64,000 bases of DNA from the NCBI GenBank assembly GCA_964016885.1, contig OZ024748.1, forward strand, positions 48,546,001-48,610,000, written 5' to 3'. Shown piece after piece: positions 1-64,000 of the stretch; position 1 is the stretch's first letter; each line of letters opens with the position of its first letter. Under the pieces are notes generated by a model that saw only the letters and a list, made by a program, of their open reading frames with translations, ran no database searches and was not told the DNA's origin. The stretch comes from Eledone cirrhosa (Eukaryota). A program made the position numbers and the translations under genes.

Positions 1-9016
<9,016 letters not shown>

Positions 9017-9216
9017 NNNNNNNNNNNNNNNNNNNNNNNNNNNNNNNNNNNNNNNNNNNNNNNNNNNNNNNNNNNNNNNNNNNNNNNNNNNNNNNNNNNN
9101 NNNNNNNNNNNNNNNNNNNNNNNNNNNNNNNNNNNNNNNNNNNNNNNNNNNNNNNNNNNNNNNNNNNNNNNNNNNNNNNNNNNNNNNNNNNNNNNNNNNN
9201 NNNNNNNNNNNNNNNN
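9017..9216. other. Assembly gap (200 N)
   Basis: Run of N. Confidence 1.
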
Positions 9217-10161
9217 GGTGGTGGCGATAATGGTGGTGATGGTGGTTTGGTGGTGGTGCTAATAGTGGTAGTGGTGGTGATAATGGAGGTGGTGGTTTGG
9301 TGGTGATCCAGTACAGTTTATTTTTAAAATCAAGTTCTAGAATCTGTATTATTTGATTGGAATTTCTTTTTGTTTTTTTTTCTTCTTAACTCTTAATATC
9401 CTGAAATGATTCTTCGTCTTCTTTTTCTTCAACTTTGTCATTGTCTTCTTCATTGACATTGTCTTCTCCTCCTCCTACTTATTTCAATGAGGGTTGTAGG
9501 TGCATAGTCTTTAGGCATGTCTTCCATTAGGGAATCTATTACTATTGAATCAATCAGAGATATTGTGACATTTAGATGATGTATATTTTCAAGTTCCCTA
9601 AAACTTTATACTTTCATGAATCACAAACATCCATAGAGATGTTGTTTAATTCTCAATTCTATTGAATTTAGTTGAGACAAAATTACTCCTGACAGCTTGC
9701 TAAACTGAAGGGTATAGAATAGGGTGCTTTACTTGGTGACTTTGAACACATGGAATGTAAGCAAAAAATCTAACACATTATCCAGCTATCGACTAATTTG
9801 CTTCAACAAGTTCCCTATAGTTCAAACATTTTATGAATGTGTATTTTTCTGAAAACAACAAGAGGCATTAACTCTGTTTAATATCATTTAAGAAAGTTTA
9901 CTAAACTGTATAAAAGTTTCAAATATCTTTGTTATTCTTACTCTATAAGGTATTGTGTTATTTATCATAAAATGTTGTTTATTTTATTAAATGCTTCTTT
10001 TTTTCCCCTATCTAATCTAACTAATTGTGATTTATCAATCTTGTCTCCAGGTTCCAATTATATTGATCAGGTTAGACCTAACATTCTCATTAGTTGTTTA
10101 TTTCTTTTATATCTTTGAGGAGAAAACAAATGAACTTACTTCTTGGAAGATGTAAAGTAAT

Positions 10162-10300
10162 TAGAGCTAGCAAATTAACGGAGTCATTAGAGCATAGGGA
10201 TAAAATATTTTTGTAGTATTTGTTCAGTTCTCTTTGCTCTGAGATCAAATCTTACTGAGGTCGACTTTGACTTCTACCCTTTCAGGATTGATAAAATAAA
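10162..10300 (+). mobile_element. Degenerate copy of tRNA-headed SINE family A
   Basis: CTGAGATCAAATCTTACTGAGGTCGACTTTGACTTCTACCCTTTCAGGATTGATAAAATAAAG aligns by eye with the younger copies at 18009 and 59824. Confidence 0.7.
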
Positions 10301-10829
10301 GATGTGTACCTTACCCTAGGGTACAACACAATGACTACAAGATGAGAAAGCCTCTACACAGTTGCTTGCCAAGCCTCAAATAAAAATAGCAATCAGACCT
10401 ACCTCAAATTGCACCTTAGCATTTTAAAAAAGAACACTACGTTATAGATAGCTAACACCTGAAAAAAAGGAAAAAAGATGCGATGGTCATTGTTGGAATG
10501 CCTTTCACTAAAGGTCTACATGATAATGTGTGGTATAATGTATCTAGGACATTATCTAATGTATTGTTTCATCATAAGTCTACATGATAATGTGTGGTAC
10601 AGAGTATAGAGGATATTATCTAATGTATACTTCTGTTTTTAAGATGCTAGAGGTAGATTTGGTTGCTATTTATTTGAGGCTAGGTGAGAAACGATGTAAA
10701 GGTTTCCTTGTCTAGTAGACAATATGTTGTATATCTGGGTATTCTTGAGTATAGCACATGTTTGTCAAACCTTATCTCTGTAGAGCTTCCCTCGGCTAGT
10801 ACGGCAGCGGCAATTGCAGCAGCTGTCGA

Positions 10830-11035
10830 TGGCGGTGATGGTGGCACTGTGGTAGTGGTGGTGGTGGTGGTGGTAGTGTGGTGGTGGTGGTGGTGATCGT
10901 GGTACTGATGCAGTGGTGATGTTGGTGCTGGTGGGGGTATTACTGGTGGCAGTGGTAGTGTTGGTAATGGTACTGGTGGCAGTGGTAGTGTTGGTGGTGG
11001 TACTGGTGACAGTGAAAGTGATGGTGGTGGTACTG
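10830..11035. repeat. (GGT)n-type low-complexity repeat
   Basis: Degenerate GGT/GTA trinucleotide run. Confidence 0.9.
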
Positions 11036-11458
11036 ATTTCTTGTATAGTCACGATGGTACTCAATTTTTATTTTTTAATTTTATTGAGGAGATATAGATT
11101 ATGTGATGTTCATACTTTTCTCTTAAAAATATTAGTGATATAAAGACAATCTCAGCCTAAATGAAAGGTTCTAGTTTTAATAATGTATACCATGGTTTGA
11201 TGAGACCTCCCACCGCCAAAAAAACCCCTTAAACAAAACAAAAAACAACCTACTTTTTACACTACAGTACTTGCCATTAACCCAGAAAATAGAAAAGAAA
11301 AATACAATTGGAAAGGTTGCAATATAAGTTATTTCACAACAAATTTATGTACTGTGTTGTTGTCTGCCAGTTTTGAATATCTTTAAAAAAAAAACATTAG
11401 GACAAATTGGACTCTTCATGTTTCTGTTTTGCTCATTTTCAAAAGAATTATCTTGTTA

Positions 11459-11882
<424 letters not shown>

Positions 11883-12447
11883 GCTCATTTTTGTTTGTTG
11901 TTTTTTTTCCTACCAACTGCCATTATGTTTAGGACATGAAACATTTCTTTCTCAGATACTCTATCATGAATTATAACATAGAAACAGTCTGTGTGTTTCT
12001 ATAGTTTTCAATAAAATTATTGTCATCTTGTCGTTGTGGAGGTGGTTTTGGTGGTGGATTGGTAAAAATGATTAGAGTGTCTGATAAAATGCTTTGTAGC
12101 ATTTATAGACCTTCATATTCAGAGTTCAGGTCAGTGTTGTTTTGTATTTTTCAAGAATGTCTTGCTAATGTGTTTCATGTGGTTTGTTAATTTAAATGTT
12201 TATAGTATAACTTACTAATAGACAGATTATTGTAAAACATTTTCAGTATTGGAGTAAAGACTTCAATTTTTCAATGTGATACAGTCATAGTGCTGTTTTG
12301 TACTTTTCAAGAATAGTACAGAACATTAAGATTTAAGAGTTGAAGAATTTATTGAAAGAACTGAGAAAAAAAAAAGTTCCAAACTTTAAAAAAATTTGGT
12401 CTTAAAGGTTGATATGAGGAAAAAATTTAAGTATTAGAGATAAAATA

Positions 12448-13278
12448 CAGGGTGGATGGAAAGAAACTCTCTATTGAAAATTACTTATAACTTTTGGCCT
12501 ACTGTGACCACATTCGACAACATCAATGACCTCATGCAAAATTGGACATCAAGCTACTCACAAACAGTGAGTAGCTTGATGTCCAATTTCCAGGATGTGG
12601 CTGGGTTGTTGATGTCCACATGAATGGCCAGCAAGAAGCCCTGATTTAATGCCATGTGATTTTTTTCCTGTTGGATGTGAATGAAGGAAGAAGTTTATAG
12701 CCTCAGAGACTAAAACTGACTCAATTGGAGGAACACATTTGTCATGTACTGATCAACATCCCGCTTGAGTTCCTGGTAAACTTAGTCGAGGATATACCCA
12801 GACAATTACAAACACTGGTGCCTATGTAGAATTTTGACAACCATTATACTGTTCAAAATAATATATCCAATCCAATCCAGGGTTTTCTCAATCCTGTTGG
12901 AGGAACCCTTTCCTGGTTGACCTCTACCGCTTTTGGTTTTGGTCATGTTTTCCGGGGTGTAGCCATACTTACTAGGCTTGTCTAATTGTGGGTTGGTGAA
13001 GCTATTTAACCCATAGTTTGGGTGGATGGCCGTTGAATTCTTAGGAGTTCATCCACTCTTTTTAACAGTTCTTGTTTTTTGTGTTGTTGGTGTTCCACTT
13101 ACTCTCCTCACCAAATCAGGGGGAGCCGGTTTAGTTGCTGACCACTCGACCATGAAGCAGGTTGTACTAGGTTTACCTGGTACAAGTAACAGGCTGGAAT
13201 AATACATGTTTTATGAAAAACGACCAATAATTAATTTATTAACAATTTTAAATAGGAATTTTCTTTCCACCCTCCCTA
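12448..13278 (+). mobile_element. Internally deleted Tc1/mariner-superfamily (maT/DD37D-like) DNA transposon
   Basis: Imperfect ~35-bp TIRs (TA|CAGGGTGGATGGAAAGAAACTCTCTATTGAAAATT ... AATTTTAAATAGGAATTTTCTTTCCACCCTCCCTA); from 12622 the sequence reads EWPARSPDLMPCDFFL, the WPxRSPDLxPxDFFLWG transposase motif. Confidence 0.8.
12880..13195 (-). mobile_element. Retroelement head fragment nested in the mariner-like element, related to the 22577/38664/62649 family
   Basis: Shares GGATGGCCGTTGAATTCTTAGGAG, CTCCTCACCAA and CCGGTTTAGT motifs with 38735-38853. Confidence 0.55.
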
Positions 13279-14295
13279 CAGAAACCAAATATTATATGAA
13301 AAGTGGCCTTGCTCAAAAGATTAAATATGAACTAATTTGTTTTCATTGTAGGCAATAGATGCACTCAGTTAATACAGTGGGATTTCTGAATTAATCTGTA
13401 TTTTTACTGCAGAAGAAATTAACAGGTGGGAAACCCATGAAATTAAGATTACAAACTATTGAAATATCTTTATTGGAAAGAAGTAAATAACTTTCTATGT
13501 AGGTAACATACCGATAGAGGAGAGATTGTACTGAACCTGAACTTCTGTTGTCTAGAGTAAGACTGAAAGGAAAAGAATGGAAGGAGCTCACTCTACTCTT
13601 GACAGCAGTCACTTTCTCTCTTAATGGAGTAATAATAATAATAATAATAATCTGACTATTATTAACGCATGCTTAATAATTTAGATGTATAGTTGTGAGA
13701 CAGGCAGGGAGCATTAGTTCAAAAGATCTTTGTAGATTAAGAGAAATGAGTTGACTGTGATTCGTTTGATGTGCAATGTTATAACTTGCATGAAAGGCCG
13801 AGTGCATGTAAGTTGAGAAAGAGAATGGTTAGCCATTGAAGGCATTAAGCCATTATGTGTGTGTTTGTGTTGTGTATATGTGTGTGTTTGTGTTGCGTGT
13901 GTGTGTAGTGGAGATAACTTCTGATATGGACACACAACACAAATAGATGATATCTACTGGGTGAAAATACAACATAAGCTGATGGTGTAGCCATGGCAGA
14001 TAGATTAGACTAATGATGATAAGGAGAGCATTGGATATATTAAATGTTGACTGTTGAGATTCAGATTAGAAAAGTGATTAATATCCCGATTGCGTTGGTA
14101 CGATAAAAGGTTCGGTTAAACATTATATATTGTAAACTTTAATATCTTATGTTTAATTGTGACAACGTAATTATTTTTAATTAACTTTTCAATGTTCACT
14201 TCCTCAAATGAGTTAACACTAACTTGTCCATTATGTCTTTAAAAAACATTATATATTGTAAACTTTAATATCTTATATTTGTCACTATGTAATTA

Positions 14296-14502
14296 CTGTA
14301 TATACTCGAATGTAAGCCGATGAATATGTGACCAAAAGATCGATGGTAGAAGGGGGTCAGCTTATATTTGGTTCAATATTTTTATGATTTTCATCAACTT
14401 CAAATTCTATGTAAATAAGATTTAGATTTTTTGCCCATTTCTCAGACATAAAATAGTGGGGTTAGCCTATATTCATATTGGCTTATATTCAAGTATATAT
14501 GG
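14296..14502. mobile_element. MITE of Tc1/mariner-pogo type with TA TSD
   Basis: TA|CTGTATATACTCGAATGTAAGCCGA ... TTGGCTTATATTCAAGTATATATGG|TA; the empty site is visible in the adjacent tandem duplicate. Confidence 0.85.
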
Positions 14503-15138
14503 TATTTTTAATTAGCTTTTTAATGTTCACTGCCTTAAAGGAGTTGACACTAACTTCTCTATAGTTTTTTTATATGTACTTCTTCTCTGAGTAATTTCTT
14601 TCAGTGATTTACCCTGCTGCCTCTAGCCCCTTTTATAAAGCTTTAAAGGAATTTACCCAATTTTCTCAACTATTATTTATAGTCATCAATGGTTATTAGT
14701 TATTTTCTGCATTTGGGACTCTCACATTTCAAAATTTTTCAACACACACACAATCTTTCTCTCTCTCACACACAATCACCCCCCCCCCCTCCCAACAAAT
14801 GTTTAAGGCCATTTTCTCTGCTAACGCAGGGGTTAGCCAAGTGGGCCCCATGGCAAGCTTCAAGGGTCAATTTGGGGGATGTTTTACAGCCAGATGCTTT
14901 TCCTGGTACTAATAATCATTTCAGTCACCTCTTATTACAACAACATACAGGAGGCAGCGAATTGAGTTAGAAATCCTGCTGTGATCAACTTTACCTTTCA
15001 TACTTTCAAGGTAGATAATAAACTACCAGTTCAGTACTGGGTCAATTCTTCCTCTATATCTCTTTTTCTCTCTTTCTCCCTTTCTATCATTCTCTCTTCT
15101 TCTGGAAGAAATCTGCTGTTTAGACCTGGAGAAATAAT

Positions 15139-15324
15139 TGTTTCTACTTTTGGCGCAAGGCCAGCCATTACCCAGTGAATTACTGGTACTTTATTTTATC
15201 GACCCCGTAAGGATGAAAGGCAAAGTTAACTTCGGCGGGATTTGAACTCAGAATGGCAAGGGCCGTAACTCTATGCGTCAAAGCATGACGTCCGACCCTC
15301 TACCGATACTGACAATCCACCGCC
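15139..15324 (-). mobile_element. Full-length young SINE family A copy nested in an older SINE
   Basis: 14-bp TSD CCTGGAGAAATAAT at 15125-15138 and 15325-15338; minus-strand head GGCGGTGGATTGTCAG and B-box-like GAGTTCAAATCCC; the host sequence resembles 55130-55200. Confidence 0.9.
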
Positions 15325-15748
15325 CCTGGAGAAATAATGGGCTCTGTAAGGTTTAAAATACCCGAAGACATGTATATGTCTTAACAGCTCTCCTCCAACT
15401 CCATCAGGAGTTAAGGTGGATCCAAACCGGGACAGATCAGCATCTTCATCAAGTGGCAATTTATCTTTCTGTTTTGTGGTAGGTAACTAAACAGGAAGTG
15501 TTGGTTTTATGGATGTGAAATCTGTTTAGTTATAAAAGGATTGATTTATCTCATCCTAATCTGTTGTGTCGAGACCTGGTGAGGGAGCTGCTCCGGTTTA
15601 AAATGCCCAAGAAATGCTATATGTCACTACAACTCCATCAGGAATTATGGGTAATAGAAAGAAAAAAAACAACTCCTACGTACTTATTTTAAATGAGATA
15701 CACACACATAGATACAGAACAATAACACTAAAATAACAACCAAGAAAT

Positions 15749-16478
15749 TCATCATCATCATCATCATCATCAACACCACTACCACCATCATCATCAACAC
15801 CACTACCACCATCATCATCAACACTACTACCATCACCATCACTACCATCATCGTCAACACCACCATCATCATCATCAACACCACAACCACTATCTGTACC
15901 ACCATTATCATCACTACCACTATCTCCAGCATCATCACCACTACCACTATTTTTACCATCATCAAAACCACCATCTCCACCACCACCATCATCACCATCA
16001 CCACCATCACCACTATTTCCACCACCACCACCATCATCATCACCATCATCACCATCACCACTATCTCCACCACGACCATCATCATCACCATCATCATCAC
16101 CATCACCACTATCTCCACCACCACCATCATCATCACTGTCACCACTATCTTCACCACCACCATCATCATCACCACCACCACCATCATCACCATCACCACT
16201 ATTTCCACCACCACCACCATCATCATCACCATCACCACTATCTCCACCACAACCACCATCATCATCATCACTGTCACCACTACCTCCATCACCACCATCA
16301 TCACCACCACCATCACCACCATCATCACCATCACCACTATCTCCACCACCTCCACCATCACCACCATCATCACCACCACCACTATCATCACCATCATCAC
16401 CTATCTCCATCAACACCATCATCATCAACACCACCACCACCACCATCACTACTACCGTTACCCCACCACTGCCACCAG
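15749..16478. repeat. (CAT/CAC)n trinucleotide low-complexity tract
   Basis: Mixed CAT/CAC/CTA triplets. Confidence 0.92.
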
Positions 16479-16786
16479 TTAGATATCACATGATCTGATA
16501 TTCAAGTCATTAATTTTTGTGCCACCAACAAAACTTAATTAAGCTAAGGTGTTATTCTTGAAATTAGGTCAAATCTGAAATTTCCACCAATATACTGTGG
16601 AGTATATTTAAAATGTGACAACCCTTGTGTACAACACATTAATTAGACAACACGCGATTAGTGACATGTGACCTCATATATAATTGGTTGCTTGTTAATT
16701 AGTATAAATTTCATGTTGCTAACGAAATAAGTGTGTCACAAAAAATGTTATTTAAAAGAAGGTATGTCACCAGTTCTGAAAGTTTA

Positions 16787-17275
16787 GGTGCAGCCAGTTG
16801 TTGGGGTGCCACTCCAGATGTGAGATGGGTGCGGCCAGTTGTTGGGGTGCCACTCCAGATGTGAGATGGGTGCAGCCAGTTGTTGTGAGGTGCCACTCTA
16901 GATGTGAGGCAGGTGCAGCCAGTCGTTGGGGGTGTCACACTAGATGTACCACTGGTGCAGCCACTCGTTGGGGTGCAAGTCTAGATGTGCCACTGGTGCA
17001 GCCAGTCGTTGGGGGTGTCACACTAGATGTACCACTGGTGCAGCCACTTGTTGGGGTGCAAGTCCAGATGTGCCACTGGTGCAGTCAGTTGTTGGGGTGC
17101 CACACTAGATGTACCACTGGTGCAGCCACTTGTTGGGGTGCAAGTCCAGATGTGCCACTGGTGCAGTCAGTTGTTGGGGTGCCACACTAGATGTACCACT
17201 GGTGCAGCCACTTGTTGGGGTGCAAGTCTAGATGTGCCACTGGTGCAGTCAGTTGTTGGGGTGCCACACTAGATG
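16787..17275. repeat. 41-bp minisatellite, about 12 units, with alternating A/B variants
   Basis: Unit CCACTGGTGCAGCCACTTGTTGGGGTGCAAGTCCAGATGTG; period 41 checked at 16787/16828 and 17032/17073/17114. Confidence 0.95.
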
Positions 17276-17295
17276 CTTTCACAGTCAGCTGTTAC

Positions 17296-17450
17296 CACTG
17301 GTCTCTATTCTCCATCATGTGTAGAAAGGTTTCGGAGTTGTAACCAGTCCAGTCTTTGATGTTGTCAGGCCAGGATTTTCTTTGTTTGCCTCTCCTTCAA
17401 CCTCCCTTTACTGTGTCCTGAAGGATGGCTTTAGACATGACTTTTGAGTG
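17296..17450 (-). mobile_element. RTE-clade LINE ORF2 C-terminal remnant
   Basis: Minus-strand translation with one frameshift: SKAILQDTVKG..RRGKQRKSWPDNIKDWTG...ENRDQW. Confidence 0.7.
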
Positions 17451-17519
17451 GATAGCATATTTTCAGTTGTCACAAAAACTATAATTGATTATATTCATCT
17501 AATTACAATTTTTCATGAT

Positions 17520-17885
17520 TGTAGCAGATTTTGAAAGATGGTCGTGCTGATGACATGACAAAAAGCATCTGGTTCATCCTGTAAGGTAGTCGTGCTGGCA
17601 ACATGACAAAAAGCACCCAATCTACCCTGTAAGGTGGTCATGCTGGTGACATACATAAAGAACCCAATCCACCCTGTAAGGTGGTCATGCTGGTGGCATG
17701 CTGGTGGCATGACAAAAGGCACCCAGTCCACCATATTATGTGGTCATTTTGGTGCGACAATGAAAAGCACCCAGTCCACACTGTGACGTAGTTGGTGTTA
17801 GGAAGGGTATCCAGCCGTAGAAACCAAGCCAAAATACAGATCAATATGAGCATGACATGATCTTCTAACCTGACTTGTCTCATAA
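17520..17885 (+). mobile_element. RTE 3'-UTR-type repeat with an amplified internal ~48-bp unit
   Basis: Tandem GTAAGGTGGTCATGCTGG..ACAAAAAGCACCC units followed by GTTGGTGTTAGGAAGGGTATCCAGCCGTAGAAACC, as in 41100-41290. Confidence 0.7.
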
Positions 17886-18008
17886 TGTAACCACCGGTTT
17901 TCAGATAAGAAATCTTGCAAAACAAATTCCAAAACGAATTATATATATATATATATATATAATTATATATTTGCTATATTGATTTCTCTTCATTATTTTT
18001 CCTATTTT

Positions 18009-18186
18009 GGCGGTGGATTGGCAGTATCGGTAGAGGGTCGGACGCCATGCTTTGACGCAAAGAGTTACAGCCCTTTCCATTCTGAGTTCAAATCCCGCCG
18101 AGGTTAACTTTGCCTTACGGGGTCGATAAAATAAAGTACCAGTAATACACTGGGTAATTGCTGGCCTTGTGCCAAAAGTAGAAACA
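18009..18186 (+). mobile_element. Full-length SINE family A copy
   Basis: Head GGCGGTGGATTGGCAGTATCGGTAGAG, B-box GAGTTCAAATCCC, core GGGGTCGATAAAATAAAGTACCAG; TSD ATTATTTTTCCTATTTT on both sides. Confidence 0.92.
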
Positions 18187-18407
18187 ATTATTTTTCCTAT
18201 TTTGCCTATTTTGTTGGATAATGTTTGAGATGTTGTTGTTGTAGTTGATAGTGGTGGTGTTGTATTGATGGAGGTGGTGGTGGTGGTGGTGGTGGTGGTA
18301 ATGATGATGTTATATTGATAGTAATGGCGGCGGTGATAATGGCGGTAAGGTTTCCTTATTTGTTTCATGCCTTCATTTCCTTGTCTAAATTCACATGTAC
18401 TTATTGT

Positions 18408-18772
18408 ATGTGTGTATAAATAAGTGTGTGTGTGTGTATAAATAAGTGTGTGTGTGTGTATAAATAAGTGTGTGTGTGTGTATAAATAAGTGTGTGTGTG
18501 TGTATAAATAAGTGTGTGTGTGTGTATAAATAAGTGTGTGTGTGTGTATAAATAAGTGTGTGTGTGTGTATAAATAAGTGTGTATGTGTGTATAAATAAG
18601 TGTGTGTGTGTGTGTATAAATAAGTGTGTGTGTGTGTGTATAAATAAGTGTGTGTGTGTGTGTATAAATAAGTGTGTGTGTGTGTATAAATAAGTGTGTG
18701 TGTGTGTATAAATAAGTGTGTGTGTGTGTATAAATAAGTGTGTGTGTGTGTATAAATAAGTGTGTGTGTGTG
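18408..18772. repeat. 22-24-bp minisatellite ATAAATAA(GT)n
   Basis: Regular ATAAATAAGTGTGTGTGTGTGT units. Confidence 0.97.
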
Positions 18773-18872
18773 TTTTGGCAGGGGTTGAGGATACAAACAG
18801 ATATGTAGTGATATAGGTTTTCATACATCTGTGTCGTGTATACATATGCATATGTGCTTGCTTGTATATGTT

Positions 18873-18951
<79 letters not shown>

Positions 18952-18975
18952 CATTATATATATACACACATAGAC

Positions 18976-19006
<31 letters not shown>

Positions 19007-19665
19007 CACACAAAGACACACATATGTGCATGTACAGACATAAAAAGAGTTTAAAGAAAGGTAGGTGAGACAGAAATGCATAGAAAAGTAGATGGGGGGG
19101 GGGGGGAGAGCGGAGATAGATAGAGATGGCCTACCTTTTGAATTTCGTTTCTCTAAATATACAATTGCCAAGGTAATGACACAGATATAGGCTGACTGAC
19201 AAATGTACCATCTCATTCTTAATCTTATTCTTATTCTATTTCAGTTTCATTTTATTATTCTTGTTGATGAGAAAGGGAGGGAGGAGGAGGATTAGATGGT
19301 GGTGGTGGTAGTGGTGGTGGTGGTGGTGGTGGGGTTGAACTGCTTCTATTTCTCTTCACAAATCAGCAGATTGCAAGAAGGCAAGAGGATAGAAAATAAA
19401 GGTTGCTTTAGAAATAATTTTGAAATCTTAAGACCTTGTGTCTTGTTGCTGCTGTATTTAGGTCCTCTCTCGTTGCTTGTGTTTTTCTTTCCTTTTTTTA
19501 CTATTTTGTGTGAAATTGTTCTAATCTAACTCGTTAGCACTTCATCTATCTCTGTTTATCCCTCTCTCTCTCTCTCTCTCTTTCTATATATATATATATA
19601 TATATATGTCTGTCTGTTCGTCTGTCTGTCTCTCTCTCTTTCTCTCTCTCTCTCAATCTATAATA

Positions 19666-19789
19666 TTTAATATAGAAAAGGCTTCTACAGGACTAGAACT
19701 GTTTCATTCGAAGGAAATCATCAGGCTTTCCTGATGATTTCCTTCGAATGAAACAGTTCTAGTCCTGTAGAAGCCTTTTCTATATTAAA
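19666..19789. repeat. Perfect inverted repeat, 60-bp arms, 4-nt spacer
   Basis: 19666-19725 is the exact reverse complement of 19730-19789. Confidence 0.97.
19724..19775 (+). ncRNA. Minimal type I hammerhead ribozyme motif (family H1)
   Basis: GGCTTTC-CTGATGA-TTTCCTTCGAAT-GAAA-CAG-TTCTAGTC-CTG-TA-GAAGCC; conserved core present, GUA cleavage triplet. Confidence 0.7.
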
Positions 19790-19809
19790 AATTGTATATA
19801 CTTTACTAT

Positions 19810-19976
19810 GTGGTTAGTGTTAGGAAGGGCATCCAGCCGTTGAAAACCTGCCAGAAACAGTTATGTGTGAGTGAGACATGGTCTCCCGACCAATCTCGCA
19901 TTGAGTGGGATAAAACTGTCCAACCCATGCTAGCGTGGAAGATGGACGTTAAACGATGATGATGATGATGATGATG
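19810..19976 (+). mobile_element. 5'-truncated RTE 3'-UTR copy with (GAT)n tail
   Basis: GTGTTAGGAAGGGCATCCAGCCG...AACCCATGCTAGCGTGGAAGATGGACGTTAAAC(GAT)n. Confidence 0.85.
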
Positions 19977-20429
19977 GTATATATGAAAAGATTCAGGACT
20001 GCGATGGCTGAGCTCCGACTGTTTCGACAACTGTATGAAACTGTTATTAACTAAATGTGTGCACTCTGAACAGCTGGTTGCAGTTGCATTACTGCAATTC
20101 AGTAGATTAATTGAGTGAGCTAGATGTTGGCCGGAGAATGTTGACTTAATACCAGCGACCTTCATTACATTTAAATATATATATATATTTATATTTATAT
20201 TTATTAAAATAACAGATTAAAGTTTAAGAAAAGAATCGCTGCTTTCACCCTTAACAGGATCTTCTGAAACTAAAAAAGTCAATCTGTGAACGCAGAAGTA
20301 AATATTTAAAAAAACGTTGCAACCGAAGGAAGACAGGAAGACGATACTTTGGTTTGTGGAAACTTTCCCTTCACAAAACATACATGTATCCTTATCGAGC
20401 CCTCTTTGGATTTTAGTCTTCAAATTTAT

Positions 20430-20476
<47 letters not shown>

Positions 20477-20612
20477 TGTAATAAACAACATAATACACGC
20501 ACACATATCAACTATAATAATATACCACCTGTGTTTGTATATACATACATACATATATATATATATATATTGTTTTTATTTAACACTTTTAAATTTATAT
20601 ACACATACACAC

Positions 20613-20797
20613 ATTCCATTTACCAGTGGTTTCTTAAAAGCAAAGAATTTTGCTTTCAATCCTCAGAATGAAAAAATCCTGGTCTGTTTATTGAATTTGT
20701 TTTTAAAATCCAAATTCAATAAACAGACCAGGATTTTTTCATTCTGAGGATTGAAAGCAAAATTCTTTGCTTTTAAGAAACCACTGGTAAATGGAAT
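20613..20797. repeat. Perfect inverted repeat, 87-bp arms, 11-nt spacer
   Basis: 20613-20699 is the reverse complement of 20711-20797. Confidence 0.97.
20738..20796 (+). ncRNA. Minimal type I hammerhead ribozyme motif (family H2); identical copy on the minus strand at 20614-20672
   Basis: TTCATT-CTGAGGA-[TTGAAAGCAAA/ATTC/TTTGCTTTTAA, 11-bp stem II]-GAAA-CCACTGG-TA-AATGGAA; stem III is the quasi-palindrome ACCACTGGT. Confidence 0.8.
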
Positions 20798-20892
20798 AAT
20801 TGCCTTATGTTGTTTATTACATAACTATTAAGCTCTGTTACCTACATAGAGCACTCTTTTTTCCTGGACTTTTCCGACGGAATTACTTCATT

Positions 20893-20983
<91 letters not shown>

Positions 20984-20988
<5 letters not shown>

Positions 20989-21215
20989 TACTTTGGGTGG
21001 GTTATGCTGCCAATAAAACACACGCGCCTGTTGGTTTTCACTTCAATCTTTACAAATTTCCAGCTGGTTGGTTTAATAACTGGATGATCGTTTAACTATT
21101 GTGAAAGCTCTTTCGTTACACATTCTGTTACCTCCTCAGTGACAAATTTATTTTGTGTCTCTCCTTTGTTCTGTCTTACACCATCTTGTGAAATGTGTGC
21201 TGTGTATTTGGGTTG
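20984..21215 (-). mobile_element. PLE-derived repeat with hammerhead motif (family H3)
   Basis: Minus strand TTGTCA-CTGAGGA-GGTAACAGAATGTGTAAC-GAAAGAGCTT-TCACAA at about 21099-21145; homologous to 45293-45515. Confidence 0.7.
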
Positions 21216-21393
21216 TGCACGCATTATATCTGTGACATTTGCAGTTGTCTTTTTCTGATTTTAAATATATTCTGTTATGGCATATATACTGTAAAGCAAC
21301 AGACCCTAGCCACATGCACACACATACACATACACATATACATATATACACACACACATATCAACTATAATAATATGCCACCTGTGTTTGTAT

Positions 21394-21425
<32 letters not shown>

Positions 21426-21584
21426 TGTTTTTATTTAACACTTTTAAATTTATATACACATACACACATTTCATTTTCTATCTCAGCCATCTTAGTGCAA
21501 TAAGAATTTACTTTCCAATCACAAGGTCCTGGGTTCTAACCATTTTATTGCCCATGTAAATAGTTATATCAAGTGAGACCAACC

Positions 21585-21898
21585 GAGCTTATGGATGTTA
21601 TCGAAGCATCTTGCTCGTTTCCTTGTTTATCATCTTTTTTTGCTGTCTGGTTGACTTTACCCACAAAACCTTGTATTTGTGATCATATTATTTCAGTGAT
21701 GACCTTAGGTAAGGGTAGGCATTCATGAACATCAAAGTAAAGTTAACAAGTTTGGTTTTTACATCTACCGCCCTTCTTCTTCTGAAGTGCTGAAGTTGGT
21801 GCATTATTCTACCAGCTCCAGATATTCTTACATTAAACCTCTTGCTTTCCATCACTCGAGAAAAACAGCCCCGAGATACTTGAACTGTATTACATTAA
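21585..21898 (-). mobile_element. Degenerate RTE-clade (Expander/Rex3-like) ORF2 remnant
   Basis: Minus strand reads NVIQFKYLGAVF/SDGKQE...KTKL...PTLT.GH; its end (GAGCAAGATGCTTCGATAACATCCATAAGCT) matches 57490-57520. Confidence 0.6.
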
Positions 21899-22094
21899 AC
21901 AAATTCCCCTGGGTTAATTATAAAATGCCTTGTGCACACGGAACACATGAAAATAGTTAGTGTCAGCATAATTAGTCTAGTGAGTATTAAGAAACTAATT
22001 AAAAATACTTATGTAGTCAGGAAAAGAAAACATTAGCTTTAATGACTAATATAATTTTAATCACTTTCCCAAATATGGGAGATAACTCCAGTCA

Positions 22095-22575
22095 CACTAC
22101 ACTCACACGTGTGTGTCTGTCTCTGTGTGTATGTATACATGTGTGTGTGTATGTATACATGTGTGTATATGTGTATGTATGTATGTATGTGTGTGTGTGT
22201 GTGTATATATATACATGTGTGTGTATGTGTACATATGTATATGTATGTATGCACACACTCATGTATACACATATGTATGTATGCATATATATGTATATGT
22301 AAACATATATGTGCATATATGTATATGAATATATGTATGTATATATATATGTATATATACACATATATGTATGTATATATATATGTATATATACACATAT
22401 ATGTATATATATACATATATGTATATGAATATATGTATGTATATGAATATATGTATGTATATGAATATATGTATGTATATGAATATATGTGTATATACAC
22501 ATATATGTATATGAATATATGTATATATATATATGTATATATACACATATATGTATGTATATATGTATACATACA
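22095..22575. repeat. (TG)/(TA)/(TATG) compound microsatellite
   Basis: Low-complexity purine-pyrimidine alternation. Confidence 0.9.
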
Positions 22576-22576
22576 A

Positions 22577-23016
22577 GTTTACTTGGCGAGGAGGGAGATT
22601 TTGGACACCCTGCAGGACAAAAAACAAAACCTGACCAAGGGCGGAAGAACTCGTAAGAGTCAACGGCCATCCAAAAGTGTGTAAATATGTATATACACAT
22701 GTACCGCGAGGTTAAACCACTGGGAGTGAAGGACCCCTAGCCCTTGTGAGGGCATTCTTCTAGGAGAAGGCAACTCAGGAAACTGGGATAACTCCAATAT
22801 AAAACCTACAGCTCAGTAGTTACCAATGATGTTGATCTTTTCATTTCAGGTGATAGCTACTGTCGCTCAGAGAGTGGGATTGGCTCAGTGCACAGTCTTC
22901 CCTCACTTTAAAACATATCTTCATGCACAGGCATTGCTCGATAGAATTAATTAATAATTATTAATAATGGTATATCGTGCAATGGCCATACTCGATAACG
23001 AGGGGGCAGCCATCAT
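22577..23016 (+). mobile_element. Non-autonomous RTE-derived element (subfamily without the zinc-finger segment)
   Basis: Head TTGGACACCCTGCAGGACAAAAAACAAAACCTG...AAGAGTCAACGGCCATCCAAAA and tail GGCCATACTCGATAACGAGGGGGCAGCCATCAT, homologous to 62649-63094. Confidence 0.75.
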
Positions 23017-23104
23017 ATATATATGTATGGATACATATATGTATGTATATATATATATATATATATGTATGTATACATATATGTATACATACAGACACAT
23101 ATAT

Positions 23105-23544
23105 ATCATCATCACCGTTTTACGTCTGTTCTTCCATGCTAGCATGGGTTAGAGGGGTTGTCCTGTTCTGGGCAGTGCCCGGTCGGCTGACCTTGTCTTG
23201 CTCATACGGGAACTGATTCTGGCTTGCTTTCTACAGCTGGATGCCCTTACTAACACCAACCTCATTTACAGTGAGTGCTGGGTGCTTTATTTCTGTGGTG
23301 CCTACACGTCCACTTTACAGTGTGGGCTGGGTGCTTTTTTTTACCGTGGCGCCTACACGTCCACTTTGCAGTGGAATGATAGGGACCCCAGTCCTATCAT
23401 CTCATTTCTACAGCTGAGTAAACTGGAGCAATGTGAAATAAAGTGTCTTGCTCAAGGAAACAACACATCACCCGGTCCGAGAATTGAACTCACAACCTTT
23501 CGATCGCAAGCCCAATGCTCTAATCACTAAGCCATGCGCCTCCA
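23105..23544 (-). mobile_element. SINE family B (tRNA head, CORE/Meta-like centre, long RTE 3'-UTR tail)
   Basis: Minus strand GGAGGCGCATGGCTTAGTGATTAGAGC...GAGTTCAATTCTC...TTCCTTGAGCAAGACACTTT...AACCCATGCTAGCATGGAAGAACAGACGTAAAACGG(TGA)n. Confidence 0.9.
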
Positions 23545-23870
23545 TATATATATATATGTATGTATACATATATATATGCACGAGCTGAATTACCTGGTGT
23601 TGCCCGGGTTACTGTTGTTCTTATTCAGCTAGTAAATAATAAATATGAAGATATGTTTTTTTTTTGTTCTCATTATTATTTCAAAATATCTATATTTTAT
23701 TAAAAAAAACTATCAAAGTTGTAATGATAATTTAGAAATGAAAATCTGTCAATTTTGCAGCACCTTAGGGTAAACAATATTCATTGTGTAATTTTTTGTT
23801 GGTGTCCAAATGAATAAATTGTTGCTACACATTCACACACATACACTCTCATATACTAAGACAGACACAC

Positions 23871-24125
23871 ACAGACATACATTCATGCAGACATACACAT
23901 AGCTTTTCACCTCATTTTTGGTCAGTTGCTACATATGTGTAGATGTGTGTGTATTTAATCACGTACCTAATGAACGTGCACACACACACGCACACGCACA
24001 GACATACATTCACACAGACATACACATAGCTTTTCACCTCACTTTTTTTTTTGTCAAATATACATGTATCTGTAGATGTGTGTATTTAATAACATACCTA
24101 ATGAATGCGCACACACACACACACA
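23871..24125. repeat. Tandem duplication, period 127 bp
   Basis: ACAGACATACATTCA...ATAGCTTTTCACCTCA...GTATTTAAT...ACCTAATGAA starts at 23871 and 23998. Confidence 0.88.
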
Positions 24126-24461
24126 TACTCACACATACACACTCATATATAAAATATGACCTGACCTGAATTGTCTCATAACGTGACAACCTGTGTAACC
24201 CATGCAAGAATGGAAGGTGGATATTCGACGACATTGATAATATATGAATCAACCACGAGCTCACTAAGCAAAACTGCCAAGCCTGCAGGAGATCCTCAAC
24301 TTTTACTATTATGCTCCTTCTGCATCATACCATGTATTGAGTGCTTCTTTCATTTGTGATCTTCCTTGTTCCAGTACCACAGATTCTCTCTCTCTCTCTG
24401 TCTCTCTGTCTCTATATATATATATATATATATCAGTCACTGGTATACCTTTGCAGCTATA

Positions 24462-24664
24462 ACACACACACACCACACACACACCACACCCACACCACAC
24501 ACACACACACCACACACACACACCACACACACACACACACACACACCACACCACACCACACCACACCACACCACACCACACCACACCACACCACACCACA
24601 CCACACCACACCACACCACACCACACCACACCACACCACACCACACACACCACACCACACACAC
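24462..24664. repeat. (CA)n/(CACAC)n microsatellite
   Basis: Pure CACAC pentamer run at about 24545-24645. Confidence 0.95.
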
Positions 24665-25251
24665 TTTAAGGACTGAAACCAGCAAAAGAATAAAAGATAT
24701 CTGCAACATAGATGAATGCATGCATACATACATCATATATAGATATACATACACTAGTTGGAACATTCACACACATACATACATATATATACACACCATT
24801 TATAAATGTTATTAGGAATATCTTTTAGATAACATAGTGTAAACAACATTCTTCCATTTAATTTGCCATTTCGTTGAGAAGTCAAGGTAATTTTGTAGAG
24901 GTTTTAAATGTAATTTCACCATTTTTAAAATTTATATATTTATATATTTTAAAGTATTATTTCACCACCAACATATCAAAATATCTTCTTTTACTTGTAA
25001 TTTTTTGAAATATTTTGTTAGGTTTTAATGAATGTATAACGAAGAGTCTTTTCTTTAGATTTGCTATTTTGAAACTTAAGAAATACATAGAACTAGCGCT
25101 AGCTAATAATTTTAAAAGTTAAAGCAATGATAATTATTCAAAGAACAATTTTAGACTTTCAATTATTTCTGTTTAACAATAGGCATTGTTTAAATGTCAG
25201 CATTTTCTAAATTTTATGTTGTCTCTTGTATTTCACATGTCTTGTATTTGC

Positions 25252-25393
25252 TATATATATATATATATATATATATAACTGTGTATATATATATATATAT
25301 ATAAATATATATATGCAATTGTGTATATATATATATATACAACTGTGTGTATATATATATAACTGTGTGTATATATATATATATATATATAAC

Positions 25394-25436
<43 letters not shown>

Positions 25437-25549
25437 CTGTGTGTATGTATATATATATATAACTGTGTGTATGTATATATATATATAACTGTGTGTATAT
25501 ATATATATATATATAACTGTGTGTGTATATATATATATATATATATAAC

Positions 25550-25590
<41 letters not shown>

Positions 25591-25677
25591 CTGTGTGTAT
25601 ATATATATATATATAACTGTGTGTATATATATATATATATATATAACTGTGTGTATATATATATATATATATATAAC

Positions 25678-25708
<31 letters not shown>

Positions 25709-25709
25709 C

Positions 25710-25740
<31 letters not shown>

Positions 25741-25860
25741 CTGTGTGTATATATATATATATATAACTGTGTGTATATATATATATATAAAACTGTGTGT
25801 ATATATATATATATATATATAACTGTATATATATATAACTGTGTATATATATATATATAA

Positions 25861-25931
<71 letters not shown>

Positions 25932-25932
25932 A

Positions 25933-25965
<33 letters not shown>

Positions 25966-26018
25966 ACTGTGTATATATATATATATATATAACTGTGTAT
26001 ATATATATATATATATAT
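25252..26018. repeat. (TA)n-AACTGTG satellite
   Basis: Repeated TATAACTGTGTG(TA)n units. Confidence 0.95.
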
Positions 26019-26338
26019 GTGGTTAGAGCATTGGCCTTGCAATCGAAAGGTTGTGAGTTGAATTCTCAGACCGGGTGATGTGTTGTTTCCTTGAGCAAGA
26101 CACTTTATTTCACATTGTTCCAGTTTACTCAGCTGTAGAAATGAGATGATAGGGGCTGAGGTCCCTGTCATTCCACTGCAGAGTGGTCGTGGAGGTGCCA
26201 CGGCAAAAAAGCACCCAGCACTCACTGTAAATGAGGTTGGTGTTAAGAAGGGCATCCAGCTGTAGAAATCAAGCCAGAATCAGTTCCCATCCCACTCTTG
26301 CAAGCAGGGAAAAGCGGACGTAAAATGATGATGATGAT
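26019..26338 (+). mobile_element. SINE family B copy with short alternative tail
   Basis: Near-identical to 60563-60913; tail CCCACTCTTGCAAGCAGGGAAAAGCGGACGTAAAA(TGA)n. Confidence 0.9.
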
Positions 26339-26394
26339 ATGCAACTGTGTGTATATATATATATATATGCAACTGTGTATATATATATATGCAA

Positions 26395-26435
<41 letters not shown>

Positions 26436-26539
26436 ACTGTGTATATATATATATATGCAACTGTGTATGTATATGTACATATGTATGCATGTGTATATAT
26501 GTACATTTATGTGTGTATATGTATGAATATGTTTGTATA

Positions 26540-26573
<34 letters not shown>

Positions 26574-26667
26574 CATGTATATATGTGTATATATGCACAC
26601 ACACACATACACATATATACACACACACATACACATATATACACACACACATATATACATACATACA

Positions 26668-26719
<52 letters not shown>

Positions 26720-26932
26720 TATATATATATGCACACACACACACACACACACAAATACACACATTGTTTAGTTTCTTCGTATATGATCTCAACTTAAAGT
26801 GAGCTGAAAGTGGACAATTTTTAATGTTTATTAGTGAAACATTTATTTCAACTCTGAAAGTCTGAAAGATCGTTGAACATACTGAATAAACAAAGAATTT
26901 ATAATCTGTTTTCAGATGATACTTCAAAGGTA

Positions 26933-26970
<38 letters not shown>

Positions 26971-27131
26971 AATTACACATATAACTATATACATACACAT
27001 AAGCATACGTGTGTGTTTGTGGGCACATATATTTATATGTGTGTATATTTGCGTATGTTTATGTGTATTTGTGTGTACGTTATATAATTGTATACACATG
27101 CAAACATATACATATGTGTTTGTGTGCACAC

Positions 27132-27511
27132 ATATATATATGGATATATATATATATGGATATATATATGGATATATATATGGATATATATATATATGGA
27201 TATATATATGGATATATATATGGATATATATATATATATGGATATATATATGTGGATATATATATATATATGTGGATATATATATATATATATGTGGATA
27301 TATATATATATATATGTGGATATATATATATATATATATGTGGATATATATATATATATATGTGGATATATATATATATATATGGATATATATATATATA
27401 TATGCATATATATATATATATATATATGGATATATATATATATATATGGATATATATATATATGGATATATATATATATATATATGGATATATATATATA
27501 TATATATATAT

Positions 27512-27547
<36 letters not shown>

Positions 27548-28135
27548 ATATATATATATATATATATATATGGATATATATATATATATATATATGGATA
27601 TATATATATATATATATATATATGGATATATATATATATATGGATATATATATATATATATATGGATATATATATATATATATGGATATATATATATATA
27701 TATATGGATATATATATATATATATATGGATATATATATATATATATATGGATATATATATATATATATATGGATATATATATATATATATATGGATATA
27801 TATATATATATATATATATATATGGATATATATATATATATATATATGGATATATATATATATATATATATGGATATATATATATATATATATGGATATA
27901 TATATATATATATATATGGATATATATATATATATATATATGGATATATATATATATATATATGGATATATATATATATATATATGGATATATATATATA
28001 TATATATGGATATGGATATATATATATATGGATGGATATATATATATATGGATGGATATATATATATATATATGGATATATATATATATATATGGATATA
28101 TATATATATATATGGATATATATATATATATATGT
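27132..28135. repeat. (TA)n-TGGA satellite
   Basis: Repeated TGGA(TA)n units. Confidence 0.96.
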
Positions 28136-28487
28136 GCATACATATATATATATGCACATAAATACACAGATAAATATGTGCATGTGTGTTTATGTATGTG
28201 TTTGTGTGTATGCGTTTTTATATATATATATATATATATATCTGTGTGTGTGTATGTATGTGTTTATTATATGTTTGTGTGTGTGCACACCTCAAATTTG
28301 CTATATTGACATTTAGAATGTAATTTATATGAGATTACAAAGTTAAAAATAAAGCAACTTTTCTTCCCTTAAAATAGTTTCTGTATAAAGTTTTCTTTGT
28401 TTTTGCCACAATAATTGAATTATTACTTATTGATCTCTCTTGTAGATACACTTGTACTGTTTAAATATGATATCAGTATTATTTCAT

Positions 28488-29095
28488 AGAGCTGTGGATT
28501 GGTAGAATCGGTAGAGCATTGGACAACATGCTCTGAGGCATCGTTAACGGCCCTTTACATTCTGAGTTGGAATTCTGTCAAGGTTAACTTTGCCTTTCAT
28601 CCTTATGGGGTTCGATAAATTAAACCACCAGTAATGCGCTAGGGTCAATTTAATTGACTTTCCTCATCCCTTCAAATTCAGTGCCCCTGTGTTAAATGTA
28701 GAAACAATTATTATTTCTCTGCCTGGGCAGAGTTGATTGGCAGAATCAGTAGATTGTTGAACAGAATTCTCTGCCACAGTTGTTAACAATTTCTATGTTC
28801 TGAGTTCAAATCCTGGCACGGTCAACTTTGTCTTTCATCCTTTCAAAGTCAATAAAGTACCAGGGTTGATAGAATCTATTTTCTCATCCCCCAAATTGTT
28901 GGCCTTTTGCCAATGTTAGAAAGAATAATTTATCCAAATCCCACTGAGGTGTAATTTGCCTTTTTTGTCCTTCTGGAGGGTCATTAAATAAAGTACGAGA
29001 GGGGACAGTGGACTAGTAGATTGTTAGACAGGATACCTTCAGGTATTTGTTCCAGCTCTTTGTTTTCTGAGTTCAACTCATTGCTCAGATTAACA
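28488..29095 (+). mobile_element. Head-to-tail cluster of 3-4 degenerate SINE family A copies
   Basis: Recurrent GATTGG(T/C)AGAATC, TTCTGAGTT(G/C), AACTTTG(C/T)CTTTCATCCTT and TAGAAA(C/G)AAT motifs at about 28490, 28730, 28940 and 29005. Confidence 0.75.
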
Positions 29096-30232
29096 CCTTA
29101 ATCCATTGCTTGGTTTAACACTACCATCCAGACCCTTGGGTGGTAGACAGTCCATCACTTAGTTTGACACCATCATCTGGTTCTTGAGTACCTTTAGTAG
29201 AGTCTACTCTGTTATAAGTAATGAGGCCAGGTCTATGGATAACTTTCTCCCTCACTTCCTTCCTCTCACCTTTCTACTAGTCTCTGTGGTCATTGATATT
29301 GCTCTTCCTCCTCATTAAGCAAAAAAGAAAAAGAAATGACTGCAAATGCTCTACTTAAAACTTGGCAGCCATCAGCCAGGCTGAGGGAATCATGTCTATA
29401 GATTATTAGGTTCTGTTGTCTAATTATTAGGTTTAATCTTTTAATCTAGTGTTGTGTGCAATATTCTCATCAAAAATATTTGGGTTTTCAAAGAGAAATA
29501 TCCAATTGGGTCATTTATGGTTTCCTATGTCTTAAATTGTAGATAAGTTTGCTGGACACTTAAGTCCACTAATTCTTGTAACCTAGAAAACACGCTGTCT
29601 GTTCTCTTTTATTTAATATGTTCTGGCAGTCACCACCTCCACCACATCCACCAGAACCACATCCACTGCCACCAACACCACTATCACCACCACGCCACAC
29701 CACACCACCACCATTATTTATTTTCTATGCTTGCATGGGTTAAACTGGGTTGTTGGATATAACCTGTGTGAGCCTAACATTTTCCAACCTAGTACTATCA
29801 ACCTACACACCAAATTTTATTATCTTTCTCTCTCTTTCAGTTTTTATTACTATTTTACAGCTAACTCTTCTTCACTCACCATATATTACCTCTTCACATT
29901 AAACATTCAAGCAATTCATTTTAATTGACAATATGCAATCACTTCTTCACATCCATTACATTTGTCCTAAACACCAGAACTAATTCCACTTTAGCCTTCT
30001 GTTTAACTACACACGTTTTGTTTGTATATTGTATTGCAGTATTTCCTAACCCAGGATCTGCAACAGTAGTTCTGGAAGTCTGTCTGTTAAGTTCAGTATT
30101 TCCAGCACTTTGTAAAAAGGTTATGTCCACATTGTTGGGTATCTTCTCTAAAGTATAAACATCTTTCTCTTTTGGTTGTAATTCTCACCATATAATGATT
30201 GTAGCAGGGGTTTGTGGGAAAAATTCACTTAA

Positions 30233-31035
30233 TCCTTTTGATACCAAATTGCCTCAAATCAACCCCTGCTTCTATGGTACAAATTTATTTATTTTAAAGT
30301 GTTTATATTAATCAAACATCTTCAAGTATAATCTTATGTAAGAACTTTTGTTACGTTCTACACTCTTGATAAAGAATGAGAAAGTTGCAAATGTTTTCAA
30401 ATTCTTGATTATTTTCATAATTATGTAAGTAGCTGAGTATTCCTCAGACACATATACTCTAGAACAGGGGTCCCCAACCTTTTGGGTCTGCGAGCCGGAT
30501 AGCCATGCAGCGGTGGCTCTGTGGGCCAGATGCGCAATTAATACTACTTAATCCCTTATGTTAGATTTGAAACAAAATTCAATATTGATACTTAGAGCTG
30601 TCCCAAGCAGAAAAAAATACATTTAAACATTGTTTTATTCAACAATATCGATAGATCGGGTGCAAATTTATTGCAAACTGTATCCCTTTTTAGAACCCTC
30701 GCGGGCAGGATAAAGGCCTTCGTGGGCCAGATTGAAACCCTTTGTGGGCCAGATATGGCCCAGGGGTTGAGGGCCCCTTCTCTAGAACAACAAAAATATA
30801 ATAGAATAAAAATAAAAATAAAACAGGAAAGGAAAAGGGGCGGGAGACTCTTCACCCCAGTCTGAGTAGTTTCTCTTAGCTGCGTCCTGCAGAGAAAATG
30901 GTAAAGGCATTGCCATGGAGAACAGTCAGCAACACACGCTGCAATAACCACTGCCTCACAAGGCTTCTCCCTTATGTAGGCGGCCATTTTTTTGATAGGC
31001 AGTATCTTTCATTAGAAATAATGATAATGAAGGGG
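30233..31035. mobile_element. Degenerate TTAA-flanked (piggyBac/Kolobok-type) MITE, interrupted by insertions
   Basis: TTAA|TCCTTTTGATACCAAA ... GAAATAATGATAATGAAGGGG|TTAA; internal TTCAAATTCTTGATTATTTTCA shared with 56625-57021. Confidence 0.6.
30465..30779. mobile_element. hAT-Charlie-type MITE
   Basis: 8-bp TSD CTCTAGAA (30457-30464; 30780-30787); TIRs CAGGGGTCCCCAACC / GGTTGAGGGCCCCTT; repeated GGGCCAGAT subterminal motifs. Confidence 0.9.
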
Positions 31036-31289
31036 TTAAATAAATAGCCTAGACAACTTGGTAAAGAATAGTTAGGGTTTCACTCGTTTACACAATCAAA
31101 CTTCAGTTATATGTACCAATAATTTTCTGTAATTTTTTTTTTAACAAGAGTTCTTTTGTTAATAGCAGGGTCAATAAGTTCAACAAAATTTTCTACTTTC
31201 CACATTAGACATTGTAGCTGCTGTAAACCAATGGCAGAATTTAATGAGAAGGGTCTTTATACCATTGATGGAAGTCTAAGTGTCTTGAA

Positions 31290-31532
31290 CCCAGAGCCTC
31301 ATCAGGTTGGTGCTAGGCTTTTGTTAAGTGACTGAGAGTACAAGACTCCTCCCTGGACAGGACGCCAATCCATCACAGAGTTAAATAAACTCTTGAGCTA
31401 TTGCTGGTACTCACTGTCAGCTGAGTATACTGGAGCAATGGGAAATAAAGTGTTTTGCTCAAGAGCACAATGCAACAGCCTATCCTGAAATTGAACCGAT
31501 GACAAGCATCCTATCCATTAGGCCATGTGGTT
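31290..31532 (-). mobile_element. Older SINE sharing the family B head/centre but with a third tail type
   Basis: CAGCTGAGTATACTGGAGCAATGGGAAATAAAGTGTTTTGCTCAAG matches the family B centre; the adjacent tail (CTCCTCCCTGGACAGGACGCCAATCCATCACAG) differs. Confidence 0.7.
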
Positions 31533-31648
31533 GACACATACACACACACACCACACAACACATGCCCCCCCCCCCCGATATATCACCATCGTTTAACGTC
31601 CTTCTTCCACGCTAGCAAGGGTGTGTGTATAATATATATATATATATA

Positions 31649-32246
31649 TGGGCTGTGACTGCAGATAACATGCATAGACTAGAGAGAAATGAAACAACCA
31701 TGCTTCGCTGGATGTGCCATGTAAGTGAGAGAGAAAGGCAGAGCTTGGACGTGCTGAAGGAGAAGCTGGGTTTAACCCTTTAGCATTTAAACCAGCCATA
31801 TCCAGCCAGAATTCTCTCACCTCTTTCTGTTCAAACCAGCCATAACCAGCCCCCATACTGATGTTAAGGTATTGTTCTCAAAATAAATAACATCAAAATC
31901 TCATAGATTCAATATTAAGTGAAATAATTATGTGAGATAAAGCCTTTACTGCGAAAATACAATATTAATTATAGAGTAATGTGAATCCTAAAGGGTTAAG
32001 AGGAATCCGAGATGGTGTGCAGAAGAGAAAACTGCATTGTTACGGACATGTGATGCGCATGGATGATGATTGAGGGGTGAAAAAGTGCCAGGAAATCCCA
32101 GTGGAAGGAAGCTGCAATAGAAATAAACCAAGAAAGACCTGGTAGAGGTGCTTCAAATCATTGAGACTTGCAAAGAGTGGCAAGATGCTGTGCTGAGAAA
32201 GACCCATTCAACCCATGCAAATGTGGAAAAACCGACGTAAAAATGA

Positions 32247-32250
<4 letters not shown>
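31649..32250 (+). mobile_element. 5'-truncated RTE-clade LINE (ORF2 C-terminus and tail), interrupted by a MITE
   Basis: WAVTADNMHRLERNETTMLRWMCHVSERERQSLDVLKEKLGL|RGIRDGVQKRKLHCYGHVMRMDDD*GVKKCQEIPVEGSCNRNKPRKTW; ends AACCCATGCAAATGTGGAAAAACCGACGTAAAAATGATGAT. Confidence 0.88.
31776..31995. mobile_element. 220-bp MITE with TTAA TSD (piggyBac/Kolobok-type target)
   Basis: TTAA|CCCTTTAGCATT ... AATCCTAAAGGG|TTAA; removal restores the RTE reading frame. Confidence 0.92.
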
Positions 32251-32289
<39 letters not shown>

Positions 32290-32702
32290 CATACACACAG
32301 AAACACATACATAAAAACAACAAACAACAAACCTTACAATAAAAATACATCGTTCATTCCCTTTCTGGCACAAATCCAAACTCTATTTCATCATCCTTCA
32401 CTTTTTTCCATATCTTCTTTTCTAACTCTCTTTCCAATACGTTCACCCCATGTTCCAATACGTTCACCCCATGTGTCAATCACGTAATTGCTCTATACCA
32501 GCCACAGTCTAAAGGGTCACCTTTTCCCTTTTTTAACTTTGTTTAGCAATGAAAATGAAACTATATTAGGTTGCAAAAATAGATGAAAATTGCTCACATT
32601 AGACAATAATACTTTAGACAACTCCCTTTGATCTGTTAATTGAATTTCACTTGTTTCTCGGTCTTATTCAATGGATGTGTGCATGTGTTTCTCAGTATTA
32701 TT

Positions 32703-32738
<36 letters not shown>

Positions 32739-33539
32739 TGTGTATTTATCATCATCATCATTTTGTGTGTTCTCCATGCTGGCATGGTCATTGTGGCCTG
32801 AGTCAGTTCTTATTCAGTTATGGCCTTACCTAGAGGGATCAGGTACCATTCTTCACTCTTGATATCTATGCCAGGATGCCCTTCTTTACACCAGTCACGT
32901 GATTTTCGGAAGTATTTACTCATGGCACCGTCTCACTAGAAAAGTTTTTTTTTTTTTTTACTTTTGAAGGATCGACAAAATCTCAGACCTCACTTACCAC
33001 GTGGGGTGGATCTGATTAGATCAGACAAAGGAAACAATATTTCCATTGGTCCTTTCAATGGGAAGTTATTATATCATCAACAAATCTAAAGAATCTTCTC
33101 TACTCTGCCTTGTTTCTGTTTAATTGCCACTTTAGAGTGTATGTATGAATCTGTGTTGGGCTAGGCTAGAATCAGAGATGTGTGTGTGTCAGAAAATAGA
33201 CTGACCTGTTTTTGTTTTTTTTGTTGTGTGTATCTTTCATAAAGTTTGTGTTTACAAAGGAAATAGCATAATGAAATACCAACTGGAAAAAATGTCAGAA
33301 CATTCAGCCTCAGTGCAACAACAACAACGACAACAACATAAGCTGTGTTTTAACAGGAGTTCTAGTTAACAACAGTAACATCATCATCATCAGCAATATC
33401 ATCATCAGCAACAGTAACAACATGCTCCACTTAACATATGTATCTTACTATAAATTTCTTTACAATAAATGATCTTATTTTATTATTATTTATGGGGTGG
33501 GGGTGGGGGGGGGGTTATAGTTGATATAATTAACACCTC

Positions 33540-34490
33540 CTGCTACCATCATTGCCACCATCATCATCATCACTATCATCATCACCATCACCATCACCAT
33601 CACCATCACCCCCTCTCACCAGCACCACCACCACCACTCACAACTCCCTCCCTCACCACTCTCACAACCCCCCGCTGCCATGACCCCCCCCCCCCCCCCC
33701 CCCTCAACACTACCACCACTGCCATCACCACCCTCACTACCCCTCCTCCTTACCGCTACCACTCCCACTACCGCCATCACTACCCTCATCACCGCCATCA
33801 TCACCCTCACTACCACCACCCTCACCACCACACTGCCACCACCCTCACTATGCCTTCCTCATCACCACATTTCTAACCCCCCCCCCCCCCACTCCCTGCT
33901 ACCTCCCTTACCACCACCACTCTCACCCCACTCCCGCTACCTCCCTTTCCACCACAACCACCACTCCCACTACTCCCTCACCACCACCCTCACTACCTCC
34001 TCATCACCACCCTCACTACCTCCTCACCGCCACCCCCATTACCCCTCGCCACCACCCTCACTACCCCCTCACCACCACCACACCCTCACAACCCTACCCC
34101 CTCACCATCACCACCCTCACTACCTCCTCACCACCACCCTCACTACCTCCTCACCACCACCCTCACTACCTCCTCACCACCACCCTCACTACCTCCTCAC
34201 CACCACCACACCCTCACAACCCTACCGCCTCACCATCACCACCCTCACTACTCCCTCACCACCACCCTCACTACCTCCTCACCATCACCACCCTCACTAC
34301 TCCCTCACCATCACCACCCTCACTACTCCCTCACCATCACCCTCACTACCTCCTCACCACCACCCTCATTACCCCCTCCCCCTCACCACCACCACCCGCA
34401 CTACCTCCTCACCACCACCCTCACTACTCCCTCACCACCACCCTCATTACCCCCTCCCCTACATCACCACACCCTCACTACCCCCCACCC
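33540..34490. repeat. CAC-rich degenerate minisatellite (CACCACCACCCTCACTACCTCCT-like units)
   Basis: Recurrent ~23-bp unit with poly-C runs. Confidence 0.9.
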
Positions 34491-34581
34491 AGAGGTGTGT
34501 TGTTAATGAGTCATTTACCAACAAATGTTTACAAAATGTAATCTTATTAATTACATTTATTGAAAGGCTAACATGGCATGT

Positions 34582-35778
34582 CACTGCTACCACCTCACTG
34601 TAGCTACTACTACTACTACCACCACCACTACCACCTTACTGTAGCTACTACCACCTCTACTACTGCCTCTACCGCCTTACTGTAGCCACTACTACTACTA
34701 CTACTACCACTACTACCACCTCTACCGCCTTACTGTAGCCACTACTACTACTACTACCACTACTACCACCTCTACCGCCTTACTGTAGCCACTACTACTA
34801 CTACTACCACTACTACCACCTCTACCGCCTTACTGTAGCCACTACTACTACTACTACCACTACTACCACCTCTACCGCCTTACTGTAGCCACTACTACTA
34901 CTACTACCACTACTACCACCTCTACCGCCTTACTGTAGCCACTACTACTACTACTACCACTACTACCACCTCTACCGCCTTACTGTAGCCACTACTACTA
35001 CTACTACCACCACCACTACCACCTTACTGTAGCTACTACCACCTCTACTACTGCCTCTACCGCCTTACTGTAGCCACTACTACTACTACTACTACCACTA
35101 CTACCACCTCTACCGCCTTACTGTAGCCACTACTACTACTACTACCACTACTACCACCTCTACCGCCTTACTGTAGCCACTACTACTACTACTACCACTA
35201 CTACCACCTCTACCGCCTTACTGTAGCCACTACTACTACTACTACCACTACTACCACCTCTACCGCCTTACTGTAGCCACTACTACTACTACTACTACCA
35301 CTACTACCACCTCTACCGCCTTACTGTAGCCACTACTACTACTACTACCACTACTACCACCTCTACCGCCTTACTGTAGCCACTACTACTACTACTACCA
35401 CTACTACCACCTCTACCGCCTTACTGTAGCCACTACTACTACTACTACCACTACTACCACCTCTACCGCCTTACTGTAGCTACTACTACTACTACTACCA
35501 CTACTACCACCTCTACCGCCTTACTGTAGCCACTACTACTACTACTACCACTACTACCACCTCTACCGCCTTACTGTAGCCACTACTACTACTACTACTA
35601 CCACTACTACCACCTCTACCGCCTTACTGTAGCCACTACTACCACTACTACCACCTCTACCGCCTTACTGTAGCCACTACTACTACTACTACCACCTCTA
35701 CCGCCTTACTGTAGCCACTACTACTACCACTACCACCTCTACCGCCTTACTGTAGCCACTACTACTACCACTACTACA
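34582..35778. repeat. ~50-bp minisatellite CCACTACTACTACTACTACCACTACTACCACCTCTACCGCCTTACTGTAG
   Basis: Period 50 visible from 34741; units vary only in the number of CTA triplets. Confidence 0.97.
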
Positions 35779-37362
35779 GTGATGATGGACATTGTGTGAT
35801 GTTGCTACTGATAATGTGGTGATGATGGTGATGGTTGTGGTGGTGGTGGTGATGGTTGTGTTGGTGGTGGTAGTTATGATGGTTGTGGTGATAATGATAA
35901 TGATAATGATGATGATGATGTGGTGGTAGTGATGGTGATGGTGATGATGGTTGTGGTGGTGGTGATGATGGTTGTGGTGGTGGTGATGATGTTGATGACG
36001 ATGGGATGGTGATGGTAGTGATGGTGATGTTGGTGATGATGATGATGATGGGGTGATGGTGATACTGGTGGTGATGGTGATGCTGGTGATGGTGGGGGTG
36101 ATGATGGTGGTGGTGGTGGTGATGATAATGATGATGATGGGGTGATGGTGATAGTGGTGGTAATGGTGGTGATGGTGGGCGTGGTGATGCTGGTGGGGGT
36201 GGGGTCATGGTGATGCTGCTGGTGATGATGATGAGTATCTAATTGTTTTCTGAAATAGATGCCATTCTGATATGATTCAAAATCTGCAATCTGGTGAGGA
36301 GCAAATTAGTCGGATATCTTATATCTTGTAAGCCGTCCTATTGAATTATGTTGTTGTTGTTGTTGTCATTGCTGTTGTTGTTGTTGTTGTAGTCGTTATT
36401 GCTGTGATTGTTGTCATTGTTGCTGCTGCTGTTGTTGTCGTTGTTATTGTTGTGGTTGTCGTTGTCGTTGCTGTTGTTTTTCATCTTAATGACAAGTATT
36501 TTCTTTATCATAATTATTGCTATCGTCATCTTTATCATCACCACCACTACAATGAGGAAAATGACATTGACCACCACCACCACCACCACCATCACCTCTA
36601 CCATCATTGCCATTATCATCATCACCACTGCCACCTCCACTATCAATACTACCACATCCATCACCACCAACATCATCACCACTACTGCTACTATCTCCAC
36701 CATCCATACTATCTCAGCCATCATTTTCATCAACACCGCCAACACCACCACATCCACCATTATTACCATCACCATTAACACCACCACAATCATCACCACC
36801 CTTACTACCAACACGACCATCAACCCCACCACTACAACCACCACCACCACCACCACCATCACCACCATCCCCCTCACTACCAAGATGACCATCAGCCCCA
36901 CTACTACACCTACAGCCACCACCACCACCACCATTGACACTACTAGCCTCACTACCACCATGACTATCAACACTACTTTCACTACCAGCACCACCTGCTC
37001 CGCCACTACAACCACCAGCACCACCTGCTCCGCCACTACCACCACCATCACCACTCCACCACTACAACCACCAGCACCACTCCACCACTACAACCACCAG
37101 CACCACTCCACCACTACAACCACCACCACCACCACCATCACCACTCCACCACTACAACCACCATCACCACTCCACCACTACAACCACCAGCACCACTCCA
37201 CCACTACAACCACCAGCACCACTCCACCACTACAACCACCAGCACCACCTGCTCCGCCACTACCACCACCACCACCATCACCACTCCACCACTACAACCA
37301 CCAGCACCACTCCACCACTACAACCACCAGCACCACCTGCTCCGCCACCTACCATCAACTAT
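35779..37362. repeat. Trinucleotide low-complexity tracts: (GAT/GGT)n, (GTT)n, (CAC/CAT)n with a 26-bp unit near the end
   Basis: Direct inspection; short unique spacer at about 36235-36345. Confidence 0.9.
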
Positions 37363-38007
37363 GAGTGTTGTCATCATCATTATTATTGTTGTTATTTTAA
37401 TATAGTGCTAATCTGTTGCCAATATATCTGACAAAGCTATCTAATAATGGAATAGCAACAAATCTGTGACACTTCTAAAGCGAACTGCTGCTAATATCAG
37501 AGATGTTTCAATGGAAACTTGCTGGCTAAGATGAACACTTTGCCATCTTGGAGAGATAATTGTTAAGAATTTTCCTGTTGCTCCTTGTAATCTTTAATAA
37601 TGCAATGGGTTTTTTTGAAAAAAAAAAGGGGGGAGGGTGTGTGTGCTAATGCGGTGTGGTGTGGTGTGGTGTGGTGCGGTGTGTGAAGAATGAATTTCCA
37701 TATTCAGCTAAGAGATGAGAGGAGAAAGAGAGAGGAGTGAAGTGAGGGGAAAAAGAGAGAAAGAGAGAGGAGCAAAACTAGAAAGTGAAACAAAACTAGG
37801 GGAAGGGATGGTGGTGGGGTGGTGGGGGGGCGAGGGGGTAGGGGAAGTGATAACCCATTATCTTCATGGTGGGTGGAACAAGAATAGTGTTTATATATCT
37901 ATATCTACCTATCTATCAATATATATATATATATATATATATAAATATTATTTATGCATTTATTGTTATTACTATCATATATATATATATACACACACAT
38001 ATATATA

Positions 38008-38052
<45 letters not shown>

Positions 38053-38166
38053 TGGTGAACAAGGAGATTTAGAAATAAATGTTTATTTACTCGTTATATT
38101 TTGTTTCTACTACACACAAATATATATATGTTATATTTTATTTCTACTATATACATATATATATGT

Positions 38167-38226
<60 letters not shown>

Positions 38227-38663
38227 AATATAGACATATACATATAGTGTTTTTAAAGCAACTTCTAACAAAGAAGGCTGTGGTGGGGAAGGAAACATTG
38301 GATAGATATTTATTGTGGAAAGTTGGGGAAAAAAAAGCTTAGATTTACAATTAAGGGAATGTGTTATATCTGCTATTGTTGTGTGTTATTATTGGTTTTG
38401 TTTTTGGTATCTTTTAAGTCACATGGTTACAGCTTTCTGGATTCATAAACAGCTACTGCTTTCAGGAGGGAAAAAACATTTTTTGTTTATGTCTTATACA
38501 CACACACATACGCATATACAGATACACACACACACATATACATGTATACATAGATACACACATAGATACATACACACACATACATACGCATATACATACA
38601 TATGTATATATATTTATATCTATATATATATATATGTGTGTATATATATGTCTATATATATAT

Positions 38664-39001
38664 ATATCAGAGTTTTCCTTCTCCTAGAATTCTGCCTTGA
38701 CAAAGGCTAAGGGGTCATCTCTCCCGGTGATTTTGGATGGCCATTGACTCTTAAGAGCTCCCTTGCCCTTTGACAGGTTTTGTTTTTAGTCCTGCAGGAT
38801 GTCCAAAGTCACCCTCCTCACCAAGAAACCTTGGTGGGGTTACCAGTTTAGTCAATAATTGTCACAAGTGTAGTGTTTGTACCAGAGTTTTCAAGTCACT
38901 GGCTGGATTAAAAAGTCACACTCGTTCAGCGCATCGGTAGGGGTTCTCCTACATGGATATAAAGTAGTGGCCGTACTCGAAAACGAGTTGGCAGCCACCA
39001 T
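38664..39001 (+). mobile_element. RTE-derived non-autonomous element with an inverted 5' segment
   Basis: 38664-38853 is the reverse complement of the head (compare 62649-62756); 38851-39001 is a near-identical direct copy of 62945-63094. Confidence 0.9.
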
Positions 39002-39730
39002 ATATATATATGTATATGTATGCCTGTGTATATGTATGCCTGTATATATATATGTATGCCTGTATATATATGTATGTATGCATATAGATGTCTGCATATA
39101 TATATATATATGTATATATATGTAGGCCTGTATATATAGATATATGTGTATATGTATATATATATGCCTATATATATATATTTATATGTATATATATGTA
39201 TATATATGTAGGCCTGTATATATAGATATATGTGTATATGTATATATATATGCCTATATATATATATTTATATATATATATTTATATATATATATTTATA
39301 TATATATATTTATATATATATATTTATATATATATATATTTATATATATATATATTTATATATATATGTATTTATATATATGTATTTATATATATATATG
39401 TATTTATATATATATATGTATTTATATATATATATGTATTTATATATATATATGTATTTATATATATATATGTATTTATATATATATATATATGTATTTA
39501 TATATATATATATATATGTATTTATATATATATATATATATGTATTTATATATATATATATATGTATTTATATATATATGTATTTATATATATATGTATT
39601 TATATATATATATATATATGTATTTATATATATATATATGTATTTATATATATATAGATGTATTTATATATATAGATGTATTTATATATATAGATGTATT
39701 TATATATATATATGCCTGTATATATATATA
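39002..39730. repeat. (TA)n-GTATT satellite
   Basis: Repeated TGTATT(TA)n units. Confidence 0.93.
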
Positions 39731-39984
39731 TGAAAGAGTGAAGAATAACATGGTCAACAGTACAAAAAGGGTTTTATTTACAGTATTAACACTTGTTTCA
39801 TTATTACTAATCACTTGAAGTTGTGTTATTCCGATGATTTGATTAGGCATACACTGTATTTAAGATTGAGTGACACAACTTCAAGTGATTAGCAATCTTT
39901 AGACACCCTAATCAATGAAGCAGTTGTTAATACTGCAAAATAAAACCTTTTGTACTGTTGACCATATTATTCTTCACTCTTTCA
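39731..39984. repeat. Imperfect inverted repeat (~100-bp arms), probably PLE-derived
   Basis: TGAAAGAGTGAAGAATAACATGGTCAACAGTACAAAA...CTAATCACTTGAAGTTGTGT pairs with ACACAACTTCAAGTGATTAG...TTTTGTACTGTTGACCATATTATTCTTCACTCTTTCA. Confidence 0.85.
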
Positions 39985-40161
39985 CTATTATTACTCCAAG
40001 ATTGCATAGGAATTCCCGCCAACTCGCCACCTAACCAAGGAAACCTCTTGTTGAGTCAAACAACGGCGTACATTAAAATTATCCACAATACAGAGTACTC
40101 ACAACCTCTAACTGGATTACCTGTAACGATAATTTGTTATCCCATATATATCATCATCATC

Positions 40162-40194
<33 letters not shown>

Positions 40195-40196
<2 letters not shown>

Positions 40197-40361
40197 TCAT
40201 CATTTTCGCTTAACGTCCATTTTCCACGCTAGCATGGGTTAGACGGGAGTTGTCCCACTTGAGGCAAGGCTGGTCGGGTGACCGTGTCTCGCTCATATAG
40301 GACTATCTGGCAGATTTTCTACGGCTGGATGCCCTTCCTAACACCAACCACATTTACAGTG

Positions 40362-40362
<1 letters not shown>
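40195..40362 (-). mobile_element. 5'-truncated RTE 3'-UTR copy
   Basis: (CAT)n-TTAACGTCCATTTTCCACGCTAGCATGGGTT...GGCTGGATGCCCTTCCTAACACCAACC. Confidence 0.85.
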
Positions 40363-40399
<37 letters not shown>

Positions 40400-40400
<1 letters not shown>

Positions 40401-40615
40401 CACAGGCAATCAAGAAACCTGCTGATGCTACTCTCTTACTAAATGATTTAGATGCCATATACTGATGGGCTGAAACCAACAATATGCAATTTAATGCAGG
40501 TAAGTTTCAAGCCCTCCGCTATCAACTCACAAACATAGGACCACCACAACAAAAGTACTCTTGACCAGGGGAATTGAACTAAATCAAAATCAATATGGGA
40601 CCTGGGTATTGACAT
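40400..40615 (+). mobile_element. CR1/L2-group LINE reverse-transcriptase remnant
   Basis: AQAIKKPADATLLLNDLDAIY*WAETNNMQFNAGKFQALRY ... DLGIDM, matching the LQxDLDxIxxWxxxNxMxFNxxK motif. Confidence 0.8.
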
Positions 40616-40704
40616 GTATATATATGTGTATATTGAAGAAATTAAAGCTTATATATATGTATGTGTATATTGACATGTATATATATGTGTATATATATAT
40701 ATGT

Positions 40705-41380
40705 AATAGTAATATACGTGAACGGCAAAGCATAAACGAACTAAGGAAAAAATTAGAAATAAGAGGGATCAGATGTTGTTTACTCGAGAGAAGGCTACGT
40801 TGGTATGGTCACGTGATGCGCATGAAAGACGACAGCTGTATAACAAAGTGCAGGGCAATAAAGATAGACGGTAGCCACGGAGTAGGCAGACCCAGAAAAA
40901 CCTGGGACGAGCTGATAAATTCTGACCTCACACACTTACACCTCTCCAAGACCTTTGGCGGTACTCAGTAATAGAGAAGACCCGCCTTACCTAAATACAA
41001 AGTAAAACCTACTACAGTCAGTAGGCATCTCTAACAAAATACACCCCCGTCCCACCACCCTCACCCCATCCACACTGCCCCTTTCAATGTAAAGTTATGT
41101 TGGTGCCACAACATCCAGGCTGAAACAAATGAGATCGTGTAGGTGTCACGACAAAAACAACACACAGTCCACGCTGTAAATGTGGCCGTGTAGGCAACAC
41201 GGTAAAAACCTCCCAGCCCCACACTGTAAATGTGGTTGGTGTTAGGAAGGGCATCCAGCTGTAGAAATCAAGCCAGACAGTCTTATGCGAGCAAGACAAC
41301 TACTCTTGCCTCAAGTGGGAAAACTCCCGTCCAAACCCATGAAATCGTGGAACATGGACGTTAAACGATGATGATGATGA
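40705..41380 (+). mobile_element. 5'-truncated RTE-clade LINE: ORF2 C-terminus, ~400-bp 3' UTR and (GAT)n tail
   Basis: IRERQSINELRKKLEIRGIRCCLLERRLRWYGHVMRMKDDSCITKCRAIKIDGSHGVGRPRKTW; the UTR contains GGTTGGTGTTAGGAAGGGCATCCAGCTGTAGAAATC. Confidence 0.9.
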
Positions 41381-41997
41381 TATATGTGTATATATATATG
41401 TATATATATGTGTATATATATGTGTGTGTATATATATGTGTGTATATATGTGTATATATATATATATATGTGTATATATATATATGTGTATATATATATG
41501 TGTGTATATATATATATGTGTATATATATATATATGTGTATATATATATATATGTGTATATATATATGTGTGTATATATATATATGTGTATGTGTATATA
41601 TATATATGTGTATATATATATATATGTGTATATATATATATGTGTATATATATATATGTGTATATATATATATGTGTATATATATATATGTGTATATATA
41701 TATATGTGTATATATATATATGTGTATATATATATATGTGTATATATATGTGTATGTGTATATATATATATGTGTGTATATATATGTGTGTATATATATA
41801 TGGGTATATATATATGTGTATATATATATATATATATGTGTGTGTATATATATATATGTATGTATATATATCTATGTGTATATATATAAATGGAAAAAAT
41901 GAAATGAAATGAAATTTCCCACTCTTAGTACGGCTGTACATACTTATATGTATATATGTGTGTGTATATATATGTATGTATATATATATATGTATGT

Positions 41998-42063
<66 letters not shown>

Positions 42064-42292
42064 GTATATGTATGTATGTATGTGTGTATGTGTGTGTATA
42101 TATATGTATGTATATATATATATGTATGTATGTATGTGTGTATGTATGTATGTGTATGTATGTATGTATATATATGTATGTATGTATATGTATGTATGTA
42201 TATATATGTATGTATGTATATGTATGTATGTATGTATGTATATATATATGTATGTATGTATATATGTATGTATGTATATATATGTATGTATG

Positions 42293-42330
<38 letters not shown>

Positions 42331-43125
42331 TGTATGTATATATATATATATGTATGTATATATATATATGTATGTATATATATATATATATATGTATGTA
42401 TATATATATATATGTATGCTATATATATGTATATATGTATGTATCATCATCATCATCATCATCATCACCGTTTTACGTCCGTTCTTCCACGCTAGCATGG
42501 GTTAGACGGGTTGTCCTGTTGTGGGCAGTGTCTGGTTGGCTGACCATGCCTTGCTCATACAGGAACTGATTTGGCTTGATTTCTACAGCTGGATGCCCTT
42601 CCTAACACCAACCTCATTTACAGTGGGTGCTGGGTGCTTTTTCGTGGCGCCTACACGTCAACTTTACAGTGTGGGCTGGGTGCTTTTTTGCCGTGGCACC
42701 TCCGCGACCACCTTGCGGTGGGGGGGGGGGGGGGCATATTGTTTATATGCTTCAGCATGTACCCATGGGAGGTCGGGTACCCTGTATTACTGCGTGACGC
42801 CAGAAGTCACGGTATGTATATGTATATATATGTATGTATATGTATATATATGTATGTATGTATATGTATATATATGTATGTATATGTATATATATGTATG
42901 TATGTATATATAATGTATGTATGTATATATATGTATGTATGTATATATATGTATATATATGTATGTATGTTTATATGTGTATGTATGTTTATGTGTATGT
43001 ATGTATATATATGTGTATGTATGTTTATGTGTATGTATGTATATATATGTATATATATGTATGTATATATATGTATATGTATGTATGTGTATATATGTAT
43101 GTATATATATGTATGTATGTATATG

Positions 43126-43164
<39 letters not shown>

Positions 43165-43217
43165 GTATATATATGTATGTATGTATGTATATATATATGT
43201 ATGTATGTATATATATG

Positions 43218-43263
<46 letters not shown>

Positions 43264-43471
43264 TGTATGTATATATATATGTATGTATATATATATGTAT
43301 GTATATATATATGTATGTATATATATATGTATGTATATATATTTATGTATATATATATATATGTATATATGTGTATGTATATATATGTATGTATATATGT
43401 GTATGTATATATATGTATGTATATATGTGTATGTATATATATGTATGTATATATGTGTATATATGTGTATG

Positions 43472-43522
<51 letters not shown>

Positions 43523-43770
43523 GTATATATGTGTATGTATGTATATATGTGTATGTATATATGTATGTATATATGTGTATATATGTGTATGTATATATGT
43601 ATATATGTGTATGTATATGTATATATGTATATATGTGTATGTATATATATATATGTATATATGTGTATGTATATATGTGTATGTATATATGTGTATGTAT
43701 ATATATGTGTATGTGTATGTATGTATATGTGTATGTATATATATATGTATTATATGTATATGTATGTATG

Positions 43771-43803
<33 letters not shown>

Positions 43804-44025
43804 TTATATATATGTATATATATGTATATATGTATGTATATATATGTATATGTATGTATATATATATGTATGTATATATATATGTATGTATATATATATG
43901 TATGTATATATATATGTATGTATTTATATATGTATGTATATATATATGTATGTATATATATATGTATATATGTATATATATGTATATATATGTATATATG
44001 TATGTATATATATATGTATGTATAT
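41381..44025. repeat. (TA)/(TG)/(TATG) compound microsatellite field
   Basis: Low complexity throughout except for the RTE copy at 42443-42812. Confidence 0.93.
42443..42812 (-). mobile_element. 5'-truncated RTE LINE (last ORF2 codons and 3' UTR)
   Basis: Minus strand [19 protein letters not shown] followed by the same UTR and tail as 41000-41380. Confidence 0.85.
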
Positions 44026-44490
44026 AAAGCTTTTTCTCCTTTCTATTTTATTAATACTAAATTTGGGATTGTTTTGTAAGAGCTTTGTTGGGAAAAATTC
44101 TTACAAAAAGAAAACCAAAAAAGTTATGATTATTTTTTCCCCCTTTTTTCGTTTTGTTTTGTTTTTCTTCATAGAAAAATTTCATTTCAAGTTTCCCCAT
44201 GAACTGGTTTTATTCTTTCATTTTCGTTAGCTTTTTTTATGGAATAAAATTTTAATTTTGCCAAAAATACCATTTATTTTTTGCTCCCTAATCATTGCAT
44301 AGAATCGTTCTTTAAAACAATAATATATTTAAAAGCCAGTGAAAATTCTCACTACTATCTCTTGCAGATTTTTTATTTGGATTTTGTGGTTTCTTTGTTT
44401 GGTATATATAGATCCCCCCTCCCCCACACACACATACATATATTTACACACACACACATTTGCAGGCTTCTCACATTTCTTCATTCATAG

Positions 44491-44528
<38 letters not shown>

Positions 44529-45173
44529 CTATATATATAAATATACATATATATATATATATATGCAGGGTTAGTGTCCAATAAGATAGATTATGATATT
44601 TGTTCCAACTGCTCTGTTTTAGTTATGGTGCTGTATGTCCTACGTTCAGATGACATCAAGATCTACCTTGATGTTTTCTAAAGTTTTTAAAGAAAATTAC
44701 ACCTACACAACTCAATACTGTTATTGCCATCTCTCCTAACTGTTAGATACTGGATGTTCTGATGGATGGCTCACAAGTGAGGGATTCAAGAGGGGTGCCA
44801 AAAATATATGGGGGGGGGGGGGGGGGGGCTCATAACAATTAACAAAACCATGGTAAATGCTACAAAGTCATATTCGGTTTCATCTATTTAGTGTTTGTGT
44901 CCATTCTGTTGCAGGTCTTTATTTTGAGGATACCTTGCCTCTTCTGTAACATCTAGCAGTCTTGGAGAGGATACATTTCCTCTTCTGTAAAATCTACCAG
45001 TCTTGGAGACCCTGAAAACTGTCATGGACACTAACCTTCCATCCTCGACTAAACAGTAAGAAAAAATATCCCTAAAAAACTACTGTTTATAATGTCTAAT
45101 ATTACTTTATGCTGCAAATACAATTCTTACTTAATACATTACACACACACATGCATTATCTATCTCTATATAT

Positions 45174-45271
45174 CTCGAGGTTAACTTTGCCTTTCATCCT
45201 TACGGGGTCGATAAAATAAAGTACCAGTAATACACTGGGTAATTGCTGGCCTTGTGCCTAACGTAGAAACA
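45174..45271 (+). mobile_element. 5'-truncated SINE family A copy
   Basis: TSD ATTATCTATCTCTATATAT at 45155-45173 and 45272-45290. Confidence 0.88.
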
Positions 45272-45292
45272 ATTATCTATCTCTATATATAT

Positions 45293-45657
45293 AGTTATAC
45301 TTTGGGAGAGTAATGTTGCCAATAAAAACACACGCACGTGTTGGTTTTCACTTCAATTCATTATAAGTTTCTGGTTGGTTGGTTGGTTGGTTCGATAACC
45401 GGAAGGTTGTTTATATATTGTCAAAGCTTTCATCACACATTCTGTGACCTCCTCAGAGACTAGGGTTTTATTTCATGTATCTCTCCTTTGTTCTGTCCTA
45501 CACCATCTTGTTTGTGTGTTGAGCGCACGTGTTACTAAGCACACAGCACAGGTGCGTGTGTTTTTATTGGCAGTATAACCCTCCCAAAGTATAACAATAT
45601 CTGTTTCAACACACGCTTTCAGATAAGAAATCTCACAAAACAAATTCAAAAATGAAA

Positions 45658-45660
<3 letters not shown>
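45293..45660 (-). mobile_element. PLE-derived repeat (family H3) with partial inverted duplication
   Basis: Homologous to 20984-21215; 45294-45340 is an imperfect reverse complement of 45549-45597. Confidence 0.75.
45420..45460 (-). ncRNA. Minimal PLE-type hammerhead motif (family H3)
   Basis: GTCT-CTGAGGA-G-GTCACA-GAATG-TGTGAT-GAAAGCTT-TGAC; palindromic AAGCTT replaces stem III; one stem I mismatch. Confidence 0.65.
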
Positions 45661-45692
<32 letters not shown>

Positions 45693-45811
45693 CATCATCA
45701 TCATCATCATCATGATTTTACGTCCGCTTTTCCCTGCTTGCAAGGGTGGGACGGGTCTTATTCAGCACAGCATCTCTCCATTTATATATATATATATATA
45801 TATAACATGCA

Positions 45812-45848
<37 letters not shown>

Positions 45849-46029
45849 CCACCCACACGCACACACCCACCCACACATACTCGGCTCCTCCCTTTACAGG
45901 TGAGTACACAGGTGACACTCAAGAGTAACAAGACTCATCACTTAACTCCATAATATAGAATATTTAAACTTGACTTCACATGTGTATGTGTCTCTCTCTC
46001 TCTCTGTATATATATATATATATATATAT

Positions 46030-46301
46030 AGACTACCACTAAAGGAATTGAAGATTCAAGACCTTAGGGGTATGTCGTATAACCAATCTCTTATATATTT
46101 TATCTGATGAAAACGTACTGAAACACCATTGTACCTTTGAAATATGTATAATAAAATATATACTTTGGTTATGATAATATTTCTCATTTATTAATATTTT
46201 GAATAATATTATAGATACTCCAGATAAATTTCTGTCGAGTGCTTCTAATCTATTGTAAAATTGAATTCGTTGAATAATCAACGAACCATATAAACTTTTG
46301 G

Positions 46302-46305
<4 letters not shown>
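46030..46305 (-). mobile_element. Possible highly degenerate PLE GIY-YIG remnant
   Basis: Across frameshifts: KVY(I)GS...QFYN...KHST..LS...P.VLN; lies next to a hammerhead-bearing repeat. Weak. Confidence 0.3.
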
Positions 46306-46339
<34 letters not shown>

Positions 46340-46844
46340 GAGAGGTATAGAGATTGTTTTAGCAAGAAGCTAACGGCATTCTATAACATATATGCGACTA
46401 TAACGTCAAGATGGGAAAAGTAGTTAACGAAAGATTTAGGAAAAATAACTCAAACTCATCTCAAAAGAGAATCAGGATATAAATTCATCCACAGAATTTA
46501 GTAAAATCCAGGGAAAAATCTATAGACCTTTAACTCATGATAAAATAAAGTTTGAAACACTTATCCTTCAATTTGGAATAACATCAAATGCTCTGTATAG
46601 TCTTAAAAGACTATTTCATGAAAACTTTCAGTGGAGATGGTCACGGTTGGATTTCATTCATCAGCAGAGCTCAACAGAAAACCAGGACTCTCACAGTAAT
46701 ATAATCCGAAAAAGGGAATTCTAAAACTGGCTAGTTCGCCTTCATGTGTAATTATGAAAAAGCACATGAGGAAAAAATGGGGCTAGTGACGTCAGGATGG
46801 AAGTGAATGTTTATTTACAAGAAATAGCAGTCAAATATATACGT

Positions 46845-46985
46845 AGGTCCCGGGTTGAGTCGGGGATAACCACAGTAAGTAAGGTACTCAATACATGGCA
46901 GAGTAAAATTTTTTGACACCCAGCTTCCTGAAGATTTCATCTGAATGAAACAGTACTAGTCCTGTAGAAGCTCCTTCTATAAAAT
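46845..46985 (+). mobile_element. PLE terminal-repeat-like sequence (family H1)
   Basis: CCGGGTTGAGTCGGGGATAACCACAGTAAGTAAGGTACTCAATACATGGCAGAGTA plus hammerhead; a second copy is at 62447-62560. Confidence 0.75.
46922..46972 (+). ncRNA. Minimal type I hammerhead ribozyme motif (family H1), best-formed copy
   Basis: AGCTTC-CTGAAGA-TTTCATCTGAAT-GAAA-CAG-TACTAGTC-CTG-TA-GAAGCT; perfect 6-bp stem I, palindromic ACTAGT in loop III, short stem II with a U-U first pair. Confidence 0.78.
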
Positions 46986-47009
46986 AAAAAAAAAAAAAAA
47001 TATATATAT

Positions 47010-47077
47010 ATTGAAAGCAAAATTTTTTGCTTTTAAGAAACCACTGGTAAATGAAATAATTGCCTTATGTTGTTTAT

Positions 47078-47082
<5 letters not shown>
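47010..47082 (+). mobile_element. 5'-truncated family H2 copy lacking CTGAGGA
   Basis: TTGAAAGCAAAATTTTTTGCTTTTAAGAAACCACTGGTAAATGAAATAATTGCCTTATGTTGTTTATTACAT matches 20751-20822. Confidence 0.85.
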
Positions 47083-47139
<57 letters not shown>

Positions 47140-47613
47140 GAGAGAGAGACACACACACTAACACATACGTACACATACGCACAGATATATAAATCATAAA
47201 TATCAGTTGTAATCTTTTCTTCCTTTGTTACCAATGTGTTCCATCTGATGTACTATGACTTTAGCTAGATCTCATTGTCCATTGATTGTTTGACATTCTA
47301 TTAGGTAGGTAATATGTGGGTTTTAGGTTGGGGGGTGGGTGGATAGGGAGGGAGGGAGGGAGGTTTATGGGTGGATCTGGTAGGTAGGTGGATGGGTGTG
47401 TAGGTGAGAGGATGGGTAAGTCCTTCCATGTTTCCTTTATAACACAAAGCAAGCTGTCCTTACCTTATCACCTTCTCCTTCTCCCCTCACACCATACCTA
47501 GCTTCTATCCCCCCACCTTGGGGCTCTTTGTCCAATGTTGATATTTTTTAACACTTTGTCTTTCATTTTGAATCTATTGCATGTTCTAGTTATTTCTTAG
47601 ATATCAATTTAAC

Positions 47614-47847
<234 letters not shown>

Positions 47848-47920
47848 GTAGACATAGATACATACATCAGTAGGCCTGTTTTTATTGTTTCAAAATGCTA
47901 TTAAAAATGTCTGATCCAAT

Positions 47921-48147
47921 CCCTTCATTACCATATTTCTCATGAAACACACAGACCGTGTATTTCTCTTGAAATACAGTCGGTGTATTTCAATTAATTT
48001 TGAAAATAATCAAGAATTTGGAGAGATTCTGTAAAACACCAATTTTCATTTTTTTAAAAAGTTTTAAAATTTATATTTTCAAATGAGCAGGTTTGTATCA
48101 TAAATCCAGAGTGGTTTCAGGCAGGTTAATATAAAAAATCTCTTTAA
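47921..48147. mobile_element. Degenerate MITE related to 56625-57021, opposite orientation
   Basis: CCCTTCATTACCATATTTCT start and TTTTGAAAATAATCAAGAATTTG are reverse complements of 56945-57021 motifs. Confidence 0.6.
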
Positions 48148-48177
48148 GTTCCAGCGCTTAGGAGTTTATGTTATCGT

Positions 48178-48420
48178 CATATCATTGTTTAACATCTATC
48201 TTCCATGCTAGCATGGGTTGGACGGGTTTGTCCCATTTAGAGGCAAGTTGGGTTGGGTGACCATGTCTTGCTCATATAGGACTGTTTCTGGATGGTTTTC
48301 TACAGCTGGATGCCCTTCCTATCGCCAACTACATTTACAGTGTGTGCTGGGTGCTTTTTGTTGTGTCTCCTACACAACCACTTTACAGAGTGGGCTGGAT
48401 GTTTTGTGGTACCAACATAA
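48178..48420 (-). mobile_element. RTE 3'-UTR copy
   Basis: TTCCATGCTAGCATGGGTTGGACGG...CAGCTGGATGCCCTTCCTA. Confidence 0.8.
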
Positions 48421-48433
48421 TATATATATAATA

Positions 48434-48612
48434 ATTGTTTCTACTTTTGGCACAAGGCCAGCAATTACCCAGTACATTACTGGTACTTTATTTTATCGAC
48501 CCCGTAAGGAAAAGTTAACCTCGGCGGGATTTGAACTCAGACCGTAAAGGGACGTAACTATGCTGGAAAGCATGGTGTCCGACCCTCTACCGATACTGCC
48601 AATTCACCGCCC
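48434..48612 (-). mobile_element. Full-length SINE family A copy
   Basis: Reverse complement closely matches 59824-60009; flanked by (TA)nAT. Confidence 0.9.
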
Positions 48613-48689
48613 TATATATATATATAATATTATATATATATAATAATGATGATGATATATATATATATATTTGTGTGTATATGCACATA

Positions 48690-49062
48690 ACATCATCATC
48701 TCCACCGTTTTATGTCTATTTTTCCATGCTAGCATGGGTTAGACGAATTGACTTGTGGGCAATGCTAGGTCAGGTGACCATGTCTTGCTCATACAGAACT
48801 GATTCTGGCTTGGTTTCTACAGCTGGATGTCCTTCCTAACGCCAACCTCATTTACAGTGAGTACTGGGTGCCTTTTGTCGTGACGCCTACACGACCACTT
48901 TACAGTGTGGGCTGGGGGCTTCAGTGGATGCATTTACTTCAGCCTGTCCTCATAGGGGTGTATGTGAGGGTGGGTGGGGCATACTGTATATATGATTCAG
49001 CTTGTGCCCTTGGGAAGTCGGGTCTTGTATTACTGCATATCGCCAGAGATCTCAGTCTTGAT
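48690..49062 (-). mobile_element. 5'-truncated RTE LINE end
   Basis: Homologous to 42443-42812, including the ORF2 end (RDLWRYAVIQDPTSQG on the minus strand). Confidence 0.82.
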
Positions 49063-49304
49063 GACATATATATATATATTTGCTAAAAGTCAATAAGGTA
49101 AAATAACACAGGAAAACAGTAGAATAGAATGATATTAGTTTAACACTTTATGTAGTAGGAAAAGTGTTTTATTGTTTCAGATGTTGGTCCTTTATCGGAA
49201 GATAGAATGAGAGAGAAGAAATAGAAAGTTAGAAAAGGAAGAATCAGACGGAAAGCTGATGTGTACCAATTCTCTATCTTATATATATATATATATATAT
49301 ATAA

Positions 49305-49349
49305 GCTCCGATGATTCCAGACAATTATCTGGAAGAAACAATCGTCAGC
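49305..49349 (+). ncRNA. Hammerhead motif with one core substitution (family H4)
   Basis: GCT-CCGATGA-TTCCAGA-CAATTA-TCTGGAA-GAAA-CAATCG-TC-AGC; 7-bp stem II, GUC triplet, U4>C change. Confidence 0.62.
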
Positions 49350-49385
49350 AATTAAATGTATTAAGCAAAAATTTGATTGTTTCAT

Positions 49386-49445
<60 letters not shown>

Positions 49446-49781
49446 CACACACACACACACACATTATTTTACATCTACCTTTTCATATATATATTTACAT
49501 ACACATTTGTGTAACCCATGGAAAATGGATGTCAAAATATATTCGGTGATGATGATATATTTTCAATGTTTCGTTTGACTAGCCTGTTTTATTCAATAAG
49601 CTAAAGAGTTCACAACAACAAGGATAAAGATAAAGATATTTATTTGCTTTGGTGCAAGGAAAAGAAATATTTAATATGTTAGGGTAAAACCTTCTCTCTC
49701 CACCACACAATAACATAAGCCATTGGGCTGTTGTTTGTTTGGTCATTTTTTGTTTTTTTTTATTGACTCTTGCTGACATGA

Positions 49782-50550
49782 ACACATCACCACCACCAAC
49801 ACTACCACCACCAGTACTACCACCACCAGCACTACCACCACCACCAGCACTACCACCAGCACTACCACCACCAACACTACCACCACCAACACTACCACCA
49901 CCAACACTCCCACCACCAACACTACCACCACCAGCACTACCACCACCAGCACTCCCACCACCAGCACTCCCACCACCAGCACTACCACCACCAGCACTCC
50001 CACCAACAACACTACCACCACCAACACTACCACCACCAACGCTACCACTACCAGCACTCCCACCACCAGCACTGCCACCACCAGCACTCCCACCACCAAC
50101 ACTGCCACCACCAACACTACCACCACCAACACTACCACTACCAGCACTAACACTGCCACCAACAACACTACCACCACCAACGCTACCACCACCAGCACTA
50201 CCACCACCAACGCTACCACCACCAGCACTACCACTACCACCCCTAACACTACCACCACCACCCCTAACACTACCACCAACACTACCAATACTACCACCAA
50301 CACACCACCAACACTACCACCACCACCACCACCACCACCAACACCTTCACAACCATTACCAACAACACCAACACTAGTATTATCATCACCCCCACCATCA
50401 CTACTACACCACCACAATTACTATCATCACCTCCAACACTACCACCTTCATCACTATCACCACTAACACCCAATACCCCCACTGCCACCATCATAGACAC
50501 TATCATCACTATCCACCCATCCCTACCACCACCACCACCACCCCCACCCC
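49782..50550. repeat. 15-bp minisatellite CCACCACCA(A/G)CACT(A/C) and CAC-rich tail
   Basis: Regular 15-bp period from 49790 to 50240. Confidence 0.93.
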
Positions 50551-51146
50551 AGGTCTACTCCCTTTCACATTCTAGTGATTATATTCAATTATTCTATATC
50601 TAAATGTCCAAATTCCCCCCTGCCCTACTCCCCTTCCCCACCCCTCCACTACTCCACTACGTTCTCTATCATATATATATATATATATTGATATATATAT
50701 ATATATATATATTGATATATATATATACATACACATATATATATTGATATATATATATTGATTTGATTGAAAGAAATAGTACTGGTCTTTTACAACTGAC
50801 TAGTTATCTCTGTGTAAAGTTGTTTTTGCTATATTCGTGTCACTGCTAATATTAATCTCATTCCATGCCAGGCTCTGCTGCTGTTGTGTTTAATAGCTGA
50901 CAGAATGCCAAACATATTAAATTTACAGAAATGATGAAAAATCTATCTTCTCCTTTAAACAGAATTCCTAACTGTTTGCAAATATTTAAATATTAGGAAA
51001 TCTTTTTCAGCAAGTTTTAAACTGGGTATTATTATTATTATTATTTACTCCCCCCTCTCCGTTTTGTTGCTTACTTCAGCTTCATTTAACCCCTGCTGAC
51101 AATCTTAGAAGATTTCATCATTCAGCTGTTATTGTATAACTAAATA

Positions 51147-51180
<34 letters not shown>

Positions 51181-51182
<2 letters not shown>

Positions 51183-51655
51183 CATCATCATCATTGCTTA
51201 ATGTCCAGTTTCCATGCTAGCATGGGTTACACGAGTTGTCTCATTAGAGGCAAGTTGGGTCAGGTGACTGTGTCTTGCTCAGTCAGAACTGTTTCTGACT
51301 AGGTTTCTATGGCTGGATGCCCTTCCTAATGCCAACCACATTTACAGTGTGTATTAGGTGTTTTTTGTTGTGACACCCATATGACCACTTTACAGTATGG
51401 GCTGGATGCTTATTTGTTGTGATACTAACATAACTTTAGAGGTAAAGGTGGTGTGGACAGAAGTGGGTGGGTGGGGGTGTATGAAAGGGGGGGTATAGTA
51501 GTTAAAAGGTGCCTCCTCGATGTATGTTTGTGTCCGTGCACACGGGAAGGCATATCTCTTGTGTTACTGCATAACGCCAAAGATCTCGATCCTGTGTTTT
51601 TGTCTTTGAGAGGTTCAATTATGCAAGGTCAGCTTTTATCATCTCGTCCCAGGTC
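51181..51655 (-). mobile_element. 5'-truncated RTE LINE end
   Basis: Same tail and UTR as 41000-41380; minus-strand ORF end ...DRDLWRYAVTQE. Confidence 0.82.
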
Positions 51656-51673
51656 TTTATATATATATATTAT

Positions 51674-52637
51674 TATCATCATCATCACCGTTTTACGTCT
51701 GTTCTTCCACGCTAGCATGGATTAGATGGGTTGTCCTGTTGTGGGCAGTGTCCAGTTGGCTGACCTTGCCTTGCTCATACGGCAACTGATTCTGGCTTGA
51801 TTTCTACAGCTGGATGCCCTTCCTAACACCAACCTCATTTACATTGAGAGCTGGGTGCTTTTTTGCCATGGCACCTCCATGACCACTTTGCAGTGGAATG
51901 ATAGGGACCCCAGTCCTATCATCTCATTTCTACAGCTGAGTAAACTGGAGCAATGTGAAATAAAGTGTCTTGCTCAAGGAAACAACACATCACCTGGTCT
52001 GAGAATTGAACTCACAACCTTTTGATTGTAAGCCCAATGGAAAGCTCTTTATTTTGGTAAGTTTTATAAGCCATATTTGTATGTCTTTGAGACAGCCAGT
52101 ATGAATGCATTTGAATGAGCTTGCAGACAGCATAACTATAGTCTGACCACAGCTGTGAGCAGGTGTGCAGGCATGTCCGGTAATTGAGACGTTAACCGGT
52201 AATTGAGATCCTAAAAATGGAAAAACCTACAGTCAACTGGGTCAAAGACACTTTGAGCACAGCCAGTTAGAATCTTATCTTTCCTTCACCGATACAATGT
52301 ATTTCATGTCTGAAATTATTGACTCAACCGTAACGAGTTAACACTGTGTAGATCTATTTTATTCCCTATTGTATAAATGTTACGAATAAAAAAAAGAAAA
52401 GAAAAAACAGAAGCGGGTAGCACACACATCTAGGACCACATACAACACATAATCAGATAATACACACATCTTTGGAATATTGTTAATCAATTTTTTAGTA
52501 ATCTACTGATATAAAAATCAGTAGTATATTGAAAAATGGAAAAATAGGGGGGGGGGGCGTTTCGTGATTTCGAGGGACAAAAGGGGGCGTTTGGCCTAAA
52601 TGGGTTGAGAACCTGTGATCTAAGCCATGCGCCTTCA
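51674..52637 (-). mobile_element. SINE family B (long tail) interrupted at 52040-52617
   Basis: 51674-52039 matches 23105-23518; the remaining head CTAAGCCATGCGCCTTCA resumes at about 52620 and is locally duplicated. Confidence 0.85.
52040..52617. mobile_element. Probable hAT fragment with only one terminus
   Basis: Ends GGGGGCG...AAATGGGTTGAGAACCTGTG, resembling the hAT TIR GGTTGAGAACCACTG; no matching left TIR seen. Confidence 0.5.
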
Positions 52638-53042
52638 TCTAAGTCATGCGCCTTCATATATGTATATATTGGTTTATGAAGCTAGCCAAAGAGAATCTGT
52701 GCAGCCCCAGCCGTTCCTTACTCACTCAATAAATAAGATTTATATGTAACAAAATACAGACTTATAACTCCAGGTGTACGTTATTAGTCAAGAATCAGCA
52801 ACGCATGAGTAATGAGAGTTGTATATCATATAAACCCAAACTATTGATAGTTTCTGTTCTACTGTCTGATCATAAGTTACAACTGCAACTGTTATTCACA
52901 GTAGATATGTAATATCTGTAGACATTACGGGACGTTGTAATACACCTCCAGTAGGTGATTATCCACCTCAAACAGAAAGGTTTGTCTATAACAACACATC
53001 CAAGTCCACACCCTGCCACCATGAAATGTAGCAGTTTTCGTC

Positions 53043-54535
53043 TTGTAGTAACACATGATCTCCCATAGAAGTGATTGGTCAAAACATGCTTGTAGTGATG
53101 TGATCTCCCATAGAGGTGATCAGTCAAAACATCTGTTTGTAGTGATGTGATCTCCCATAGAGGTGATCAGTCAAAACATCTGTTTGTAGTGTTGTGATCT
53201 CCCATAGAGGTGATCAGTCAAAACATGTTTGTAGTGATATGATCTTCCATAGAGGTGATCAGTCAAAACATCTGGTTGTAGTGATGTGATCTCCCATAGA
53301 GGTGATTGGTCAAAACATCTGTTTGTAGTGATATGATCTCCCATAGAGGGGATCGGTCAAAACATCTGTTTGTAGTGATGTGATCTCCCATAGAGGTGAT
53401 CAGTCAAAACATCTGGTTGTAGTGATGTCATCTCCCATAGAGGTGATCAGTCAAAACATCTGGTTGTAGTGATGTGATCTCCCATAGAGGTGATCAGTCA
53501 AAACATCTGTTTGTAGTGATGTGATCTCCCATAGAGGTGATTGGTCAAAACATCTGGTTGTAGTGATGTGATCTCCCATAGAAGTGATCAGTCAAAACGT
53601 CTGTTTGTAGTGATATGATCTTCCATAGAGGTGATTGGTCAAAACATGTTTGTAGTGATGTGATCTCCCATAGAGGTGATAAGTCAAAACATGTTTGTAG
53701 TGATATGATCTTCCATAGAGGTGATCAGTCAAAACATCTGGTTGTAGTGATGTGGTCTCCCATAGAGGTGATTGGTCAAAACATCTGTTTGTAGTGATGT
53801 GATCTCCCATAGAGGTGATTGGTCAAAACATGTTTGTAGTGATGTGATCTCCCATAGAGGTGATCAGTCAAAACATCTGTTTGTAGTGATGTGATCTCCC
53901 ATAGAGGTGATCAGTCAAAACATCTGTTTGTAGTGATGTAATCTCCCATAGAGGTGATCAGTCAAAACATCTGTTTGTAGTGATGTGATCTCCCATAGAG
54001 GTGATTGGTCAAAACATCTGTTTGTAGTGATGTGATCTCCCATAGAGGTGATCAGTCAAAACATCTGGTTGTAGTGATGTCATCTCCCATAGAGGTGATC
54101 AGTCAAAACATCTGGTTGTAGTGATGTCATCTCCCATAGAGGTGATTGGTCAAAACATCTGGTTGTAGTGATGTCATCTCCCATAGAGGTGATCAATCAA
54201 AACATCTGGTTGTAGTGATGTGATCTCCCATAGAGGTGATCAGTCAAAACATCTGTTTGTAGTGATGTGATCTCCCATAGAGGTGATCAGTCAAAACATC
54301 TGTTTGTAGTGATGTAATCTCCCATAGAGGTGATCAGTCAAAACATCTGTTTGTAGTGATGTAATCTCCCATAGAGGTGATTCGTCAAAACATGATTGTA
54401 GTGGCACATGATCTCCCATAGAGGTGATTCGTCAAAACATGATTGTAGTGGCACATGATCTCCCATAGAGGTGATAAGTCAAAACATGTTTGTAGTGACA
54501 TATGATCTCCCATAGAGATGATCGATCAAAATATC
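53043..54535. repeat. 45/47-bp satellite, about 32 units
   Basis: Unit GTAGTGATGTGATCTCCCATAGAGGTGATCAGTCAAAACATCTGTTT; period 47 at 53092/53139. Confidence 0.98.
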
Positions 54536-54928
54536 TGTCTTCCATGCTATCAAGAATTGGGTGGGTTTTGACAATCAGAGAGATCAATACTCCAGCAGAG
54601 CTACTAACCTCTCTCATGGCGGCCAGCATCTTGCAGTGTATTTTATCACAAGGGAGATTGTTATGTATTTGATACAGCTGCAAGATCCTACTGAACCTTT
54701 GTTTGGCACGTTTTCTATGGCTGAATACCCTTCCTATCACCAACGCCTTTACAAAGTGTATTGTGTGCATTTATTATGTAGATCTCCAACACTAGAGAGG
54801 TTGTCATATATATACACGCACACACACACACAACAAATAAACCTGGTATAGCCTCTCTCTCTCTCTTTTTCTCTCTCTCTTTTTCTCTCTCTCTTTTTCT
54901 CTCTCTCCACACACACACACTAGTTTAT

Positions 54929-55260
54929 AGGCAGTGATTTGGCAGAGTCATTAGAACTTTGGATTGAGTGCTTTGCACCATTCAATTTGGCTCTCTTCTC
55001 TCTGTCCAAATCTCGCCAAGGTCAACTTTGCCTTTCATCCTTTCAAGGTCAACAACAAGTACCAGTCAAGTACTGGGGTCGATTCTTTCTCTATATCTCT
55101 TTCTCACTTCCTTTGTCTCGCTCTCTATCCTTCTCTGGAAGAAATCCGTTGTATTCAGACCTGGAGAGGAGATGGGCTCTACCAGGCTTAGAAAATGCTC
55201 TAGAAACGTATGTGGTGATGATGTCTCTGTGACTCCCTCGGGGGTTACGGGTCCATACCA
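54929..55260 (+). mobile_element. Older SINE (family A head/centre with a longer tail)
   Basis: GGCAGTGATTTGGCAGAGTC...GGTCAACTTTGCCTTTCATCCTTTCAAGG...CTGGAAGAAATCC..AGACCTGGAGA; homologous to 14948-15430. Confidence 0.75.
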
Positions 55261-55679
55261 TTCTAGTTTATATCATGTTGTATACATTTTATTAGTCCTT
55301 AACCTTTGTCTCACTCTTTTAGTTTAAACACATTCAACTCTGTATTTATGGTGTGTTCTTTTTTTTGTTTTTCTTGAGCCAAAATGGGACACTACTGTAT
55401 GATCTTTTGGTCTGCTAGAAACATTGGCTCAATCTCTATGACAACATTCCATATTGTCTTAAATAGTGGGCCATGGATGAAGCAGTACTACCTGGACATA
55501 AACTGGAGCTTGATCAGCTTTCAGCTGGGTTACCTGGATTAAGATGCCTGATGTTGAAAGACCCAAAATATTTATTGCCCCCAGGAACATCACTCATGAT
55601 ATGCCCAGCTGCCTCACAAAATGATGTTTGAATTTAAAAAAAAAATATATAGATCATGTTTGGAAAAAAAGAAAAGGGA

Positions 55680-56085
55680 GGTTGGTCATAAATATGACAC
55701 CTTTGAGCTTAGGTTATTTGGTCATAAACGGAACATTTTTGATCTTAGGTTTGTTCCTACGGCTCGGTCATAAACAGAACACTTTTGAGCTCAGGTAAGC
55801 TGGTCATAAATAAGACGCTTTTGAGCTTAGTTTAGCTGGTCTTAATTAGGGTATCTTTGATTGGAGGTTTGTTGGTGAAACCTAGCTGGTCATAAATAGA
55901 ACTCATTTGATCAGAGGTTTGTTTGTGTCCTAGTTGGACATAAATAAGACACCTTTGATCAAAGGTTTGTTCCTGAAACCTAGCTGGCCATAAATAGGAC
56001 ATTTTTAATCTTAGGTTTGTTTGTGATACCTTACTAACCATAAATAAGATACCTTTGATCATAGGTTTGCTCCTAAGCCTAAATA
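55680..56085. repeat. Degenerate minisatellite (units of about 33-54 bp)
   Basis: Recurrent GGTCATAAA...ACACCTTTGATC..AGGTTTGTT. Confidence 0.85.
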
Positions 56086-56417
56086 AACATCAACAACTAA
56101 GTTTTTCCTTGTTCAGTGGAGGGAACATAAGTCAAATCACTCTAAGTTTAGAAGAAGCTATGAAAATGTGGTTGTTATACAATGACTGTTTGCCTCACCA
56201 ATACTAATTAGGTTTCCTAAACAACAACAACTTATCTACTTAGTCAATGAACAATTGTCTTAGGCTTAGAATTACGTGCTTTGTCTTTTATAAAACTATT
56301 TAATGCTCTGTAACTGATGGGTCACTGTCAAAGTACCTGAAATACTATTATGTCTTTTGCCATTTCGTAGGCTTTTTAAGTACATTACCTACATACACCA
56401 GTGTTTATAAGTCTTTA

Positions 56418-56460
<43 letters not shown>

Positions 56461-56624
56461 CCTTTTTCTGTTTCCTAACACACACTAAAGACACTTTCTG
56501 TCTATTTTGATTCATTTTACTTTTTAACCTATTATTCCAACTTACACTTGATTTATTTTTATTTGATTTTGCAGTAAAGACTCGCTATTCTGCCAGCAGA
56601 TCTACAAAAGTGTACAATATTTAA

Positions 56625-57021
56625 CCCTTTTCATACTAAACTGGTGCATGAAATCACCTCTGGTTGTACAATATAAAACTGAATAGAAAAAGATGTGCTG
56701 ATACTCACCTTTTTCCATTCCGTGGGTTTATTAGACTATATTATTTAGTGAAAATGCTATGGCAAAGCTTCTATTTCTTTTTAAATTCCAAACTTTGTAC
56801 ACTGCATTCCAAACATAAAACTGTTTATTCTAAAGTGTTTACTGAAAGCTTTGTCATAATTTTATGTAAGATCCTTTGTTATGTTTTGTTCCAAACACTA
56901 AATTAATAGCGAGAGAGTTAGTTATGTTGTGTTACTAAACCCCTTCAAATTCTTGATTATTTTCAAAATGATTAGAAAATTAAAGGCTGTGTCTTTTATT
57001 AGAAATATGGTAATGAAAGGG
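56625..57021. mobile_element. TTAA-flanked MITE
   Basis: TTAA|CCCTTTTCATAC ... GGTAATGAAAGGG|CTAA; relatives at 30233 and 47921. Confidence 0.72.
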
Positions 57022-57111
57022 CTAAATCTGAAGTATTGTATATACTACTATGTTTTTAACAGCTAAAATATAGCATTCCCAGTATGTAGCAGGTATATAT
57101 ATTTGCTGTTA

Positions 57112-57252
57112 TGGCAGCAGATTGGCAGTCATTGAATTCAGGATAAAATTTCTTGCAGTATTTGTTTCAGCTCTCTGCATCCCGAGTTCAAATCTTGTTG
57201 AGGTCAACTTTGCCTTTCTTCCTATTGGTGTCAAGAAGATAAAGTACTAGTC
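57112..57252 (+). mobile_element. Degenerate SINE family A copy
   Basis: GGCAGCAGATTGGCAG...GAGTTCAAATCTTGTTGAGGTCAACTTTGCCTTTC. Confidence 0.75.
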
Positions 57253-57475
57253 TATGGTAATACATTAGTGGCACCCTAACAATTGGCTACACTAGTTGCA
57301 GGGAGATGGGAACTGCCAGGCTTACTGAAGTTTTATGATGGATAAGCAGTCAAACATCTAGAGTGACACCCCAATGACTGGTTGTACCAATTACAGGGAA
57401 ATGGCAGTGCAAAGCATTTCTAAGACCCATATAAGAACCTTTTTATTACGTTATCTTAAAAATTCAATCTTAATC

Positions 57476-57655
57476 AGAGGTAGACTCCGAGCAAGATGGT
57501 TGGATAACATCCATGAGCTTCGTTGATCTCACTTGCTGATCCAACCAGATCAGTTGGAGACAGTTGCTTCTGTCAGGACCTACTGGAAGGCATGTTTGGG
57601 GACTCTGCCCCTTTGGCCTTTTCAGGAATAAGTGAGCAAAGAAGAGGAAAAGAAG
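57476..57655 (+). mobile_element. RTE-clade (Expander/Rex3-like) ORF2 3' end
   Basis: RGRLRARWLDNIHELR*SHLLIQPDQLETVASVRTYWKACLGTLPLWP, followed by a GAA-rich tail. Confidence 0.7.
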
Positions 57656-59104
57656 TGTATTTCATTAAAAATATGCTCATGAAAGGGTTTAAAATCCTTT
57701 GAAACATCCATAAAATCACTGCATTCAATGTTTTCTCTGTGATTTTCACATTTCTTGGTAGTAGTGTTAATAAAGAGGAAATTAGAAGGAAAAGTGGAAA
57801 TGTTATGTGCTCTTTGGACCCTTCATCTAAATTATCTAACTATAAAGAGAATTTCTGATTAAGATATCTGTCATTTTTGACAACACACACTAATTAGGAT
57901 ATAATACTATAGTGGATCTTCATTGGTTTATCTGCGTGTGTAAATATATATATGTATGTAAATATGTGTATGTATATTTATGTATGTAAATATGCATGTA
58001 TATATGTGTGGATATCTATGTATGTATGCATGTATATATATATATGTCCCTCTCTTTACACACTCACACACATATAAAATCAAAATGTATGATGACAACA
58101 TCAATCTTTGTTTCCTTGTGAATATTTTTGCTGTTCTCATTAACTGTTCCTATTAGCTGTATTCCCCACTCCTCCCACCCCCACTTCTATTGTTTCACTA
58201 CCTCATTTACCCTATACACCTCTCTTTCTCTCTCTCCTGCCCCCCCCCCCCCCTCTCTAACCACTGTGTGTGTGTCTCTTATTATTCCAATTGATTGTAG
58301 AAAATATACATAATAAATAGATTAAAATAGTCTGCCTTACATCTGTTCCTCTGATTTATTTATAAACCTTTTACAGTTGCAGAGCTCCGAAATCTATAAA
58401 ACCTTTTCTCCTTACTCCATTATCTATTAGCAATTGACTTGAATAATTTTAACAAATGTGTTATCTCGTTTTATAGATTTCATCAAATCACTGAGTTTGT
58501 TTGTGTGTCAGCTTCATCTCAGCCCAATGGCATTATAGTAATGTTTCTAAATATATTTTACTTGCTATTCAACTAGAATCATTATCATCATGATCATAAT
58601 AGCATGATAGCATGAAAATTGTCAATTTCTGCTACAGCAGCTTCTAATACTATATATATATATATATATGTGTATATATATATGTGAGTGAATGAGTGTG
58701 TGTATTTGTGTGTATATATATATGTGAGTGAATGAGTGTGTGTATTTGTGTGTATATATATATATATGCCTGCGTGTGTATACACACACATGTGTGTGCT
58801 TGTGTGTGTGTATGTATAGCCTGAAGCAAGTCACCTTCTGACCTTAATTAATGTAGAATATTTTCTAATTGTTGCAATGTAATGTCTATATATAATGTCT
58901 GCTCTATTATCTACCAAAACACAATCTTTACTTTCTATCAAATATTTTTTTCATTAAGCTTTAATATCTTTCTTGATAATATATATACACACACACACAC
59001 ACACATATACGCATACACACACACACACACACACATTTATATACGCATACATACACATAACACTAGATAAGAATGAATGTTATTAATGTTTTTTTTTAAT
59101 CAAT

Positions 59105-59355
59105 TATTAGTCTTTTACTGGCTTCAGTTATTAGACTGAGGCCATGCTGAGGCACTGTCTTGAAGTAAATTTAGTTGATCATGTCAACCCAAGTACATAA
59201 TCATACAAGTTGGTACCTGGTACTTATTTTATTGATTTTTTAATCACTAGGTTATGGGAGATGAACACACACACACATATACACACAAACTAGGGTGACT
59301 ATAGGAGCTGACACTGACTCAGTGCCATGCAGTGGTACTGAACCCAAAACCACAT
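59105..59355 (-). mobile_element. Degenerate SINE of a further family
   Basis: TCTTTTACTGGCTTCAGTTATTAGACTGAGGCCATGCTG...GGTACTTATTTTATTGA...ACTGAACCC; shares the minus-strand ATAAAATAAGTACCAG core. Confidence 0.55.
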
Positions 59356-59823
59356 TGTAGCATACCATAGTCAAGTAGTTGGGGGTTGATTTAATCAACT
59401 GCGCCATTTATGGTCTGGCTCTCTACAGTTTCAGTTCAAATCCTGAGGTCAGATCTACCTTTCATTCTTCCAGGCTCGATAAAATAAAGCGATTACCAGT
59501 CAAGTACTGGGGGTTGATTTCATGAAACTTACCCCCACTATAACAAAAAAGAAAAGAAAATTTGGTGGTATTGTGATAAAATTTGAAATCAATTTCAAGG
59601 AGGAGCTCAATGAGGAATAGACTGTTATTGGAAGAAGATTTGTCAGAACCGAGACAGGTTCAATAGAAACAACTCCATTCAATACAATATTATTGCACCA
59701 TTTACTACTACCATTACCAACTTTCAATGACACAGCATATATATATATATACACACACACACATGTAAACACACACACACAAACATATATATACATACAC
59801 ACACACATTATATATATATAAAA

Positions 59824-60009
59824 GGGCGGTGGATTGGCAGTATCGGTAGAGGGTCGGAGGCCATGCTTTCCAGCATAGTTACGTCCCTTTACGATCTGAA
59901 TTCAAATCCCGCCGAGGTTGACTTTGCCTTTCATCCTTACGGGGTCGATAAAATAAAGTACCAGTCATACACTGGGTAATTGCTGGCCTTGTGCCTAAAG
60001 TAGAAACAG
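59824..60009 (+). mobile_element. Full-length young SINE family A copy
   Basis: GGGCGGTGGATTGGCAGTATCGGTAGAG...GGTTGACTTTGCCTTTCATCCTTACGGGGTCGATAAAATAAAGTACCAG...GTAGAAACA; flanked by a ~130-bp direct repeat. Confidence 0.93.
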
Positions 60010-60157
60010 TTATTGCACCATTTACTACTACCATTACCAACTTTCAATGACACAGCATATATATATATACACACACACACATGTAAACACACACACACAA
60101 ACATATATATACATACACACACACACATATATATATATATATGTGCGTGTGTATGTA

Positions 60158-60206
<49 letters not shown>

Positions 60207-60276
60207 ATATGTATGTATGTGTGTATATATATGTATATATATATATATATATGTGCATATATATAAATTTATATGC

Positions 60277-60317
<41 letters not shown>

Positions 60318-60494
60318 AAAATTAGAATTTTATTTCTCGCCCGAGCACAGCTGATATACAAATGTAAGTATGCACATGTACATATACAAACACATACACA
60401 CATACGCACGCACACACACACACACACACATACATATATACATACATATACACCCCCCACACACACACATATATACACACATATATATATATAC

Positions 60495-60538
<44 letters not shown>

Positions 60539-60562
60539 GTGGCACATATATATATATATATG

Positions 60563-60913
60563 TGGAGGCACATGGCTTAGTGGTTAGAGCATTGGCCTTG
60601 CAATCGAAAGGTTGTGAGTTCAATTCTCAGACCGGGTGATGTGTTGTTTCCTTGAGCAAGACACTTTATTTCACATTGCTCCAGTTTACTCAGCTGTAGA
60701 AATGAGATGATAGGGACTGGGGTCCCTATCATTCTACTGCAAAGTGGTCGTGGAGGTGCCACGGCAAAAAAGCACCCAGCACTCACTGTAAATGAGGTTG
60801 GTGTTAGGAAGGGCATCTAGCTGTAGAAATCAAGCCAGAATCAGTTCCCGTCCCACCCTTGCAAGCAGGGACAAAGCGGACGTAAAATGATGACGACGAC
60901 GATGACGACGACG
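60563..60913 (+). mobile_element. Full-length SINE family B copy with short tail
   Basis: A-box TGGCTTAGTGG, B-box GAGTTCAATTCT, centre TTCCTTGAGCAAGACACTTT, 11-bp hairpin ATGATAGGGAC/GTCCCTATCAT (60707-60732), (GAT/GAC)n end. Confidence 0.92.
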
Positions 60914-61061
60914 AACACACATATATACACATGTACTTATGGGTTATATTGAACACTAATGATAATGTTCGATTTTGTTTGTAAACAAACGGCCCTATTT
61001 GAAGTTGTGCTGTGCCAGTGACTGACTGGCTTTGAGGAACAATCAACATGTTTCTGGCACA

Positions 61062-61849
61062 TTACCCTTCATCAGGACTCTATACCTCTGCTATAATGGT
61101 GAAATCCCCACCAATTTCTACCGCAGCGCAGCCTACAGGGATCTGTTTGCGCATTACATATCTGCCCTCCCCAACAGCTCTAAAAGAGGGAACATCTTCA
61201 ACGAAATGGCTTGCATGCGCAAACGATGCAGCAACACTGCTAATAAAGTCACTCATATCACACGTTTCCACAAGGTACTAGAGATTAATGGCTTTCCTGT
61301 TTCCCCCCCCCCCCCCCACGACAAAACCCCAGACCCAGAGACCAGACCAACACAAACAGCAGTTGCTTCTTCAAGATCCCACATATCAGCGAGGAAACCA
61401 CCAACGCCATACACAAAGCCATTAGAAAAGAGGGCCTCAATATCAAACTCGCTCACTCTGGATCTTCCCTGCAAAGATGCCTCTCCATAAGGCAATACTC
61501 CAATGAGGATAACAGATGCACCCTAGCCAATTGCCCTATCTGCAACACTAATTGTTGCCTTCGTACCTACGTAGTATACAGGCTAGAATGTAACCAGTGC
61601 AATCTATTTTACATAGGTTGCACTATTCGAGCGTTACATCTCTGTATTAAAGAACATATTGACACTAACTCCTCTTCCTTCCACAAACACATCGTCAAAT
61701 GCACAAACCGTAACAACATTACCACCCCAACTTTAGCTTCTGAATGTAGTATAGGCACGCTGAGAATTAAGGAAGCTCTCTTAATCAAGCAATTAAAACC
61801 TAGGATCAATAATCGAATGGAAAAAAGTGCACCAGAATGGCTAATTTAA
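61062..61849 (+). pseudogene. Penelope-like element ORF 3' part: RT C-terminus/linker and GIY-YIG endonuclease, frameshifted at a poly-C run
   Basis: Frame 1 LPFIRT...TNFYRSAAYRDLFAHYISALP...KRCS...LEINGFP; after about 61317, frame 2 FFKIPHIS...RCTLANCPIC...YVVYRLECNQCNLFYIGCTIRALHLCIKEH...RIKEALLIKQLKPRINNR...WLI* (stop 61847-61849). Confidence 0.92.
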
Positions 61850-62260
61850 AAGCCTGTATCCCAGCGGCCCATTTCGTTCTTTTTAGGCAAACACTAGGCA
61901 AACAATTAAACTCACTAGGCAAACACAATTAAACTCACACATACATACATCACACATTTTCCCCTTTTTATTACATATTCATACATGCCTTTCACTAGAT
62001 AAACTTACATTCATGCACACACACATACAAACATCTCACTAAGCACACTTACATTCACACATGCCCACACATGCATATATCATATACTTTTCTCCAGACA
62101 TTTCACAACACGCACGTTTGAAATTTTAACGTCTTTTCATTTCATTTAACTTAAATCTCCTTTCCAAACAAGTCAACTCCGATCGATCTTTTAAGTCTAT
62201 GATTGGGATACTCTGTTGATAATGGGTTTTTAAACCCGAAAATATTTGGGATTATTAATT
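61850..62260 (+). mobile_element. PLE 3' region with a decayed hammerhead
   Basis: TTGATAA-T-GGGTTT-TT-AAACCC-GAAAATATT at 62216-62246 (two core substitutions, palindromic AATATT). Confidence 0.55.
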
Positions 62261-62446
62261 TTGCTAAGAGAAGATTCTTTTATCTTAGCAATTTTAATTT
62301 TCTTTCTAGTGCATTGTATGGTTTTCAAAATTATTAAAATTTGTTTCCTATTCAACAATGCTTCAAGCAAACTACAACACTGTGTTATATATATATATAT
62401 GTGTATATATATATGTGTGTATATTTATATATATATATATATAAGT

Positions 62447-62560
62447 TATTCCGGGTTGAATCGGAGGTAACCACAGTAAGTAAGGTACTCAATACATAGC
62501 AGAGTATTTCTCACGAATGAAACAGTTATAGTCCTGTAGAAGCTCTTCTATATTAAAACT
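62447..62560 (+). mobile_element. Family H1 copy with the CTGANGA part deleted
   Basis: Matches 46849-46905, then jumps to GAATGAAACAGTTATAGTCCTGTAGAAGCT. Confidence 0.8.
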
Positions 62561-62648
62561 TCTACATATATATATGTATATATGTATGTATATATGTGAA
62601 TGTATGTATATATGTATATATATATATTTGTATGTATATGTATGTATA

Positions 62649-63094
62649 TCAAAGGGCAAAGGAGTTCTTAAGAGTCAATGGCCATCCAAAATCACTGGGA
62701 GAGATGACCCCCTTAGCCTTTGTCAAGGCAGAATTCTAGAAGGAAAACTCTGATATAACACCTGCAACCCTGATGGTATCCAATGATGTTGACTTATTCT
62801 TTTTGGTAAATATCATCTTGGTTAAGAGAGTGGGACTGGCTTTGTGCAGTGCCTTTGCTCACTATAAAAGCTTCACGGCACAGGCATTGCTTTGTATCTG
62901 GAGATCTCTCTGCACTTGTCGTCACATGGTACCATGTACACTGTGTCAATAATTGTCACAAGTGTAGTGTTTGTGCCAGAGTTTTCAAGTCGCTGGCTGG
63001 ACTAAAAAGTCACACTCGTTCAGCGCATCGGTAGGGGTTCTCCTACATGGATATAAAGTAGTGGCCGTACTCGAAAACGAGTTGGCAGCCACCA
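62649..63094 (+). mobile_element. Bipartite non-autonomous RTE-derived element retaining the ORF2 terminal C2H2 zinc finger
   Basis: Head shared with 22577 and 38664; [25 protein letters not shown]; tail GGCCGTACTCGAAAACGAGTTGGCAGCCACCAT. Confidence 0.82.
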
Positions 63095-63629
63095 TATGTA
63101 TGTATACAAATGTATGTGTATGTATGTATATGTATGTATATCAATGTATGTGTATGTATATATGTGTATGTATATATGTATGTGTATATATGTATGTGTA
63201 TATATGTATGTGTATGTGTGTATGTATATATATGTATGTGTATGTATGTATGTATATATGTGTACAGACATATTGTTATTAGTGCTGATGATTGAAGTCT
63301 GAAGTCAGCATTATTACCTATTGTGCCATTTCCTCTGCTGCAGATGCAGTACTCTAGGTGCTGACATTCACTGTGGAAATCACCATGATTATATTAAGGT
63401 CAACCAGCTTAAAACCAACCTGTAACAGGAAGTAGAGCTATCATGTGATTAAAACTTCCTGTATATTGTGTGTGATTTACATGAGTCTGTTGCTGTTTCC
63501 AAAACTATAGTATTCTTCGAGAGATAAGCATGTTATGTTTAAATTATAAATTGGTTTACAGAGGGAGGGAGAGGAGAGCTATTGCAACAAACCTTAAACA
63601 ACATCGCCATGAAATAATACTCTCATTTT

Positions 63630-63722
63630 GTAGTAGTAGTAGTAGTAGTGGTGGTAGTAGTGGTAGCAGTAGTAATAATAGCAGCAGCAACAGTTGTAGT
63701 AGTGGTGGCGGCGGCGGTGGTG

Positions 63723-63768
<46 letters not shown>

Positions 63769-63880
63769 CAGTGGTGGTGGTAGTAGTAGTAGTAGTTGTA
63801 TTCAGTGGTGGTGTTGATGGTGGTAGTAGTTGTAATATTAGTTGTGATTGTGGCAGTTTTTAGTAATAGTAGTAGTAGTT
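63630..63880. repeat. (GTA/GGT)n trinucleotide tract
   Basis: Direct inspection. Confidence 0.92.
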
Positions 63881-63922
63881 AGAAATGTTTGAAAATATTG
63901 GTTTTGCTTGCTTTAACAATGA

Positions 63923-63980
63923 ATCATCATCATCATCTTCGTTTAACGTCCATTTTCCACGCTAGCATGGGTTAGACTAG
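63923..63980 (-). mobile_element. RTE tail fragment
   Basis: (CAT)n-CGTTTAACGTCCATTTTCCACGCTAGCATGGGTTAGAC. Confidence 0.8.
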
Positions 63981-64000
63981 TCTTATGAATGTCTTAGTAT

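What the first reader, a model, noticed from the sequence alone, without database searches (positions are those of the whole stretch)
20613..20797. 87-bp-arm perfect palindrome giving a complete hammerhead on each strand
Seen: an unrelated hammerhead family (CTGAGGA, 11-bp stem II, GAAA-CCACTGG-TA, stem I TTCATT/AATGGA) forms a second perfect head-to-head palindrome 0.8 kb from the first, with an almost palindromic spacer. The solo copy at 47010 differs at two positions that both arms share. Established: minimal PLE hammerheads with palindromic stem III cleave as dimers, normally from tandem direct repeats. Inference: an inverted pair cannot dimerise in cis, so this is either a signature of hairpin-primed second-strand synthesis or a small fold-back element in its own right.
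Basis: partly seen in the sequence, partly recalled or inferred. Interest (0 to 1): 0.75.

Follow-up and report, generated by a model that had tools for sequence, protein, structure and literature searches.

The report
Back-to-back stub of Penelope-like retrotransposon
This DNA palindrome is one of many back-to-back stubs left by an abundant Penelope-like jumping gene, a known kind of insertion; its two unequal ends suggest that both sides of one DNA cut were likely used to copy the same RNA.

Summary
The palindrome is real: 87-bp perfect arms, with a complete type I hammerhead on each strand. It is not an element of its own. It is the end repeat (pLTR) of a young Hydra-clade Penelope-like retroelement (PLE; 3.8-4.3 kb, 711-aa RT/GIY-YIG ORF), 5'-truncated and joined head-to-head to an inverted twin inside (TA)n. 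A 28-mer occurs 3,813 times; 50 of the first 100 copies lie in such pairs. Inverted pLTRs, a one-sided tail and opposite-strand hammerhead pairs are published. Added here: 34 of 35 pairs have one short end and one tail end; the arms share variants (39 of 39 at a polymorphic site); starts pile up about 91 nt before the predicted cut, and not at the cut. Best reading: both cut target ends prime on one RNA at two fixed sites, run off its 5' end and anneal. Fold-back priming stays a real rival. The 87 bp is accidental: a 120-bp local insert breaks the left arm. The 47010 copy lacks the catalytic core. The scan found this class before on other DNA of this genome.

The parts
20436..20469 (.). (TA)n target tract, left side
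   Evidence: family copies end in (TA)n
20470..20493 (-). Outer piece of the short arm; ends at +39 from the predicted cut site, the family's short end
   Evidence: exact match to 20805-20828
20493..20612 (+). ~120-bp insert copied from 21346-21476 (2 substitutions, one 2-nt microsatellite indel); replaces about 7 nt of the short arm, with short junction homologies
20613..20699 (-). Inner part of the short arm (-79 to +8 from the cut)
20615..20672 (-). Type I hammerhead, minus-strand copy; predicted cut after 20621
20696..20710 (+). Junction: 11-nt spacer 20700-20710 is element sequence contiguous with the tailed arm; 1-4 nt shared with the short arm; G20699 is position -91, the family's peak of arm starts
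20699..20892 (+). Tailed arm: pLTR from -91 to +103
20738..20795 (+). Type I hammerhead: stem I 20738-20743/20790-20795, core 20744-20750, stem II 20751-20776, GAAA 20777-20780, palindromic stem III 20780-20788, predicted cut after A20789 (GUA)
20829..20892 (+). 64-nt PLE tail, present on this arm only; continues into the 5' UTR in full elements
20896..20984 (.). (TA)n target tract, right side
21346..21476 (+). Local donor of the insert in the short arm
47010..47083 (+). 5'-truncated short-end copy of the same pLTR, without the CUGANG core; no inverted partner in the window

Best explanation
The palindrome is a truncated insertion of a Hydra-clade Penelope-like retroelement, two copies of its end repeat joined head-to-head in a (TA)n tract, likely made when the element's enzyme primed copies of one RNA from both cut DNA ends. 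Shown: identity with the pLTR of full elements, (TA)n flanks, one short end (+39) with one tail end (+103), shared variants between arms, starts peaking near -91. Inferred: the protein nicks both strands; one end primes at +103 and the other at +39 on the same sense RNA; the trailing copy displaces the leading one; both read through the uncut hammerhead and run off the RNA 5' end, probably a capped start near -91; the two identical cDNA ends anneal through the T/A-rich near-palindrome there and host repair fills in. The hammerheads are passengers here: a read-through RNA would fold into an 87-bp hairpin. A later repair event copied 120 bp of nearby DNA into the left arm.
For: Family: 3,813 exact 28-mer matches, reversed control 0. 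Arms join a 711-aa ORF with YRDD, RWK, DKT, CxCX5C, CxxC and CxH, matching the Hydra description. Orientation: 25 of 28 neighbour pairs within 10 kb are head-to-head among the first 100 hits on C1. End rule: 34 of 35 head-to-head pairs are short+tail (p=2e-9; 198 hits, 42 neighbour pairs); genome-wide 1,762 short ends versus 1,509 continuing into the tail. Same template lineage: N7 G/T agrees in 23 of 23 pairs and in 16 of 16 readable pairs of 20 further loci; arm-arm divergence outside loop II is 1.9% versus 3.3% between loci (28 loci, 0 of 2000 permutations); 9 private variants shared by both arms. Two primings: untailed arm longer by >15 nt in 13 of 43 short pairs versus tailed longer in 3, and in 6 long pairs versus 5; 4 tail arms stop at +35 to +40, where the short copy starts. 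Run-off: an arm starts at -89 to -92 in 8 of 14 short pairs; an extra G before -91 in 15 of 42 truncated versus 0 of 83 read-through arms. Two such cDNA ends anneal at -10.8 versus -1.3 kcal/mol for self-folding, and the duplex includes the pairing seen at this junction. In vitro precedent: a Poseidon PLE cuts and extends both strands, starts at two sites bounding the tail, uses uncut RNA and is modelled as a dimer (PMC11167929).
Against: This locus alone fits fold-back just as well, since the spacer is contiguous with the tailed arm. 27 of 43 short pairs are symmetric within 15 nt, which fold-back also predicts. In the unbiased subset the excess of longer short arms is only 7 versus 3, and later central deletions could make them. 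The stop-at-+39 cluster is weak (p about 0.06). Six of the 15 extra G's can come from the partner arm, leaving 9 arms in 6 loci. Arms often differ in loop II (17.5% versus 23.8% between loci), sometimes by whole haplotypes, which could mean two RNAs. Shared variants could come from later conversion. One pair has two tails (L153). No RNA data; no cleavage shown. Pfam and PDB gave no hit for the ORF, so the clade rests on motifs, not on a tree.
Confidence: 0.55

Rival explanations
1. Fold-back (self-priming): one tail-primed cDNA stops near -91, folds on itself, copies itself back to +39, and is cut or transferred there to the other target end.
For: The spacer here is element sequence on the tailed side with a 4-nt stem; 27 of 43 pairs are symmetric; centres fall on local hairpins, including stem II (L082, L099, L155); arms share variants; self-priming is the published reading of such junctions (PMC3846280, which argues for an antisense template) and EN-mediated resolution the published reading of the tail (PMC8557442).
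Against: The untailed arm is the longer one in 13 of 43 short and 6 long pairs, by up to 2.9 kb (L031); tail-only arms; junction inserts of 5 nt or more in 17 of 43 (some are alignment artefacts); the self-hairpin is very weak.
Confidence: 0.28
2. Double priming on two separate RNA molecules from one active source locus, joined by end-joining.
For: Loop II haplotypes differ between arms in several pairs (L006, L017, L111, L150); long pairs are often very asymmetric.
Against: It does not by itself explain the short+tail rule (34 of 35) or symmetric centres deep in the element (L100 at -2463/-2453, L149 at -664/-664).
Confidence: 0.13
3. A small fold-back or MITE-like element that moves as a palindrome and uses both hammerheads.
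For: Many pairs have similar size because starts pile up near -91.
Against: Junctions differ at each locus; ends are asymmetric; arm lengths run from tens of bases to over 4 kb; the parent encodes RT; a read-through RNA folds into a -141.7 kcal/mol hairpin that hides the ribozyme.
Confidence: 0.02
4. This particular palindrome is an assembly artefact.
For: The arms are 100% identical, and no read or contig spans the locus.
Against: It obeys the family's short+tail rule, has a non-palindromic spacer, and other pairs have diverged arms; family junctions appear in raw reads.
Confidence: 0.02

Closest known systems
Hydra clade of C-terminal EN+ Penelope-like elements (Craig et al. 2021, PMC8557442; passages and section 11 read)
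   Same: Single ORF with C-terminal GIY-YIG-like domain, RWK, DKT, CxCX5C linker, CxxC and CxH, no CCHH, hammerhead in the pLTR, (TA)n targets; inverted 5'-truncated copy and one-sided tail as described for PLEs generally.
   Different: Unit is 3.8-4.3 kb (described as generally <3 kb) because of a microsatellite-rich 3' region with a second hammerhead; tail is 64 nt rather than 30-40.
PLE hammerheads (Cervera & De la Pena 2014, PMC4209133; parts 1-2 of 4 read)
   Same: Type I motif in pLTRs, long helix II, small palindromic helix III predicted to work as a dimer; the paper already reports dual hammerheads ~100-700 bp apart on opposite strands.
   Different: Stem II is 11 bp; no unpaired base before stem II; no assay of this family.
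Adineta vaga Penelope elements (Arkhipova et al. 2013, PMC3846280; passages and discussion read)
   Same: Head-to-head inverted pLTRs, palindromes at the junction, tail on one pLTR, TATA-like box about 20 nt before a putative start.
   Different: Explained there by self-priming on an antisense template; the census here favours two primings on a sense RNA.
Poseidon PAc in vitro (Frangieh et al. 2024, PMC11167929; parts 1-2 of 4 read)
   Same: Two RT start sites bounding the tail, both strands cut and extended, AT-rich targets, uncut RNA as template.
   Different: That work saw no difference in start site between strands and did not address inverted products; here the two ends of one insertion almost always differ.
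Animal non-LTR retrozymes (bioRxiv 10.64898/2026.07.22.740005; part 1 of 5 read)
   Same: Type I hammerhead related to PLE pLTRs.
   Different: Retrozymes are short non-coding tandem units; this is the stub of a coding element.

Membership tests
Hydra-clade PLE | Single ORF, RT followed by C-terminal GIY-YIG endonuclease | tested here: met
   711-aa ORF with YRDD at 346 and a VYEA...YVG motif near the C-terminus. RT and GIY-YIG motif identities are recalled; Pfam and PDB gave no hit.
Hydra-clade PLE | RWK motif and DKG changed to DKT | tested here: met
   RWK at 37, DKT at 114 (definition)
Hydra-clade PLE | CxCX5C linker, no CCHH, CxxC and CxH around the E and N residues | tested here: met
   CxCX5C at 556, CxxC at 659, CxH at 690; no cysteines between the GIY and YIG halves
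Hydra-clade PLE | (TA)n insertions and hammerhead in the pLTR | tested here: met
Hydra-clade PLE | Placement in the clade by RT phylogeny | not tested
   no reference sequences at hand
Hydra-clade PLE | Generally short (<3 kb) | tested here: not met
   unit 3.8-4.3 kb; a tendency in the paper, not a defining rule
Neptune/Nematis PLE | CX2-5CxxC linker and CCHH motif | tested here: not met
   pattern absent
Type I hammerhead ribozyme | CUGANGA, GAAA and NUH core with stems I-III | tested here: met
   CTGANGA in 162 of 170 pLTR motifs, GAAA 168, UA 168 (the search itself required likeness)
Type I hammerhead ribozyme | Covariation in stems | tested here: inconclusive
   Common read variants in stems are one-sided: 3 of 4 keep pairing (20741, 20774, 20794), one opens the loop-closing pair (20761); none in invariant core positions; no two-sided change seen
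Type I hammerhead ribozyme | Self-cleavage | not testable with these tools
   Indirect test: no excess of copies starting at the cut (14 at +1, 16 at -3, 5 at +4)
Fold-back element / MITE | Constant unit with symmetric terminal inverted repeats | tested here: not met
   variable centres, short+tail ends
Non-LTR retrozyme | Short non-coding tandem units, each with a hammerhead | tested here: not met
   coding parent; inverted, not tandem

The most novel reading that the evidence does not exclude
Inverted PLE insertions are twin-primed: one protein dimer puts its two RTs on the two fixed start sites of a single sense RNA, one per cut target end, and the short palindromes record that RNA's capped 5' end. 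In full elements the upstream hammerhead copy, with an uncleavable GUG site in 37 of 41 motifs but an intact core, would act as a built-in enzyme-only partner that allows one cut per unit.
Probability: 0.4. Interest if true: 0.55.

Novelty: new member of a known kind. Interest (0 to 1): 0.28.

Why it matters
The object itself is ordinary PLE debris, and opposite-strand hammerhead pairs are in print. What has some value is the census: how PLEs build inverted ends and the one-sided tail is called an open question in PMC8557442 and PMC11167929, and a young family with intact ORFs and a near-strict short+tail rule gives sharp predictions for an existing in vitro assay. I found no paper proposing twin priming for PLEs in two searches (open-licence library only).

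Tried and rejected
Rfam scan of the window: 296 matches, the 150 listed all microRNA models below their gathering scores; no hammerhead among those listed. Whole-window inverted-repeat search was swamped by microsatellites. Pfam and PDB gave nothing for the ORF; the Atlas gave no answer. No RNA holder listed, so start site, cleavage and editing could not be examined. Laying reads on the locus-specific insert junction was uninformative. My first clade guess, Neptune, was rejected on motifs. The idea that copies start at the hammerhead cut, prompted by L160, L164 and L113, failed genome-wide: 14 versus 16 and 5 at control offsets. Selection on the upstream hammerhead's core cannot be claimed: it is only about 10-15% diverged and the search required likeness. 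In the predicted heterodimers only the stem I of the uncleavable half is in the minimum-energy fold. A sequence look-up of earlier findings returned nothing. Rows dropped before the counts: L146 (a pair of upstream hammerheads), L073 (duplicate of L069), L018 (same locus as L150). No tblastn hit of this ORF in the window.

Full report
Observation. Window 20613-20699 is the exact reverse complement of 20711-20797 (87 bp, 11-nt spacer). A descriptor search finds a type I hammerhead on both strands, cores at 20744 (+) and 20666 (-). The monomer is marginal (z about -1.3 against shuffles). The palindromic stem III lets two copies pair over 8 of 9 positions: the explicit dimer scores -29.4 kcal/mol against 2 x -10.2. 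An RNA through both arms would form one hairpin of -141.7 kcal/mol. The copy at 47010-47083 differs at two positions but lacks the CUGANG core. The true left arm continues at 20470-20493; between lies a ~120-bp insert copied from 21346-21476.

What it belongs to. A search of the own genome with the right arm gave 47 matches among 40 scored of 126 candidates, 93-100% identical where full length. A 28-mer has 3,813 exact matches. Flanks show the arm is the 3' repeat of a longer element. A protein search found many open frames of 714-715 codons. Full units of 3.8-4.3 kb read: pLTR with hammerhead, tail, 5' UTR, ORF, a second diverged hammerhead, microsatellite-rich DNA, pLTR, tail; they occur in tandem and inverted arrays. 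The ORF has the motifs given for the Hydra clade and lacks those of Neptune. Pfam and PDB gave no support either way; no tree was built.

Census. Positions below count from the predicted cut. Among the first 100 of the 3,813 hits (all on C1), 28 neighbour pairs lie within 10 kb: 25 head-to-head (15 under 600 bp), 1 tail-to-tail, 2 tandem. Copies end at +35/+39 or about +103, then (TA)n. In one subfamily there are 1,762 short ends and 1,509 copies continuing into the tail. In the merged lists (198 hits, 42 neighbour pairs) 35 pairs are head-to-head and 34 of these are short+tail; the exception is a palindrome with two tails (L153). These lists partly overlap the first sample. The window locus follows the rule: short arm left, tailed arm right.

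Template. The N7 G/T polymorphism agrees between arms in 23 of 23 pairs and in 16 of 16 readable pairs among 20 further loci. Outside loop II the arms differ at 47 of 2,478 positions (1.9%) against 3.3% between loci; in loop II at 17.5% against 23.8%. Nine private variants are shared by both arms and 44 lie on one arm. This shows a shared lineage; it does not separate one RNA from two RNAs of one source, or from later conversion.

Inner ends. Of 43 short pairs (18 chosen by likeness to the query, 25 not, including the window), 27 are symmetric within 15 nt, the untailed arm is longer in 13 and the tailed arm in 3; unbiased subset 15, 7, 3 (a few rows, such as L119, are misjudged by strict alignment). 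Among 27 loci mapped to full units, resolved long pairs are untailed-longer in 6, tailed-longer in 5 and symmetric in 3; the rest were not resolved. Four tail arms stop at +35 to +40 (L007, L031, L050, L110; weak, p about 0.06 with a conservative n). Starts pile up at -89 to -92 (8 of 14 short pairs); the window's tailed arm starts at -91. An extra G precedes -91 in 15 of 42 truncated and 0 of 83 read-through arms, 9 arms in 6 loci unambiguously. That fits copying of a cap (recalled knowledge), and a TATA-like word lies about 20 nt upstream. There is no pile-up at the cut site (14, against 16 and 5).

Mechanism. Shown: identity, target, end rule, shared variants, start peak. Inferred: both target ends prime on one sense RNA at +103 and +39, read through the uncut hammerhead, run off near -91 and anneal. 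Two such cDNA ends pair at -10.8 kcal/mol against -1.3 for self-folding. Fold-back of a single tail-primed cDNA explains this locus and the symmetric majority, but needs secondary deletions for pairs with a longer untailed arm. I put these at 0.55 and 0.28.

The hammerhead. Common read variants in stems are one-sided, three of four keep pairing, and none falls in invariant core positions (90% likeness filter). In full elements an upstream copy lies 1.19-1.45 kb away in direct orientation; 37 of 41 such motifs have G at the cleavage position with an intact core, and pairing with the terminal copy through stem III is predicted. It could be the cis partner; this is untested.

Literature. PMC4209133 (parts 1-2 of 4) reports PLE hammerheads, dimer dependence, low activity, and dual motifs 100-700 bp apart on opposite strands. 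PMC3846280 (passages, discussion) describes head-to-head palindromic junctions and a tail on one pLTR, and proposes self-priming. PMC8557442 (passages, section 11) describes inverted truncated copies, the one-sided tail and the Hydra clade. PMC11167929 (parts 1-2 of 4) shows two start sites and extension of both strands. The retrozyme preprint was read in part 1 of 5. No supplements were read. Searches for twin priming or self-priming with Penelope returned no paper, by its listing, that proposes twin priming for PLEs; searches added nothing.

Earlier scan notes describe the same class in other families of this genome with a similar mechanism. They are unreviewed and not independent support; they pointed me to Hydra and to the cap test.

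Verdict. Real, ordinary in kind, a new member of a known class. Modest interest, for the testable end rule.

Noticed in passing
window 19666-19789: Neighbouring palindrome of an unrelated hammerhead family: 59-bp perfect arms, 6-nt spacer that forms the 5' strand of stem I on the + strand only. Related pieces at 46925-46981 and 62506-62568.
   Followed up: partly
window 20493-20612 and 21346-21476: A 120-bp local templated insertion into one arm of the palindrome, with short junction homologies; looks like repair of a break in the arm. Two substitutions from the donor while the arms are identical may mean copying from the other allele.
   Followed up: partly
L152:6992-7098, L134:6693-6788, L033:8543-8647: Second hammerhead in each full element, with G at the cleavage position in 37 of 41 motifs and an intact core; possible enzyme-only dimer partner.
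   Followed up: partly
stem II loop, window 20760-20766, across loci: About nine times more arm-to-arm differences than the rest of the arm (17.5% versus 1.9%), with recurring haplotypes on both N7 backgrounds; mutation hotspot or template switching.
   Followed up: partly
L160 (G000:C1:126774200-126775700): Both arms carry the 5' UTR joined to position +1 of the hammerhead cut, next to the start codon: a deleted mini-derivative, a template jump or a ligated RNA.
   Followed up: no
L053 (G000:C1:3570819-3571084): Rare tail-to-tail pair with two tails around a TA tract.
   Followed up: no
window 46920-47083: A hammerhead of the other family, a poly(A) run and the truncated copy of this family lie next to each other, nested in a TA tract.
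   Followed up: no
window 20985-21190: End of another abundant repeat directly right of the insertion; similar sequence flanks L025-L027, so several families seem to share these TA tracts.
   Followed up: no
L069 and L073; L035 and L039: Near-identical loci 1.2 Mb and 11 Mb apart on one contig; segmental duplicates or haplotype duplicates in the assembly.
   Followed up: no
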